Positions 1 to 64,000 of a stretch of 64,000 nucleotides of DNA are shown here, piece by piece. The notes under the pieces are model-generated. The model was not told the origin of the DNA and ran no database searches. It saw only the letters and a list, made by a program, of their open reading frames with translations. Made by a program: the position numbers and the translations under genes. Each line of letters opens with the position of its first letter. The first letter of the stretch is position 1. Source of the DNA: a bacterium (lineage in GTDB: Bacteria; SZUA-182; DTGQ01; JAFGSM01); assembly GCA_049472355.1 (NCBI GenBank), contig JBLIRP010000001.1:26993-90992 (forward strand). Direction: 5' to 3'.

Positions 1-65
1 TAGGGAACAAGGAGGTCAGGAAGGTCATCCTTGCACAGAACAAGCTCGTCAACATCGTGGTCTGA
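1..65 (+). CDS. leuS: leucyl-tRNA synthetase, C-terminal fragment (5' end outside the window)
   Basis: Manual translation of the frame ending at TGA 63-65 gives ...GNKEVRKVILAQNKLVNIVV*, a typical LeuS C-terminal tail. The conserved leuS-lptE-holA order follows. Confidence 0.55.
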   Translation, partial: GNKEVRKVILAQNKLVNIVV

Positions 66-124
66 GGTGAAGACACCCCGGCCTCGGGATCTCTACCGAA
101 GTCACACATGAATCGCTTTGTCCG

Positions 125-706
125 ATGATCAAAAAGCTCAGATCGACACTGTTCGTCCCTTGGCGGTATATTGCGCCCATCCTGTGCATCCCTGTGATTG
201 CCGGGTGCGGGTACCGGGTGCTCAGGCCTGGGCCGCGATCGGCTTCACCCGTCAGCCTCTACGTGAGCCCCATCACAAACCGCACCGCATACCCGGAGCT
301 TGATTGGTGGACGACCGATGCGGTCATCATGGAACTGACCACCTGGCCGTGGATTGCCGTCAGTCGCTCGGAGAACGCCGGGTACACCCTGTCGGGGGAG
401 ATCACCGCATACCGGCCGCATATCCCCTACACCTATGACGGCAACAATGATCCCTTCGAGTACAAGCTGCGGGTGGAAATGTCCTTTTCCCTGAAACAAC
501 AGGGCAATTCAACAGGGGAAGCCGGCGATACGGGTGGGTATTCCCGCGTCGTGCCCCGGCTCGAGGAGGAGGAGATATACCGCGTGGGCACCTCGGACAT
601 GAGCGAGATCAGACGTGCCGAACGCCAGGCCCTGGAACGGGCGATAAAGAGGCTCACCAGAAGGGCAATGGATCATTTCATGGGGATCGGTATGCCATGC
701 AACTGA
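125..706 (+). CDS. lptE: LPS-assembly lipoprotein LptE
   Basis: Signal peptide with lipobox VIAGC, then GYRVLRPG, which matches the LptE C-G-[WY]-x-L-R signature. About 190 aa. Position between leuS and holA is the same as in E. coli. Confidence 0.6.
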   Translation: MIKKLRSTLFVPWRYIAPILCIPVIAGCGYRVLRPGPRSASPVSLYVSPITNRTAYPELDWWTTDAVIMELTTWPWIAVSRSENAGYTLSGEITAYRPHIPYTYDGNNDPFEYKLRVEMSFSLKQQGNSTGEAGDTGGYSRVVPRLEEEEIYRVGTSDMSEIRRAERQALERAIKRLTRRAMDHFMGIGMPCN

Positions 707-1719
707 AGAAGGAGGAGTTCTGGGCGCGCATCGACCGGGGCGTCATTGATCCGGTGTACCTCCTGTACGGGGAGGAGGGGTTTTTCATCAGGGAGGGGAT
801 GGAAAGGATCGAGCATGCCTTCCTTGGTTCCGGGGAAAACACATTCCAGCGGTATCACCTCTACGGGGATGACGCAAGCATCCAGGAACTGATCGAGCTT
901 GCCTCCACCATTCCCTTCGGGAAATCAAAGAGGGTCATTTGCTACCAGGTAACGGGACGGGCCACGAATACGGACAAGGACCTGGTGAACCGCTATGTGG
1001 GGCGCCCGGCCAGGGACACCGTAATCGTTTTCACCCAGGGGGAAACCGCGGTGCCTGCAGCCATCCTCAAGCTGCTCAAGGATGAGGCGGTCGCAGTCCG
1101 CTTCTATACCCTGTTCAAGGAGCAGGTTCCCGACTGGATCAGGAAACGGGCATCGCACATCGGCGTCCAGATGAGCCGGTCCGCTGCGCAGCTCATGGAG
1201 GAGCTGGTTGGATCGGACCTGACCCTCCTTGCCAACGAACTGGACAAGATGGCATTGTATCTCCAGCCGAAGAAGCGGATCGACATCAAGGAGGTGGAGG
1301 AGGTTGTCGGCAATATCCGAATATTTTCCATCTTCGAGCTCACCAGGAGCCTGGGGGAGAAGAGGGCAGGGGAGAGCGTCCGGATGCTGCGCCAGCTCCT
1401 TGAGGCGGGTCAATCCCCGGTGGGAATCGTCGCCCTCATCGCCGCCCATTTTCGCAAGCTTTCCCTGCTGAAGGGGCATCTCTCCCGCGGAACATCACCC
1501 TCAAACGTTGCCCGCACCGTGGGCATCCCCCCCATGTACGTCAAGGAGTATACCCAGCAGGCGGACATGTTCAGATGCGAGGAAATCGAGGGAATCGTGG
1601 GCCGCCTGCTCGATACCGATCTTCGGCTCAAGGGGAGCGCCCTTTCCCACGACCTCATCCTGGAATCGCTCGTCTTTTCCATCTGCTCTCCGGAATCGGG
1701 CTGTTTCCGGCTGGAATGA
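697..1719 (+). CDS. holA: DNA polymerase III delta subunit
   Basis: 340 aa. The LYGEEGFF N-terminus and overall pattern fit the HolA family. The 10-nt overlap with lptE is typical of the lptE-holA operon. Confidence 0.8.
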   Translation: MQLKKEEFWARIDRGVIDPVYLLYGEEGFFIREGMERIEHAFLGSGENTFQRYHLYGDDASIQELIELASTIPFGKSKRVICYQVTGRATNTDKDLVNRYVGRPARDTVIVFTQGETAVPAAILKLLKDEAVAVRFYTLFKEQVPDWIRKRASHIGVQMSRSAAQLMEELVGSDLTLLANELDKMALYLQPKKRIDIKEVEEVVGNIRIFSIFELTRSLGEKRAGESVRMLRQLLEAGQSPVGIVALIAAHFRKLSLLKGHLSRGTSPSNVARTVGIPPMYVKEYTQQADMFRCEEIEGIVGRLLDTDLRLKGSALSHDLILESLVFSICSPESGCFRLE

Positions 1720-1802
1720 TGGAATGATCCGCTGCCCGGCTTAACTGCCGCAACGACCTTCGCCGGATACCCCGGCACACAGGGACAATCATTCGTCTTT
1801 CA

Positions 1803-3203
1803 TTATTTCAGGCATGCGGGCCGCGGCTTACCGACCTTGTGAATGGTCATGTGCTGGGCAACAAGCTCCCTGGTTTTCGTGACATTCAGCTTGTGAAACA
1901 GGAAGTCGAAGGTCTGTTCCAGCTTTTCCCGGATGGGACCGAGGTTTTTCTCGGGAAGATCGAGCAACTCCCTTTTGAAGGGTCCGAACCCCTTCTTTCT
2001 CGTCTTGTAGATGAACTGATCCTCTGTCCACCCTTCCTTCCATTCCTTTGCTAGTTCGCTCTTCATCCAACCGTAGATGGTGTCCCGCAGCGAAGCGGGA
2101 AGGGCGGGGTGGTCGTAGATGATGTTCTGAAAACCCGTTGCAAGGTGCACCTCCGCGGTCTCCGTTTCCGGGAACCGGTGAAATGCCTCGTTGGGAAGGG
2201 TGGATGCGCCGTGCTGGACCGCGCCGCTCATGCCGAACTCTTCCCGGGCGAGCTTCGACAGGGTGGCGAGGGTATCGAAATCCAGATTCACCTTGGCAAT
2301 GCTCCCGTCGGGGAGCACCACGCCGCCGTGGGAGGTGCCGGTCTGGACGCTTATCTTGCTGATACCGGCCATGCCGCCATCCAGCCGCTTCAGGGTGTCG
2401 TTGTACCCCTGCATGAATGCCCGCAGTTCCTCGGGGGTGGAGTTCTTCTTGCCCACCTCACCGATCTCCCCGCCCACCGAGACGGTCACGCCATCCGGCT
2501 CCAGGCCCCGGATGTATTTGGTCAAGGCGGCGGCGACCTCGAAGTTGTTTCGCTGCTGTTCCAGGATCTCCTGCTTGGAAAGGTCCACCAGGGTGGAGCT
2601 GTCGATGTCGATATTGTAGAAGCCTGCCTCGATGGCCTCTTTGATCAATGCTTTCAGCCCATCGATCTCCTTTTCCGGCTCCTTGAAGTAATTCGATGCC
2701 TTTGCCTGGAAGTGGTCGCCCTGGATGAAGATCGGTCCGGAAAAACCCTCCCTGATGGCCGCGGCGATACAAAGGGTGGCGTACTCGACAGGGCGCTGGG
2801 CGGTGTAGCCGATCTCCGACTTCGCAATCTCGAAGATAAAGGGACCGGTTTCGTTTGCAATGGCGGTTTTTATGATGGTGCGGGCAACCATGTAGGTCAA
2901 GCCCCTGATGTTGATGGCGGGTACGGTGAGGCCGCTGTATGCCCCCCTTCCCCGTGATTCGTAGAATTCATGGATGGAGGAGGGATGGATTCCCAGTTGT
3001 TGCGCAGATTCCCACATGATATAGGCGATGGAGCTCCTCACGTCCTGATCGTTCGACACGGCCATGGTATAGGCCAATCGATCGACGATCGTGTCCGTGA
3101 ATGTGTTCTTGTCGGTGAGCGTGCACGCCCCCTTTTTCAGATCCAGGCAGCATTCCATGGATGAAAGGAGCTCTGTCAGAGAATCGTAGGTCTTCATCGT
3201 CAT
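1803..3203 (-). CDS. fba: fructose-bisphosphate aldolase, class II, long form
   Basis: Class II aldolase zinc and catalytic motifs are present: IFIQGDHFQ, QTGTSHGG and GASTLP. The likely start is the internal MTMKTYD, giving about 466 aa; the track ORF extends upstream to 3263. Confidence 0.8.
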   Translation of the reverse strand: MTMKTYDSLTELLSSMECCLDLKKGACTLTDKNTFTDTIVDRLAYTMAVSNDQDVRSSIAYIMWESAQQLGIHPSSIHEFYESRGRGAYSGLTVPAINIRGLTYMVARTIIKTAIANETGPFIFEIAKSEIGYTAQRPVEYATLCIAAAIREGFSGPIFIQGDHFQAKASNYFKEPEKEIDGLKALIKEAIEAGFYNIDIDSSTLVDLSKQEILEQQRNNFEVAAALTKYIRGLEPDGVTVSVGGEIGEVGKKNSTPEELRAFMQGYNDTLKRLDGGMAGISKISVQTGTSHGGVVLPDGSIAKVNLDFDTLATLSKLAREEFGMSGAVQHGASTLPNEAFHRFPETETAEVHLATGFQNIIYDHPALPASLRDTIYGWMKSELAKEWKEGWTEDQFIYKTRKKGFGPFKRELLDLPEKNLGPIREKLEQTFDFLFHKLNVTKTRELVAQHMTIHKVGKPRPACLK

Positions 3204-3331
3204 CCCCCTGTTTTTTTGAGATTCGTGGTTAATTGCCTGAAGGTGTCTCCTCCAAATCTGCACAATTGCCGGGTGTCATCAGCCTGTAGCGAAATTACAT
3301 ATAAAGACGCTGTTTTTCATCTGAGACCCTT

Positions 3332-4555
3332 TTACGGGATATGGTCCCCGGTGCATGCAATGAAGCACCGGCTTACCCTGGGCGCAATCGGCGGCGGTTT
3401 CCTTTCCCCCTCGATTGCCGCTGCTTCTGCGGTATGAAAGGTGAAGCAGCATTCACCGCCTGCCACTCCGTCCAGGTCCCCATCCAGGAGGCGGCCGTAA
3501 ATATCGGCGGCCTGATCGGCAAGGCATACCGTGTAGCAGGTCCCCGGATCAAGCGGCGCATGAGGTACAAATATGCACTCGGAGAGGGCATCCTCCCAGG
3601 TGAAGCGCCCCTGCACAGGGGGAGTGATGCTGAAGGCACGCTCCACCCCATTAAGATCCATGGATTGGCTGAACATGATCCTTATGGACGCGTCGGCGTC
3701 GACCCCTATGGCGCCATTGTAAGGGCTGGTGGATTCAACCGTGGGAACCGCTCCGTACTGAGCGCTGAGCCCTGAGGTATCGAAGGATTCCGGGGACGTA
3801 CCGCCGCCTCCTCCACCCCCCCCTCCGGATGATGCCTCCACTGCCTCCTCTCGCTGGGGAAGGAATCCGTAGGGAAAAGTATCACGAAGGCCTTCAGTTG
3901 AAGGCGTTTTTTGGTGATCCTGAGCGCTTCCCTTGTTGGTCAGCTCGATCACCTTCCTTTCCTTGTTCTCGTTTGTTTGCGGAGCATCCTCGGTCTCCTC
4001 GGGCGGCGCCTCCGTCTCGTCCGTTTCCTCGCCTACGCAGGCAAAGATCCCCGGCTGTGTGTCCCACTCTGCGAAATCATCCATTTTTCGTGAAAACACG
4101 AGTAGACTCTCCGCCTCTTCACAACTGCGACATTTGAATTCAAGATGGAGAAGGTCCGCGGTCGTATCGATGGTCACCGGGGAGACACTGATACCTCCTG
4201 CCCTCAACAATCCCTCGGAGGGGTTCGAGACCTCGAAGAAATCAAATCGGTCCCTTGCCTTGCCGGGAGCGTAATTCACGTATTCGAGGACCGCACTGTT
4301 GAACCGTATCTCAAAACCGAAGGCGGATAATTCCGTGGGGCCGGGGCTGATCATCACCACAAAGCTGACGGTATCCCCCGGTTTTGCACTCCGTGAGCCA
4401 ATCATGATACCCGATTCAACCGGAGAAGAAAAGGGCGTGAACAGCAGAAGGGCCACCATGAAGCAGCCTGTTGCGATGCAAGTCCTTCGAAATTGGTTAC
4501 GCACTGAAGGGATCTCCCTGATGCGGGTGTATGAATCCTGCCGACAATGTCCCAC
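3332..4555 (-). CDS. secreted protein with an N-terminal cohesin-like module, an acidic and poly-Gly linker, and a C-terminal SbsA-type Ig-like domain
   Basis: Hydrophobic signal segment, then a cohesin-like beta-sandwich pattern (GDTVSFVVMISPGPTELSAFGFEIRFNSAVLEYVNY). A G9 run follows. The C-terminal region (SPYNGAIGVDADASIRIMFSQSMD...) resembles the Big_5/SbsA Ig-like fold. Confidence 0.55.
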   Translation of the reverse strand: MGHCRQDSYTRIREIPSVRNQFRRTCIATGCFMVALLLFTPFSSPVESGIMIGSRSAKPGDTVSFVVMISPGPTELSAFGFEIRFNSAVLEYVNYAPGKARDRFDFFEVSNPSEGLLRAGGISVSPVTIDTTADLLHLEFKCRSCEEAESLLVFSRKMDDFAEWDTQPGIFACVGEETDETEAPPEETEDAPQTNENKERKVIELTNKGSAQDHQKTPSTEGLRDTFPYGFLPQREEAVEASSGGGGGGGGGTSPESFDTSGLSAQYGAVPTVESTSPYNGAIGVDADASIRIMFSQSMDLNGVERAFSITPPVQGRFTWEDALSECIFVPHAPLDPGTCYTVCLADQAADIYGRLLDGDLDGVAGGECCFTFHTAEAAAIEGERKPPPIAPRVSRCFIACTGDHIP

Positions 4556-4628
4556 GACTATCCATATTATTCATCAAAAGGGATGGTGTCAATGCCTTTT
4601 TCACTACGATCCGGGCTGCAGTGGAACT

Positions 4629-5240
4629 TCACAGGAGCGTTTCCACAAAGCACAGGCCATATCCGGAATCCTCTCCGAATACGATAGGGTCGTCGAAAAA
4701 CTCGCATGAGGGGGGAGTGTCCAGTGTTCCATTCTCCGTGTCCCAGTCTTCGACGCCATCTATAAGCGTGCAGAGACTGAGATTGCTCGCTGCACATGGC
4801 GCTATCACTGCAAACGTGAGCCTCGCAAGCTCGCCCGATTCCCCCTCGTTGATCCCTGTTCCCTCGCTTGGCGCGATGCCGGCAACCCTTACCACCCCGG
4901 ATTCAGGCGTTGATGCTTCGAACATGTCAAATTGCGCGGCCAGTTCACCCTGTTCAAGGCGCTCGAATTCAAGGATATTCGGGTCGAAGCATATCTCGAG
5001 ACCGAATGCCTCCACGTCATTCGGTGCATCATATACCATGACTGACAATGATACGGATGAATAGGTGATGCCGGACGGCCCCATGTCGAGGGTCAGGGAT
5101 GCCGCAGATGTTGCAGGAGGCATGGCCATAATGGACATAAAGGATATGAACACCAGAAGTGCGAGTGCGACGACCGCTTCGGAAATGGCTGACACCGTAT
5201 TCACAGAGAGCAGAATGTATGGTAGAGAGTCGGAACACAC
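4629..5240 (-). CDS. secreted cohesin-like domain protein
   Basis: Signal and transmembrane segment, then VSLSVMVYDAPNDVEAFGLEICFDPNILEFERLEQGEL, which fits the cohesin module pattern. A paralogous module is present in the adjacent gene. Confidence 0.5.
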   Translation of the reverse strand: MCSDSLPYILLSVNTVSAISEAVVALALLVFISFMSIMAMPPATSAASLTLDMGPSGITYSSVSLSVMVYDAPNDVEAFGLEICFDPNILEFERLEQGELAAQFDMFEASTPESGVVRVAGIAPSEGTGINEGESGELARLTFAVIAPCAASNLSLCTLIDGVEDWDTENGTLDTPPSCEFFDDPIVFGEDSGYGLCFVETLL

Positions 5241-5906
5241 AGTAAATTACCACATTCTTCTTAGGTAGATACACGCAATAGGTCTTTATGCGGCCACACA
5301 CTATGAGAAGTATAATGAAAAAAGGCGGCATAATTTATGATTATATTAAAATTGTAGCGTTTGACGCGGGCTTTTGCAAGTGTTTTTCCACCCCAGCGGC
5401 ATAACGTTAATTTCAACATCTTCTCAAATAGAGATAGCAGAAATGGATTATTGCCGCCGTCCCTGAACTGACCCGGGAATACGCGTCACCGTGCGCCCAA
5501 ATCATGGCGAATGTCCAAACCCACGTCTTTTAATGGACCCCTGCAATGACTCTTTAAGGTTTTACCTGCATGTGCGTATACACAGATAAAAAAGTCCGGT
5601 TCTTCAGGGGAACCCGACGTAATACGTATAATCATAAGATCCCGGAAAACGAATGACCTGAGCGGCGTCACGCTTAATGAAGCCTATGATACGGCGCATG
5701 ATACGAACGCCGCTCAAGTATTTGGCAACCTTGCACCTTGCGCGGTGAAGCTCAAAGTCAGGCCTAGAAGGATTTTCCTTTGTTCTCAATTATAGACCAA
5801 TCATTCATGCTGCTTTATACAATGAGATTCGCGATGGGCATGTGATAATGTCACACAGAATTAAGATGTGCTCAAGATACCGTGTATTGAATGAGGACGG
5901 CCAATA

Positions 5907-6464
5907 TCAGGGAATCATAGTGGGATAGCCACCAAAACCTCCTAATCCGCCGTACGTACCATACGCATTGGTGCTGTAACCGTACCCGAGGCCTGTACCG
6001 TATCCCAAGCCGGTGCCATAGCCATACCCAAGACCCGTACCGTAACCATATCCAAGGCCGGTGCCATACCCGTACCCCAGGCCCGTGCCGTAACCATACC
6101 CAAGACCGGTAGAATATCCAGGGTAACCATATCCCAGACCCGTGCCAAGACCGTAAAGGAGAGAACCCCCTCTGGAGTCGTCAAAATAATCCCAATCATA
6201 CGAGTGGTGGTATTCACCACCCATTATTCCTCCCATTCCGCCCATGCCGCTCATACCATAGCCCGATGGGTAAAATCCGTAACCGTTGTAAGCATAACCG
6301 CCCCATCCATAACCGCCGTAGCTGCTTCCCATGGCGCCGCCCATGCCGCCGCCTCCCTTTCCGTTGGCAATGGCATTATAGTGCATTGCGGTGGTCACCA
6401 GCATAAGCGCTGCCAATAGTGCGATCGCCATGAACAACAGATTTCTTAATCTCATACCAGACAT
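5907..6464 (-). CDS. secreted Gly/Tyr-rich repetitive protein (GLGYGYGT octapeptide repeats)
   Basis: Signal peptide MSGMRLRNLLFMAIALLAALMLV. About 75% of residues are G, Y, M or S. There are six or more near-perfect GTGLGYGY repeats encoded by 24-bp tandem DNA repeats. Confidence 0.55.
   Translation of the reverse strand: MSGMRLRNLLFMAIALLAALMLVTTAMHYNAIANGKGGGGMGGAMGSSYGGYGWGGYAYNGYGFYPSGYGMSGMGGMGGIMGGEYHHSYDWDYFDDSRGGSLLYGLGTGLGYGYPGYSTGLGYGYGTGLGYGYGTGLGYGYGTGLGYGYGTGLGYGTGLGYGYSTNAYGTYGGLGGFGGYPTMIP
5975..6150. repeat. 24-bp in-frame tandem repeat array inside the Gly/Tyr-rich gene
   Basis: Repeating ccgtaccc[a/c]aggcc[c/g]gt[a/g]ccgta... units are visible directly in the sequence. 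Confidence 0.6.
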
Positions 6465-7150
6465 ACCTCCCTCCGTGTAGATTGCCTTAAACTGAATGTC
6501 TCATCAGGCATGTTGAAGGTGTACGATACATGAAAATCATAGAGGCAAATTTTCCTGACAATCACCCCCTTTCTCTGTTCTAAAAGCCGATCCTAACTAC
6601 CTCATTTGTCGTGGTGGATATGGGTAAGATCTGTCTGGTTTGTAAGATTTCTTGATAAATGGACCCCAATCCATCATTCATCTTTTTCGAAATCGATAGA
6701 ATGCAAAAATTACTGTGAGTATTCTTAAATAAGGATCTATAATGAGGGTATTATATTTTCAAATGAATAGGTGATACTTCCCTACAGACTTCCAGATCAG
6801 TATATTCGGATTGTACGGGCCATTTTTTGGTTTATCGACTACCAGTATACCGTTACTGCATATTTTGTCAATATTTCCAAGCGAAATCGATTCACTCGTC
6901 TGTCAAGCCAATGGACAACAAGACTCTCAAACACGAGAACCTCCCCACTATATTTTACAGTATGTTAAAATTAAAATGGTTATCTTCAAATTCGATGAAT
7001 TCCCGCACAATGAACCTGTTAAAGGTGTACACGAAGATGTTCTTCGTGGAGGCATTATTGGAAATGGAGATCATGCGGTGACGAGTGGATCATGATTTCA
7101 AGGAAGCCGCGACGGATGGCAAGAGAAGTTCCGCACGTATGCGGACGCAA

Positions 7151-7912
7151 TCAGGTGCGGGGTGATTCGAGGAGCCTGTAGAGAACGGCCCCGCCAAGGA
7201 CCAGGAGCAGGCTGATCAATTGGGTGAGGTTCAGGTGGCCGATCAGGACGAAGCGCCAGTCGCCCCTGAAGAACTCGACAAAAAAGCGGCCTGTGCCGTA
7301 CAGACACAGATAGAGCGCGAAGATCTGCCCGGATGCACGCCTTCCCTTCCTCAGGATGCTGAACAGGATCAGGAACACGGCGAGATTGGCCAGGGAATGA
7401 TAGAGCTGGGTGGGATGGAGGGCTATCCCCAGGGGAGCCAGGGAATTGGGATTGGTGAAGACTACCCCCCACGGAAGGTCGGTCGGCCTTCCGTAGCAGC
7501 ATCCCGCCATGAAGCACCCCATTCTTCCTATGGCCTGGGCGATGGCAAGGGCGGGGGCAAGGATGTCGAGCGTCTTCCAGAAGGGGAGTGCGTATCGTTT
7601 TATGAGCACGATCGTGGCGAGGACCCCTCCCAGGATGCCCCCGTAGAAAACCAGTCCACCCTCCCACAGCTTGAGTATCTTGAGGGGGTCGTGGATATAT
7701 TCCGCCGGATACATCACCACGAAGAGTATCCTTGAGCCCACGATGCCGGCCAGGATCACGAAGAATCCGAGGTCTGCGAGCTTTGCGGTATCGATTCCCC
7801 TGTTTTTTGCCTGCCTGTAGATAAAGGCGGTGGCGGCGAGAAAGGCGATCGCCAGCGCCAATCCGTAGGTATAGAGGGCGAAGGGGCCTATTTTGAACAG
7901 GACCGGGCACAC
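7151..7912 (-). CDS. lgt: prolipoprotein diacylglyceryl transferase
   Basis: 253 aa polytopic membrane protein. The Lgt signature region is present (GGLVFYGGILGG ... RMGCFMAGCCYGRPTDLPWGV). Confidence 0.85.
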   Translation of the reverse strand: MCPVLFKIGPFALYTYGLALAIAFLAATAFIYRQAKNRGIDTAKLADLGFFVILAGIVGSRILFVVMYPAEYIHDPLKILKLWEGGLVFYGGILGGVLATIVLIKRYALPFWKTLDILAPALAIAQAIGRMGCFMAGCCYGRPTDLPWGVVFTNPNSLAPLGIALHPTQLYHSLANLAVFLILFSILRKGRRASGQIFALYLCLYGTGRFFVEFFRGDWRFVLIGHLNLTQLISLLLVLGGAVLYRLLESPRT

Positions 7913-7918
7913 GGTGAA

Positions 7919-8578
7919 TCAGCCGCCCGGATTCTTCGGCGGATCGAGGATATTTGAAAGCAGGACATCCAATTGCTTGTCCTGAGGCCGCATCTTCTTC
8001 GCCCGCATCAATACCTCACCTGCCTTGTCCGCCTTATTCTGAAGGATGTATATCTGGGCGAGGAGGAGATAGGGTTGGGTCTGGGATGGGTCCTTCTGGA
8101 TCGCCTGGATAAGATACCGAACAGAACAATCGAAATCCTTGAGGCCATAGTAACACAGGCCGATATTATAGGCGAGTCCCCAGGTAAGGTCGCCGTTTTC
8201 TATGACCAGTTGAAAGGAATTGAGCGCTGCCTGCAATTCTCCCTGCGAGAGAAGGATGACCCCCTGAGTGAACAGGGATACCGGATCCTGGGGATTGATC
8301 CGGAGGGATTCTTGGATGTACTCCCGGGCCTTGAGTGTGTCGCCCTGCTGGTGGAAGATCTCGGCAAGATCACGGTATGCGGGCTGATAATCCTCCTTGA
8401 GCCGGACGGATGTCTTGAGGAAATCTATCGCCTTTATCCACTTTCCCGCCTTGAGGGCGTCCTGGGCCTTGAAATAGTATCGCTTCGCCTCCTGACGGTC
8501 GTCGGGGTGCGCCCCGTTTCGATTGGTCTTAATAACGCGCATGGTTTTGATTCTATTTTCCGGTTGCCGTTTTTTCAT
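7919..8578 (-). CDS. tetratricopeptide repeat protein
   Basis: Tandem TPR-like 34-residue repeats (W/LG/Y...A...F/YxxA...P). It sits between lspA and lgt. Confidence 0.65.
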   Translation of the reverse strand: MKKRQPENRIKTMRVIKTNRNGAHPDDRQEAKRYYFKAQDALKAGKWIKAIDFLKTSVRLKEDYQPAYRDLAEIFHQQGDTLKAREYIQESLRINPQDPVSLFTQGVILLSQGELQAALNSFQLVIENGDLTWGLAYNIGLCYYGLKDFDCSVRYLIQAIQKDPSQTQPYLLLAQIYILQNKADKAGEVLMRAKKMRPQDKQLDVLLSNILDPPKNPGG

Positions 8579-9059
8579 CTCTCGCTGCGAACAGATTCAG
8601 AATGACAAGGCCAAGACCGATACAGATCGCCGAGTCGGCGACATTGAAGGCCGGCCAGTGATATTTCCCCACGTAGAAATCAAGAAAATCGACCACCATC
8701 CCCCATCGAAGACGGTCCACCAGGTTTCCGACGGCGCCGCCGAGCAAAAAGGCGATGGCGATTCGCACGGACGGAGCGCTATATGATTTCCAATACACAA
8801 CCACCAGGGCCGCAATGGCGATCAATGAAAAGCCGATAAAGATGATCACCCGCAGGAAGGAGGGGAGGGTGGACATCATTCCGAAGGCCCCTCCTCGGTT
8901 CATCACATAGGTCAGATCAAAAAATCCGGGAATAATGGATATATTCATGCATGGGTGCATGAGCAAGCGGACCAGATATTTGGTCACCTGATCGAGAATG
9001 AGGATCGAGGAGAATATGCCGGCGACCCACAGGTGAATCCCCCTTGAATGTTCCGTCAT
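8553..9059 (-). CDS. lspA: lipoprotein signal peptidase II
   Basis: LspA motifs are present: NRGGAFG and FNVADSAI. The ATG at 9057-9059 overlaps the ileS stop codon (ATGA), as in the classic ileS-lspA operon. The track ORF extends upstream to 9146. Confidence 0.85.
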   Translation of the reverse strand: MTEHSRGIHLWVAGIFSSILILDQVTKYLVRLLMHPCMNISIIPGFFDLTYVMNRGGAFGMMSTLPSFLRVIIFIGFSLIAIAALVVVYWKSYSAPSVRIAIAFLLGGAVGNLVDRLRWGMVVDFLDFYVGKYHWPAFNVADSAICIGLGLVILNLFAARDEKTATGK

Positions 9060-11839
9060 GCTACGACTATCCTGCAACGCCGGCACAGGGTGGGATGCTG
9101 CTCGTCCTCTCCCACACTGGAGCTGAACTGCCAGCAGCGCTCGCATTTTTCCCCCGGCGCCCTTCCGATCTCTATCCGTAATCCCTGAATCTCGCTGTTT
9201 GCGTCGGCCCCGGCTGAAGGCGGCGCATCCTCACGGCATATCATGATGTTCGAGACAATGAGAATGGTCTTGAGGGTGTCCTGATAGGAGGTGAGAAACC
9301 CGTACAGGTCGTCGTCAGTCGTATAGAGGCGTACCTCCACATCCAGGGAATGGCCGATCTCCTTTTGTGCCCGCGCCCTTTCAATGCGTTTTGACACCTC
9401 GCCCCGTATCTCGATGAGCCGATCCCAGCGCCTGGAAAGCTCGATGTCCTGGCATGAATGGTGCACCTCTGGAAATTGGGTCATATGCACGCTTTCCGCC
9501 GTTTCCGTCACTTCGGGGAGGTGTTTCCATACCTCGTCAGCGGTAAAGACCAGTATGGGGGCCATGAGACGATCCATCTCATGGAGTATCTCGTACATGG
9601 TCGCCTGTGCCGACCTCCTTCCCTGGTCGTCCTTTCTTGATGTGTAGAGGCGGTCCTTGGAGATATCGAGGTACAGGGCGCTCAGGTCCACGACGCAAAA
9701 CTGGTGGAGGGTATGGAAGCAGATATGGAATTGGTATGTGGTATACCCCTGGATCAGCCGTTTTTTGATGTCCTGAAATCGATGGAGTATCCACCGGTCC
9801 AGCTCCTCGCGTTCCGGATAGGGGACGGTGTGGGCTGCAGGATCGAAATCGTAGAGATTCCCCAGGATGAAGCGGCAGGTATTGCGGATGCGGCGGTAGG
9901 CCTCCGCCAGCCTGGTGAGGATGTCGTTTGAAATACGGATATCATCCCGGTAATCCTCGGCAGCGACCCACAGACGCAATATCTCCGCACCGTACTTGTC
10001 GATGACGCTCTGGGGTGCGATGACATTTCCTGCGGATTTGGACATCTTCTTTCCCTCGCCGTCCACCACGAAACCATGGGTCAGCACCGCCTTGTAGGGG
10101 GCCTTTCCCCGATTTTCAATTGCGGTAAGGATGGAGCTGTGGAACCAGCCGCGATGCTGATCGCTCCCTTCGAGATAGAGATCGGCCGGCCATTGCAGGT
10201 CTTCTCTCTTTTCCAGGACCGCTGCATGACTCACCCCGGATTCGAACCAGACATCCAGGATGTCGTCCTCCTTTTCGAATTTCCGGCCGCCGCAGTGCTC
10301 ACACCTGGCCCCTGCGGGGAGGAATGACTCGGCAGGCTCGGAAAACCAGATGTCCACCCCGTCCTTCTCAACCCTTTCCGCAATTCGGTCGATCAGCTCG
10401 GGATCCATGAGTGGTTTCTTGCACGAGGCACAATAGAGGATCACCAGGGGCACCCCCCAGGACCGCTGCCGTGATATGCACCAGTCAGGGCGGTTTTCGA
10501 TCATGCCGGCGATTCGTTGTTCCCCCCACTTGGGTATCCATCGCACCGTGCGGATCTCCTCCATGGTCCTTTTCCGGAGTCCGTGCTTGTCCATGGATAT
10601 GAACCACTGCTCGGTGGCCCTGAAGATGACCGGGGACTTGCACCTCCAGCAGTGGGGATAGGAGTGGGAGGTCTTTTCCTGATGAAAGAGGGTCCCGTTT
10701 TCCCGCATGAGCTGGATGATGGGTGCATTTGTCTCGAAGACGTTCTGCCCCTGAAATTCCTTTACCTCGGCGGTGAATGCCCCCCGGTCATCGACCGGGG
10801 CGTATATGTCGAGGCCGTATGCCAATCCGATCTCGTAGTCCTCCTGTCCGTGTCCCGGGGCGATGTGCACGCACCCCGAGCCCTGCTCGATAGTCACGAA
10901 CGGGGCAAGGATGATGCTCGAATTCCGGTCGATAAACGGGTGGCGGCAGACAACACCCTCCAGATCCCTTCCTTGAATGCTCCTCACCACTTCATAATCC
11001 GACACACCCATCCTTCCCATTACATCCTCGAGGAGCGCACCTGCCACGATAAAAAGCCCTTTTCCATGATGCACCAGGGAGTATTCCAGATCGGGATGCA
11101 CGGCGATTGCAAGGTTCGCGGGGAGCGTCCATGGGGTGGTCGTCCAGATGATCACCCATGTGTCCTGGTTCGCTGCCTCAGGGAGTCCCTCGATCAGCTT
11201 GAAACCCACATAGATCGAGGGAGAGGTGTGATCCATGTATTCCACCTCCGCCTCTGCGAGGGCGGTCCCGCAGGAGGCACACCAGTGAACGGGTTTGAAT
11301 CCCTTATATACCGAACCGGCCCTGACGAACTGCCCGAATTCATGAACAATGGTGGCCTCGTAGGATTTGTCCAGGGTCACGTATGGGGTGTCCCATTCGC
11401 CGAAAACGCCGAGACGCTTGAATTCCTCCCTTTGGATGGCAACGAATTTCTCTGCGTATTCCCTGCATTGCCTGCGGATCTCGGTGATATCCATGGTTTC
11501 CTTGCGTGCGCCCAGTTCCTTGTCCACCTGGTGCTCTATGGGCAGGCCATGGCAATCCCATCCCGGTACGAAGGTGGATTGGAACCCTGACATGGTCTTT
11601 GATTTCACGATGATGTCCTTGAGGATCTTATTCAAGGCATGTCCCATATGGATATGACCGTTTGCATAGGGAGGGCCGTCGTGGAGGATGAATTTCGGTG
11701 ATGTCTCAACCCCTTGTTTGATCTTGTCATAGAGCGACATTCCCTCCCAGAGGGCCAGAAACTCCTTCTCCCGCTGATTCAATTGCGCCTTCATGGGGAA
11801 ATCGGTATGGGGCAGGTTGAGGGTGGATTTATAGTCCAT
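9056..11839 (-). CDS. ileS: isoleucyl-tRNA synthetase
   Basis: 927 aa. The HIGH (PYANGHIHMGH) and KMSKS motifs are present, along with a C-terminal zinc-binding CxxC...CxxC tail. Confidence 0.95.
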   Translation of the reverse strand: MDYKSTLNLPHTDFPMKAQLNQREKEFLALWEGMSLYDKIKQGVETSPKFILHDGPPYANGHIHMGHALNKILKDIIVKSKTMSGFQSTFVPGWDCHGLPIEHQVDKELGARKETMDITEIRRQCREYAEKFVAIQREEFKRLGVFGEWDTPYVTLDKSYEATIVHEFGQFVRAGSVYKGFKPVHWCASCGTALAEAEVEYMDHTSPSIYVGFKLIEGLPEAANQDTWVIIWTTTPWTLPANLAIAVHPDLEYSLVHHGKGLFIVAGALLEDVMGRMGVSDYEVVRSIQGRDLEGVVCRHPFIDRNSSIILAPFVTIEQGSGCVHIAPGHGQEDYEIGLAYGLDIYAPVDDRGAFTAEVKEFQGQNVFETNAPIIQLMRENGTLFHQEKTSHSYPHCWRCKSPVIFRATEQWFISMDKHGLRKRTMEEIRTVRWIPKWGEQRIAGMIENRPDWCISRQRSWGVPLVILYCASCKKPLMDPELIDRIAERVEKDGVDIWFSEPAESFLPAGARCEHCGGRKFEKEDDILDVWFESGVSHAAVLEKREDLQWPADLYLEGSDQHRGWFHSSILTAIENRGKAPYKAVLTHGFVVDGEGKKMSKSAGNVIAPQSVIDKYGAEILRLWVAAEDYRDDIRISNDILTRLAEAYRRIRNTCRFILGNLYDFDPAAHTVPYPEREELDRWILHRFQDIKKRLIQGYTTYQFHICFHTLHQFCVVDLSALYLDISKDRLYTSRKDDQGRRSAQATMYEILHEMDRLMAPILVFTADEVWKHLPEVTETAESVHMTQFPEVHHSCQDIELSRRWDRLIEIRGEVSKRIERARAQKEIGHSLDVEVRLYTTDDDLYGFLTSYQDTLKTILIVSNIMICREDAPPSAGADANSEIQGLRIEIGRAPGEKCERCWQFSSSVGEDEQHPTLCRRCRIVVA

Positions 11840-12177
11840 CGGGAACTCCTGAGTGATATTTTAAAAAGGTTATATTTATTATAAAGAAATTATATTATAA
11901 GAAACAATTTGCAAATATATACGGTATCATGTGTTGCCAGTTCTGTCAAGGCGGTATAACTTCTTGAAACTCAATAAAAAATTGTATATAATACAATAAA
12001 TGATACTGGTGTTCTCCTCTTTTTTCAAAGAATAAAGGTAATCATTACCTTAGTATGGACACCCCGCAATGCGTCATCACCATTGATCACGAATGGTCCT
12101 GCCGTGATGGCAGGTGACTGACACATCATTGCCTCGGGACATTTTCATGGAGCGGTATTGTGCCATGGTAGGTGATG

Positions 12178-12203
12178 GATGGTCGGTGACAGATGGTCGG
12201 TGA
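12178..12203 (+). promoter_or_regulatory. direct repeat GATGGTCGGTGA x2, spaced 14 bp, about 55 bp upstream of the FAD oxidoreductase start
   Basis: Two exact 12-mers at 12178-12189 and 12192-12203. Confidence 0.25.
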
Positions 12204-12256
12204 TCGATTGACTGTGTGTTGATGATTGTTTACACTGTTTGATGTGATTATGTTGT

Positions 12257-13372
12257 ATGGATGAGACAACCATTACCATCATCGGGGCCGGTGTTATCGG
12301 CCTGGCTGTTGCCGCCGAATTATCAAAGGCATATGATGATATTTTCGTTATCGAAAAAAACGATGGTTTTGGTCAGGAGACGAGCAGCCGTAACAGCGAG
12401 GTGATTCACGCAGGTATTTACTATCCCCGCGATTCATTGAAATTCAGGCTCTGCAGAGAGGGCCTGCACCATCTCTATGAAACCTGTGAGTCAGCATCAA
12501 TCCCCTATAGACGCGTAGGAAAAATCATCATTGCCACCGACGATTCCGAGCTCGATCACCTGGAACACTTGTTTCAAAATGGTGCTTCCAACGGGTTGAC
12601 GGAATTGCGTCTGCTGGACAGGAAGGGAATTCATCAATTGGAGCCGAACACCAACGCCATTGCAGGGATTCATTCCCCCCTTACCGGTATCGTCGATTCA
12701 CATGCCTTGATGAAGCACTTGTACCACGTTGCCCAGGACGGTGGTGCGGACATTGCATACCAGAGCGAGGTCAATTTTCTGACTCAGGAAGGCGAGCACT
12801 TCATTGTCGGGATCCAACAGGACGACTACCGCTTCAAATCGAGGGTGGTGATTAACGCTGCCGGATTGTGGTCCGATTCCATCGCCTCCCTCCTGGGCAT
12901 CGACGTCGACGAGTGCGGCTACCGGCTTCACTTCTGCAAGGGTGATTATTTCGCATATGGCAAGCCCTCTCCGGTTTCCATGCTGGTGTATCCGCTGCCT
13001 GATGAATATTGTACCGCCTTGGGAATACACGCCACCCTGGATCTGGGCTCGCGCCTGCGCTTTGGTCCCGATGATGAATACGTCAATGCGATCGATTACC
13101 GGGTGGACCCATCGAAGGGGGATGGATTCTATCGAGCCGCCTCACGGATCATTCCCGGCATCGAAAGGGAGGCCATAGTCCCTGACATGGCGGGAATAAG
13201 GCCGAAGATACAAGGCCCCGGGGATACATTCCGGGATTTTCTCATAAGGAACGAGGCAGGGTATGGCCTCAATGGCTTCATCAATCTCATCGGGATCGAA
13301 TCGCCGGGACTCACCGCGTGTCTCTCGATTGCGCGGATGGTGAAAACAATGATCGCGGAAATAATGGAATGA
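12257..13372 (+). CDS. FAD-dependent oxidoreductase (L-2-hydroxyglutarate oxidase LhgO/YgaF-like)
   Basis: N-terminal Rossmann GxGxxG (IIGAGVIGLAVA) followed by SSRNSEVIHAGIYYP, typical of the LhgO/G3P-oxidase-like family. Confidence 0.75.
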   Translation: MDETTITIIGAGVIGLAVAAELSKAYDDIFVIEKNDGFGQETSSRNSEVIHAGIYYPRDSLKFRLCREGLHHLYETCESASIPYRRVGKIIIATDDSELDHLEHLFQNGASNGLTELRLLDRKGIHQLEPNTNAIAGIHSPLTGIVDSHALMKHLYHVAQDGGADIAYQSEVNFLTQEGEHFIVGIQQDDYRFKSRVVINAAGLWSDSIASLLGIDVDECGYRLHFCKGDYFAYGKPSPVSMLVYPLPDEYCTALGIHATLDLGSRLRFGPDDEYVNAIDYRVDPSKGDGFYRAASRIIPGIEREAIVPDMAGIRPKIQGPGDTFRDFLIRNEAGYGLNGFINLIGIESPGLTACLSIARMVKTMIAEIME

Positions 13373-13748
13373 AAAGCATAAGTAGTTGGGACATACGAAT
13401 GTCTTTTTATTATTCGAGCAATAATGCGCAGGCGGAAATATTTTTTACCGTGCTGTGCTGTCCATGGTGTAAGTTATACACAGTGTGAAAAAATTTCACT
13501 ATTTGTTACTGCCTTTGGAAGGAAGAGGGGTATTTTGAACCCAAGATTACTTTTTACAAAGGGGGGACATCGTACATAAAACAAAATTTAATATAAATAA
13601 TACCACAATATTATTAATTATTGCAGCAAAGAGGGGGTTGGCATGTGTCTTGCTGAAAAAAATAGGAATAATGGGGTCTGTCTCGACATCCCTCTTGGTT
13701 TGCCGCAGAAACCGTTAATGTATGGATGAACGTCTGAAGGAGAAATAG

Positions 13749-16223
13749 ATGAGCTTTCATGGCATCTCTTTACGTAAACCCATAGAGGAAATGTACCCGA
13801 TACGGTATCATATCCTGGTCGCATCCATTCTCATATGTGCCTCGCTGGTGCTCATCCTTGTACCCGGAAGGGGGATAGCCCAGACCGGCAGCATTTCAGG
13901 GAAGGTCCATGAATACCTGCATCCCACCGTACCCATTTATGGCATTCAGGTGACCGTCTTTGATCAGAGCAATAGCCCGGTCAGGAATGTGATGACCGAT
14001 CCGAATTTCCCGTATGATCCCAATAGCACCGAGCCCAAATGGGTCGACGGATATTTTAAAATCGACAAACTACCCGTGGGAAAATACCGGGTGTGCGCCA
14101 TGGGACCAACCTATGACGAGGATGGAGATCCCATTTACTGGGTATCGGAATGCTATGAAACCAATTGCACCGGTCCGCAATGCGGGTATTATATTACCGA
14201 GTATCCCGAGGATTTTGCCAACACCCTCGTGGAGGTCAATCAAGGACTGACCACAACGGGCGTCAATTTCTACCTTGCCCGCTCAGGACTGATCGAAGGG
14301 GATGTATATACACATACGGGCTATCCGGATTATTATGTCTCGTACAAGGTGACCGTCAAGTACAAGGACAATCCCCCTCTGGTGCTTCCACAGTATACAA
14401 GCGCCAGTAAGATAACCGATGAAGGCTACAGGATCGTGAACTGTCCTCCGGGAAGCTTTATCATCAAGGTCGAGGACTGGATTCAAGTCACCAATCCCTA
14501 TGATGCATACTACATAACCCAGTACTGGCCCCAGAAATACGTCGAGGCACAGGCGCAGGCCATTGTCCTGGGCTGCGGGCAGAACAATGTGCGGACCGGG
14601 ATAAATTTCCAAATGAAGCAGGGCGGAGCAATCCAGGGGTACATCAAGAAACAGGACGGCACCCAGACGACCGACACCAGATATGCGGATGTGGTCCTCA
14701 TCGAGGAAAACCTGGGATACATGCAGTCCATGCAGACCAACCAGTTTCCGATTGTGGATCCGGATGACCCTAATCATGTTGTCTCCTTCGTCCCTGGCAA
14801 ATACAAGTTCGGCGGGCTCTCGCCGGGGAATTACGCCCTGTATGCGGAACTGGTGGGCGCCCAGGGTGAAAATGATCCCGAGCCGCCCAACATCGATTAC
14901 CTTGGTGAATTTTATAACAACCTGCATTTCAAGTCCCAGCTTGATCCCTCGTATGAGGAGCAGATCGACTACATCCCGATTACGGGGCCGGATCAGACCA
15001 GAAACATCGACGTAGTGCTCGACCGCGCCCCCAAATTGAGCGGAAAGGTCACCAAGAGCGGCACCAGTACCGTCTTGCCGGGGATACAGATATTCATTAA
15101 TGAAAAATCAACCGGACGGTTCGTTGCAGACACACTCACCGACAGTGCCGGCAATTACCTTTTTGACTCCTCACGGGGTATCCTGCCCGATCTTTACACC
15201 GTTACCGCTTGGGACCCGAATGCCGTGTATGTGCCGTCTGAATCCGATATCACCATGGCGGTGAACCAGCAGTATACCAAGAACCTTTCCATGTCGGTCG
15301 GCTCTACGGGTGTAGGGACGATCTCCGGCCGGGTCTTTCTGGATGACGACCCTGCAAAGCCCTTGGAGGGCATCCAGGTCGTGGCATACAGCATCAGCCT
15401 CAAAAAGGCGTACGAAAAATCTACCAATGCAAACGGCGAGTATTCGATCGAGGGGATCAGGAGCGGGTATATCCTCGTCTTTACCAGCAAGGAAGAGGAG
15501 CTCATGAGCAGGCTCTACAAGGATCTCAACGTGCCTCCCGACGGTTACCAGCAGTCCCCTGAGAACCTGGATCAACTGGTAATCATCGCAGGCAGCCAAA
15601 GACGGCTATTCCTCAATGTCAACCAGCATATCACCGGGATCGATATCGGGGTTTCTTCCTTCAGGCGCACCTTCCATTCCGGCCTCAATCTGTTCGGATA
15701 TTCAGGGGAGCCGGTCGTTGAATACGAGACGGCATACAAACTGGTCAAGGGCATCGGAGATGACGATGACCTGCACAAGCTCGTGTGGCATGATCCCAAT
15801 ACGAATGCCTGGCATGCCGTATGGCTCAATCCCAGCGATCCCAACCATCCCCCTGTCGGCGTCAACTGCTCCATCACCCCGGGGAAGGGATATATGATTT
15901 TTATGAATGAGACGGTCAGCCCCGTGGTGATGCCGCCGTTTACCATTACCTTCCCCGACTATTACGCCCTGGAGTCAGGGAAGAATCTTTTCTCCTATCC
16001 ACCCTCTCTCTATCGACCCCTTCTAACGTCATCCGAGCTTATCTCCGCAATCGATGATCCGGATGCGGTGGCGGGCGTGCGCTCGTATAACGGCTTCACC
16101 GGGCAATGGAAGAGCACTGTCCGGATGTGGGGACGACCCTGTTCGGGAGGGTTTCCGCTTCGGCAGGGAGAGGCCTATCTGGTGGAGATGAAATCATTTC
16201 AGTACCTTATCCCTCCGCAATAG
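13749..16223 (+). CDS. large secreted protein with several CarboxypepD_reg-like (Cna-B/transthyretin-like) domains
   Basis: Signal peptide, probably starting at MYPIRY around 13791. Three GxISGxV...GIQV... modules characteristic of the carboxypeptidase regulatory-like fold. About 800 aa, no enzymatic motif seen. Confidence 0.55.
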   Translation: MSFHGISLRKPIEEMYPIRYHILVASILICASLVLILVPGRGIAQTGSISGKVHEYLHPTVPIYGIQVTVFDQSNSPVRNVMTDPNFPYDPNSTEPKWVDGYFKIDKLPVGKYRVCAMGPTYDEDGDPIYWVSECYETNCTGPQCGYYITEYPEDFANTLVEVNQGLTTTGVNFYLARSGLIEGDVYTHTGYPDYYVSYKVTVKYKDNPPLVLPQYTSASKITDEGYRIVNCPPGSFIIKVEDWIQVTNPYDAYYITQYWPQKYVEAQAQAIVLGCGQNNVRTGINFQMKQGGAIQGYIKKQDGTQTTDTRYADVVLIEENLGYMQSMQTNQFPIVDPDDPNHVVSFVPGKYKFGGLSPGNYALYAELVGAQGENDPEPPNIDYLGEFYNNLHFKSQLDPSYEEQIDYIPITGPDQTRNIDVVLDRAPKLSGKVTKSGTSTVLPGIQIFINEKSTGRFVADTLTDSAGNYLFDSSRGILPDLYTVTAWDPNAVYVPSESDITMAVNQQYTKNLSMSVGSTGVGTISGRVFLDDDPAKPLEGIQVVAYSISLKKAYEKSTNANGEYSIEGIRSGYILVFTSKEEELMSRLYKDLNVPPDGYQQSPENLDQLVIIAGSQRRLFLNVNQHITGIDIGVSSFRRTFHSGLNLFGYSGEPVVEYETAYKLVKGIGDDDDLHKLVWHDPNTNAWHAVWLNPSDPNHPPVGVNCSITPGKGYMIFMNETVSPVVMPPFTITFPDYYALESGKNLFSYPPSLYRPLLTSSELISAIDDPDAVAGVRSYNGFTGQWKSTVRMWGRPCSGGFPLRQGEAYLVEMKSFQYLIPPQ

Positions 16224-16333
16224 GCCGTCACTCCCATACCCATGGAACATTTCTTGCTATTCTAAACGTGTAATGCATTTATAAGTGGTTATCCCGAGAG
16301 GATAGCGAAGAAATAGGTTTACTGAGTGAGGAG

Positions 16334-18229
16334 TTGGGTATGAGGAGGAAGGATGGTTCACGCCCCCTTTTTGTGTGGAATTGTGTCCTGGCAGTGATTC
16401 TCTGTATGGTATGCCTCTCATGTGCGGCGTGGGCGGATACCTTCGTATGGCAGGACTTCGAATACTGGGATTCCCCAAGAAATCACGGATGGGTCTGCTC
16501 GTCGCCATCCTATCCGGTGTGGGGACCGGTGGGGTACGGCAGCCTTCGGACCGCCATAGACGCGCGCTTGCAGAGCAGGGTCCTGGTGGTCGAGAGCATG
16601 CCCTCCACGTTCAACAACTTCTTCCGCTTCCGCACACTCAACGCCTCGGTCCCCGACCCAAATCCATCCACACAGGGATTCGATAAGAATATCATATCCT
16701 TCAATATCATCAATCGATTCGGGATAGAGCAGTTCGAACAGTGGGAGGCGCAGATACATGTGGAAACCAGAAACGGCAGGAATGTGCTGCTGGTGTATCG
16801 TCCGCGGGGTGCATCCGAGTCGGGGCCCGAGGTGGGCGGTTATGCGGAATACGGGTACAGGGGAGCGATCAATGGGGGGGACCCTGAGCGTTCCGATCGT
16901 CCCCTGGTGGTGATCTACGACATCGGGAGACAATACCAGGACGGCGCATGGCACCTTGTGGTGAGGGATCTTGACGAGGACATTCGGAAGATCGGGATGT
17001 GGCAGGGGATCGATTTTTCCCTTGACGGATTCGGCCAGGAATTGTTTTACGGGCCTGAGCAATCCGCCATCGTCTCCGTCATGTTTGCCGGGTTCACGAT
17101 GAGGGTTGACAATATCGCCTTTCACGACCGCATGCTCGATATCGTCAACCACCCTCCGAAACTCCAGAGGATCGGTCCCCAATTCGCGCAGATATTCGTC
17201 CCCTTCAGCTATCTCATCTCCGTGTATGAACGTTCGGACATGAGCGGTTTCGTTGACGAGCGGTACGAATTCGTTGCGACCATCGGCGGATACGGATACA
17301 GGGGCGTCCAGACCTCCGACATGATCTTCAGGGTAAAGGAGGATCCGAATAACCCGGGACACTATCGTGCCTGTGAGCCGGACGATCCGGCCTGCCTCCC
17401 TGACAAGGTCCTGTTGGAATTTGTTCCCCAGACCTTTGAGGACCTCATCATCACCATACGGGTAACGAATCCGGGAGGGCTTACTGACATGGAGACATTC
17501 CCCCTCTCGGTGGTCAACTATCCGGTGGTCAATCATCCCCCCTACCTCGAGGAGATAGAGAACGATGTCTATCTGCTGGGAACAAACGAGGGATACTTCG
17601 AGAAGTCCTTTATTTGCTTCGACCAGGACATGGAGGATCATCCGGGATCTGCCATGGAGCCCGGAAATATCACCTACCGGGCGATTATCGACACTGCACC
17701 CAATTACCGGTTCGGACCATGGCAGGAGACATTGATCCCCGAGCCTTTCACGCCGGTGATACGATTCAGCCCCCGATTCGAGGGCGTACATCGTATCACG
17801 GTTATTGCCACCGATTCGAGGGGGCTTTTCGCCATAACCGGCTTCACACTGCATGTGGTGAATCCGGGCACATGGCTCAACCACCCTCCGATACTGGGTG
17901 AGGATATCGATAGCCCGCAGATGGTTCGGGTGGGAGAGACCTTCGCCATCCCCGTCGAATTTTTGGACCCTGACAACGAGGAGATATACTATTCATGCAA
18001 CATCGGGAGCATCACCACAATGGAAGAGGGATTCGGAAAGACGCCGGGAAGCAGCATGGGCATCACCGAAGGGGAGGATAGATATGGCAGATACGTGAGC
18101 GGGGCGATCTTTCACTTCGTGTCGCCCTTCCCCGGAACATACCATATCCTTATCACCGCTTATGATCTCAGGGGAGGCTATTGCACGGCCGAATTCATCC
18201 TGGATGTCCAGCCATGGTGGGCACTCTAA
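16334..18229 (+). CDS. secreted NHPP-repeat (cadherin/Ig-like) protein, paralog family member A
   Basis: Signal peptide, conserved DTFVWQDFEYW N-terminal domain, then repeats beginning IVNHPPKLQRIGPQ, VVNYPVVNHPPY and GTWLNHPPI. The C-terminus is ...DVQPWWAL. It shares extensive collinear similarity with the ORFs at 48169-50034 and 57708-59927. Confidence 0.7.
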   Translation: MGMRRKDGSRPLFVWNCVLAVILCMVCLSCAAWADTFVWQDFEYWDSPRNHGWVCSSPSYPVWGPVGYGSLRTAIDARLQSRVLVVESMPSTFNNFFRFRTLNASVPDPNPSTQGFDKNIISFNIINRFGIEQFEQWEAQIHVETRNGRNVLLVYRPRGASESGPEVGGYAEYGYRGAINGGDPERSDRPLVVIYDIGRQYQDGAWHLVVRDLDEDIRKIGMWQGIDFSLDGFGQELFYGPEQSAIVSVMFAGFTMRVDNIAFHDRMLDIVNHPPKLQRIGPQFAQIFVPFSYLISVYERSDMSGFVDERYEFVATIGGYGYRGVQTSDMIFRVKEDPNNPGHYRACEPDDPACLPDKVLLEFVPQTFEDLIITIRVTNPGGLTDMETFPLSVVNYPVVNHPPYLEEIENDVYLLGTNEGYFEKSFICFDQDMEDHPGSAMEPGNITYRAIIDTAPNYRFGPWQETLIPEPFTPVIRFSPRFEGVHRITVIATDSRGLFAITGFTLHVVNPGTWLNHPPILGEDIDSPQMVRVGETFAIPVEFLDPDNEEIYYSCNIGSITTMEEGFGKTPGSSMGITEGEDRYGRYVSGAIFHFVSPFPGTYHILITAYDLRGGYCTAEFILDVQPWWAL

Positions 18230-18266
18230 GGTCATGGACCGCTGCCAGATTACCACATACCCATCA

Positions 18267-18674
18267 TCAGGGGCCGGTCGGGCAGAAGGGTCCTGCAACG
18301 GATGTTCCGGGCCTCAAATGGTGTGTGAGGTTGACGCGGTCATTGCGGAGCATGGACACAAACCTGACCCCGATGCGGAACATGCCGGAATAGTCTGAGG
18401 CCTTGACCCAGGCAATCTCTCCGATCGCGTTGATAGGGTCTTCCGGATAGTAGTCCAGAAGGGCGATGGTGATGAGGAGCCTTGATTTGATATCGCACGG
18501 CTGGTCGCTCAGGAATGAAAAACCACCCGTGCTGATGTTCTCAACCCTGCACACGAGGGACTCATTGAAGAAGTGACCCTGATCACAGGACTGAAACGTG
18601 CAGTTTGCCCGCGCCCGAAAACGGTGGTAGGTTCGCCGTTCCTGCCGTTTGTCATACGGTATATGCCCTGTCAT
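18267..18674 (-). CDS. PilZ domain protein (putative c-di-GMP receptor)
   Basis: RxxxR motif (RRTYHRFR) and D/NxSxGG motif (ENISTGG) with PilZ spacing. 135 aa, stand-alone. Confidence 0.6.
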   Translation of the reverse strand: MTGHIPYDKRQERRTYHRFRARANCTFQSCDQGHFFNESLVCRVENISTGGFSFLSDQPCDIKSRLLITIALLDYYPEDPINAIGEIAWVKASDYSGMFRIGVRFVSMLRNDRVNLTHHLRPGTSVAGPFCPTGP

Positions 18675-19074
18675 ATTTTTTCCCCCTTATGTAAGTTTGC
18701 AAGGCATTGTGGGAACGTAGCCAAAAAAGGAGGAATATCATCACGGGCGGAATTCCGATTGTTGCACCCCGTTCAGGAATACCAACCCGCTTCAAATTAT
18801 GAATCAGCGTGCAAGCCGCATTGAACATGGATCATGAGTATCACTCAGCAGAAAATGTGAGAAAGATCTACAAACAACTACTATAAATATATACAATAGA
18901 AAAGGAATCGTCAAGTGTTCGGGGTGAATATTCCTTTCCATTGTTCCGGACAGCGATCCAACACCCGACGTCCCGTCCACGATCTCCTTGACATGCAAGG
19001 ATATTCATATTACAGTTACATGGCGCTCGATGCGGCTGACGGATAGACATTTTGAACCATCGGAAGTACAAGGA

Positions 19075-20169
19075 ATGTATGGGATGGATTCCATGGATAT
19101 TCTATTGAGAGACAATATACAAGACTTGTCGCCCTACCCGATAGAGGATCATGCATACAGGATCAAGCTTGATGCCAATGAAAATCCCTGTTCCATAGAC
19201 TGGGCAGCGTGGCCGGGTGTTATGGAAGGGTTGCGTGACATTGCACTGAACCGGTATCCGGATCCCCATGCCAGGGCATTGAGGGATGCCATATCCGGGT
19301 ATGTGAACTGGCCGGCATCGGGGATGATCCTTGGAAACGGATCGGATGAATTGATCCAGTATATACTCATGGCATACGGAGGACCCGAACGTCCGGTGTA
19401 TGTACCCCATCCCAGCTTCTCCATGTACCGGATCATCGCCGTTTCCATGGGGCAGAAATTTCTTCCCATCCCTCTTGGCGAGGGCTTCGAGCTCTGCGTC
19501 CATGACGCCCTGCTCAAGGAACTCGCCGCTCCCCCCCAGAAACTGGTGTTCATTGCAACCCCCAACAATCCCACGGGGAATGCCTTCAAGCGGGAGGATG
19601 TTCTTGCCATCGTGAAGGCCACCCGGGGGATTGTGTGCATTGACGAGGCATATCTGGATTTTTGCGACGATGAGGGATTCCTCGGCGTACTCCCTCAATT
19701 CGAACAGGTGATCATCCTGCGCACCCTCTCCAAGATAGGGCTGGCAGGTTTGAGGGTGGGCATCCTCCTGGCAAACAAGTCTGTAATTGCAGCCATTTCC
19801 AAGGTCCGGCTTCCCTTCAATCTGAATGTGGTCTCGCAATTCCTCGCCCGTGAGGTGCTTATGCGTCAGGACCTGCTTTGTGACATGATTGATAACATAA
19901 GGGAAAACCGGGAGCGGCTCTATCATGAGATGGTCAAGATACCCGGTTTACGGGTATTTCCAAGCCAGGCAAACTTCATTCTTTTTACGTGTGAAGGGGA
20001 TGTGGCGTCTATGTTCCACGGTCTGCTTGCAGAGGGCATCCTGATCAGGATGTTTCCTCCCGAGGGGCCATGGCCGGGATTTCTGAGGGTTACGGTGGGA
20101 ACGAGGCATGAATGTGAGATATTCATAGAGGCACTGAGACGGATCATGGCACAAGGGGGAAGAGAATAA
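19075..20169 (+). CDS. hisC: histidinol-phosphate aminotransferase
   Basis: Class II aminotransferase with a PLP lysine region (LRTLSKIGLAGLRVG). It heads a hisCBHAF cluster. The track ORF begins at 18988; the likely start is MYGMDS. Confidence 0.85.
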   Translation: MYGMDSMDILLRDNIQDLSPYPIEDHAYRIKLDANENPCSIDWAAWPGVMEGLRDIALNRYPDPHARALRDAISGYVNWPASGMILGNGSDELIQYILMAYGGPERPVYVPHPSFSMYRIIAVSMGQKFLPIPLGEGFELCVHDALLKELAAPPQKLVFIATPNNPTGNAFKREDVLAIVKATRGIVCIDEAYLDFCDDEGFLGVLPQFEQVIILRTLSKIGLAGLRVGILLANKSVIAAISKVRLPFNLNVVSQFLAREVLMRQDLLCDMIDNIRENRERLYHEMVKIPGLRVFPSQANFILFTCEGDVASMFHGLLAEGILIRMFPPEGPWPGFLRVTVGTRHECEIFIEALRRIMAQGGRE

Positions 20170-20759
20170 TGGCAAGAACGGCGAGCTGTTCGAGAAAAAC
20201 CGGGGAGACGGATATACGCCTTCATCTGAACCTGGATGGGAAGGGCACCTATTCAATCGAAACAGGCATCCCCTTTTTCGATCATATGCTCTCGCTTCTT
20301 GCCAAGCAGAGCTTCTTTGACATTGAACTGACGGCAACAGGGGACATCGAGGTTGATTTTCATCACACGGTCGAGGACGTGGGCATCATGCTCGGGCAGG
20401 GGCTCAGGGAGGCGCTGGGCAACAAGGAGGGAATCAGGCGATACGGCACAGCAACGATTCCCATGGATGAAACCCTGGCAAGCGCAGCGATCGATATCTG
20501 CTCACGCGCGCTGCTTGTATTCAATGTCCCCTCTCAGGAGTGCTGTCATGGAGGGGGATTCGATCTTTCCCTCACCGAGGAATTCTTCAGGGCATTTGCC
20601 ACGAACGCCCTTGTTACGCTTCATATAAACCTCCACTACGGCAAGAACCTCCACCATATCATCGAGGCGATATTCAAGGCAGTGGGCAGGGCGCTTTCAC
20701 AGGCATGCAGCATCGATCCGAACATCGAAGGCGTTCTTTCCACCAAGGGGAGGCTGTAG
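20169..20759 (+). CDS. hisB: imidazoleglycerol-phosphate dehydratase
   Basis: 196 aa with the IGPD family motifs HHTVEDVGIMLGQ and HHIIEAIFKAVGRAL. Confidence 0.9.
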   Translation: MARTASCSRKTGETDIRLHLNLDGKGTYSIETGIPFFDHMLSLLAKQSFFDIELTATGDIEVDFHHTVEDVGIMLGQGLREALGNKEGIRRYGTATIPMDETLASAAIDICSRALLVFNVPSQECCHGGGFDLSLTEEFFRAFATNALVTLHINLHYGKNLHHIIEAIFKAVGRALSQACSIDPNIEGVLSTKGRL

Positions 20760-20822
20760 ACCACCCCCACAATACGATTGAATCCGCAAACCATTGAACG
20801 GAACGTCTTACGTGACAGGGGT

Positions 20823-21443
20823 ATGCACATGCTGGCGTTGCTCGATTTCGGCCTGGGGAATCTGAAAAGCATCCAGAACGGGTTTCGATACCTCGGCCAT
20901 GAGGCGGTGATTACCCGTGATTCGGGCATGATCAGGGATGCAAACGGCCTCATCATCCCGGGGGTCGGTGCATTCAAGGACGGCATGGACCGTCTTCGCC
21001 GGCATCGCCTTGTTCCGGTTATCGAAGAGGCACTGTCTCAGGCCAAACCCATCCTCGGGATCTGCCTCGGCCTGCAGCTCCTGTTTTCTGAAAGCGAGGA
21101 ATTCGGCCGCCACAGGGGTCTCGGGATGATGGAAGGCAGGGTGAATGCCTTCACCGGGGGCTTGAAGATACCCCACATGGGATGGAACACGGTGCATATC
21201 ACCCGCCGGATCCCGCTCCTTGAGGGTGTCGGGGAAGGGGAATATTTCTATTTTGTCCATTCCTTCTTTGCGGTTCCGGAGGAGGAGGGTATTGTGGCGG
21301 GTGAAACGGGATACGGGATCACCTTTCCCTCCGTGGTGCAGAAGGGTACGCTGATGGCAACCCAGTTTCATCCTGAGAAGAGCTCGCACGCCGGGCTCAG
21401 GATTCTTGACAATTTCGCACGAATGGCTGCAAGGAGGGCCTAA
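20823..21443 (+). CDS. hisH: imidazole glycerol phosphate synthase, glutamine amidotransferase subunit
   Basis: Class I GATase catalytic Cys (GICLGLQLL) and the HVxSFF / FHPEKS motifs. Confidence 0.85.
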   Translation: MHMLALLDFGLGNLKSIQNGFRYLGHEAVITRDSGMIRDANGLIIPGVGAFKDGMDRLRRHRLVPVIEEALSQAKPILGICLGLQLLFSESEEFGRHRGLGMMEGRVNAFTGGLKIPHMGWNTVHITRRIPLLEGVGEGEYFYFVHSFFAVPEEEGIVAGETGYGITFPSVVQKGTLMATQFHPEKSSHAGLRILDNFARMAARRA

Positions 21444-22172
21444 ATGCTCATAATTCCGGCAATCGATCTGATACAGGGGGAATGTGTAAGGCTCTACCAG
21501 GGAAAGGAGGAAAACAAGACGGTGTTTTCCAAAAGCCCCCTCGATGTGGCGCTCAAGTGGCAGTCCCAGGGGGCAAAACTCCTGCACGTGGTGGACCTTG
21601 ATGGGGCATTCAAGGGGAATCCCCAGAATCTCCTGACCATTCTCCATCTGGCAAAGAGGATGACGATACCCATCGAACTGGGAGGCGGATTAAGGAGTCC
21701 CGACATTATCACCCGGATGTTCGAAGGCGGGGTAAACCGTGTGGTACTCGGCACCATAGCCTATACCCAACCCGACCTGGTGAGGGATCTCTGCGAGAAA
21801 TATCCCGGACGTATCCTCATCGGGGTGGATGCCTCGAATGGGATGCTGGCGATCAAGGGATGGAAGGACATAACCCGTATCAGGGCGGATAAATTTTGCA
21901 GCCAATGGGTCGGGACCGGGGTGCGAGGGATCATATACACGGACATACAAAAGGATGGGACATTGAAGGGCCCGAACGTACAAATGATCGCGAGGCTCCT
22001 TGATGAAATCACTCTCCCGGTTATTGCCGCAGGCGGGATCTCGAGCATGCAGGACCTCGAGGAATTGGTTTCCCTGAAGGAAAAGGGACTGGAAGGGATA
22101 ATCATCGGGCACGCCCTGTATACCGGCGCCGTCCAACTGGATACAGCCATCGCCAGATGGCAGGATGAGTAA
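21444..22172 (+). CDS. hisA: ProFAR isomerase
   Basis: IIPAIDL...GxCVRL start and (beta/alpha)8 HisA motifs. 242 aa. Confidence 0.9.
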   Translation: MLIIPAIDLIQGECVRLYQGKEENKTVFSKSPLDVALKWQSQGAKLLHVVDLDGAFKGNPQNLLTILHLAKRMTIPIELGGGLRSPDIITRMFEGGVNRVVLGTIAYTQPDLVRDLCEKYPGRILIGVDASNGMLAIKGWKDITRIRADKFCSQWVGTGVRGIIYTDIQKDGTLKGPNVQMIARLLDEITLPVIAAGGISSMQDLEELVSLKEKGLEGIIIGHALYTGAVQLDTAIARWQDE

Positions 22173-22183
22173 GGATGTAAGGT

Positions 22184-22954
22184 ATGCTGGCGAAGCGAAT
22201 CATTCCCTGCCTTGACATGAAGGAGGGGAGGGTGGTAAAGGGCATCCGCTTCGTGGATCTCCAGGATGCCGGCGATCCGGTGGAGGTGGCGGAGGCCTAT
22301 AACCGCGAAGGCGCGGATGAGGTGACCTTTCTCGATATCACCGCATCATACGAAAAGAGGGACATACTGATTCACGTGGTGGAAGAGACCGCAGAGAGGC
22401 TCTTCATCCCCTTTACCGTGGGGGGAGGATTACGGGACCTCGATGACATCCGCGACATACTCAAGGCAGGTGCGGATAAGATCAGTATCAATACAGCGGC
22501 GGTTCAGGACCCTGACCTGATTACCAAGGGCGCTCGGTCCTTTGGGAGCCAGTGTATCGTGGTGGCCATTGATGCCAAGCGGAAAACGGATACCCCGGAT
22601 CTTCAATGGGAGGTTTACATCCACGGGGGTAGGACGCCGACCGGGCTGGATGCTGTTTCATGGGCGAAGAGGGCGGAGGAACTCGGAGCGGGGGAAATAC
22701 TCCTCACCAGCATGGACTGTGACGGAACCAAGAGGGGATATGACCTTGAACTGACCCGGACGGTGTCCGAGGCGGTCCGGATTCCGGTCATAGCCTCGGG
22801 CGGAGCGGGCAACCTGGGTCATCTCTATCACGCCCTCAATGAAGGGAAGGCGGATGCGGTTCTTGCCGCATCGATCTTCCACTATAAAACCTATACGATT
22901 GCGCAGGCAAAGCAGTATCTCAAGGAGAGGGGCATTCCGGTGAGGCTTCCCTGA
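22184..22954 (+). CDS. hisF: imidazole glycerol phosphate synthase, cyclase subunit
   Basis: [17 protein letters not shown] start. 256 aa. Confidence 0.9.
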
Positions 22955-24257
22955 TCCCTTCCAGATCGTAGACATCCGCCCGGGTGATGGTGATTTTACA
23001 GATTTCACCCGCGGAAAGCCCTTCCCCTTGTATGAAGGTTACGCCGTCGATGTCGGGGGCCTGCCCCTTGGTGCGTCCGACCATGACACCATGACGGTCG
23101 GGATGAGGGTAATCGCAGATGGCCGTGAAGGCCCTGCCGATGAGCGCACGGTTCTTTTCCTCGGCGATACCCGCCTGCACCCTCATGATTTCATGGTATC
23201 GCGCCCTTTTGATCCTTCGCGGGACCTGGTTTGGAAGACGGGCCGCAGGCGTGCCCTTTTCCCTGGAATAGGAAAATACCCCCAGGCGGTCGAAGCGTAT
23301 CCTCCGTACGAAGCGAAGCATATGATCGAATTCCTCGTCCGTCTCACCGGGAAACCCTACCATGAGGGTGGTGCGGATGACCATATCGGTAATGGCGGAC
23401 CGGGCATGGTCAATGAATTCTTCCACCCTTCCGATATCCGTTGGCCTGTTCATTGCCGACAGGACCCGGGGATGACTGTGCTGCAAGGGAATGTCCAGAT
23501 AGGGAAGGATTGAGGGGTATTCAGCCATCACCCTGATCAGGTCGCTCGACAGGGAAAACGGATAGGCATACAAAAGCCTTATCCAGGGCGCTTCATTTAT
23601 TGATGCAAGCCTTTCCAGGAGGGTGGGGAGTCCCTTAAAGGCGGTGGTATCCTGTCCTATCAGACAGACCTCCTTCACCCCTTCATCGACAAGTGCCTCC
23701 ACCTCGGTCACCACCGATTTTGCGTTTCTTTGGCGGTATCTGCCCCTCAGCCTTGGGATGAGACAGTAGGAGCAGCAATGATCGCATCCCTCGGAGATTT
23801 TGACGTATGCAAGGTGGCCACGGGTGGAACGCAGCCGCGGGCACGTGTGGTCGTAAAGAAAGGAGGGGGGAGCAATGAAATGAAGATGTTCGCAAGGGCT
23901 CAATGCGATAAGGGCTTCAATCACCGGGACGATCCGCATGAATTCACCGGATCCGAGAATAGCGTCGATCTCGGGTATCTCCCTGAAGAGCTCAATGCCG
24001 TATTCCTGTGCCAGGCAGCCGGTAACGATGAGGTTCCGGCACCTTCCCCTCTCCTTCAGGTGACACATCTCAAGGATCGTCTCGATCGACTCCCGCTTTG
24101 CCTCTTCGATAAAGCTACAGGTATTGACGACGATGATGTCGGCCTCTTCGGCATTCGGGGTAATGGAGTATCCCTGTCGAGTCAGAAGTCCCAGCATGAC
24201 CTCGGTGTCCACAAGATTCTTGGTGCATCCGAGGCTGATCATCCCGATGCTGGGCAT
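22920..24257 (-). CDS. rimO: ribosomal protein S12 methylthiotransferase (radical SAM MTTase, RimO-type)
   Basis: MTTase N-terminal domain ([11 protein letters not shown]), radical SAM CxxxCxxC (CDHCCSYC), and a C-terminal TRAM domain. Likely start MISLGC. The 3' end overlaps hisF convergently by about 35 nt. Confidence 0.75.
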
Positions 24258-24535
24258 ATTTTTTACGTTTTTGCATATCATGGTCGTTTGCGGTCTTGAG
24301 CGGTTACCCTGTTTCCCTTGTTGAGAGGCCGGCATCAACGAAACCGGCGAGGGTTGTGTACGCGAGATTGTTTCCTTGATGCAATTTCTTTTTGCTCTTC
24401 ATGCAATGTCTTGACCGGCAGCGCATGCGGGAAATATAATATATTTATAGGCTGCACGCATGGTGATCAATCGAGGCGCATGCAACCTTCGGGAATGAAA
24501 ACGGCCCGGATATGGAATAGGGAGTATTGTTTGTT

Positions 24536-24772
24536 ATGCCCATATATGAATATATATGCCGTTCGTGTAAAAAGGGTTTTGAAAAGTTGATCCTCAAGGA
24601 AAGCCAGTCGATATTGTGCCCGTATTGCCAATCAGAGGATCTGGAGAGGGTTTTATCCTTGTGCGGTGTCAAGGATGGCACAAAAAAAGGCCTTTCCGAT
24701 CAAAGTGGAGCACCATCCTCCTCTTCCTCGTGTGCCTCCTGCATCAGCCGAAATTGTAGTCACTGCCGTTAA
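24536..24772 (+). CDS. FmdB-family zinc-ribbon protein
   Basis: MPIYEYxCxxC...CPxCxS pattern (YEYICRSCKKGFE...ILCPYCQSEDLERV). Confidence 0.5.
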   Translation: MPIYEYICRSCKKGFEKLILKESQSILCPYCQSEDLERVLSLCGVKDGTKKGLSDQSGAPSSSSSCASCISRNCSHCR

Positions 24773-24782
24773 CCATATCCTT

Positions 24783-25151
24783 TCAGGTAAATTTTTTCTC
24801 TTCCTCCTCCTGTTTTGTCTTGCACTCTATGCACAGGGTTACGACCGGTCGGGCCTTGAGTCTCTTGAGCCCGATGTCTTTGCCGCATTCTTCGCAGATC
24901 CCGAAGGAGCCATCCTCGATCCTTTGAAGGGCGTCATCAATCTTTGCGAGCAGCTTGCGCTCCCGGTCCCTGAGCCGCAACAGGAAATTTCTGTCCGATT
25001 CAAATGACGACTGATCGGCAAAATCAGGAAGGTCATCCGGGCTTTGCTGCAGGCCATTTCCCAAAGTCTTATCACCTTCCGAAAGGATCCTGGACCTCTC
25101 TTTGAGAAGTACGCGCTTGATTTCTGCCAAATCTTCCTTCGTTATGCTCAT
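24783..25151 (-). CDS. DksA/TraR family C4-type zinc finger protein
   Basis: Coiled-coil N-terminus and C-terminal CEECGKDIGLKRLKARPVVTLCIEC C4 finger. 122 aa. Confidence 0.7.
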   Translation of the reverse strand: MSITKEDLAEIKRVLLKERSRILSEGDKTLGNGLQQSPDDLPDFADQSSFESDRNFLLRLRDRERKLLAKIDDALQRIEDGSFGICEECGKDIGLKRLKARPVVTLCIECKTKQEEEEKKFT

Positions 25152-25180
25152 AGAAATTCTACCTCCGTTAACGATCAGAT

Positions 25181-26518
25181 TTAATGAATAATTTTGTTGA
25201 CGAAATGAGTATTGATTATCCCATGCCAGAAATCAGGATGATTCAGCACCTCTCGATGGAAAGGAGTGGTGGTGTCAATACCCTCGCACACGAATTCCTG
25301 CAGGGCCCGTCGCATCCTCATGATGGCTTCCTGTCTGTCTCGGCCGTGCGTTATGATCTTTGCAATCAGGGAGTCATAGCAGGAGGGAATACGACATTCG
25401 GTATAGATGGCGGAATCTATTCGTACTCCAGGGCCCCCGGGGAAATGTATGCCGCTGATTTTTCCCGGACATGGCGCAAAGGTCTTGGGATTCTCGGCAT
25501 TTATCCTACATTCTATCGCATGTCCTGAGATGTTGATATCGGATTGTTTCCAGGGAAGGCGTTCACCTGCAGCGATCCGTATCTGCTGCTTGACCAGATC
25601 GATACCGGTTACCATTTCAGTGACGGGATGCTCAACCTGTATCCGGGTATTCATTTCCATAAAATAGAAATTTTGCCCTTCATCAAGCAGGAACTCCACG
25701 GTCCCCACGCTCGAATAGTTTATTGCCTGGGCTGCTTTAACCGCCGTTTCACCCATTTGGGTCCTGAGCTCCGGACTCATGCCCGGTGAAGGGGATTCCT
25801 CTATCAACTTCTGATAGCGGCGTTGAATCGAACAATCCCTGTCCCCGAGGTGTAAGATGGTGCCGTACGCATCCCCGATGATCTGAAATTCCACATGCCT
25901 TGGATTTTCAATAAATTTCTCCACGTACAGGCAGGGATTGTCGAAGGAGCTTATTGCCTCGGACTGTGCCGCCATAAAGGCATTCAAAAAACTCGCATCC
26001 GTATGGACGATCCTCATCCCCTTTCCCCCCCCTCCGCCTGCGGCCTTGATCATGACGGGAAAGCCTATTGTATGAGCCATTTCCAGGGCTTCATGGTCAT
26101 TTTCCACCCCGCCCTCGGTGCCCGGCACACACGGCACGCCGGACCGTTCCATGGTCTGGCGGGCGGCCACCTTATCACCCATTGCCCTGATGATCTCGGC
26201 CCCCGGGCCGATGAATTTGATGTTGCACGTTTCGCAGATCTCGGCAAAACGGCTGTTTTCAGCGAGAAATCCATACCCCGGATGTATCGCCTCTGCATCG
26301 GTGATCTCAGCGGCACTGATGATTGCAGGGATGTTGAGGTAGCTTTTGGACGGTTCACGGGGACCCACGCACACCGCTTCATCCGCCATCTGGACGTGGA
26401 GGCTGTCCGCGTCTTCCTCCGAATAAATCGCCACGGTCTTTATCCCCATTTCCATGCATGAGCGGATGACGCGCACCGCTATCTCTCCCCTGTTGGCAAC
26501 CAATATTTTGTTAAACAT
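25181..26518 (-). CDS. accC: acetyl-CoA carboxylase biotin carboxylase subunit
   Basis: MFNKILVANRGEIAVRVIR start and ATP-grasp motifs. About 445 aa. Confidence 0.9.
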   Translation of the reverse strand: MFNKILVANRGEIAVRVIRSCMEMGIKTVAIYSEEDADSLHVQMADEAVCVGPREPSKSYLNIPAIISAAEITDAEAIHPGYGFLAENSRFAEICETCNIKFIGPGAEIIRAMGDKVAARQTMERSGVPCVPGTEGGVENDHEALEMAHTIGFPVMIKAAGGGGGKGMRIVHTDASFLNAFMAAQSEAISSFDNPCLYVEKFIENPRHVEFQIIGDAYGTILHLGDRDCSIQRRYQKLIEESPSPGMSPELRTQMGETAVKAAQAINYSSVGTVEFLLDEGQNFYFMEMNTRIQVEHPVTEMVTGIDLVKQQIRIAAGERLPWKQSDINISGHAIECRINAENPKTFAPCPGKISGIHFPGGPGVRIDSAIYTECRIPSCYDSLIAKIITHGRDRQEAIMRMRRALQEFVCEGIDTTTPFHREVLNHPDFWHGIINTHFVNKIIH

Positions 26519-26594
26519 ACCCTTTCCGTATACTGTCAATGCCCTTTGGCGGGCAATCACGGCCTTGATCCCATGGTGCACGACACAAGACTGC

Positions 26595-27086
26595 TTACTG
26601 AAATCCCTCGGTTTCGATGATAAAGAGAGGCTCTCCGTACTCCACAGGCTGGGCGTTTTCTACGAGAATGGCGGCTACCCTTCCCGCGCGATCACATTCC
26701 ACTTCATTCATCAACTTCATTGCCTCGATGATACACATAACCTGACCAGGCTTTATGACATCACCCACATTGACAAAGACGGACGCACTCGGAGACGGCG
26801 CCCGGTAAAAGGTCCCCACCAACGGGGATCGAATGATTGCCCTGCCTTCGGCCAGTTCGAGTTCGGTCTCCTGCGTTTGAGTGCCTTGAGGCACGGGCAG
26901 ACTCTTGGGATAATCGGGCTGAATGGATTGTATCCCGCTGAAAAACCTCTGATCCGGAGTCTCAGGGGCGGTTTTCTTCACCCGAATCTTGAAATCCGCC
27001 TCTTCCCATTCAATCTCATTGAAATTTGACTCCTCAAGGAGTTTAAGGATCTTTTTTATCTTTTTGAGATCGGTATCCATAGACAT
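26595..27086 (-). CDS. accB: acetyl-CoA carboxylase biotin carboxyl carrier protein
   Basis: Biotinyl-lysine motif EAMKLMNEVE near the C-terminus, with a Pro/Ala-rich linker. Confidence 0.85.
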   Translation of the reverse strand: MSMDTDLKKIKKILKLLEESNFNEIEWEEADFKIRVKKTAPETPDQRFFSGIQSIQPDYPKSLPVPQGTQTQETELELAEGRAIIRSPLVGTFYRAPSPSASVFVNVGDVIKPGQVMCIIEAMKLMNEVECDRAGRVAAILVENAQPVEYGEPLFIIETEGFQ

Positions 27087-27152
27087 CTCTTTTTCCTGTT
27101 TAGAATCCCCGCTAAGTCCGTGCCTGCTTCGGCACATGTCATTATATGCATA

Positions 27153-28235
27153 CTATAGCACCTCCAAGCTGTCCCATTGTATCGCAGTCAGGGATTCACA
27201 GCCTCCCTCCGTCACCACGACCATATCCTCCCACCGGATACCGAATGCATGTTCGAGGTATATTCCCGGCTCAATGGTGAAAATCATCCCCTCCCTCACG
27301 ATGGTGTCCGATTTCGCGCTGATCCTCGGTTCTTCATGGATCATGAGCCCTACACCGTGTCCGGTGCCATGACCGAAATACGCCTCGAACCCTGCATCCC
27401 TGATGACCTCGCGTGCAGCGCCGTCGATATCCCTCGCACAGGCGCCGGGAGATACCCGGTTCATGGCCGCCCTTTGTGCCTCCCGCACAACCGCATACAC
27501 ATCCTGCATTTTCCCCTTCCCGGGACGATTCATGGCCATAACGCGGGTCATGTCCGAATGGTATCCCTGAAATACGGCCCCGCAGTCCACCAGAATGGAG
27601 CCGGCCTGCCCGATCACGCGATTGGTTGGAGAGGAGTGGGGAAAGGCGGATCGCTCGTCGGTCGCTATGATGATTTCAAATGCCGAACGCTGTGCCCCTG
27701 CCTTTTTCATAAGATAATCCATTTCAACGGCAAGGTCCATCTCCGTGATGCCGCTCGTATTTCCGATAATCCCGGGGACCTTATCCATAACGTCGCCCAG
27801 TATCCTGGCGCTTGTCCGGATCAACTCCTGCTCGTCCTTGTCCTTGATGATTCTCAATTGCTCCACACAATCCACGCAGGGTGCGAGGGTAACGGACGAG
27901 AACGCGTCGGTCCATTGCCGGTGCGTGTCAACGGTAATATGCCTCGATTCAAAGCCGATACGCCGCAATCCATGCTGTGCAAGCCACTGAGCGATGTCCT
28001 TTATCAGTTCCCGGCATTCCATTGTTTCAACGTGGCAATCCTTCTCCTTCACCGCATTGATATATCTGAAATCGGTGAACAACACACCCCCACCCGAATA
28101 GGTACAGTAGATCCCTTCGACACCTTCCATGCCGGTCAGATAGGTAATATTCTCCGGACAGGTCACCAGTATTCCATCGATATCCATATCGGACAATCGT
28201 GATTGCAGTGTAGTATTCCTTTCCTGATAACGCAC
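27153..28235 (-). CDS. pepP: M24 family Xaa-Pro aminopeptidase/dipeptidase
   Basis: Creatinase N-terminal domain plus the M24 pita-bread metal-ligand motifs (DCGAVFQGYHSD, HGTGHGVG, EPGIY). Confidence 0.8.
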   Translation of the reverse strand: MRYQERNTTLQSRLSDMDIDGILVTCPENITYLTGMEGVEGIYCTYSGGGVLFTDFRYINAVKEKDCHVETMECRELIKDIAQWLAQHGLRRIGFESRHITVDTHRQWTDAFSSVTLAPCVDCVEQLRIIKDKDEQELIRTSARILGDVMDKVPGIIGNTSGITEMDLAVEMDYLMKKAGAQRSAFEIIIATDERSAFPHSSPTNRVIGQAGSILVDCGAVFQGYHSDMTRVMAMNRPGKGKMQDVYAVVREAQRAAMNRVSPGACARDIDGAAREVIRDAGFEAYFGHGTGHGVGLMIHEEPRISAKSDTIVREGMIFTIEPGIYLEHAFGIRWEDMVVVTEGGCESLTAIQWDSLEVL

Positions 28236-28270
28236 CTAATTATTCCGCAATCGTTCGCCGTTGTCGCTCA

Positions 28271-28648
28271 CTATGAATCGGGCCTCTTGTGGACGTCCAG
28301 CTTGGATTTTTTCATATTCTGACAGTTACGGAGCCATTGTTCCAATGTTGCCAGGATCTTTTGTCTCTTGTTGTTGTCGCCCCCCATTCCGGAATGGCTC
28401 TCCTGAGCAGGCGACGGCTGCATGGCACCGGGCTGTACCGTATCCACCATCGTCTGGATCTGCTTGAGCCTCAAATTCCATTCCTGGCGATCGGGATGCT
28501 GCGTCAGGAGCTTCGTATATATCTCGATCGACCTCTCGAGGAACCCCTGGGAAAAATAGAGTTCAGCGAGGGTCGCCGTTATGATCTCTTCCTCTCCGTC
28601 ATCGGTTGACGATGATCTTGCGGAGGGATTCTGCATTTCTTCACTCAT
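28271..28648 (-). CDS. hypothetical protein (TPR-like helical)
   Basis: An ORF with coding-like composition located upstream of the pepP-accBC block. No diagnostic motif was found. Confidence 0.35.
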   Translation of the reverse strand: MSEEMQNPSARSSSTDDGEEEIITATLAELYFSQGFLERSIEIYTKLLTQHPDRQEWNLRLKQIQTMVDTVQPGAMQPSPAQESHSGMGGDNNKRQKILATLEQWLRNCQNMKKSKLDVHKRPDS

Positions 28649-29136
28649 TGCATGTGCCCTGATTAATGGTGACGATTGTTCCTTGGGAATTCACCCGCAG
28701 GGACATATCAAATCTCATCATAGGCATCGAGAGCGTGCTCATATACATGTAATCGGCATAATTCGAACTTTTTGTAGATAATCATGACGGGTTTCGTCAT
28801 AAATATAACGAAAAATGGTAGCATTCTATGAACTATGTGTCAAGATGGATAACATGTTAATTATATTGTCAGAAAAAGCCCTTCCGGCAATGGCGGTCCT
28901 CCTTCAGGGACCTTGGAGGACGAAATTCCATGCCGGAACCGGATTAAATATTTAGTTTATAATAAAAAAATAATAAATAATAAAAATAAATTAATTTAGT
29001 ATACCAGATGCCTCAAACACTGTCAATTAATAACATTAATAACAATTTCATTAATAACAATTTCCGGCAAGGGAGGTCGCATATGCATATGCCCCCGGAC
29101 AATGCCCCCAAACTTCATTGACAGGCAGCGAGGGTA

Positions 29137-30222
29137 TTGCATATACTACATCAAAACACCCTTCATCCCTGGACGAGGAATCGACGAGTGAGTATTCGTG
29201 AGGAGCTTGAACGAATCGAGGAGGCAACGCTCTCTCCCAAGGCATGCTTGAGCATCAATACACGGGGACGTCAAACCCCGGAGGAGCCGTGTCCCATTCG
29301 TCCGGCATTTCAGAGGGACAGGGACCGAATCATCCACTCCAAGTCCTTCCGTCGCCTCAAGCACAAAACCCAGGTGTTTCTGAGCCCCTTCGGTGATCAT
29401 TACCGGACCAGGCTCACCCATACCCTGGAGGTCTCGCAGATTGCCCGTACCATAGCCAAGGCCCTCAAACTGAACGAGACCCTGACCGAGGCCATCGCCA
29501 TGGGCCATGATCTCGGACATACCCCTTTTGGGCACGCCGGGGAGGAGGTGCTCAATACAATCCATCCGGGTGGATTCAAGCACAATGAACAGAGCCTGAG
29601 GGTGGTGGAGAAACTGGAGAAGGAGGGAAAGGGATTGAACCTGACCGCGGAGGTGCGGGACGGCATCCTCCACCACTCCAAGGGGAGAGGGGATATTCTC
29701 CCCGATAAAGGGGACAGGGCGCTGACCATGGAGGGGGAGATTGTCCGACTTGCCGATATCATGGCATACGTGAATCACGACATCGATGATGCGCTCAGGG
29801 CCGGAATTATCAAGCAGGAGGACCTTCCTCCGGAGGGCACACGCATCCTTGGCCACAGTGTTGCGGAAAGGATCGATACCCTCGTGAAGGATGTCATTTA
29901 CTCCACCTTGAGGTGCGACGTGGCGATAATCACCATGAGCGATGAAGTGCTCACGGCCACCGACCTCCTCCGCAGGTTCCTGTACAACAATGTATACTAT
30001 AATCCGGTTACCAGGGCGGAGTTTGAGAAGGCCTCCAAGATCATTCAAGAGCTCTATGCATACTATCTTATCCATTCGGAGCAGATTATCTCCCAGGGGC
30101 CACAAGAAGAGGGGGAATGTACCGATAGACTCGTATGTGACTTTATCGCAGGAATGACCGACCGGTATGCCCTCATGACCTATGAAAAAGTCTTTCTTCC
30201 CCAGCCCTGGATGGTCCTGTGA
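29137..30222 (+). CDS. dGTPase-like HD-domain phosphohydrolase
   Basis: HD motif ([13 protein letters not shown] ... [14 protein letters not shown]), typical of the dGTP triphosphohydrolase-like family. An alternative GTG start exists at 29188. Confidence 0.75.
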
Positions 30223-31010
30223 TGAGATTGGCCATTGTAATCCCTGCACGCTATGGATCGACGCGGTTTGAAGGAAAGCCCCTTGCCCCCCTTCTGGGCA
30301 AGCCCATGATTCGGCATGTGTACGAGCGTGCCGCAAGGGCTCGCCTGGCGGATGCAGTGGTGGTGGCGACCGACGATGATCGAATCGCCTGCTCGGTGAA
30401 GGGTTTCGGGGGAACCGTGGTCATGACCTCCGCCAGCCATCAAACCGGCACGGATCGAATTGCGGAGGTGGCGGAAGGGCTTGATGTTGAATGGATTATA
30501 AACCTCCAGGGGGATGAGCCCTTGATACAGCCGGAGATCATCGACCTGCTTGCACGGTCCATGATGGGGTCCCCTCACGAGCATATGTTCAGCCTCATGC
30601 GTCCCGTGGCTACGGTTGATGAGTACATGAGTCCACACGCGGTAAAGGTGGTCACCGATCACCAGGGATATGCCCTTTATTTTTCACGGGCACCGATTCC
30701 ATGCCCCAAGGGCGGATGGTCAGAGCTACAGGGCGATTCCGAGGGTCATCCGGCGATGAAAAATGCCCATATCCATTGCGGCATCTACGGCTACCGGAAG
30801 GACTTTCTCCTTGCCATTCCATCGATGAGGCCGTCAGTCTTGGAGTGTACGGAGGGGCTGGAGCAGCTTCGGATACTATCCAATGGGCACAGGATCGTGA
30901 TGATCCGCACCGAATACCGGGGCATCGGGGTGGATACGCCCGGGGATATCCCGGTTGTCGAGGATCTGTTGAGAAGGGAAAAAAGATCACTCATGCCCGG
31001 GGCAGGCTGA
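30219..31010 (+). CDS. kdsB: 3-deoxy-manno-octulosonate cytidylyltransferase (CMP-KDO synthetase)
   Basis: [16 protein letters not shown]-terminal motif. 263 aa. ATGA overlap with the upstream gene. Confidence 0.9.
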
Positions 31011-33165
31011 AAACAACCCGGGTGCCCCGGGGATGGTTGTCTTCGATGATGAACTGGCCGTGGTGATCGACGATGATACGATTGACAATGGCGAGGCCGA
31101 GGCCGGTCCCCCCCTTTTTCCGCGAGAAATAGGGCTCCATCAGCTTATCCTTGTCCTCGGGGGATATCCCGGTTCCCCAATCCTCGATTTGAACGGATAC
31201 CATACTATCGTGATTGTTGAAAAATGTCCTGACGTGAAGCCGGCGCTCATCCGTCATTGATTCATACCCATTGTCCAGCAGGTTGATCATGACCCGCTTT
31301 ATCTGATCCCTGTCCATCATTACATGCGGGAGGGACTCGTCGATCGCCATATTCACCGTGCAGTCGGGATGAATGGTGCAGTAAAGGGAAACCGTCTGGC
31401 TGACAAGTGTTCCCAAGTCCTCCGATTTCAGAATCGGATCGGGCATCCGGGCGAATTGTGCGAATTCATCGATAAGCGTCTTGAGCCCCTGCGATCCCTG
31501 AATGATGGTCTCCGTGCACTCCTGCATGAGATCCCGCTCCTTTCCCTCCAAGAACTGGAATTTTCTCCACAGCCGCTCGGCGGAAAGCTGAATGGGCGTA
31601 AGGGGATTCTTGATTTCATGGGCGAGGCGTCGTGCCACCTCCTGCCAGGTGGCGATCTTTTGGGCCTTGATCAACTGGGTCAAATCATCGAATACGATCA
31701 GCAATCCCATCTCGCCCTCCTGGCTGTAAAGCTTGGCAATGCTCACCAGCAGGGTATTGGTCTGGCCACGAAGACGGATATGGATCTCCTTATCGAATAT
31801 GTCTTCCTTGTCCCCCTTTCGCGAAGGGTCGATGATGTCCTTCAAGGGCCTGAGGGCATCCCTCCCAAATGCCTCATGGTAGGAGCGATTCACCACCCTG
31901 CTCGTGTGAAGCATCAGTATCCTCTCAGCCGCAGGATTGATGGAGGTGATTACACCGTTCATGTCGAGGGTGACCACCCCCGAGGTAATGTTGGCAAGAA
32001 CGGTCTCAATGTCCCTTCGCCTGCGGTCAAGCTCCAGATTGGTCTGCTGTATGCCCGAAAGTGCCCGTTTCAGGTCCTCGGTCATGCGATTGAAGGATTC
32101 CACGAGCATGCCGATTTCATCCTTGGCATCAACCGTTACCTTGTAATCCAGGTTCCCCAGGGACACTTCCTTGGTCCCTTCCGCGAGCTTTTGTATGGGG
32201 ACGGTAATCCCCTTTGCCAGATAGATGCCGAACCATGTGGCGGAGAAGATGATCAGGAGAGTCATGAGAAGAAAGGTGATGAGATAGGTCATCTTGAGCG
32301 GCTTCTTGAACACCCGTCTCTTCTGGTATTCCTCATAGGCATTCTTTATATAGGTAATCTCATCCATAAGCCCGTACGGGTCATAATAGTTGAAGAGAAT
32401 GAGCCCCTCGATCGCCTTGTTGTGTTCACGATAGATGGGAACAACCGCCTCAATGAGGTGCCCTTCGCCGGAACGTTGGATGATCGAGTACTCTTTTCCC
32501 TTCAATCCCTTCTCTATGAGTTCACTGTGGGATCCGGCAAATCGACCCATTGGAACGGATGACGCAGGGAGATTGAGAATCTCCCTGCCGGAGTGGTCGA
32601 GCACCTTCACCGGGCCTAATTGGGACGAGATTTGATGCCGGGCGATCAATTGTTTCAGGCGGCCGTATTTATGAGGCGTCAACAGTTCGTTGGCCAGGAT
32701 TTCATCACTGATCGCCCTGGCGGAGGAAAATGCCTTTCCTATGGAGGAGGTGTAATGCACCTGCGCAATGCGCAGGGATTGCTTGAGATACTCTTCATTA
32801 TGGATATTAAACCAGCTTTCGATGCTCTTGCTGATGAGGTTGCTTCCTACCAGGAAGAGAAGAACCGCGGGGATCAGTGAGAGGCTGACGAATGCCAGGA
32901 TCAGTTTTGTTCTGAACTTGGCCCCCAGGACATTCTGTTTATGCTCGAAATATAATTTTATGAGATTCCTGAAAACGAGGAGTATCAGGATGAGCAGGAG
33001 GATGATATTGAGGTTGAGGACAACGAGGACCTGAATGCTGCTGGGGAGATTTGCCCCTTCCCTCCATTGAAAGAGGTAGCTGAGTGAGATGAACAGGAGC
33101 AGGCCGACGGTGCAGATTGCGATAATCGGTAGTATGGGGTGTTTCTTTTTACGGCCCTTTTCCAT
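30991..33165 (-). CDS. NtrY-like sensor histidine kinase (TM-HAMP-PAS-HisKA-HATPase)
   Basis: N-terminal transmembrane segments, HAMP, PAS, H-box (LAHEIKNPLTPIQLSAERL), and N, G1 and G2 boxes at the C-terminus. Likely start MEKGRKKK. Confidence 0.8.
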   Translation of the reverse strand: MEKGRKKKHPILPIIAICTVGLLLFISLSYLFQWREGANLPSSIQVLVVLNLNIILLLILILLVFRNLIKLYFEHKQNVLGAKFRTKLILAFVSLSLIPAVLLFLVGSNLISKSIESWFNIHNEEYLKQSLRIAQVHYTSSIGKAFSSARAISDEILANELLTPHKYGRLKQLIARHQISSQLGPVKVLDHSGREILNLPASSVPMGRFAGSHSELIEKGLKGKEYSIIQRSGEGHLIEAVVPIYREHNKAIEGLILFNYYDPYGLMDEITYIKNAYEEYQKRRVFKKPLKMTYLITFLLMTLLIIFSATWFGIYLAKGITVPIQKLAEGTKEVSLGNLDYKVTVDAKDEIGMLVESFNRMTEDLKRALSGIQQTNLELDRRRRDIETVLANITSGVVTLDMNGVITSINPAAERILMLHTSRVVNRSYHEAFGRDALRPLKDIIDPSRKGDKEDIFDKEIHIRLRGQTNTLLVSIAKLYSQEGEMGLLIVFDDLTQLIKAQKIATWQEVARRLAHEIKNPLTPIQLSAERLWRKFQFLEGKERDLMQECTETIIQGSQGLKTLIDEFAQFARMPDPILKSEDLGTLVSQTVSLYCTIHPDCTVNMAIDESLPHVMMDRDQIKRVMINLLDNGYESMTDERRLHVRTFFNNHDSMVSVQIEDWGTGISPEDKDKLMEPYFSRKKGGTGLGLAIVNRIIVDHHGQFIIEDNHPRGTRVVFSLPRA

Positions 33166-33820
33166 GGTGGACTGAGGCCTGCTCGATCGTTTCGGGCCGT
33201 TTGGGAATGTCGTCAAGTGACACCCTGACCCAGGGGGTATCCACGTTCCACAATGCCACAAAGGCGAGGAGATAATTCAGGGGGAAGGGAATCTTGATAC
33301 ATTTCATCTCGGCGCGAATCTCGAGGTAATAGCGGCCATCGCGGTCCTTTAATTCGGGTATGGCAAGGTGGACTTCTGAGAGTGTGCTCATCCATCGCAC
33401 CATCTCATTCCAATCCGCCGTGGTGAGGTTCTCTTCGGTGCTTTCCGGGTAGGAACGGATGGCAAGGTATTCCTTTTTCAAGACATCGTAGGTCACGGTG
33501 TGGTGAATGGTAAATTCCCGCACCTCCTTGTCAAACCAAAAGCCGCGCCTTTTTATCACCCGGATCAGAAATTTGAACCTTGTCGGGGCGCCGCTGGTGA
33601 CCGCCTCCGTTATGTCCCGGGTAAATCCCCCTTCAATGGAGGCATCCAGGACAATCCCCTGCGAGGTTTTTAACGCCCGTATATGGGTCAATCTGGCCTT
33701 AGCCCCCTCACAGGGCGTAACGCCGAGCATGACGAGCAGGCATACGGCATTGACCAGGACCATGGCCGGAATGCTCCATGACGTATCCGTGAATCTCCGG
33801 ACCGGACCGCCGTAGTTCAT
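33149..33820 (-). CDS. DUF4390-like periplasmic protein, partner of the NtrY-type kinase
   Basis: Signal anchor plus the conserved gene order DUF4390-then-NtrY seen in many Proteobacteria. It overlaps the kinase start by 17 nt. The track ORF extends to 33904, into the tandem repeat. Confidence 0.5.
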   Translation of the reverse strand: MNYGGPVRRFTDTSWSIPAMVLVNAVCLLVMLGVTPCEGAKARLTHIRALKTSQGIVLDASIEGGFTRDITEAVTSGAPTRFKFLIRVIKRRGFWFDKEVREFTIHHTVTYDVLKKEYLAIRSYPESTEENLTTADWNEMVRWMSTLSEVHLAIPELKDRDGRYYLEIRAEMKCIKIPFPLNYLLAFVALWNVDTPWVRVSLDDIPKRPETIEQASVHHGKGP

Positions 33821-33858
33821 TGTGTCAGGTTTGGGGTCAGGTCTTGAATTGTCAGTTT

Positions 33859-34155
33859 TGTTCTGAAAATATCCTGTATTCATCTGAAAATATGACATTT
33901 TCATGCTTCGTGGCGCCGCAAAGCGGCATGAGGGTTTGCTCCGAAAATATCACATATCCTATTGAAAATAATATTTTCATGCTTCGTGGCGGCCCAAAGT
34001 GGCATGAGGGTTTGTCTCGAAAATATCCTGTATTCATCTGAAAATATAGCATTTTCATGCTTCGTGGCGGCACGAAGTGACATGAGGGTTTGCTCTGAAA
34101 ATAAAATCATATTTTCATGCCTCGTGGTGTAACAGGGTGGTATGAGGGTTTGTTG
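33859..34155. repeat. 4 x ~76-78 bp tandem repeat, each unit containing an imperfect hairpin
   Basis: Unit spans are approximately 33859-33941, 33942-34017, 34018-34095 and 34096-34155. The conserved core is gaaaatat...ttttcatgcttcgtggcgNcNcaaagNgNcatgagggtttg; the fourth unit is degenerate. Confidence 0.7.
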
Positions 34156-34196
34156 CAAAAAACTGATATTTCAAGACCTGACCCCATTCTGTTTTT

Positions 34197-34760
34197 TCAA
34201 TACTCGATGCCCTTTCGTGCCGTGAATCCCTTTTGAAAGGGATGCTTTATCAACCTCATATCGGTGACCAGGTCCGCCATAGCCGTCAGCGCCTCAGTGG
34301 ACCTGAGCCCGGTCAGGATGATTTCCACCTGTTCCGGTTTGGTCCTGAGCAGGTCGATTATCTGACTCTCTTCTATCATACCTATATGGAGGGCTGTCAA
34401 TAGCTCGTCAAAGATAAAGACATCATAGGCGATCCGAGCCATGCCCTCACGGGCGCAGGAAATCTCCTGCGCAATGAGGTCCCTCTCACGTTGCCTTTCT
34501 TTCGATGGAAGGGCGCCGTGAATGAATTCGGCTGTATTGGGCCGGTGAAGGATGAATCGGGGTCCAAGCCGCTCAAAGAGCGCCATTTCTCCCGAAAAGG
34601 CATCCATCGGCTTGAGAAACTGCGCCATATATACCGCCAATCCCTGGCCCAGTGCCCTCATTGCCTGGCCAATGGCGGCAGTGGTCTTACCCTTCCCGTT
34701 TCCACAGTAAATCTGGATGATTCCCCTCTCCAACTGAGGACCCGTGCGATCAGTATCCAT
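34197..34760 (-). CDS. cobO: cob(I)yrinic acid a,c-diamide adenosyltransferase (CobO/BtuR family)
   Basis: P-loop-like GNGKGKTTAA and the RGIIQIYCG start. About 188 aa from MDTD. Confidence 0.8.
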   Translation of the reverse strand: MDTDRTGPQLERGIIQIYCGNGKGKTTAAIGQAMRALGQGLAVYMAQFLKPMDAFSGEMALFERLGPRFILHRPNTAEFIHGALPSKERQRERDLIAQEISCAREGMARIAYDVFIFDELLTALHIGMIEESQIIDLLRTKPEQVEIILTGLRSTEALTAMADLVTDMRLIKHPFQKGFTARKGIEY

Positions 34761-35021
34761 TGTTTTCCGCCCGCATATCAAGAGGTTATGAGGAAGCATG
34801 CGCACGCAGTACCTTCGGGGCAGCGTGACCTCATTCTAACAAAAAACGCACCGGGTGTAAATCTAACCCCCTTGCCTGCCTTCCCGTCCTAACCAAACCA
34901 TATCTTCACCCGGCTTGACAATCTTCACCCGGCGTATTGACCTTCGGAGCGGATATGGTAGATAATACACAGCGACAGTGTGTCATGTCTATCTATTTGC
35001 AACAAAGGGGGATTCGCAACC

Positions 35022-36656
35022 ATGCCCGATACCTTTTACGGCTCGTTTTGTCTCATCCTTCATTCCCACATCCCCTATGTGGTGAACCATGGTCTCATGG
35101 GAGAGGAATGGCTCTTCGAGGCAGCGGCCGAGACGTACATCCCCCTTCTCAATATCTTCAATCGATTGGTTCGTGAAGGGATACAGCCGAAGGTCACCAT
35201 AAATCTCTCGCCTGTGCTGGCCGAGCAGCTCCACATGCCCCTGTTCGGGAAGCGGTTCACGGAATATTGCCGGCAGAAGATCGAATTCGCCATAAGGGAC
35301 GCCGAGGCATTTCGCACCAAGGACAGTCATATGGCCTGGCTGGCAAACCTGTGGAAAAGATTCTACGGCCGGACCCTTCGCATATTTGCGGACGACTATA
35401 AGGAGGACCTCATCGGGGCCTTTAGAGAACTCAACGAGTCGGGCGCTATCGAGGTGATCACGTGCGGGGCTACGCATGCCTATTTTCCCGCGCTTTTACG
35501 TGATCAAAGCATACATGCACAAGTGAAGATGGCGGCCAAGAGCCACGAGGAGCTCATCGGCTCGCGCGCCAACGGCATTTGGCTTCCGGAATGCGGCTAC
35601 CGGCCTTCCGGGAGTTGGAGGCCGCCCTTTTCCCGGTATCGGAATTCCGTCTATTTCAATCATCGACCGGGCATTGAGGAGATCCTGAGTCATAATGGCA
35701 TGAGGTTTTTTGTCATCGATCAGGTGCAATTGCAGAGGGGCTCGCCCAAGGATATCGACCTGTCCCCCCTCGAGATCTTCTGGGTGAAAAACGGCTCGCA
35801 TCCGGTAAGCGTCTTCGTCAGGGATTCAAAGATATCCGAGCAGATATGGAACCACCAGATCGGGTATCCCGGTGATCCCAGCTACCTGGAATTTCACAAG
35901 AAGCATTCACCCGGCCAGCACCGATATTGGAGGATCACCGACCGCAATCTGGACATGGCCTACAAGACACCGTATCATCCCCACGAGGTGAGGAGGGAAC
36001 GGATACCCCAGCATGCCGGCCACTATAAATGGCTCATCAAAAGGGCACTCATGCATCGTTTCCACACCACGGGACAGTCGAGCCTGATTGTCACTGCCTT
36101 TGATTCCGAACTATTCGGTCACTGGTGGTTTGAGGGACCGACATGGCTCTACCAGTTGCTGAAATGGGTCAGGAGCGATCCCGAGATATCCCTCTGCACC
36201 TGTTCGGAGTATCTGGACAGGCAATCACCGCGGCATCTCGTTCACCTTCCGGAGTCTTCATGGGGAAAGGGATACGACAGCAGCACATGGATCAACAGCG
36301 AGGTGGAATGGGTCTGGGAGAGGCTGTATTGGGCGGAGCTTGAAATGGGGTATCTGGTGAACGGCATCGGGTACAGGGAGGAAGAGATCCTCAGGCGGAT
36401 CCTCAGACAGGCGATCAGGGAACTCCTCATCCTCCAGGCCTCGGACTGGGAGTTCATGATAACGAACTGGAGCACCAAGGACTATGCGGAACGGCGCGTG
36501 GTCGAGCATCACGCGGATTTTTCCCGTCTCGCCACAATGGCGTGGTCATACGTCCAGGAAAACGGCATCAATGAGACGGATGAACGATTCCTGAAGGAAT
36601 GCGAGCACAGGGACGCCATCTTTTCCGCCCCGGATCCGGTGTGGTACAAGGACTAA
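35022..36656 (+). CDS. glycoside hydrolase family 57 1,4-alpha-glucan branching enzyme (DUF1957 C-terminal region)
   Basis: GH57 N-terminal signature LHSHIPYV ... GEEWLFEAAAETYIPLL and catalytic region ECGY. About 545 aa. Confidence 0.8.
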   Translation: MPDTFYGSFCLILHSHIPYVVNHGLMGEEWLFEAAAETYIPLLNIFNRLVREGIQPKVTINLSPVLAEQLHMPLFGKRFTEYCRQKIEFAIRDAEAFRTKDSHMAWLANLWKRFYGRTLRIFADDYKEDLIGAFRELNESGAIEVITCGATHAYFPALLRDQSIHAQVKMAAKSHEELIGSRANGIWLPECGYRPSGSWRPPFSRYRNSVYFNHRPGIEEILSHNGMRFFVIDQVQLQRGSPKDIDLSPLEIFWVKNGSHPVSVFVRDSKISEQIWNHQIGYPGDPSYLEFHKKHSPGQHRYWRITDRNLDMAYKTPYHPHEVRRERIPQHAGHYKWLIKRALMHRFHTTGQSSLIVTAFDSELFGHWWFEGPTWLYQLLKWVRSDPEISLCTCSEYLDRQSPRHLVHLPESSWGKGYDSSTWINSEVEWVWERLYWAELEMGYLVNGIGYREEEILRRILRQAIRELLILQASDWEFMITNWSTKDYAERRVVEHHADFSRLATMAWSYVQENGINETDERFLKECEHRDAIFSAPDPVWYKD

Positions 36657-36771
36657 TTGCCTCACAATCGCTTAATTGACTTGACAAAACATGTTTATCC
36701 TCATAAAATATTAATTCGATTTTGTTTACGCGGTGCTCTGTAACCCTTTCCGAAATAAAAGGATATGAAGG

Positions 36772-37218
36772 ATGAGAAAGACATTTAGCGCAAAAAAGGA
36801 AGAGGCCGTAAGGGACTGGTATGTGATCGATGCCTCCGATATGGTCCTGGGACGGTTGGCCACGAACATTGCCACTATCCTGCGGGGAAAGAACAAGCCC
36901 ACCTATACCCCTCACGTGGATACCGGTGATTTTGTGATTGTCGTCAATGCGGACAAGATACGCCTGACAGGGAGAAAATGGGAGCAGAAGGTATACTACC
37001 GGCATTCCGGGTATCCCGGCGGGCTGAAAACGATTACCGCCATGAAGGTGAACGAGAAAAAACCCGATTTCATGATTAAACATGCGGTCCGTGGAATGCT
37101 GCCCAAGAACAAGCTTGGACGCAAGCAGATCAAGAAGCTGAAGGTCTATGCAGGCCCGCACCACAAACATGAGGCGCAGTGCCCGAAGTCTTTGAGCCTT
37201 GCTCCTGTTTCTTCGTAA
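36772..37218 (+). CDS. rplM: 50S ribosomal protein L13
   Basis: 148 aa. [16 protein letters not shown] is a canonical L13 N-terminus. Confidence 0.95.
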
Positions 37219-37227
37219 TATATCGCC

Positions 37228-37869
37228 ATGGATGAGGAAAAAAGGGAGGCGAATGGGGAAGGGATGCCCGGTCACGATTCACGTTACCGAAGAAAGCGAT
37301 TCTATATTCAGAGGATGTTTCAGGCAAAATTCATCCTTGCCTTCCTCCTGCTGGTGATTATCGGCAGCATCGTATCGGGAATCATTTTTTATACCAAGGC
37401 CAATACCTATCTGGGGTATCACTATGGCATGGCGCATTTGAAGCTGAAGAAGACAGGGGAGATCCTGCAACCGGCCCTCTTTATCTCGTACGGCATAGGT
37501 GTTGTTTTGATAGGGATTGCCACCATCTTTTTGACCATTTTCATCTCCCACAAGGTTGCCGGTCCGCTGTACCGGTTCGAGCGCAGTGCAGAGGAGATCG
37601 GCAAAGGCAACCTCACGCTGGTGACCCGTATCAGGGGGACGGATCAGGCACGGGACCTGGCGGACGCCCTCAGTCGCATGACGAGCGAATTGAGGAGTAA
37701 ATTGCTCGAAATTGATTCCAATGCCAAAAGGCTTCACCATGTTGTCGACACCATGGGCAGCCTGATGGAAGGGAAACCTTCCGATATGATGGAGATTAAA
37801 AAGGAATTTGAGGAGCTAAAGCAGGTGACGAGGAATCTGAATCAAGCTGTCCAATATTTTAAGCTTTAG
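37228..37869 (+). CDS. membrane protein with two TM helices and a HAMP domain, no output domain
   Basis: Two hydrophobic helices flank a periplasmic loop. A HAMP-like amphipathic segment follows (VAGPLYRFERSAEEIGKGNLTLVTRIRGTDQARDLADALSRMTSEL). Confidence 0.5.
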   Translation: MDEEKREANGEGMPGHDSRYRRKRFYIQRMFQAKFILAFLLLVIIGSIVSGIIFYTKANTYLGYHYGMAHLKLKKTGEILQPALFISYGIGVVLIGIATIFLTIFISHKVAGPLYRFERSAEEIGKGNLTLVTRIRGTDQARDLADALSRMTSELRSKLLEIDSNAKRLHHVVDTMGSLMEGKPSDMMEIKKEFEELKQVTRNLNQAVQYFKL

Positions 37870-37884
37870 GAATCATGAGCCGAG

Positions 37885-38382
37885 ATGGATCGTACCTATT
37901 ACCCTGTCAAAGGATTATGCTTTATCCTGGTAACCATGCTGCTGATCGCCATCATTACCATTGCTCAGAACACCACGGAAAACGGACACGATTTTATGAA
38001 CGATCCGAATAGGTGCGGTGATTGTCACCTCGGCGAGCCTGTTTTCGGGGAGACTGACTATCGGGACCTCGAATTCACCGACGATATCGTGGCCCTATGT
38101 CAAAGGGAGGAATGCCATCCTGCGGAGACCCTCGGGAGGTCCCATCCGGTGAACATCACCCCACCGGATGATATGGATGTCCCCGAAGACCTTCATCTTG
38201 ACGAATATCTGAACATGACCTGCGCGACATGTCATCAGCCTCATGGGGAGGCGTATACGGTGTTGAAGCCTGCCGATTATGTCCTGCCGGTAGGAGGAAG
38301 CAGCCAGAGTATCTATCCCTCCTTCTATCTGCGGAGGACAAATATACAGAATGCACTCTGTTTTGCGTGTCATAAACGGTAG
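37885..38382 (+). CDS. membrane-anchored multiheme c-type cytochrome (3 CxxCH plus 1 CX4CH)
   Basis: Signal anchor, then CGDCH, CQREECH (CX4CH), CATCH and CFACH heme-binding motifs in 165 aa. Confidence 0.65.
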   Translation: MDRTYYPVKGLCFILVTMLLIAIITIAQNTTENGHDFMNDPNRCGDCHLGEPVFGETDYRDLEFTDDIVALCQREECHPAETLGRSHPVNITPPDDMDVPEDLHLDEYLNMTCATCHQPHGEAYTVLKPADYVLPVGGSSQSIYPSFYLRRTNIQNALCFACHKR

Positions 38383-38391
38383 AAACAATTT

Positions 38392-38808
38392 ATGAATAAG
38401 GAGGATGAAAAAAAGGTGTCTGAATCGTCCTATTATGGAACAGGAAAGAGGAAAACATCGGTGGCCCGTGTGTGGATGAAGCCCGGAGCCGAAGGGATTA
38501 TGGTCAACGGGAGGAGCCCGGAGGAATACTTCAGGATCGTGCGGCTGATAAATATGGTCCGTGACCCCCTGGAGTTGACGGGTACGCTCTCCTCGTTTTC
38601 CATCAACATCAATGTCAAAGGGGGAGGGATTTCCGCCCAGGCCGGGGCCGTCCGTCACGGCATTGCAAAGGCGCTGTTGAATATGGACAATGCCCTTCGT
38701 CTGAAACTCAAAAAGGCGGGATTTCTCACCAGGGACCCACGGGCAAAAGAGAGAAAGAAATATGGTCAACGGGGTGCGCGGGCCCGCTACCAGTTCTCCA
38801 AGAGATAA
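38392..38808 (+). CDS. rpsI: 30S ribosomal protein S9
   Basis: YYGTGKRKTSVARV start and a C-terminal ...RYQFSKR tail. Confidence 0.95.
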   Translation: MNKEDEKKVSESSYYGTGKRKTSVARVWMKPGAEGIMVNGRSPEEYFRIVRLINMVRDPLELTGTLSSFSININVKGGGISAQAGAVRHGIAKALLNMDNALRLKLKKAGFLTRDPRAKERKKYGQRGARARYQFSKR

Positions 38809-38823
38809 TGGTTAGGAAACTTT

Positions 38824-40026
38824 GTGAAGATCATTGAGCAGGGGAATCTCGCACTCGTCAAAGGAATACAAGCCTCCGGCATCCACTGCGGCATAAAGAC
38901 GAGTACAAAAAAGGACCTCGCCCTTGTCTTTTCAGAGTCCCCGGCACATGCCGCGGGGGTCTTTTCGTCCAACAGAATCATCGCAGCCCCCCTTGTCGTC
39001 ACCAGGGAACATCTTTCCGCCGGGCAGGCCCAGGCCATCATTGCCAATAGCGGCATCGCCAACGCAGCGACAGGGCAGAGGGGAATCGATGATGCCCGCC
39101 GGATGGCGCATCTTACCGCCTCCAGCCTCAATATTCCCGAAGATTCGGTGGTTGTTGCATCAACCGGGATGATCGGCAGATTCCTGCCCATGAAAAGGAT
39201 CGAATCCGGCATTCGAGAGGCGGTCTGCGCGCTCTCCACGGACGGGGGTGCGGATGCGGCGGAGGCGATCATGACCACGGACACCTGTCCCAAACATCTC
39301 GCTGTACGGATCAACCTGGAGGGCCGTGCCGTTACCCTGGCCGGGATGGCCAAGGGAGCGGGAATGATTCAGCCCGACATGGCGACGATGCTCGCCTTTC
39401 TCGCCACCGATGCAGCGGTGGAAAGGGATTTTCTCCGGGATGCGCTCCGTGATACCGTAGCAAGGACCTTTAACTGCATCACCATTGATGGCGACACCAG
39501 CACAAACGATATGGTGGTCATTCTGGCAAACGGCCTTTCCGGAAACACGCCGATCAGTGCCCGGAGTAATCTTGCGCAGCCCTTTATGGATGCGCTCGAA
39601 CTCGTATGCAGCAGGCTTTCCCTCATGATTGTGGAGGATGGCGAGGGAGCGACAAAACTGGTCAGTATTGAGGTGCGGGGGGCGAAAACCCACGGTGATG
39701 CGCGCGCAATCGCCTTCAGGATCGCCAATTCCCCCCTGGTAAAGACATCGCTGTATGGCAGGAGGTGTAACTGGGGGCGGATAATGGCCGCCGCGGGATC
39801 GTCGGGTGTTGCCGTAGATCCGGACAGGATAGATATCTTCTACGGCAATGTTCAGGTTGTCCGAAACGGCCTCGGTTTGGGGCGTGAAAAGGAGGCGGAG
39901 GCCCTGCTCGGGTCGAGACAGGTCGCTCTCGCTATTGATCTTCACCTGGGAGACGGGGGTGAAACCGTCTGGACCAGCGATCTTTCACCGGAGTACATCC
40001 ACATCAATGCGGATTACGCCACATGA
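38824..40026 (+). CDS. argJ: bifunctional ornithine acetyltransferase / N-acetylglutamate synthase
   Basis: 400 aa. The ATML autoproteolysis site (PDMATMLAFLATDA) is present. Confidence 0.9.
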   Translation: MKIIEQGNLALVKGIQASGIHCGIKTSTKKDLALVFSESPAHAAGVFSSNRIIAAPLVVTREHLSAGQAQAIIANSGIANAATGQRGIDDARRMAHLTASSLNIPEDSVVVASTGMIGRFLPMKRIESGIREAVCALSTDGGADAAEAIMTTDTCPKHLAVRINLEGRAVTLAGMAKGAGMIQPDMATMLAFLATDAAVERDFLRDALRDTVARTFNCITIDGDTSTNDMVVILANGLSGNTPISARSNLAQPFMDALELVCSRLSLMIVEDGEGATKLVSIEVRGAKTHGDARAIAFRIANSPLVKTSLYGRRCNWGRIMAAAGSSGVAVDPDRIDIFYGNVQVVRNGLGLGREKEAEALLGSRQVALAIDLHLGDGGETVWTSDLSPEYIHINADYAT

Positions 40027-40286
40027 GAACCGTTCATGGATATCCCTTGCGCAACGATGATATCGATGGAAATGTGCGATGTGAGAGGAAACATGCCTTA
40101 GGCATAAAACTTGAATCACCGGATGACATAATAATCACTTGCAAGGATCGCGTTTTTGTGTTAGCATTTCAATGGTTTTAAACAAATACTCACATCCTCG
40201 GATAATGGGCCGGGTGCTGGCACTGCCAATTGGCTCATGGTGTGAAGGGGATGGCGGAACAACAACCCACTTATGGAGGTCGTTGA

Positions 40287-41132
40287 ATGTTTAATGTATC
40301 AATGAAGCAGTTGCTGGAGGCGGGGGTTCACTTCGGCCACCAGGCCAAGCGCTGGAACCCGAAGATGAAGAAGTATCTCTTTATCGAGAGAAACGGTATC
40401 TTCATTATCGATCTTCAAAAGACCCTTCGAAAATTCAAAGAGGCCTATCAATTTGTTCAGGACCTTGCCGCCCGGGGAGGCTCGATTCTATTTGTCGGCA
40501 CCAAGAGACAGGCCCAAGAGGTTATCATGGAGGAGGCCGCCAGGTGCAATATGTCCTATGTCAACCAGCGATGGCTCGGCGGCATGCTGACCAATTTCGA
40601 TACCATCCAGAAGAGCCTGAACAAGATGAAACGATTGGTGGAGATGAAGGAGAGCGGAAACTACGCGGGTCTGACCAAAAAGGAGGCCTCCAAGCTGGAA
40701 AAAAAGAGGCAGAAAATGGAGAAGGTGCTGATCGGCATCCGCGATATCAACAAGCTGCCCGATGCGGTCTTCATCATAGACACCAAAAAGGAACGGATCG
40801 CCGTCAATGAGGCGAACAAACTGGAGATACCGGTGATCGCCATTCTTGACACCAATGCCGATCCGGATGGGATAGAGTATCCGATCCCCGGCAATGACGA
40901 CGCGATACGGTCAATCAAGCTGATCACCTCGCACATGGCGGATGCCGTGCTCGAAGGGCATGACGAATGGCTTGCCTCGCTGAAACAGGAAGCTGAAGAG
41001 CTTGACGAGCGGGACAGGGAGGAAAGGGGTTCGCCCTCCAAACAGAAGCCGAGGAAAAAACCCAGACCCAAGGTGGCAGAGACGGGTGAAAACAAGGATG
41101 AAGAAAGAGTTGAGAGTGAAAACGTTGCATAG
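40287..41132 (+). CDS. rpsB: 30S ribosomal protein S2
   Basis: [14 protein letters not shown] start and an acidic, Lys-rich C-terminal extension. Confidence 0.95.
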
Positions 41133-41185
41133 ATGCTCAACATTCTTTTCGATATGACTGCAATAGCGTGGAAAGGGTAGTGAAC

Positions 41186-41788
41186 ATGGAGATTTCAGCA
41201 CAGCAGGTAAAGGACCTTCGCATAAAGACAGGGGCCGGTTTCATGGAATGCAAGCAGGCCCTCCAGGAGACTGGAGGGGATAGTGAAAAGGCCGTAGAGT
41301 ACCTCAGAAAAAAGGGGATTTCCACCGCCGCCAAAAAGGCCGGCAGGGAGACCTCACAGGGTCTCATTCATTCCTATATCCATGGAAACGGACGGATCGG
41401 TGTGCTCCTGGAGATAAACTGTGAGACCGATTTTGTAGCGCGGACCCCGGATTTCAAGGAGTTTGCCAAGGATATGGCGATGCAGATCGCGGCATTCAGC
41501 CCCCTGTACGTCAAGCGGGAGGATGTTTCCCCGGAGGTCATAGAAAAGGAGAAGGAGATCTACAGATCACAAATGGAGGACGGAAAAAAGCCTCCCCAGA
41601 TCATTGACAAGATTGTATCGGGAAAGATCGACAAGAATTTCTTTGCCAAGGTATGTCTCCTTGAACAGCCCTATGTGCGCGACGACAAGAGGACAATCAA
41701 GGAGGTGCTTACCGAGCGTATCGCAACACTCGGTGAAAACATCAACATACGGCGATTTGTCCGTTTCGAACTCGGCGAGGACCTGTGA
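41186..41788 (+). CDS. tsf: elongation factor Ts
   Basis: [27 protein letters not shown]-like N-terminus. The track ORF starts at 41168. Confidence 0.9.
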
Positions 41789-42516
41789 GCTTCGATACGC
41801 CAGTCTATAAGAGAATACTCCTCAAGCTCAGCGGGGAGGCACTGCAGGGAGAGCGGGGATATGGTATCGATTCGAAGACCGTCCTTTCCATTGCTGAAGA
41901 GATTACGGAAATAAGGGATCTCGGCGTTGAAATCGCCATAGTGATGGGCGGAGGAAATATATACCGCGGCTCCTCCGGGGATATTTCCTGCGTGGAAAAG
42001 ACGTCCGCCGATTACATGGGGATGCTCGCCACGGTGATAAACGGACTTGCCCTGCAAGGGGCGTTGGAAAAATTTGGCGCCTTTACCCGGGTCCTGACCG
42101 CCATAGAAATGCCGAGGGTAGCCGAGCCGTACATACGGCGAAGGGCCATCCGCCATATGGAAAAGGGCAGAATCGTCATACTGGCGGGAGGAACCGGCAA
42201 TCCTTATTTCACCACCGATACGGCCGCCTCCCTTCGCGCCATTGAAATCGCCGCTGAGGCCATATTGAAGGCAACCAAGGTGGACGGCATCTATTCTTCG
42301 GATCCCATGAAAGACAAGGATGCACAGAAGATTGAAGAGGTTACCTACATGGAGGTCATACGAAGACGTCTCCAGGTAATGGACAATACCGCTATAACCC
42401 TGTGCATGGAGAATATGATCCCGATCGTTGTCTTCAATTTCATGAAAAAGGGAAACCTGAAAAGGATCATATATGGAGAACCTATAGGATCATACATAAA
42501 GGGTGAGGAATCATGA
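41785..42516 (+). CDS. pyrH: UMP kinase
   Basis: [13 protein letters not shown] start. 243 aa. ATGA overlap with tsf. Confidence 0.95.
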
Positions 42517-43070
42517 CAAAGGAACTTCAGAAAGAGACCAGAAACAAGATGGATCTGGCAATTGATGCCCTCAAGCATGAATTCGGTTCATTACGGACGG
42601 GACGCGCGTCCGCTTCCCTCCTGGATGGCATCAAGGTTGAGTATTACAACTCCCTCAGTCCCCTCAACCAGTTGGCCACTATTTCGGTTCCGGAATCAAG
42701 ACTCCTTGTTATTCAACCGTGGGATCCTTCATCCCTTGCGAATATTGAAAAGGCGATCCTGAAATCCGACCTCGGGCTAAACCCTTCGAATGACGGTAAG
42801 GTCATACGGCTGTCCATACCCATGCTCACCGAGGAGCGCAGAAAGCAACTGGTCAAGGTGGTGAAGAATGCCGCCGAGGAGTGTCGGATCTCCATCAGAA
42901 ATTCCCGCAGGGAGAGCAATGAGAAGCTCAAGAAGATGGAAAAGGACAAGCAGATAACTGAAGACGATTATCACAATGGTCTTAAGGAGATACAAAACCT
43001 TACCGATGAGTATATCGGCAAGGTTGATGAGCTGTTGGATAACAAGGAAAAAGAGATTCTGGAGGTTTGA
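42513..43070 (+). CDS. frr: ribosome recycling factor
   Basis: 185 aa. [20 protein letters not shown] motif. Confidence 0.95.
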
Positions 43071-43148
43071 AAAGCCGGCATGTGGCCCTCGATCTCTGCA
43101 AAAGGGATGGTGTGTTTTCGGTTGCGACATGTTCGTCGGAGAACATAA

Positions 43149-44405
<1,257 letters not shown>

Positions 44406-44441
44406 CGCAACGGCAATTACCCGGTTGAATGGTCATTATGG

Positions 44442-44463
44442 ATGCCCTCGATTCGCAGGGCAT
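44442..44463 (+). terminator. 7-bp stem hairpin downstream of tgt (atgccct-loop-agggcat), no U-tract
   Basis: Inverted repeat at 44442-44448 and 44457-44463. Confidence 0.25.
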
Positions 44464-44620
44464 ATCATTGGTATCATTGGTATCGTTGGTATCAGATGAA
44501 ACTGCGAATGTAGAATGTCGAATGTAGAATGTAGAATGTCGAAGTGAAACGCCCATGAGCCGGATGAAACTGCGAATGTAGAATGTAGAATGTAGAAGTG
44601 AAACGCTCATGAGACTTCGG
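44464..44620. repeat. intergenic repeat region: 10-bp (atcattggt) x3, then two ~60-bp units each carrying 3-5 tandem GAATGT[AC] heptamers and a conserved gaagtgaaacgcYcatgag tail
   Basis: Visible directly in the sequence. Unit 1 is about 44495-44562 and unit 2 about 44563-44618. Confidence 0.65.
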
Positions 44621-44635
44621 CTCACAAGGAAGCAT

Positions 44636-44655
44636 GAAAATCCCGGGGGATTTTC
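44636..44655. promoter_or_regulatory. perfect 9-bp inverted repeat gaaaatccc-gg-gggattttc, about 140 bp upstream of yajC
   Basis: Exact palindrome. Candidate operator or stem-loop. Confidence 0.3.
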
Positions 44656-44795
44656 AGATGAAAGAATCGGAATGCTATGATGAAAAGAATCGAGCACCTC
44701 ATGGATGATGCGCAGCCTTACTCGGGGTACCGTAGCGGGCCATCGGGTCAGGTCCATACGCTTTTATTATCTTTTTATAATAGGGGGAATACGGA

Positions 44796-45143
44796 ATGAT
44801 TTTGCTCAACGTTGCCTATGCCATGTCTTCGGGTGGTGGACAGACCGGACAGTCCGGAGGAGGTGGAATGGTGGGGGGGCTGGTTACGCTCGGCCTCATA
44901 TTTTTGGTGTTCTATTTTCTCCTGATCAGACCCCAGCAAAAACAGCAGCAAAAACTCCAGGAAATGCGCAATACACTGCGCGCTGGAGAGAAGGTTATGA
45001 CCACCGGTGGAATATTCGGAACCGTCGAATCGATATCATCCGAGTCCATCATGCTTAAGATCGCCGATAAGGTACGAATCGAGGTCGCCAAAAATGCCAT
45101 TGCCGGCATACGAGAGGGGACCAAAAAGGGTGGCAAAGAATAA
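44796..45143 (+). CDS. yajC: preprotein translocase subunit YajC
   Basis: Single TM helix then FYFLLIRPQQKQQK; the conserved RPQ motif of YajC. The gene precedes secD-secF. Confidence 0.85.
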   Translation: MILLNVAYAMSSGGGQTGQSGGGGMVGGLVTLGLIFLVFYFLLIRPQQKQQQKLQEMRNTLRAGEKVMTTGGIFGTVESISSESIMLKIADKVRIEVAKNAIAGIREGTKKGGKE

Positions 45144-45173
45144 AACGATGCACGTGAGAATAAGGGGGTCACA

Positions 45174-46763
45174 GTGAAAGATAACCTGAAATGGAAATTC
45201 TGGCTTATCGTCATCATAAGCATTATCGCCTTTGTCTATATTCTGCCTTCGTTAACCAGTTCGCTCCCCTCATGGTGGAAAAAAAAGATCGATAAGGTGC
45301 ACCTCGGCCTTGACCTTCAGGGAGGCATGCACCTCGTACTCGGCGTGAAGGTGGAAAAGGCCATCGAGAGCTATCTGGAAAGGACCGCCAGTACCATCAA
45401 GGACGCCATGCGGGAGAAGGGGATCGTTTTCGACAGCATCGAGCGCGTGGATGCGAGAAAGATCGCCGTAAGGCTCGTGACCGAGGAATTCGTATCATCC
45501 ATGGACACCATCATGGAGGATTATATCAATTTCGAGGTGGCAAACCCCGTTGAGGGGGACAACACCCGCTTCCTTCTCACCCTGCGTCCACAGGAGGCCG
45601 ATCGTATCAAGGAGTCGGCCCTCAACCAGGCGGTGGAGACCATTCGAAACCGGATCGATCAGTTCGGGGTCAGTGAACCGACCATTCAGAAACAGGGCGA
45701 GGACCGAATTGTCGTGGAGCTTCCGGGGATAAAGGACACGAAACGGGCCATTTCCCTCATCGGGAAGACCGCTCAGCTTGAATTCAAGATTGTCGATGAC
45801 GAGGCGAACCTCGATGAGGCCCTCAAGGGGAACATCCCCCCCGATGATGAAATCCTCTACGAGAGGACCGTGGACAGGGACACTGGAAGGCTGATCAAAA
45901 AGCCCTATCTGCTCAAAAAGAGGACCCTCATGACCGGAGACGTGCTCACCGATGCCGAGGTAAGGATCGGCGGGGAATACGGGGAATCGTACGTGGCCAT
46001 CACGTTCGACAGCGGAGGGGCGAAGCTGTTTGAGCAGATCACCGCGGAGAACGTCGGGCGCCGGCTCGCCATCATTCTGGACAAAAATGTGTACTCAGCA
46101 CCGGTTATACGCGAAAAAATCGGTGGAGGAAGGGCCCAGATCACCGGGAGTTTCTCTACCGAAGAGGCCCATGACCTGGCCATTGTTTTGAGGGCAGGCG
46201 CCTTGCCCGCACCGGTGGAAATCATGCACCAGCAATCGGTCGGACCATCGCTCGGCCAGGATTCCATCCGGAAGGGGCTTATATCCCTCCTGATAGGCTT
46301 TGTTCTGGTGATCGGGTTCATGGTGGTGTACTACAACCTCTCGGGGTTTGTGGCCGATCTTGCCCTCATCCTGAATATCATCCTGATCATGGCGGTGCTT
46401 TCCATATTCAAGGCAACCTTGACCCTCCCGGGGATAGCGGGAATCGTTCTGACCATTGGTATGGCAGTCGATGCCAATGTCCTCATATTCGAACGGATAC
46501 GGGAGGAGCTCCTCCTCGGTAAAACGGTGAGGGCCGCGGTGAGTGCGGGATATGCCAAGGCCTTCATCACCATTTTGGATGCAAATGTTACGACCCTTAT
46601 TGCCGCCGTGGTCCTCTTCCAGTTCGGAACCGGGCCGGTAAAGGGGTTTGCGGTGACCCTCAGCATCGGTATTATTGCAAGCATGTTTACGGCAATATTC
46701 GTCACCAGGTTTGTGTTTGACTGGTTCATGACCAGGGTGCGAATCCAAACCCTGAGCATCTAA
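45174..46763 (+). CDS. secD: protein translocase subunit SecD
   Basis: 529 aa. Large periplasmic domain plus six C-terminal TM helices. It follows yajC. Confidence 0.95.
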   Translation: MKDNLKWKFWLIVIISIIAFVYILPSLTSSLPSWWKKKIDKVHLGLDLQGGMHLVLGVKVEKAIESYLERTASTIKDAMREKGIVFDSIERVDARKIAVRLVTEEFVSSMDTIMEDYINFEVANPVEGDNTRFLLTLRPQEADRIKESALNQAVETIRNRIDQFGVSEPTIQKQGEDRIVVELPGIKDTKRAISLIGKTAQLEFKIVDDEANLDEALKGNIPPDDEILYERTVDRDTGRLIKKPYLLKKRTLMTGDVLTDAEVRIGGEYGESYVAITFDSGGAKLFEQITAENVGRRLAIILDKNVYSAPVIREKIGGGRAQITGSFSTEEAHDLAIVLRAGALPAPVEIMHQQSVGPSLGQDSIRKGLISLLIGFVLVIGFMVVYYNLSGFVADLALILNIILIMAVLSIFKATLTLPGIAGIVLTIGMAVDANVLIFERIREELLLGKTVRAAVSAGYAKAFITILDANVTTLIAAVVLFQFGTGPVKGFAVTLSIGIIASMFTAIFVTRFVFDWFMTRVRIQTLSI

Positions 46764-46788
46764 TACGAGAATATACGAGGAGGCATGA

Positions 46789-47889
46789 ATGAGGTTCTTT
46801 AGAAATGATTTAAACATAGATTTCATGGGGGCCAGAAAGTGGGCCATCCTTGGGTCCATTATCATTATCGGGGTGGGTATCGCCTCCCTCATCGTTAAAA
46901 ACGGGCCGCGCTACGGGGTTGACTTTGCCGGCGGGACCCTGGTCCAGGTCAAATTCAACGTGCCGATGGAAATCGATACGCTGCGCAACACCTTAAAGGA
47001 TCTGGATCTGGGGGAGATCCTGATTCAACGCTATGGTGAGAAGGAGGAAAACGAGGTACTCCTGAGAATGTCCGCAACCACGTCGTCGTTGGAGGGATAC
47101 GAAACGAGGATCGGAGAGGCCCTTACCGAGACCATAGGCGCGGATGCCTTTGAGATACGAAGGGTGGAGATGGTGGGGCCCAAGGTGGGGAAGGACCTGC
47201 GCGAGAAGGGGATATGGGCGATCATCTTCGCCACCCTGGGGGTTTTGTTCTATACGTGGTGGCGGTTTGAATTCGTATACGCCCTTGGCGCCATCATTGC
47301 GCTGCTCCACGATGTCCTGGTGACCGTGGGCGCATTCTCCCTGACCGGCCGTGAATTCACCCTGCCGGTGATCGCCGCCCTTTTGACCATCATCGGTTAT
47401 TCCCTGAACGACACCATCGTGGTCTTCGACCGGGTGAGGGACAATCTCAAGTTGATGAGAAACCGGCCCCTCAAGGATATTCTCAATACGAGCATCAATC
47501 AGACGCTGGGACGGACCGTGCTCACCTCCTTGACCACCTTTTTTGTGGTATTCTGCTTATACGCCCTGGGTGGTGAGGTCATCAACGACTTTGCCTTCGC
47601 CCTCATCATCGGCGTTATCGTGGGTACGTACTCGTCCGTGTACATTGCGAGCCCGGTTGCCCTCTTCTTCCACAATCTTGCCCCCTCTGCAAAGGGTGCA
47701 GGCGGTGCAAGGGCAAAGAGGGAGATGGGGCCGGGCATGCCCGCAAGCAGTATCGGCCCTGTCAACAAAGGCGGCGTGAGCAGGATGATGGAGCAGCAGA
47801 AACAGATTCAAACGGCTGCATCGTCGGAATCAAGGAAGAAGGGAACCAAGGGTTCTTCAAAAAGGCGCAAGAAGAATCGACGCGGCTGA
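46789..47889 (+). CDS. secF: protein translocase subunit SecF, with a Lys/Arg-rich C-terminal extension
   Basis: SecF TM core. The basic tail (KKGTKGSSKRRKKNRRG) is atypical but in frame. Confidence 0.9.
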   Translation: MRFFRNDLNIDFMGARKWAILGSIIIIGVGIASLIVKNGPRYGVDFAGGTLVQVKFNVPMEIDTLRNTLKDLDLGEILIQRYGEKEENEVLLRMSATTSSLEGYETRIGEALTETIGADAFEIRRVEMVGPKVGKDLREKGIWAIIFATLGVLFYTWWRFEFVYALGAIIALLHDVLVTVGAFSLTGREFTLPVIAALLTIIGYSLNDTIVVFDRVRDNLKLMRNRPLKDILNTSINQTLGRTVLTSLTTFFVVFCLYALGGEVINDFAFALIIGVIVGTYSSVYIASPVALFFHNLAPSAKGAGGARAKREMGPGMPASSIGPVNKGGVSRMMEQQKQIQTAASSESRKKGTKGSSKRRKKNRRG

Positions 47890-48168
47890 TCCCCGATCGC
47901 ATCCCGCTTCGATGGGAATGAGCGGGCGGCATGGTGCGTTTATGCACGGGTTTTAAAACGAACAGGCCATGTAACCCTTCCGGTGAAGGAATACATGGCC
48001 CATTTAATCTTTTGCGGGTTTAATTCCCCGCCCCTTGGGGCGACCCAAAAAATTCGTTTTACTACCCGGCGGGGTAGTTTATTTTAACCCCAAATAATGC
48101 AATTCGTCACAGTGTATACAGAAAACACAAGGCATTTGTGACAAATTTTAACCCCGGAGGATACCTTC

Positions 48169-50034
48169 CTAAAAGGTCCACCAGGGCTCCACGTCCAGCA
48201 GGAAGGTCATCACTGCATACCCTCCTCTGATATCGTAGGCGATGATCTCAACAAGATATCTTCCCGGCCAGGGAGTGGTCAGGGTGTAGACCGCCCCGCT
48301 CACGTATCTGCCCTTCTTATCCTCGTCGACGGTTTGGCCGATTTCGCTTTCGGGCGTAATGCCGAATCCCGGTTTCATTTCCGTTACACTGCCGATATTG
48401 CATGAATAGTGGATGACATCACCGTCAGGGTCGAAGAATTCAACGGGGATAAGGAATGTCCTTCCGGCCTTGGCAATCTGGGGACTGTCGATGTCTTCGC
48501 AGAGTATGGGGGGATGATTCAACCAGGTCCCGTAATTTACCACCACCAGGGTAAATTCGGTCACCGCCGAAAGCCCTCGCGGATCGGTGGCAATAACCTG
48601 AATCCGGTAAATCCCTTCGAACTGTGGACTGAAGCTGATTTCAGGCACGCAGGGCACCGGGATGATGGGTTCCTGCCAGGGACCATACTGGTAACTGGGG
48701 AGACCATTAATCAGGGCCGAGTAGGTGATGTTTCCCGGCTCCTCGATCGTACCGGGGATGTCTTCTTCATCCTTGTCGTAGCAGACAAATTGCTTGACAA
48801 AATAGCCCTCGTTGCTCCCCAGGATATAGACGTCGTCCTCGATCTCCTCAAAATAAGGCGGGTGGTTCTCCACCGGGTAATTGACCACCGACAAGGGAAA
48901 GGTTTCGATGTCCGAGAGGCCTCCCTCGTCCACCACCCGGATGGTCACTATGAGGTCCTCGAAATGCTGGGGGACAAACTGCAGCATCACCTTGTCCTTG
49001 GCGCATGCGGGATCGCTATTCGCACACAGGATATAGGAGCCGGCATTGTTCGGGTCCTCCTTGACACGGTGGATCAAATCGGTGGTCTGAATGCCTTGGG
49101 AGCCGTATCCCCCTATTGTGGCGAGGAATTCGAGCCTTGACTCGTCTGAGGCGCCGGTGAGCTCGATATCGGTGGCGGTGATGAGGGTGCTGAACGGCAC
49201 GAAGAGCTGGGCATACTGTGGTCCGATCCGCTGCAGCTTGGGAGGATGGTTGATGATATCCCCCAATGTATCGTGAAAGGCGATATTATCAACCATCAGT
49301 TGATACCCCTTCAGCATAATGGAGAGTATCCGTGATTCACCGGGGCCAAAAATGGACTTACCGAATCCGTCCCTGTCGGTGTCGTCCATTTCGTACCCCA
49401 AAGCCATGGCTACATCCCGGTCCAGGTCTCGAAGCACCAGGTGCCAGGTCCCATCCTGATATTGCCTGCCCAGTTCATACACATAACCGGGGGGATCCAT
49501 CCTTCCACTAAATATGTCCCCGGGTCTTCCCTCGTAGGGTATAGGACCTGACTCACCCTGGCCTACCGGGCGATAGATAAGATTGACCTGCTCACCCTTA
49601 CGGGACACGAGGAATACCTGCACCTCCCATTGATCGAACCACTCTATGCCGAACCACATGCGAATATTGAATGAGATGATACTCTTGTCGCTGATGGGAT
49701 CTCCATTGGGGTAGGTGACGGACTCATTCCATGCAAAAAATGGATAGAATTGATTCAGGTGGGACATCATGCATTCATAGAGAAGGACCCTGCTCTGCAA
49801 TCCCGGGTCGATCACCGTGGATATGCGCCCGAATCCGGTATAGGGGCACCATCCGTAGACCGGATAAGGGGGACAGGAGCTCTTCCACCCATAGGTGCTC
49901 GGTGCATTCCAGTACTCAAAATCCTGCCACACGAAGGTATCTGCCCGGGCGCCGGGTCCGGTCAGCAGAAGGTGGAAGCATGCAGCCATCATACATACGA
50001 TGACAACGAGTACGAATCCCCTCTTTTTCACCAT
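48169..50034 (-). CDS. secreted NHPP-repeat (cadherin/Ig-like) protein, paralog family member B
   Basis: Signal peptide, DTFVWQDFEYWNAPSTYGW, IINHPPKLQRIGPQ, VVNYPVENHPPYFEE and GTWLNHPPI. The C-terminus is ...DVEPWWTF. Collinear with members A and C. Confidence 0.7.
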   Translation of the reverse strand: MVKKRGFVLVVIVCMMAACFHLLLTGPGARADTFVWQDFEYWNAPSTYGWKSSCPPYPVYGWCPYTGFGRISTVIDPGLQSRVLLYECMMSHLNQFYPFFAWNESVTYPNGDPISDKSIISFNIRMWFGIEWFDQWEVQVFLVSRKGEQVNLIYRPVGQGESGPIPYEGRPGDIFSGRMDPPGYVYELGRQYQDGTWHLVLRDLDRDVAMALGYEMDDTDRDGFGKSIFGPGESRILSIMLKGYQLMVDNIAFHDTLGDIINHPPKLQRIGPQYAQLFVPFSTLITATDIELTGASDESRLEFLATIGGYGSQGIQTTDLIHRVKEDPNNAGSYILCANSDPACAKDKVMLQFVPQHFEDLIVTIRVVDEGGLSDIETFPLSVVNYPVENHPPYFEEIEDDVYILGSNEGYFVKQFVCYDKDEEDIPGTIEEPGNITYSALINGLPSYQYGPWQEPIIPVPCVPEISFSPQFEGIYRIQVIATDPRGLSAVTEFTLVVVNYGTWLNHPPILCEDIDSPQIAKAGRTFLIPVEFFDPDGDVIHYSCNIGSVTEMKPGFGITPESEIGQTVDEDKKGRYVSGAVYTLTTPWPGRYLVEIIAYDIRGGYAVMTFLLDVEPWWTF

Positions 50035-50378
50035 TGATTCACCCCTTCCTTAGGCCCCCCGAAAACTTGCACCAATGCTCACTCAAACCTCAACGATGAA
50101 ACACAATCGAGTCAATGCACTTGCCGTTGTTTAACTATATCCCAAAAAAAGCCATGTAATGACTGTTTATTTTAATATTCTATAAAAGATGCTACATATA
50201 TTCAATATAAATTATATCAATAATCCTAAAAAGTGTCAAAAATTATCTCGCTATAGTGAATTTACTATGATGTGGCGATGAGGGGGAAATAATCAGGGAA
50301 AAGCACCATATATGAATTGACGTATCATCCGTTAAATTCTTACATGTGCAGAGAACCTCCCCAACGAAATCAGTCCCT

Positions 50379-52268
50379 TCAGGCCAGCCACCGCTGAAAC
50401 ATAAAGAGCGTCCACAGCTTCTTGCGGTTGTCGATCCTTCCCGCACAGTGGTCTCGAAGCAATCCATTCACCACATCCGGATCAAAGATGCCCTGCCTTC
50501 GTATCAGATCCGGATTGAGGGTATCCCCGAAGAGTTCCCTCAATTCGCCCTTGATCCATCGGGCCACGGGGATGCCGAATCCCTTCTTTTTTCGATGGAT
50601 GATGGAGCGGGGCAGGAGCGCGGCAACAGCTTTCTTCAACAGGTACTTTGTCCTGAGGCGCTTCAATTTGAATGAAGGGGGAAGACGGGTGACAAAATCC
50701 ACGCAGGTGTGGTCAAGAAAGGGCACACGAACCTCCAGGGAATGCGCCATGCTCGCCCTGTCCACCTTGACCAGGAGATCATCCTGAAGGTAGAGCTTGG
50801 CATCCAGGTAGAGAATCGCATGGAGGGGGTGATTGGCCTTGGCCCTGGCGAGATGATCCCTCACGATGGCGAAGGTGTCATGCTGTGCCAGGGATTCCTT
50901 GATCTCAGGGCGAAAGAGCAACGCCTTATCCTGCGGGCTGAAGGACCCCATCCAGATTGTATGACGAATGCCGGGGGGGAGGGATATGCCGTCGATGAAA
51001 CGCTTTGCACAGAAATCCAGGCTGAAATTTTTGTCCGATACCGGAAGGCTGCGGATAAAGGGTTCCATCAGACCTTCCCTGAGCAATCCGGGGAGTTTGA
51101 GGTAAAGCCCGGCCATGGCGTGTGCCTGGTAGGTGTAGTACCCGGCGAACAGCTCATCCCCACCGTCACCGCTGAGGGCCACGGTTACCTGTTCCCTGCA
51201 GAATTTGCACAGAAGATAGGTAGGCAGCAGTGAGGCGTCACCAAACGGCTCATCCATGATGTCACACACCCTTGGAAGGGCATCCAGCATCTGGGCAGTG
51301 TCGAACATCTTCTGATGGTGGTTGATACCGATATGCCGGGACGCCTGTATGGCAAAATCGGATTCATCAAAGGAAGGCTCGTAGAACCCGATCTGAAAGC
51401 TGTCGATCGACTCATTTGCCTGACGATGGGCAAGGGCGGTGATCGTACTTGAATCGATCCCTCCGCTCAGGAAAGTCCCCAAAGGGACATCACTGATGAG
51501 CCTTCGTTTCACCGAGGCGCCAAGCAGGTCCAAATACTGTTCTTCGCATTCCCTTTCATCGAGCCCCTGTGCGGAGGTCCTTCCCGATCGATAGTCCAGG
51601 TCCCAATACTCCTTGAGCCGGATGGCTCCCTTTTCGAAAATGAGCATGTGGCCGGGGGGAAGCTTTGATACCCCCTGATAGATGGTCTTGGGTGTGGGAA
51701 CATATTCAAAGGTCAGATACAGATCGAGGGCCTCGAGATCCAACTGCGGCTCCCATCCGGGGTGCTTGAGCAGGGCCTTGATTTCGGAGGCAAAGACAAT
51801 GTCCCCCTGTGTGGTGAGCATATAATAGAGGGGCTTTATGCCCATTCGGTCCCTGACGAGGATGAGTCTCCTGCGCTGTGAATCCCACAGGGCGATGCCG
51901 AACATGCCGTTTAGGTCTTCGACAAAGGCATCCCCCTTCTCCTCGTACAGGTGCAGGACGACCTCCCCGTCCGATCCGGACGTGAAATGGTGCCCCCGTT
52001 TGATCAGATCATCCCGCAGTTCGGGGAAATTGTAGATCTCTCCGTTGTGGAGCAGCCAGAGGGTGCGGTCCTCGTTGGTCATGGGCTGATGCCCGGTGGC
52101 GAGGTCTATAATGGAAAGACGGCGCATACCCAGGGCCATGTATCCGTCAAAGTGGGTTCCCCACTCATCAGGTCCCCGATGGACCATCGTGTCACACATG
52201 GCCTTGAGAATGGCATCAGCCGGTTCCGGCCTGGGGTCTTCAGAAGAGAAGCCGCAAATACCGCACAT
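50379..52268 (-). CDS. asnB: asparagine synthetase (glutamine-hydrolysing), AsnB family
   Basis: N-terminal MCGI (Ntn Cys2), an SGGIDSS PP-loop, and a 629-aa length. Confidence 0.85.
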   Translation of the reverse strand: MCGICGFSSEDPRPEPADAILKAMCDTMVHRGPDEWGTHFDGYMALGMRRLSIIDLATGHQPMTNEDRTLWLLHNGEIYNFPELRDDLIKRGHHFTSGSDGEVVLHLYEEKGDAFVEDLNGMFGIALWDSQRRRLILVRDRMGIKPLYYMLTTQGDIVFASEIKALLKHPGWEPQLDLEALDLYLTFEYVPTPKTIYQGVSKLPPGHMLIFEKGAIRLKEYWDLDYRSGRTSAQGLDERECEEQYLDLLGASVKRRLISDVPLGTFLSGGIDSSTITALAHRQANESIDSFQIGFYEPSFDESDFAIQASRHIGINHHQKMFDTAQMLDALPRVCDIMDEPFGDASLLPTYLLCKFCREQVTVALSGDGGDELFAGYYTYQAHAMAGLYLKLPGLLREGLMEPFIRSLPVSDKNFSLDFCAKRFIDGISLPPGIRHTIWMGSFSPQDKALLFRPEIKESLAQHDTFAIVRDHLARAKANHPLHAILYLDAKLYLQDDLLVKVDRASMAHSLEVRVPFLDHTCVDFVTRLPPSFKLKRLRTKYLLKKAVAALLPRSIIHRKKKGFGIPVARWIKGELRELFGDTLNPDLIRRQGIFDPDVVNGLLRDHCAGRIDNRKKLWTLFMFQRWLA

Positions 52269-53159
52269 GGAGCTGTTCAGTCCTTATAAGGATTAAGAAA
52301 AAAAGGGTTCATGGGCCGAAAACAATTACCGCATTATAAACAATATCCTTGGCTGCGGCAACTGCGGCGCTGGTCTTTCATGCCGGGTTTGTCTCAAAGA
52401 AGCAGCCTTTGCCATCAAAAACATGCATGATCCCTTGACAATAGCAAGGGATAAAGGTCTATAAAAGAAATATGATTCTGTTGATTCTCCTTAGGTTTTT
52501 CGCACTTACCTTCAATCGGCACTTCCCGATGCTCACATCGTTCCAAGAGCTTGATATGCGTCAGTATTCTGTAGAAACTCATCATGATGCTGAGAAAAAC
52601 CCCACAAACCCGTCTTTATAGCCTTTTTTGGTGAAGTATCTAAGGCAGAATTCCATTGCAGACGCTGCAAACATCTTGATGTGCGAAAAGCGGGCCTTCG
52701 CATCAAAAAGATGCCGGGCTTCTATGTCATTATATCTGTTGAGTTTCGAGATAAAATGGTCGCTGTCTCAGTAATAAAAATAGACTCCGGCATGTTCTTC
52801 AGTCACCGACAAATAGAATGCCATTGCGGTATCGGCTATCTTCATGTATGCATGCACGGTATTGACAAATGCAATCGTCCGCTTCCTGAAAAAGCGAAAA
52901 TGAAATTCGGCCCACCCATATGGTATGCTGTATCTATGTGCCCATGAAATAATTCTTCCCCTTTCTATCGATCCTCATTTTCTGGTGCATTGGTCTCCTT
53001 TTCACTGCTTGCTGAACTTTTAGATAATATTTGCCTTGACAAAAATCGAAAATTCTGCTTATTCTTTTGTCCAAAAAAGCGATTTCAGATTTCCTATCAA
53101 CTCCAGGCCGATTTGACGATATCCGGTTTTATTAAAGCACAGGATATTGCAAAGGAGGG

Positions 53160-55562
53160 TTGATGTTCCGGAAGGTTTTTTGGATAAATGCGGGCCTCTG
53201 TGTCATCGTGCTGATGCTTTCCTATAACCTGTATCAAATTTGGTCTCAGGTTGCAGTGGATATGAAATCGCCCCCGGGCCGTGCGGAAGAGGTACAAAGG
53301 GCAGATACGCCCGATTCATTGGGAAATGACGGCCCTGACTATACGCCCTCCCCGCGAATGAGCTATGCGCCGATCATCGAAAAGGACCTGTTCAGACCGC
53401 AGCGCGAGGAATGGCAGCCTCCTCAGCGTCAGGCTCAGCAACCGGAGAGTCAGGCGGAGCAACCATTCGCGCCGCAGGCCGGCTTAAAATTACGCGAATA
53501 CCGGTCGAACGAAAGCATGCGGGGCCAGCCGATCCCGGCCGCTGCCGTCAATGTTTGGACCTATGAAGGCGAACCGGTCAGCGCCACGGTGACCGACCGT
53601 CACATCGCCGTTGACTACGGCCGCAGCGGCGTGCTGTTCGACCGGAAGACCGGAGCAGTGGTGCGGCGGCTGACGGTGGCCAGCGGCTGGCCGACCACAT
53701 GGCCCGCCGATTTCGGTCCACGGAACCTCGTTCCGCGCCACCCGCTGTTGGTGGGCCCGGTCGTGGTCAATCCGAATTATTCGCCCGGGGTGGTAATGTC
53801 CGGCGGGCACGCGACGGTCGATTCTCAACCGCCGCAGGTGGCCGTTGCCCAGATCGTTTTCGCCGGCCGCATCTGGCGGGCGATGAAGCCGAAAGCGGCC
53901 TTGGACAAGGTCGAGCGTCCGGAACGCGGCCACGAAATAGCATGGTCGAGTATTCTCAGCGACATCAACGAGCAGTCTTCCCTGGTAGCGACTGCGGACG
54001 ACAACGCCGCCCATGCCGAGCGATTCACCACCGCCCACGGCCTGGCGGGCAACATCGTCACACACCTGGCCGTTCACGATGACACGCTGTGGGCGGCCTG
54101 CATCGATATCTACAATCCGGCTACGAAGAAATGGGACGTAGGCGGACTGTGCCGCTTAGATAAAAATGTCGGCCGGTGGCAGCGAGTGACAATGATCGAC
54201 GGGCGGTCCGTCCGCTGGGTCACGGCCATGGAGGCGATCGGCGACGAGTTGTGGGTTGGCTTCCGGGAGGGCGAGGGCGTGGCCGGCGATCAGATCGTCT
54301 TCGGCATGGGGATTTACCAGGGCCTCTATCGGCCGAACGCGACGGCGATCGTGGTCGCGCGGCTGACCCAGGGGAAGTGGACAAGTTACGCCCGCAAGCC
54401 GTTGCCCGAACCGCAGAGATCCCTCGCGATCGAGCCGCAACGGGCCGTTCCGCCCACCGAGTACCCAACGTCGTTCGCGCGGCTCGGCGATCAGGTGCTG
54501 CTGTTCTCAAAGCGCGACGCCCACCGGAGGTCGGGCAGTTGGGGCATGCGTCTGGCGGGTACGGTATCGCTCTTGGACCTGAATACGGGCCAATGGCGAA
54601 TCTACGACGCCGTGAAAGACCTCGACGCCGATCAGCTTACTGAGATGTTCAGCTGCCGCGGCGAGGTGCTTGTCAGCAGCAATCGCGGCCTGCATCGCTT
54701 CGGCAGCCAGACGGCGGCGTGGCGCCTGCTCGATCCGCAATCGCCGGTGAAAAATCCGACCATCGGCGCGACCGCCGTGGTGGGCGACGAGCTGTGGTTG
54801 GGCTACGATCGCCAGGACTTCTACACGATTGGCCAGCAGGGCATCAGCCGCTATAGCGAGCGGACGGGCCAGTGGTCGCACATGTCGCCTGCCGAACTGG
54901 GCATAGCCAGCCCCGTGCTCCAGTTTGTCACGCTGCCGAACGACGAGACATGGGTGCTTTTCGGCCAGCGCCCATGGATGGGTCCGACGATGCCCCACTT
55001 ATACCAACGCGAATGCGTACCGCGCCCGACCGGGCTGGGGCGGTTTGCCGCGGGCAAGTGGGAGTTCCCGGTCGCCGGTCAGCCGGCCTGCGCCACACCA
55101 CCACGCCATTTCTTTGACGGTACGGATAATGACTTGCTGCAACTGGGCGATTCGTTGATATATCTGTGCGACGGGGCGGTCTACAGCGGCCCGAAGCCGT
55201 GGAAGGAGATTGTTAAAGAGAACGTGATCAGCATTCACCGCGTAGCGCAGGAGCAGGGCGTTGAGATTGTGCGGGCCGCGGAATTGGGCGGGAAAACGAG
55301 ATACCAACAAGGCGTGTACCGCGCCGAGGGCGGCGAGGTGACCTTCGATGGGAATTCTCCGGTACGCTCGGAGTGGGACACATATAAGCCGTGGCACTTC
55401 GAGACCGAGCAAGGCGCGAAGCAGTGGGCCATCGACATCCCGCCCGGCAGCCGGGACTACGACGTGGCCCGTTCGATTCAGACCGCCGCGGCCATTTGGC
55501 TCTTGTCACCCGGTCAGGTGATCCGTTGCGATCGCAAGGCCCTGGAGGAATTGGCCAAGTGA
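53160..55562 (+). CDS. membrane-anchored protein with Pro/Gln-rich linker and beta-propeller (two-component-regulator-propeller / Reg_prop-like) repeats; in a high-GC island
   Basis: Good RBS (aaggaggg). One N-terminal TM helix. Reg_prop-like repeats are recognisable (AIGDELWVGFREGEG; VVGDELWLGYDRQDFYTIGQQGISRYSERTGQW). Very high GC3. Confidence 0.55.
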   Translation: MMFRKVFWINAGLCVIVLMLSYNLYQIWSQVAVDMKSPPGRAEEVQRADTPDSLGNDGPDYTPSPRMSYAPIIEKDLFRPQREEWQPPQRQAQQPESQAEQPFAPQAGLKLREYRSNESMRGQPIPAAAVNVWTYEGEPVSATVTDRHIAVDYGRSGVLFDRKTGAVVRRLTVASGWPTTWPADFGPRNLVPRHPLLVGPVVVNPNYSPGVVMSGGHATVDSQPPQVAVAQIVFAGRIWRAMKPKAALDKVERPERGHEIAWSSILSDINEQSSLVATADDNAAHAERFTTAHGLAGNIVTHLAVHDDTLWAACIDIYNPATKKWDVGGLCRLDKNVGRWQRVTMIDGRSVRWVTAMEAIGDELWVGFREGEGVAGDQIVFGMGIYQGLYRPNATAIVVARLTQGKWTSYARKPLPEPQRSLAIEPQRAVPPTEYPTSFARLGDQVLLFSKRDAHRRSGSWGMRLAGTVSLLDLNTGQWRIYDAVKDLDADQLTEMFSCRGEVLVSSNRGLHRFGSQTAAWRLLDPQSPVKNPTIGATAVVGDELWLGYDRQDFYTIGQQGISRYSERTGQWSHMSPAELGIASPVLQFVTLPNDETWVLFGQRPWMGPTMPHLYQRECVPRPTGLGRFAAGKWEFPVAGQPACATPPRHFFDGTDNDLLQLGDSLIYLCDGAVYSGPKPWKEIVKENVISIHRVAQEQGVEIVRAAELGGKTRYQQGVYRAEGGEVTFDGNSPVRSEWDTYKPWHFETEQGAKQWAIDIPPGSRDYDVARSIQTAAAIWLLSPGQVIRCDRKALEELAK

Positions 55563-56983
55563 GCAAATCCTATTCGTTGCTCGTCAGCGCTATGGCGGGT
55601 GCGGCTGTGCTTGCCTTGGAGGTGTTGGCCGCCCGCGTGATGGCGCCGTTTCTGGGCAGCGGTCCGGTTACGTGGGCCGCGATGCTGGCATGCGCCCTGG
55701 GGATGCTGGCGATCGGCAACGTGCTGGGCGGATTTCTTTGCGATCGGGCACGTCCAGCGGGCACGATCGCTTGGTCGTTGATCGTGGCCGTCGCATGTCT
55801 CGTCGGCCTGTCGCACGGCTACAAGCCGGCGATCGAGTGGACCGCTTCGTACTCGCTGGTCATCAGCGCTCTGTTGGCCGCTTTGATCACGCAGGCTGTA
55901 CCGTTGATAATGCTCGGGGCCGTCACCCCCGTGTTGCTCGGCGAAGGTCATGGCGACACGGGCCGTTGGGCCGGGTTCGTATTGGCCGCAGGCAGTGGGG
56001 GCGGCATCGCCGGGGCACTCACGACGGGAATTGTGCTCATCCCATCGATGGGATTGAGCCGGTCGTTTTTGGTCATCGCGGTCGGTTTGGCGTTTGTTGC
56101 CATACCCGCCCTTTGGCCCGAACGCCGGTGGTTTGGCGCGATTGCGCTTGTCGTGTGCCTGGCGTCGGGCGCGTGGTGCTGGCAGCGGCCCGTGGGCCAA
56201 ACGTCGATCGAGTCGTTCTATGGGCAACTGGAGGTTCACGAGACCGAGTCGGGCCGCGTGCTGCTGGTCGATGGATTGCCGCAGACCGGGATGCCTGACC
56301 AGATCATGCCCGGCGATGGCCTGAGACACGGCTATTTGCTCGAAGCGGCGCTGGCGATCCGCCCGGAAGTGAAACGCACGTTGGTGATTGGCTTGGGCGC
56401 GGGATTGGCGCCGCGGTTGCTTGCGGCGCACGACGTTGCATGTGAATCGGTCGAGATCGATCCTGTTATCGTGGACATCGCCCGCCGCGATTTCGGTTTC
56501 ACCGGTACGGTGGCGATCGGCGACGGCCGCGCGTTCGTTGCACTGGCCACGGGAAGCTACGACTTGATCGTCGTCGACGTCTGTACGGCCGACCGACTCG
56601 CGTGGCATCTGTTCACCCGCGAAGCGATCGAGCTGCTGCGCCGCCGTTTGGCCGCTGGCGGACTGCTGGCGATCCAGTTCATTGGCGATGACGGCCCGTG
56701 GTCGGCCTGCCTGTCGGCGACGGTAGAAGCCGTGTTCGGGCGCGGCCAAACAGTGATCGTGGCCCCGGCAACCAAATCAGGCGGCGTCGAGCCGCGCTGG
56801 CTCTTCGCCGCCGAAGGGCTGCCGCCGCGCCTGCCGCTTGAATTGGCTGCGGTGCGCTATGGCGCCCCGTGGCGCGTTCTCGACACACCATCCCAAGGCC
56901 AGATCCTTACCGACGATCACTTCCCCGCCGAGCACGCCTGGGCTCGAACCGCGAACCAGTGGCGTCGGCGCTACGGTAGCTGA
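55559..56983 (+). CDS. fused polytopic membrane domain / spermidine-synthase-like (class I SAM-MTase fold) protein
   Basis: About 7 TM helices, then a polyamine aminopropyltransferase-like domain (GRVLLVDG...; VIGLGAGL...; DLIVVDV). A GTG start overlaps the upstream stop (GTGA); the next in-frame ATG is at about 55592. Confidence 0.6.
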   Translation: MSKSYSLLVSAMAGAAVLALEVLAARVMAPFLGSGPVTWAAMLACALGMLAIGNVLGGFLCDRARPAGTIAWSLIVAVACLVGLSHGYKPAIEWTASYSLVISALLAALITQAVPLIMLGAVTPVLLGEGHGDTGRWAGFVLAAGSGGGIAGALTTGIVLIPSMGLSRSFLVIAVGLAFVAIPALWPERRWFGAIALVVCLASGAWCWQRPVGQTSIESFYGQLEVHETESGRVLLVDGLPQTGMPDQIMPGDGLRHGYLLEAALAIRPEVKRTLVIGLGAGLAPRLLAAHDVACESVEIDPVIVDIARRDFGFTGTVAIGDGRAFVALATGSYDLIVVDVCTADRLAWHLFTREAIELLRRRLAAGGLLAIQFIGDDGPWSACLSATVEAVFGRGQTVIVAPATKSGGVEPRWLFAAEGLPPRLPLELAAVRYGAPWRVLDTPSQGQILTDDHFPAEHAWARTANQWRRRYGS

Positions 56984-57608
56984 TAAACACCGTTTGCCGG
57001 TCTGTCAGGGCTGAGATAATGAATCCATTTGCGGTCGTCATCCTTCCCCAATTAGCGCTTCTTGAGTTCCGGGCATTTGAGCTTAAAGCGCCATCTTTCT
57101 CTGAAGCTCTATATAAAATGAAAAAAGGCGGTTCTGAAAGGCCTGCAATTCGACGATCCTGATTTTTGCTACAGCCCCTTCATGAGGTTTTTTCTGTGTA
57201 TCCTGCTCGAAGATGTCATAAAAAGCGCCGTGAAAACAGGATCACAGCAAAATCCAGCCCTACGGAGAATCGTTGCCTGCCTGCTTTTCCGATGTGGTGA
57301 TCGTAGGGCCGACCAAAGGTGCAATGAAGAAGATGAACATGGCCAAAAGACCCGGGGAAAGAGGCTCATGTCAAGTCTCTTGGCAAGGTAAAAGGCGAGG
57401 AACATGAACAGAAGAAAGAGGGGGCGAATATGATGACCAGCGGCTTGGTATAATAGCTGCGGATGTTCCTTCTGGTGATCATACCGACACCCCGGATAAA
57501 CTGCCAGTTGATCTACTCACTTGACATGTCCTGCATCTCCTGTCAGCCTGAGGAATGCATCCTTGAGGCTCGCCCTGCCTATCTCAAGGGATTCTGCGCC
57601 GGGAGAAA

Positions 57609-57646
57609 TAAAAAGGGCCCCTGGAGATACCAGGGGCCCTTTTTTC
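57609..57646 (-). terminator. intrinsic terminator: 12-bp GC-rich perfect stem (aagggcccctgg / ccaggggccctt) flanked by A5 and T6, bidirectional
   Basis: Perfect inverted repeat with poly-T. It lies 60 bp downstream of the stop of the 57708-59927 gene on the minus strand. Confidence 0.65.
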
Positions 57647-57707
57647 GTCATATGCGGGCCATTGTTACATGAGTCTTCAACCCGGCGTTAACCGATACGA
57701 CAATTCA

Positions 57708-59927
57708 TCAGAACGACCACCACGGCTTGACCTCGAGGTCGATGGTGACCACGGCATAGCCTCCCCGTATGTCGAAGGCGATGATTTCAACCTGGTAAAA
57801 ACCGGGGAAGTGGGTGTAGAAGTGCCAGTACAAATCGCCGCTGGGCAGGGTGCCGGTGGAGCCGATGTTGCTCGAAAAGTAGATCTCGTCGCCATCGGGG
57901 TCCTCCACCCTGAGGGTGGGGGACGACAACAGAAGTGGTTCCCCTGCCCTGACCACCTGCGGATGGTCCCAATCCATCATGATGACCGGGGGATGATTGA
58001 GCCACGTTCCCTTGTTGATGCTGAAGAGCATGAACTCGCCGATGGCCGAGGCACCCCGGTCATCCGTGGCCACCAGCCGGGCGCGATAGCTACCCTCGAA
58101 TTTTGGGGTGAACCGTATGAGACCGCTGCAGGGTTCGATCATGCTTTCAAGCCAGGGCCCGTATTGATAGGAGGGGAGACCGCCAAGGGTAAAGCTCCAG
58201 AATATGTTGTCCATGTCCCTTCTGAACTGATCAGTGAGGGGGAATCCGGGCACATGGGTGGTTGCGGGAAGGTTCGACAGCGAGAATATCATGCAATCGG
58301 CGTCAACAATGCCGACGGCATAGGTGTTGAGCTGTCCTACGTAGAAGATCTGATCATCGAGGTCTTCGAGATAGGGGGGATGGTTTTCAACCGGATAGTT
58401 CACCACGGATATGGGAAACGTCTCCAGATCCGATACCCTCCCGTCGGTCACCTCGATGCTCAGGATGATATCCTCGAAGTACTGAGGGGTGAAATCGAGT
58501 CGTGCGATATTGGGCCAGTAGGTAAAACCGGCGTTCCACAAGGCGCATTCCAGGTAGAAGCTGGGCAGGGGCCCGAAAAAGGGCCTTCCGAAACGCGCGA
58601 TGACCTCTTCGGCGTCATAATAGGCGGGGATATAGGTCGGCATGCCGTCGTAGGGATTGATCTCCAGCGGGTTTATGCCGTTGAACTGGACCCCGCTCGC
58701 CCCGATCCCTCCGACCGTGGCGTTCCAGCCCAGCGTTTGGTTGAAGGATGTTCCGGGAATGAACTCCAGATGCGGATTGCTTCCCAGGCGGTAGTTGGGA
58801 TTCGCAAAGATGGGCAGGTTGACGTCCACGATGAAATCCCTGCCGATGAGGTCCGATATGTTGGGGTCCGCCTCCGTGCCGAACCTGTTGGGATCCGCCC
58901 CCAGGGAGATCCAGTAGTCCTCGATTGCATTGGGATCAGTGATGAAGATGTCCTCAAATCGGTCGGTGAGCAGGAAATCAAGGACATTGGAGATCTCTTC
59001 GTCCCCGGTGTCATAGTCCGCGAAGAAAAGATACCGGTAGGGCTCGAAGATCTGCGCATAGCGCGGGCCGATTTTATACAGATACGGCTGATACTCGTCG
59101 TAAGGGACCACGCCTCGTTTATGGAAGGCGATATTGTCAACCCGCAGCAGGGGGTGCTGAAACTTGACCATGGCCACCATGGAATTTCCCGTATCGCCGG
59201 TTGACGGATGCGGTCCGAACCCGTCGCTGTTGTTTCGTTCCCCGTCATCGGTAAGGTCCACATCCCGGTCCAGATCCCTGATGATATGGCTCCACCTCCC
59301 CTGGTTGAACTCCCTGCCTATTTGGAAGAGAAAACCGGGGGGATCGTACATCCCGGTAAAGATGTCGCCGGGTATTCCGTCCCTGAACACGGGGCCGGTT
59401 TCGCACATCCCCTCGGGCCGGTAGATGAGGAGCACCTGATTCCCGTTCCTGGAGATCACCATGATCGCCATCTCCCAGGTATCCCAATGCTCGATGCCGA
59501 CAAAGGGTATCATGATATCGAAGGAGAACAGGCTCTTGTCGTTGATGGGGCTTCCGTCGGGGTAGGTGACGTTTTCGTTCCAGGCAAAGAAGGGATAAAA
59601 CTGGTTTAAGGGGGACATCATGCACGAATAGAAAAGCACCCTGCTTTGCAGGAAGGGGCACATGATCGTCTCGATCCTGCCGAATCCCGTGTAGGGGCAC
59701 CATCCGTAAACAGGGTAGGGGGGACACGAGCTCTTCCACCCGTAGTTGCTCGGTGCGTGCCAGTATTCGAAATCCTGCCATATAAAGGTATCGAGGCTGC
59801 GCCAGTCGGTGGACATCAATTCCTGCTGGGTGTAAATGGCTGACGTTGCCGGGGTCCCGGAAAACAATAGAATACCGCAGATGGCCCCTATAATGAGAGG
59901 AAATAGGACACATCCCCTTTTGAACAT
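57708..59927 (-). CDS. secreted NHPP-repeat (cadherin/Ig-like) protein, paralog family member C (longest, with extra insert)
   Basis: Signal peptide, DTFIWQDFEYWHAPSNYGW, VVNYPVENHPPYLED and GTWLNHPPV. The C-terminus is ...EVKPWWSF. It has about 120 extra residues in mid-protein relative to member B. Confidence 0.7.
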   Translation of the reverse strand: MFKRGCVLFPLIIGAICGILLFSGTPATSAIYTQQELMSTDWRSLDTFIWQDFEYWHAPSNYGWKSSCPPYPVYGWCPYTGFGRIETIMCPFLQSRVLFYSCMMSPLNQFYPFFAWNENVTYPDGSPINDKSLFSFDIMIPFVGIEHWDTWEMAIMVISRNGNQVLLIYRPEGMCETGPVFRDGIPGDIFTGMYDPPGFLFQIGREFNQGRWSHIIRDLDRDVDLTDDGERNNSDGFGPHPSTGDTGNSMVAMVKFQHPLLRVDNIAFHKRGVVPYDEYQPYLYKIGPRYAQIFEPYRYLFFADYDTGDEEISNVLDFLLTDRFEDIFITDPNAIEDYWISLGADPNRFGTEADPNISDLIGRDFIVDVNLPIFANPNYRLGSNPHLEFIPGTSFNQTLGWNATVGGIGASGVQFNGINPLEINPYDGMPTYIPAYYDAEEVIARFGRPFFGPLPSFYLECALWNAGFTYWPNIARLDFTPQYFEDIILSIEVTDGRVSDLETFPISVVNYPVENHPPYLEDLDDQIFYVGQLNTYAVGIVDADCMIFSLSNLPATTHVPGFPLTDQFRRDMDNIFWSFTLGGLPSYQYGPWLESMIEPCSGLIRFTPKFEGSYRARLVATDDRGASAIGEFMLFSINKGTWLNHPPVIMMDWDHPQVVRAGEPLLLSSPTLRVEDPDGDEIYFSSNIGSTGTLPSGDLYWHFYTHFPGFYQVEIIAFDIRGGYAVVTIDLEVKPWWSF

Positions 59928-60476
59928 TAACGATCCCTCCTTTCACGTGCGTTAGGTGCAATCTCAGAATAGTGAAGTTCTTCGCCCAAGGCGTCATCTC
60001 CGGCCCTTGGCTGATTGAGCATGGAAAGACACGCCGTCTTGATCGTGCGCAGGATGGCTCCCATGAGGAATCGTGCGCATTGCAGTGATACGTATGTCAA
60101 TAAAGAAATTGAAAGAAACCTATGACGAAGAAATGGAAAGAAGACATGAAGGTATTGTAACCCCTCTTTTTTATCCGGCCTCTCACCTCCTGTCTGGCAA
60201 GAAATTGAAGGTTGTAACCTTATATAAAACAGTTATAAAACAGTAATTATAAAACGAAAATTATGATGAAATAATCGGCGCTTTGCTTTTGGAAATAAAC
60301 GTTATTGCCTATAAAATAATTTATACTATTATTTATTAAATTATACCATCTTGTGGAAACTCAATCAAATAGGGCAGGAAACGCCGGTCCTTATCTCTCG
60401 ATCATCCGCAGAAAAACGATATACTGCCCGCAGAGGAAAACCCATCCGGAACAAGGTCCCGTTTTCGACAGGCCGA

Positions 60477-60965
60477 TTACTGCCGCATCATCATTTGCAC
60501 TGCTGCAATCCCTTCAGGGGTGACCTTGTACCGTTTCTGCGCCTGCCTTGTGGTGCCCTTTTTGAGTGTCTGTACCATAAGCTGGGGCCTTTTGTTCATC
60601 AAGCTGTTGACGGTGGCGGTTATGTTACGGACGCCGTGCCCCAGGCCGGCGAGCTTCATGGTTATTTCTCGCGCGGTAAGGTCTTCTCCGGGCCGGGTTG
60701 TCTGAAGATATGCTGCAGCAGCGAGCACCCTTTCCGCGTCGTTCTTCGGGCGAGCCTTGGCAAAGAGGTCCGCAGCGGGCGGAAGGGGTTGCCCGTCTCC
60801 TGAGCCGGCAATCTCCCACCCGGTATCCTTGCTCGTCTCCCAGGGTGGATCAAGCGAGAGCTTTTCAAGAACCCAGCTCATAATGCGCCGCTGCGCATGT
60901 GCATCGAGACCTCTCAGGGATGCGTAGATTTCGTTCATGATCCGTATTTCAGGGTCTAATTTCAT
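60477..60965 (-). CDS. hypothetical protein
   Basis: 162-aa ORF with coding-like composition, bracketed by AT-rich non-coding DNA. No motif recognised. Confidence 0.35.
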   Translation of the reverse strand: MKLDPEIRIMNEIYASLRGLDAHAQRRIMSWVLEKLSLDPPWETSKDTGWEIAGSGDGQPLPPAADLFAKARPKNDAERVLAAAAYLQTTRPGEDLTAREITMKLAGLGHGVRNITATVNSLMNKRPQLMVQTLKKGTTRQAQKRYKVTPEGIAAVQMMMRQ

Positions 60966-61429
60966 GCCTCACCGGTCGGGTTGATACACCCAGGCCCAAT
61001 TCCCTCCCTCGTGTGTGAAGCGATGGAAAACAGGCTCTATTAGTACGCATAGTCCGCAGTAAGGGACCGTAAGATCATATGGTATGTATATATCATTATC
61101 GATGTAATTGCAAGAGTATTAAATGACAAAATAATGACAGTGTAATGTTTCACGTGAAATCATTTAATTTAATATCCATGTTACATTCTCTATCATTTAT
61201 ACATGTAATTATAACAGCAATTTACCTATTGACTTGAGGTCCCTCGTGTGAAAGGCACAATCCGTGAATTACCCATAGGAGTCCCATCGATTGATCATAT
61301 CCCCTGCGGATGGGTGGCTGAATTCAGGAACGGAATTATGCGGCAATTGAGGAAACACGAATGGCTTGAACAAAGGGGATGCCAACAGGGTGTCTTCCTC
61401 TTCCGGGTATTACATGCGGAAAGGCACCA

Positions 61430-61792
61430 CTACAGGGAATTGTAATGGCTGATGGACTTATTGATCTTTCCGTTTGCGTCGAAAAAGAGGACCTCCACGC
61501 TGCGCTTTCCCAGTATTGAGTTATGGTAGATGGAGATGCTGCTGACGCTTGACAGGACCTCGAGCAATTCGTATCTCAATTGAGGGATCAGTCTAAATGC
61601 CTTTTGCATAAAGGTCCGGATGGTGTCCTTGCCCTTGAGGGTCCCGGTCCGAATGTTCAGCAGGGTGACGGCATAGGGTGTGGTCAGTTCGAAGTCCTCC
61701 GCGTAGAATTCCAGGATTCGATCCACATCATGAGAGTTCCATGCATCAATCCATCCCTGCGCGAAACGGAGCACCTGTTCGTTGTGTGCCAT
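61430..61792 (-). CDS. NTF2/SnoaL-like fold protein
   Basis: WIDAWNSHDVDRILEFYAEDFEL is typical of SnoaL-like polyketide cyclase / NTF2-like domains. Confidence 0.5.
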   Translation of the reverse strand: MAHNEQVLRFAQGWIDAWNSHDVDRILEFYAEDFELTTPYAVTLLNIRTGTLKGKDTIRTFMQKAFRLIPQLRYELLEVLSSVSSISIYHNSILGKRSVEVLFFDANGKINKSISHYNSL

Positions 61793-61898
61793 GGTTCCGG
61801 TCCCCCTCCGGTCAAGGTGAACTTCAATGCATCAATTGCAGTACACCGTAACTGTGCCCTATGCCCCTCTTTATATTCGACCAGCAATCCTGATGTCT

Positions 61899-63050
61899 TC
61901 AGTGGTGTTCCGTTACAAGTTCCGCCCCATGCCATTGGACGATACGGATGTCGCTTTCGATCCGGGCATCGATCCTGGTGGGATGACCGGCTATGGTGAC
62001 GGTACTGGTAAGGCTGAATGGACTGATGCGCTGTGCGATGAGAACTCCCCTGGTGACGTCGAAGATGCACGAACCCTTGATGCGTCCCGAGGCGTTCATG
62101 CGTCCCGACATGGTCCCCTGCGGTGTGACCGCGAGGGTGGCTTCCTGTCCGCCCCGCTTCACCATCAGCGGGCTCGGCTGGTCAACCGGGGAAAGGGAGA
62201 CGGCGAGGCTGAGATCCGACCACGTATGGACGGCCATGGCCCCCAGCCTCAGGATTGCATCCCCCGGCAGAACGCCCGCCGTGTGCGCGGGAGATCCGGG
62301 GACCACCCGGTCGGCGACCACCGTGCGGTCTTCTGCCTCCGCATCTTCGCCCTTTACGATCCCGACGACCTTGCTCAGGGCAATCTCCTTGTCCATGATC
62401 TCGAATGCACCCTCGAAATCGATCCATACCCACCTGTTGCCGCGCACCTCCGCTGTCCGTGCCACATGGTAGGTACAGGTCCCGGGCATCACCGCCTCGG
62501 GTATGTCCGGGGCAATGACGAGGTGGGCGCCCGCGGTCCAACGTGCCCCACCCTCAACCGGTGTTTCGGGAAAAACGGGAATGGAGCGCATATCGACGAA
62601 ACCGGAAATATCGGTCATTTCGCCATACGGGGTCATCGAGAACCTGCCCAGGGGGTCGGACGAGGCAACAAGGAACCTGAGGACGTCAAATCCCTTCCCC
62701 TCCGCTTCGAAGTCGCTTCCGGACAGCGTTATGCGGGCGGTTCCATCCCCGGATACCTCGGTGACCGCATAGGTCAATCCCATGGAATGAACCTGCTCGG
62801 TTTTCCCCTCTTCGTCCTGTACGAAGGTGCGTTGTTCGACGCGGTAAAGCACCTTCATCCCGGGCACGAATCTCCATTGAAGCAGAAGCGGCTCCGGGGT
62901 ATCGGCGCCCAAGGGGGACTCCCGCCACAGGGATTCGCCCTGAGCGGATGCGGATCGTTCACCCCTTATGGAGGCGCACGAGGTGCAGAGAACGGCGAGT
63001 GCGCACCACCATATGCATAGTACGGTAGCTTCAGACAGGAATCTCTTCAT
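61899..63050 (-). CDS. lipoprotein with a C-proximal PDZ domain
   Basis: Lipobox LAVLCTSC and a PDZ region (GIVKGEDAE...VVPGSPAHTAGVLPGDAILRLG). The start at MKRF is 1 nt from the trxC stop. Confidence 0.6.
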   Translation of the reverse strand: MKRFLSEATVLCIWWCALAVLCTSCASIRGERSASAQGESLWRESPLGADTPEPLLLQWRFVPGMKVLYRVEQRTFVQDEEGKTEQVHSMGLTYAVTEVSGDGTARITLSGSDFEAEGKGFDVLRFLVASSDPLGRFSMTPYGEMTDISGFVDMRSIPVFPETPVEGGARWTAGAHLVIAPDIPEAVMPGTCTYHVARTAEVRGNRWVWIDFEGAFEIMDKEIALSKVVGIVKGEDAEAEDRTVVADRVVPGSPAHTAGVLPGDAILRLGAMAVHTWSDLSLAVSLSPVDQPSPLMVKRGGQEATLAVTPQGTMSGRMNASGRIKGSCIFDVTRGVLIAQRISPFSLTSTVTIAGHPTRIDARIESDIRIVQWHGAELVTEHH

Positions 63051-63051
63051 A

Positions 63052-63498
63052 TCAGGGCCCTTGCCTTCGGGCGGACTCGATCCATTGAAGGATACCGGCA
63101 AGGTCCATGGCCCCGGTGTGGCGGGCGATCTCACGCCCCGCCTGAAAGGCGATCATGGTGGGAATACCCCGGATGCCGTATTGCGCGCCGATCCCCTGTT
63201 CCTGTTCGGTGTTGAGCCTGGCAAGGCGCACCCTGGGCTCCAGTTGACGGGCGGCCTGTTCGAAGAAGGGGGCCATCATCCTGCAGGGGCCGCACCACGG
63301 GGCCCAGAAATCCACCACCACCGGGATGGTGGAGTTATTGATATGCATGGCGAAATTCGCCGCGGAAAGCTCAACGGGATGGGCATTGAACAGGGGGGCC
63401 TTGCATCTTCCGCATGTCGGCCGATCATGCAGACGCTCTTCGGGTACGCGGTTTGTGGTGTTGCAGGAGGGGCATACGATATGGAGCGGGGTGTTCAT
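63052..63498 (-). CDS. trxC: thioredoxin 2-type (N-terminal Zn-finger plus thioredoxin domain)
   Basis: CPSCNTTN...CGRCKAPL zinc finger and the WAPWCGPC active site. Confidence 0.85.
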   Translation of the reverse strand: MNTPLHIVCPSCNTTNRVPEERLHDRPTCGRCKAPLFNAHPVELSAANFAMHINNSTIPVVVDFWAPWCGPCRMMAPFFEQAARQLEPRVRLARLNTEQEQGIGAQYGIRGIPTMIAFQAGREIARHTGAMDLAGILQWIESARRQGP

Positions 63499-64000
63499 GG
63501 GCGGGCCTTTCCTTCGGCATTGTCGGGCCGGGCGCCGCCCGTCCTGATCGCCTCCACGATCTCCTCCTCGGAATGGGTCAGGAGAAATTCGGGGGGAAAC
63601 CCTTCCAGGAGTGTGTCATCCCACTGGATGTTCCACTCGGTCACCATGTCCATCAGATCGTTGTACTTCATCCCCAGTGCCCTGATCTTCTTGTCGAGAG
63701 GGAGCTCCCGGCAGAAGCTCACGTGCAGCACCGTGAGAAATGCCTCCATGTCCTTCTTGCCGAGGAGGGGAAAGATGATGATCCGCGCCTGGTCCCACAC
63801 GCCGATTCCCACATACAACCGGTTGTTTTTCACGATCGCCCGCTTGGTGCCGCGAAGCGTATGGTCCCGTTCCACCCTGGATTGCATCTCCTTGCTGATT
63901 CCGTAACGTTCCTTCACCCGGATCTGTGATTCCGGGGTGGGAAGACCGAAGGGATCCAGTCCGGTCACGTGGTAAAGGGTCGCCCCCTCCACCCTGGTCA
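63495..64000 (-). CDS. hypothetical protein, 5'-truncated by the window edge
   Basis: The frame stays open to position 64000 with no stop. The track's first start is GTG at 63990-63992. ATGA overlap with trxC. Confidence 0.35.
   Translation of the reverse strand, partial: TRVEGATLYHVTGLDPFGLPTPESQIRVKERYGISKEMQSRVERDHTLRGTKRAIVKNNRLYVGIGVWDQARIIIFPLLGKKDMEAFLTVLHVSFCRELPLDKKIRALGMKYNDLMDMVTEWNIQWDDTLLEGFPPEFLLTHSEEEIVEAIRTGGARPDNAEGKARP

Follow-up and report, generated by a model that had tools for sequence, protein, structure and literature searches.

A Planctomycetota-like accessory segment encoding a membrane-anchored propeller protein and a seven-helix enzyme that looks more like an N-methyltransferase than a spermidine synthase

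The window, i.e., the whole stretch of 64,000 nucleotides analysed here, carries two genes (gene 1 and gene 2), both long and intact, in a GC-rich island; its neighbours are the gene for asparagine synthase and one for a hypothetical protein, described here as a surface-protein paralogue. The features of the locus are as follows.

50379..52268, minus strand: asparagine synthase (glutamine-hydrolysing), left backbone neighbour
52367..57593, unstranded: variable accessory segment of 5,227 nt (left AT-rich arm, two-gene operon and right arm), delimited by alignment with the sister contig L005
52367..53162, unstranded: left AT-rich arm, GC ~0.40-0.45, non-coding or decayed, no gene identifiable
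53036..53065, plus strand: candidate sigma-70-like promoter, TTGACA-18-TATTCT (10/12), a consensus match ~100 nt 5' of gene 1
53163..55562, plus strand: gene 1, 799 aa, ATG start, AAGGAGG ribosome-binding site (RBS)
55544-55549: GGAGGA RBS of gene 2
55559..55562, plus strand: GTGA start/stop overlap, the GTG start of gene 2 overlapping the TGA of gene 1
55559..56983, plus strand: gene 2, 474 aa
56390..56404, plus strand: GLGAG motif, gene 2 residues 278-282, in place of aminopropyltransferase GGG(D/E)G
56561..56602, plus strand: DLIVVDVCTADRLA motif of gene 2, including D340
56984..57593, unstranded: right arm, GC ~0.47-0.52, no gene identifiable
57409..57549, unstranded: 141-nt indel polymorphism in the right arm, missing in L008 and L011-L013, present in L009 and L010
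57610..57644, unstranded: bidirectional intrinsic-terminator hairpin, perfect 15-bp stem with an A-tract on one side and a T-tract on the other
57708..59927, minus strand: 739-aa hypothetical protein, right backbone neighbour, paralogue of 48169..50034 and 16334..18229

The contig L005 aligns with the window through 52366 and resumes at 57594, and a 134-nt MITE-like element alone lies in between. Part of the left arm (52908-53162) is common to L008 and L004. The AT-rich spacer from the start of the asparagine synthase gene (52268) to gene 1 amounts to 894 nt, in agreement with the ~890 bp given in an earlier note on this DNA, and the GTGA overlap reported in the same note was recovered together with the RBS of gene 2. 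The earlier count of exactly two genes holds for long, intact genes; NCBI additionally annotates a 69-aa ORF (57463..57672, MGA1794276), a probably spurious reading frame that runs across the hairpin. The strong bidirectional terminator described downstream of the pair does exist, but it is not part of the island: the hairpin lies 627 nt 3' of gene 2 and belongs to the conserved host backbone, as it is found also in L005, where the island is missing.

The composition changes sharply at both borders and many short Logan contigs stop near them, as might be expected if planctomycete DNA had been joined to the host contig during assembly or binning. Nevertheless, L009 (run DRR851379) runs without interruption from 51507 to 57883, covering both borders at 99.5% identity, L008 (DRR851349) continues past the right junction for 7.5 kb of backbone, and L010-L013 also pass this junction. 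The crossing contigs stem from different runs and an independent assembler, and the places where contigs end match 31-mer repeats, the MITE among them. As independent assemblies span both borders, the island is not a chimera, and we find the idea of an assembly artefact hardly credible.

The same locus is polymorphic in a sister lineage, the flanks of which are 87–94% identical to those of the window: it bears either the island (99.3–99.8% identical), a truncated version of it, or the 134-nt MITE-like element only. The segment is absent from L005. In L008, it is present at 99.3% identity and is joined to a flank that is 99.96% identical to the L005 type and 87.3% to the window type. The identity between the window and L005 climbs towards the island. 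No naive empty site was found among these sequences, and the 'empty' sister site with its MITE-like element may be a secondary deletion.

The GC, tetranucleotide and codon profiles were all non-uniform. The coding part of the two genes has a GC content of 0.640 against 0.529±0.016 (maximum 0.582) in all other 3.82-kb windows (z≈+7), and the GC track moves from ~0.40-0.45 (52.3-53.2 kb) to 0.61-0.68 (53.3-57.0 kb) and then to ~0.47-0.52 downstream. Thus, the high-GC island first noticed from the sequence alone is real, as are its long antisense shadow ORFs (e.g., 411 aa at 55514..56749 on the minus strand). The GC3 value, which had been taken to be well above the surroundings, is 0.77 and falls within the host range (mean 0.669±0.05, maximum 0.782; ~+2 SD). 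Amino-acid composition accounts for 65–81% of the raw GC excess, because host codon usage alone would give 0.601 and 0.636 for the two proteins; homologues of the pair are also GC-richer than their own flanks in most genomes. Raw GC and GC3 are therefore unsuitable as the main proof of transfer, and each of these values would suit a native, vertically inherited pair, the high GC of which simply reflects proteins rich in Ala, Gly, Pro, Arg and Trp. However, the remaining signatures lie far beyond the host range. The tetranucleotide signature of the island correlates with the rest of the window at r = 0.41 (other windows, 0.905±0.025, minimum 0.853), and the RSCU RMSD against the host is 0.61 and 0.74 for the island genes versus 0.325±0.064 (maximum 0.484) for host genes. 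AGG codons are almost missing while CGC, GGC and NCG are favoured, and the CpG odds ratio is 1.25 versus 0.92. The RSCU of the island correlates better with genes flanking the homologues in Planctomycetota contigs (r = 0.75-0.88) than with its own host (r = 0.53).

Vertical inheritance is also at odds with the phyletic distribution. Among the 43 homologues of gene 1, the named ones belong to a Planctomycetes bacterium and Sedimentisphaerales. Gene 2 falls in a subfamily of 45-60% identity with named members in Pirellulales, Planctomycetaceae, Thermoguttaceae, Planctomycetia or Sedimentisphaerales, beyond which the identity drops sharply to <=34%. On the host side, the best named relatives of the IleRS (58-60% identity) are Thermodesulfobacteriota, Nitrospinota and Nitrospirota, with no planctomycete among the best 120 matches; this single marker places the host outside Planctomycetota. 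Taken together with the near-identical copies in diverged backgrounds and the absence or truncation of the island in near-identical sister genomes, vertical inheritance is already disfavoured, and we consider it very improbable. The non-host RSCU and tetranucleotide signatures, the homologue set and the presence/absence polymorphism instead support horizontal acquisition of Planctomycetes-like DNA by an uncultured, non-planctomycete host, on stronger grounds than those on which the earlier note had proposed it. The nearest homologues outside reach no more than 49% identity for gene 1 and 60% for gene 2, and so point to no particular donor. At nine distinct loci (37-60% identity), gene 2 comes immediately after gene 1, which bears out the guess that the pair would co-occur in Planctomycetota. 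The two genes are not always paired: gene 2 is missing downstream of five gene 1 homologues, and gene 1 is missing in several cases where a gene 2 homologue is present.

The operon is flanked by AT-rich arms with broken ORFs only, a MITE-like element occupies the same locus in the sister lineage, and in L063 a gene 1 homologue adjoins integrase-arm, excisionase-like and IS200-like genes. In addition, a weak 25-nt imperfect inverted repeat (52425-52449/57573-57597, 72% complementary) lies near the two ends, its right arm close to the right junction. These points could be read as traces of an element once able to move by itself (an integrative island or a composite transposon, for instance), with mobility genes decayed into the arms. 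Nevertheless, no ORF or fragment of either arm showed similarity to a transposase or integrase (Pfam at E<=10), nor did tblastx against the collected sequence reveal a transposase; the sole hint in the left arm pointed to family-2 glycosyltransferases and was not significant (E 0.8), and the frameshifted transposase-like fragment suspected upstream is not supported. The inverted repeat does not stand out from 17 further pairs of chance level in the same 6 kb; its left arm sits 62 nt inside the left junction. The segment has neither a tRNA nor a target-site duplication, and no convincing flanking repeats were found. We thus regard an eroded self-mobile element as quite unlikely. The segment resembles genomic islands, or flexible genome segments, in its deviant signature, foreign phyletic affinity, presence/absence polymorphism at a fixed locus and AT-rich borders, but differs from them in lacking an integrase, a tRNA target, direct repeats and transfer genes, and in being a single operon of only 5.2 kb.

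In the gene 1 protein, a TM anchor at the N-terminus (residues 2-33) is followed by a disordered linker rich in Pro and Gln (33-100), tandem beta-propellers and a small C-terminal domain. The AF2 model (pLDDT 81, pTM 0.80) has an all-beta body, and its best Foldseek matches are the tandem beta-propellers of the BT4663/BT4673 sensor domains and PorZ (E 2e-11 to 5e-9). The global TM-scores are low (0.15-0.30), as expected when the relative domain orientation differs. Searched by itself, the protein matches nothing in Pfam or NCBIfam and stays below the Pfam Reg_prop threshold, whereas its family profile matches Reg_prop/PorZ_N proteins at 1e-50 to 1e-15. Judging from model and profile, the TM-anchored, Reg_prop-like propeller recognised earlier is a bitopic protein with tandem Reg_prop/PorZ-type propellers. 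Unlike the Bacteroides hybrid two-component sensors BT4663 and BT4673, it has no histidine-kinase, receiver, AraC or Y_Y_Y domain; unlike the T9SS component PorZ, it has no T9SS C-terminal domain; and it differs from all three by its single N-terminal TM anchor.

Gene 2 combines seven TM helices (residues 1-208) with a spermidine-synthase-fold domain (216-474) in the AF2 model (pLDDT 89.6), in line with the membrane domain fused to an aminopropyltransferase fold that had been proposed. The protein exceeds the cut-off of the uncharacterised NCBIfam family NF037959, 'fused MFS/spermidine synthase' (128.8 versus 40 bits, residues 15-393), but differs from that family in belonging to a tight subfamily and in having seven helices, not the twelve of MFS. 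Several observations would suit a genuine membrane-bound polyamine aminopropyltransferase, making or attaching polyamines at the membrane with gene 1 as its periplasmic sensor or regulator: the Pfam Spermine_synth match (1.7e-7), the NCBI name 'spermidine synthase', top Foldseek matches that are all spermidine synthases, and 36% identity over 154 aa with the SpeE of Synechococcus. Moreover, an N-terminal beta-hairpin domain precedes the Rossmann domain as in SpeE, the ribose- and adenine-binding residues are conserved, and D340 (equivalent to the catalytic Asp of SpdS), E299 (equivalent to the ribose-binding Glu), D322 and Y259 are invariant. Nevertheless, gene 2 scored 18-52 bits against the SpeE equivalog models and passed none of their cut-offs (250-537 bits), and the diamine-binding D-S-S-D-P of SpeE is replaced by D-V-C-T-A-D. 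All 40 aligned homologues have Ala or Gly at position 281, the acidic position of GxG(D/E)G. Loss of this acidic residue abolishes SPDS activity and brings a gain of methyl transfer (PMC3725402), and the same criterion set NHMT apart from spermidine synthases (PMC10349129). No SpeD/AdoMetDC gene was found in the island or the listed homologue neighbourhoods. Gene 2 is thus probably not a polyamine synthase; the polyamine-related role suggested for the pair lacks support, and we deem a membrane-bound aminopropyltransferase unlikely.

The closest known architecture is that of fungal NHMT (Aspergillus nidulans AN4663), the 7TM N-terminal histidine methyltransferase of LPMOs, the 7TM domain of which was reported in Pezizomycotina only (PMC10349129). 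Both proteins consist of ~210 aa with seven TM helices followed by a spermidine-synthase fold, carry the same misleading 'spermidine synthase' annotation, have lost the acidic residue (I322 in NHMT, A281 in gene 2), conserve the SAM-binding Glu in VEIDP, and share the motif YD-x-IV-x-DV-x-T-x-[DE], the DV-x-T-x-[DE] part of which covers the substituted diamine-binding site. The two are 39% identical over 119 aa of the catalytic core (hhalign probability 98.8%, E 5.6e-17). On the other hand, their TM domains show no detectable sequence similarity, and gene 2 is bacterial, 84 aa shorter and co-transcribed with a propeller protein. As the acidic residue that selects decarboxylated SAM is missing, gene 2 is predicted to use SAM for amine N-methylation, and it looks more like a SAM-dependent N-methyltransferase than a spermidine synthase. 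By the positive-inside count, the catalytic domain is slightly more likely to be periplasmic (5.35 versus 3.2), in a compartment for which no SAM supply is known.

Overall, we moderately favour the view that the island is an acquired, Planctomycetota-like accessory segment, the operon of which pairs a propeller with a SAM-dependent, amine N-methylating 7TM enzyme in an envelope-modifying module. Counted against this explanation were the want of mobility genes, repeats, a naive empty site and an identified donor, the origin of most of the GC excess, the single taxonomic marker and the optional pairing; for gene 2, so were a core as similar to genuine cyanobacterial SpeE as to NHMT, the TM domains that do not align with NHMT and the periplasmic side mildly favoured by the positive-inside count. 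On this favoured explanation, 52,367-57,593 would have been acquired horizontally and inserted between the asparagine synthase gene and the surface-protein paralogue. Carrying no mobility genes of its own, the segment may have spread among related lineages by homologous recombination via its flanks, and may have been lost or truncated beside the MITE-like element in the sister lineage. The two genes would be translationally coupled in one operon. Gene 1 would act as a bitopic inner-membrane protein, the periplasmic tandem propeller of which is a probable ligand-binding domain (for a glycan or a protein, perhaps), and gene 2 would use SAM to N-methylate an amine like fungal NHMT, METTL13-C and plant PMT, not for polyamine synthesis. 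In the most likely working model, the two proteins form a complex in the membrane; an envelope component or an exported molecule serves as the substrate, which the propeller captures or presents for alkylation by the 7TM enzyme. Most likely, then, the pair is an acquired module for envelope modification, with an amine as the methylation target.

The pair of translationally coupled genes described in the earlier note was confirmed, and the two genes lie between two backbone neighbours as follows:

50379..52268 (-): asparagine synthase gene, left neighbour
53163..55562 (+): gene 1, 799 aa; ATG start, with AAGGAGG upstream
55559..56983 (+): gene 2, 474 aa; GTG start overlapping the TGA stop of gene 1 (GTGA), with GGAGGA ~10 nt upstream
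57708..59927 (-): 739-aa hypothetical protein, right neighbour

The GC content rises from 0.39–0.45 at 52.3–53.2 kb to 0.61–0.68 at 53.3–57.0 kb, and falls to 0.47–0.52 beyond. The coding part (53163–56983) reaches 0.640, against 0.529 ± 0.016 (maximum 0.582) in all other 3.82-kb windows (z ≈ +7), and antisense shadow ORFs, the longest of 411 aa, are abundant across the high-GC region. Both the GC jump and the shadow ORFs noticed previously are thus genuine, but the accompanying claim for GC3 is not, as the value of 0.77, albeit about 2 SD above the mean, remains within the host range (maximum 0.782). When both proteins were re-encoded with host synonymous usage, GC contents of 0.601 and 0.636 were obtained, as compared with the observed 0.630 (gene 1) and 0.657 (gene 2) and the host mean of 0.546; 65% and 81% of the GC excess are therefore attributable to amino-acid composition. 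The island proteins are rich in Ala, Gly, Pro, Val and Trp and poor in Lys, Asn and Ile. As homologues in most other genomes likewise exceed their own flanks in GC, the GC content alone is weak evidence of transfer.

The choice among synonymous codons departs from that of the host. Host genes favour ACC, CCC, CTC, TCC, AGG and GGG, whereas the island genes favour ACG, CCG, GCG, TCG, CGC, GGC and TTG, and AGG is nearly missing from them. The RMSD of relative synonymous codon usage (RSCU) was 0.61 and 0.74 for the two island genes, against 0.325 ± 0.064 (maximum 0.484) for host genes of ≥350 codons and 0.24–0.34 expected under host usage. A per-codon log-likelihood of synonymous usage had suggested host-like codon usage, but this measure lacked resolution, and the RSCU values superseded it. 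The CpG odds ratio is 1.25 in the island and 0.92 in the host, and the composition-normalised tetranucleotide signature of the island correlates with the rest of the window at r = 0.41 (0.905 ± 0.025, minimum 0.853, for other 4-kb windows). The profiles proposed earlier as a check (GC, tetranucleotide signature and codon usage) all deviate from the host. The RSCU of the island correlates at r = 0.75–0.88 with genes flanking the homologues in Planctomycetota contigs, one of which also matches in GC3, as compared with r = 0.53 for its own host.

Comparison with close relatives delimits the unit. A contig of a sister metagenome-assembled genome (L005; GCA_049472315.1) is 87–94% identical to the window, but the alignment stops at 52366 and resumes from 57594, defining a variable unit of 5,227 nt (52367–57593), and between the two aligned parts L005 holds only a 134-nt palindromic MITE-like element. 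Among independent Logan assemblies, L009 is continuous over 51507–57883, including both junctions, at 99.5% identity, and the right junction is also crossed by L008, which reaches 7.5 kb of backbone, and by L010–L013. The borders are thus spanned independently, and the concern that the contig might be chimeric is settled. The island of L008 is 99.3% identical to that of the window, whereas its flank is 99.96% identical to the L005 type and 87.3% to the window type; in L009, the right flank matches the L005 type at 100%. One and the same island thus resides in two backgrounds differing by 6–13%. Identity between the window and L005 climbs toward the island: on the left it steps up from ~91% to 97% at ~51.5 kb, 97% being the value for the final 0.9 kb, and on the right it starts at 96% next to the island and has dropped to 86% 2.5 kb away. 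Such gradients (51500–52366 and 57594–59500) are the pattern that would be expected of a tract of recombination running through both flanks, with the island at its centre.

L008 begins with degenerate copies of MITE ends directly against window position 52908, and L006, from the same run, stops 31 nt into the MITE, past the asparagine synthase gene. Taken together with L005 and L009, these data indicate three states of the locus in the sister lineage, namely full (L009), truncated beside the MITE (L008) and MITE only (L005). Since a truncation bound by the MITE is among these states, we infer that the 'empty' site more likely arose by MITE-associated deletion than represents a naive site.

Several other features of the locus were noted. 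The single-unit 134-nt copy of the MITE-like element lies at 7540–7672 in L005, precisely at the site of the missing island. The window carries a copy elsewhere, at 33833–34185, with 27-nt terminal inverted repeats (GGGGTCAGGTCTTGAATTGNCAGTTTT) enclosing some four tandem repeats of a ~62-nt unit whose core is hairpin-like (catgcttcgtggcg...ggcatgag). The right arm is polymorphic for a 141-nt indel (57409–57549), carried by the window, L009 and L010 but not by L008 and L011–L013, with ~6 nt of microhomology at the deletion joint. Within gene 1, L008 and L009 share eight clustered SNPs (54312–54560) that set them apart from the window; the remaining island is almost SNP-free, which suggests either a small recombination patch or a distinct allele of the island in the sister lineage. 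Three paralogous hypothetical proteins of 620–740 aa are encoded at 16334–18229 (+), 48169–50034 (-) and 57708–59927 (-), with ~69–70% nucleotide similarity in parts and a weak match to PKD as the sole domain match. Two of them are near the island, one to its left, past the asparagine synthase gene, and the other immediately to its right. The latter is the region of greatest divergence between the two lineages (79–90% identity), and its sister-lineage counterpart is of 584 aa in L005 and 648 aa in L008.

The ~890 bp of AT-rich DNA described upstream of the genes is real (894 nt), but the frameshifted transposase-like fragment reported within it is not supported. Neither transposases nor integrases were detected by Pfam at E ≤ 10 in ten ORFs and concatenated fragments of both arms, and tblastx of both arms against all sequences gathered for this study gave no match. 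In a tblastn search against plasmids, the left-arm fragment matched only GT2 glycosyltransferases at a non-significant E of 0.8. A tRNA scan and a search of 52–58 kb for Rfam families were empty except for one sub-threshold sRNA match, and the direct and inverted repeats at the island borders are at chance level only. The strong terminator proposed downstream does exist as a perfect hairpin (57610–57644; 15-bp stem, with an A-tract on one side and a T-tract on the other), but it sits 627 nt past gene 2 and is part of the conserved backbone. A 69-aa hypothetical protein annotated by NCBI at 57463–57672 (+) (MGA1794276) overlaps both the 141-nt indel and this hairpin, has a cluster that contains no homologues, and is unlikely to be a genuine gene. 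As for the hallmarks of a horizontally transferred island, we found a deviant signature and variable presence among close relatives at one locus; mobility genes, a tRNA target and flanking direct repeats were not found.

The affinities of the host and of the island genes point in different directions. The window is part of a 111-kb contig of a metagenome-assembled genome. For the host IleRS, relatives were found at 72–75% identity; those that carry a name are at best 58–60% identical and belong to Thermodesulfobacteriota, Syntrophaceae, Nitrospinota and Nitrospirota, and no planctomycete was present among the best 120 matches. The named organisms among 43 detectable homologues of gene 1 are a Planctomycetes bacterium and Sedimentisphaerales, and an exhaustive profile search recovered ~40 full-length clusters (50% identity). 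The tight subfamily of gene 2 (45–60% identity) has named members in Pirellulales, Planctomycetaceae, Thermoguttaceae, Planctomycetia and Sedimentisphaerales; beyond it, identity falls to ≤34%, in other phyla. The nearest homologues elsewhere share just 49% (gene 1) and 60% (gene 2) identity, which leaves the donor lineage unsampled. Horizontal acquisition of the island, as proposed in the earlier note, is well supported by the foreign signature and the presence/absence polymorphism; that note was largely right, except for the transposase remnant and a polyamine-related function.

The two genes were found directly one after the other, with overlapping or closely spaced ends, in nine distinct loci at 37–60% identity (the window, L001, L003, L062/L064, L072, L073, L075, L079 and L081). 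Nevertheless, gene 2 is missing from the 3 kb or more that follow five homologues of gene 1, at least two of which (L065 and L069) bear, as judged by eye, a signal-peptide-like N-terminus, and several homologues of gene 2 occur without gene 1. The pair is thus a conserved operon, but not an obligatory one. Another candidate pair, in L063, was rejected by profile search, the downstream gene not being a homologue of gene 2. In this region of L063 (6160–11706), the gene 1 homologue (52% identical, truncated to 613 aa, without gene 2 downstream) has as neighbours a fragment of an integrase arm-binding domain, an excisionase-like gene (HTH_17) and a Y1 transposase of IS200-like type, suggesting a mobile context in that genome.

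The gene 1 protein matched nothing in Pfam or NCBIfam up to E ≤ 10, PF07494 (Reg_prop) included. Its AlphaFold2 model, built with 39 homologues (pLDDT 81, pTM 0.80), comprises an N-terminal helix (2–33), a disordered Pro/Gln-rich linker (33–100), an all-beta body (~105–720) predicted to adopt a tandem beta-propeller fold, and a small C-terminal domain. The best Foldseek matches (E 2e-11 to 5e-9, probability 1.0, with low global TM-scores) were the BT4663 and BT4673 sensor domains, which are periplasmic double-propeller domains of Bacteroides hybrid two-component systems (HTCS), and PorZ of the T9SS. The gene 1 family profile matches proteins of 1,350–1,450 aa in 10–15 repeated stretches, and these proteins carry Pfam Reg_prop (1e-37 to 1e-40) and PorZ_N. 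The label 'Reg_prop-like' given earlier therefore stands at the level of profile and structure, Reg_prop being reached only via the family profile, and gene 1 represents a branch of such propellers that had not been described. Unlike the HTCS sensors, it has no transmitter, receiver or DNA-binding domains; its single TM helix is N-terminal, with only residue 1 ahead of it. The model thus depicts a membrane-tethered periplasmic propeller, predicted not to act in signalling by itself.

Gene 2 scores 128.8 bits (cut-off 40; residues 15–393) against NCBIfam NF037959, 'fused MFS/spermidine synthase', and is a member of this named but uncharacterised family. Its AlphaFold2 model (pLDDT 89.6) has a spermidine-synthase fold preceded by seven TM helices:

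Gene 2 residues 2–32, 36–63, 66–95, 100–129, 135–164, 166–185 and 191–208: TM helices 1 to 7 of the AlphaFold2 model

The top 50 Foldseek matches are all SpdS/SpeE (E ~3e-9, TM-score by target ~0.6), and the gene 2 profile matches 27 SpeE chains in PDB as well as the SpdS-like N-terminal methyltransferase domain of METTL13 (1.2e-10). E299, D322, D340 and Y259 are conserved in the alignment to solved SpeEs. In contrast, the diamine-binding loop D-S-S-D-P of SpeE is replaced by D-V-C-T-A-D, with an invariant first Asp (D340, at the position of the catalytic Asp), and residues 278–282 read GLGAG in place of GGG(D/E)G, the Ala (A281) aligning with the D/E of 1uir, 6qmm and AtSPDS; this position is Ala or Gly in 40 of 40 aligned homologues. 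The uniformity of GLG[AG]GL in the distant loci L020–L054 is not evidence, because this motif was their search pattern. The acidic residue of GxG(D/E)G serves to bind decarboxylated SAM through its aminopropyl amine and to keep out SAM by repelling its carboxylate (PMC3725402, PMC10349129). In Datura SPDS, D103I abolished aminopropyl transfer and conferred putrescine N-methyltransferase activity (PMC3725402), and it was by the same substitution (I322) that NHMT of Aspergillus nidulans, a 'spermidine synthase' by annotation, was recognised as a SAM-dependent N-terminal histidine methyltransferase (PMC10349129). Position 281 is decisive in the light of these studies, and the alignments show that gene 2 has lost the residue specific for decarboxylated SAM. 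Gene 2 also misses every cut-off of the SpeE equivalogs in NCBIfam (52.2/260, 44.7/304, 39.5/472, 34.8/249.6 and 18/537 bits), and the polyamine reading is not supported on either count.

NHMT has seven TM helices up to residue 215 followed by a SpdS-like domain (PMC10349129), the same order as in gene 2. For comparison, the NHMT protein was rebuilt from the supplementary DNA of that paper (OCR text; a few X residues). Gene 2 matched it with 39% identity over 119 aa by BLASTP (E 7e-15) and 98.8% probability by hhalign (E 5.6e-17), both covering the catalytic core only (gene 2 residues 269–414). A281 aligns with I322, both non-acidic, and E299 in VEIDP with the SAM-binding E340; the two proteins share LVIGLGxG, VEIDPV, D-x-RAFV and YD-x-IV-x-DV-x-T-x-[DE]. 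Neither program detected a significant match between the TM domains or homology to the NHMT-specific segment 389–394. The idea that gene 2 resembles NHMT more than it does SpeE was rejected, as its similarity to a genuine cyanobacterial (Synechococcus) SpeE is about equal (36% over 154 aa). In the membrane domain of gene 2, a Glu/Arg pair in helix 1 (E21 and R26; window 55619–55636) is conserved in 97% of homologues, W39, N54, P115, P124 and W137 are invariant, and helix 5 is Gly-rich. Such conservation points to a putative functional site, perhaps for the passage of a substrate or cofactor, rather than a simple anchor.

The conserved Lys/Arg count mildly favours an N-in/C-out topology for gene 2 (5.35 vs 3.2), which would place the catalytic domain in the periplasm, just as NHMT must face the ER lumen. 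Gene 2 is predicted to catalyse SAM-dependent N-methyl transfer to an amine, in a putative physical complex with the gene 1 protein, whose propeller may capture the substrate. It is attractive, albeit rather improbable, to speculate that the pair is a bacterial counterpart of NHMT, with a periplasmic SpdS-fold domain, SAM supplied through the seven-TM domain, and a propeller recruiting exported proteins or envelope polymers for N-methylation. Neither a periplasmic supply of SAM nor periplasmic SAM-dependent methylation is known in bacteria. NHMT is, to our knowledge, the only characterised seven-TM enzyme of SpdS fold, a protein N-terminal methyltransferase reported as fungi-specific. The literature searched contained no description of the gene pairing or of a bacterial parallel to NHMT.

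The present case documents the transfer across phyla of a compact operon, which later moved between diverged lineages without mobility genes. Raw GC and GC3 may be misleading both ways, whereas the question of transfer is decided by codon choice together with a comparison of populations. Moreover, the widely distributed bacterial family that bears the annotation 'spermidine synthase' or 'fused MFS/spermidine synthase' matches NHMT both in architecture and in the diagnostic change of motif. If the pair is genuinely a counterpart of NHMT, the whole of this large 'fused MFS/spermidine synthase' family would be mis-annotated. Should the bacterial proteins prove to be methyltransferases, many genomes would carry wrong annotations of the polyamine pathway, and a new system of envelope modification would be open to testing.
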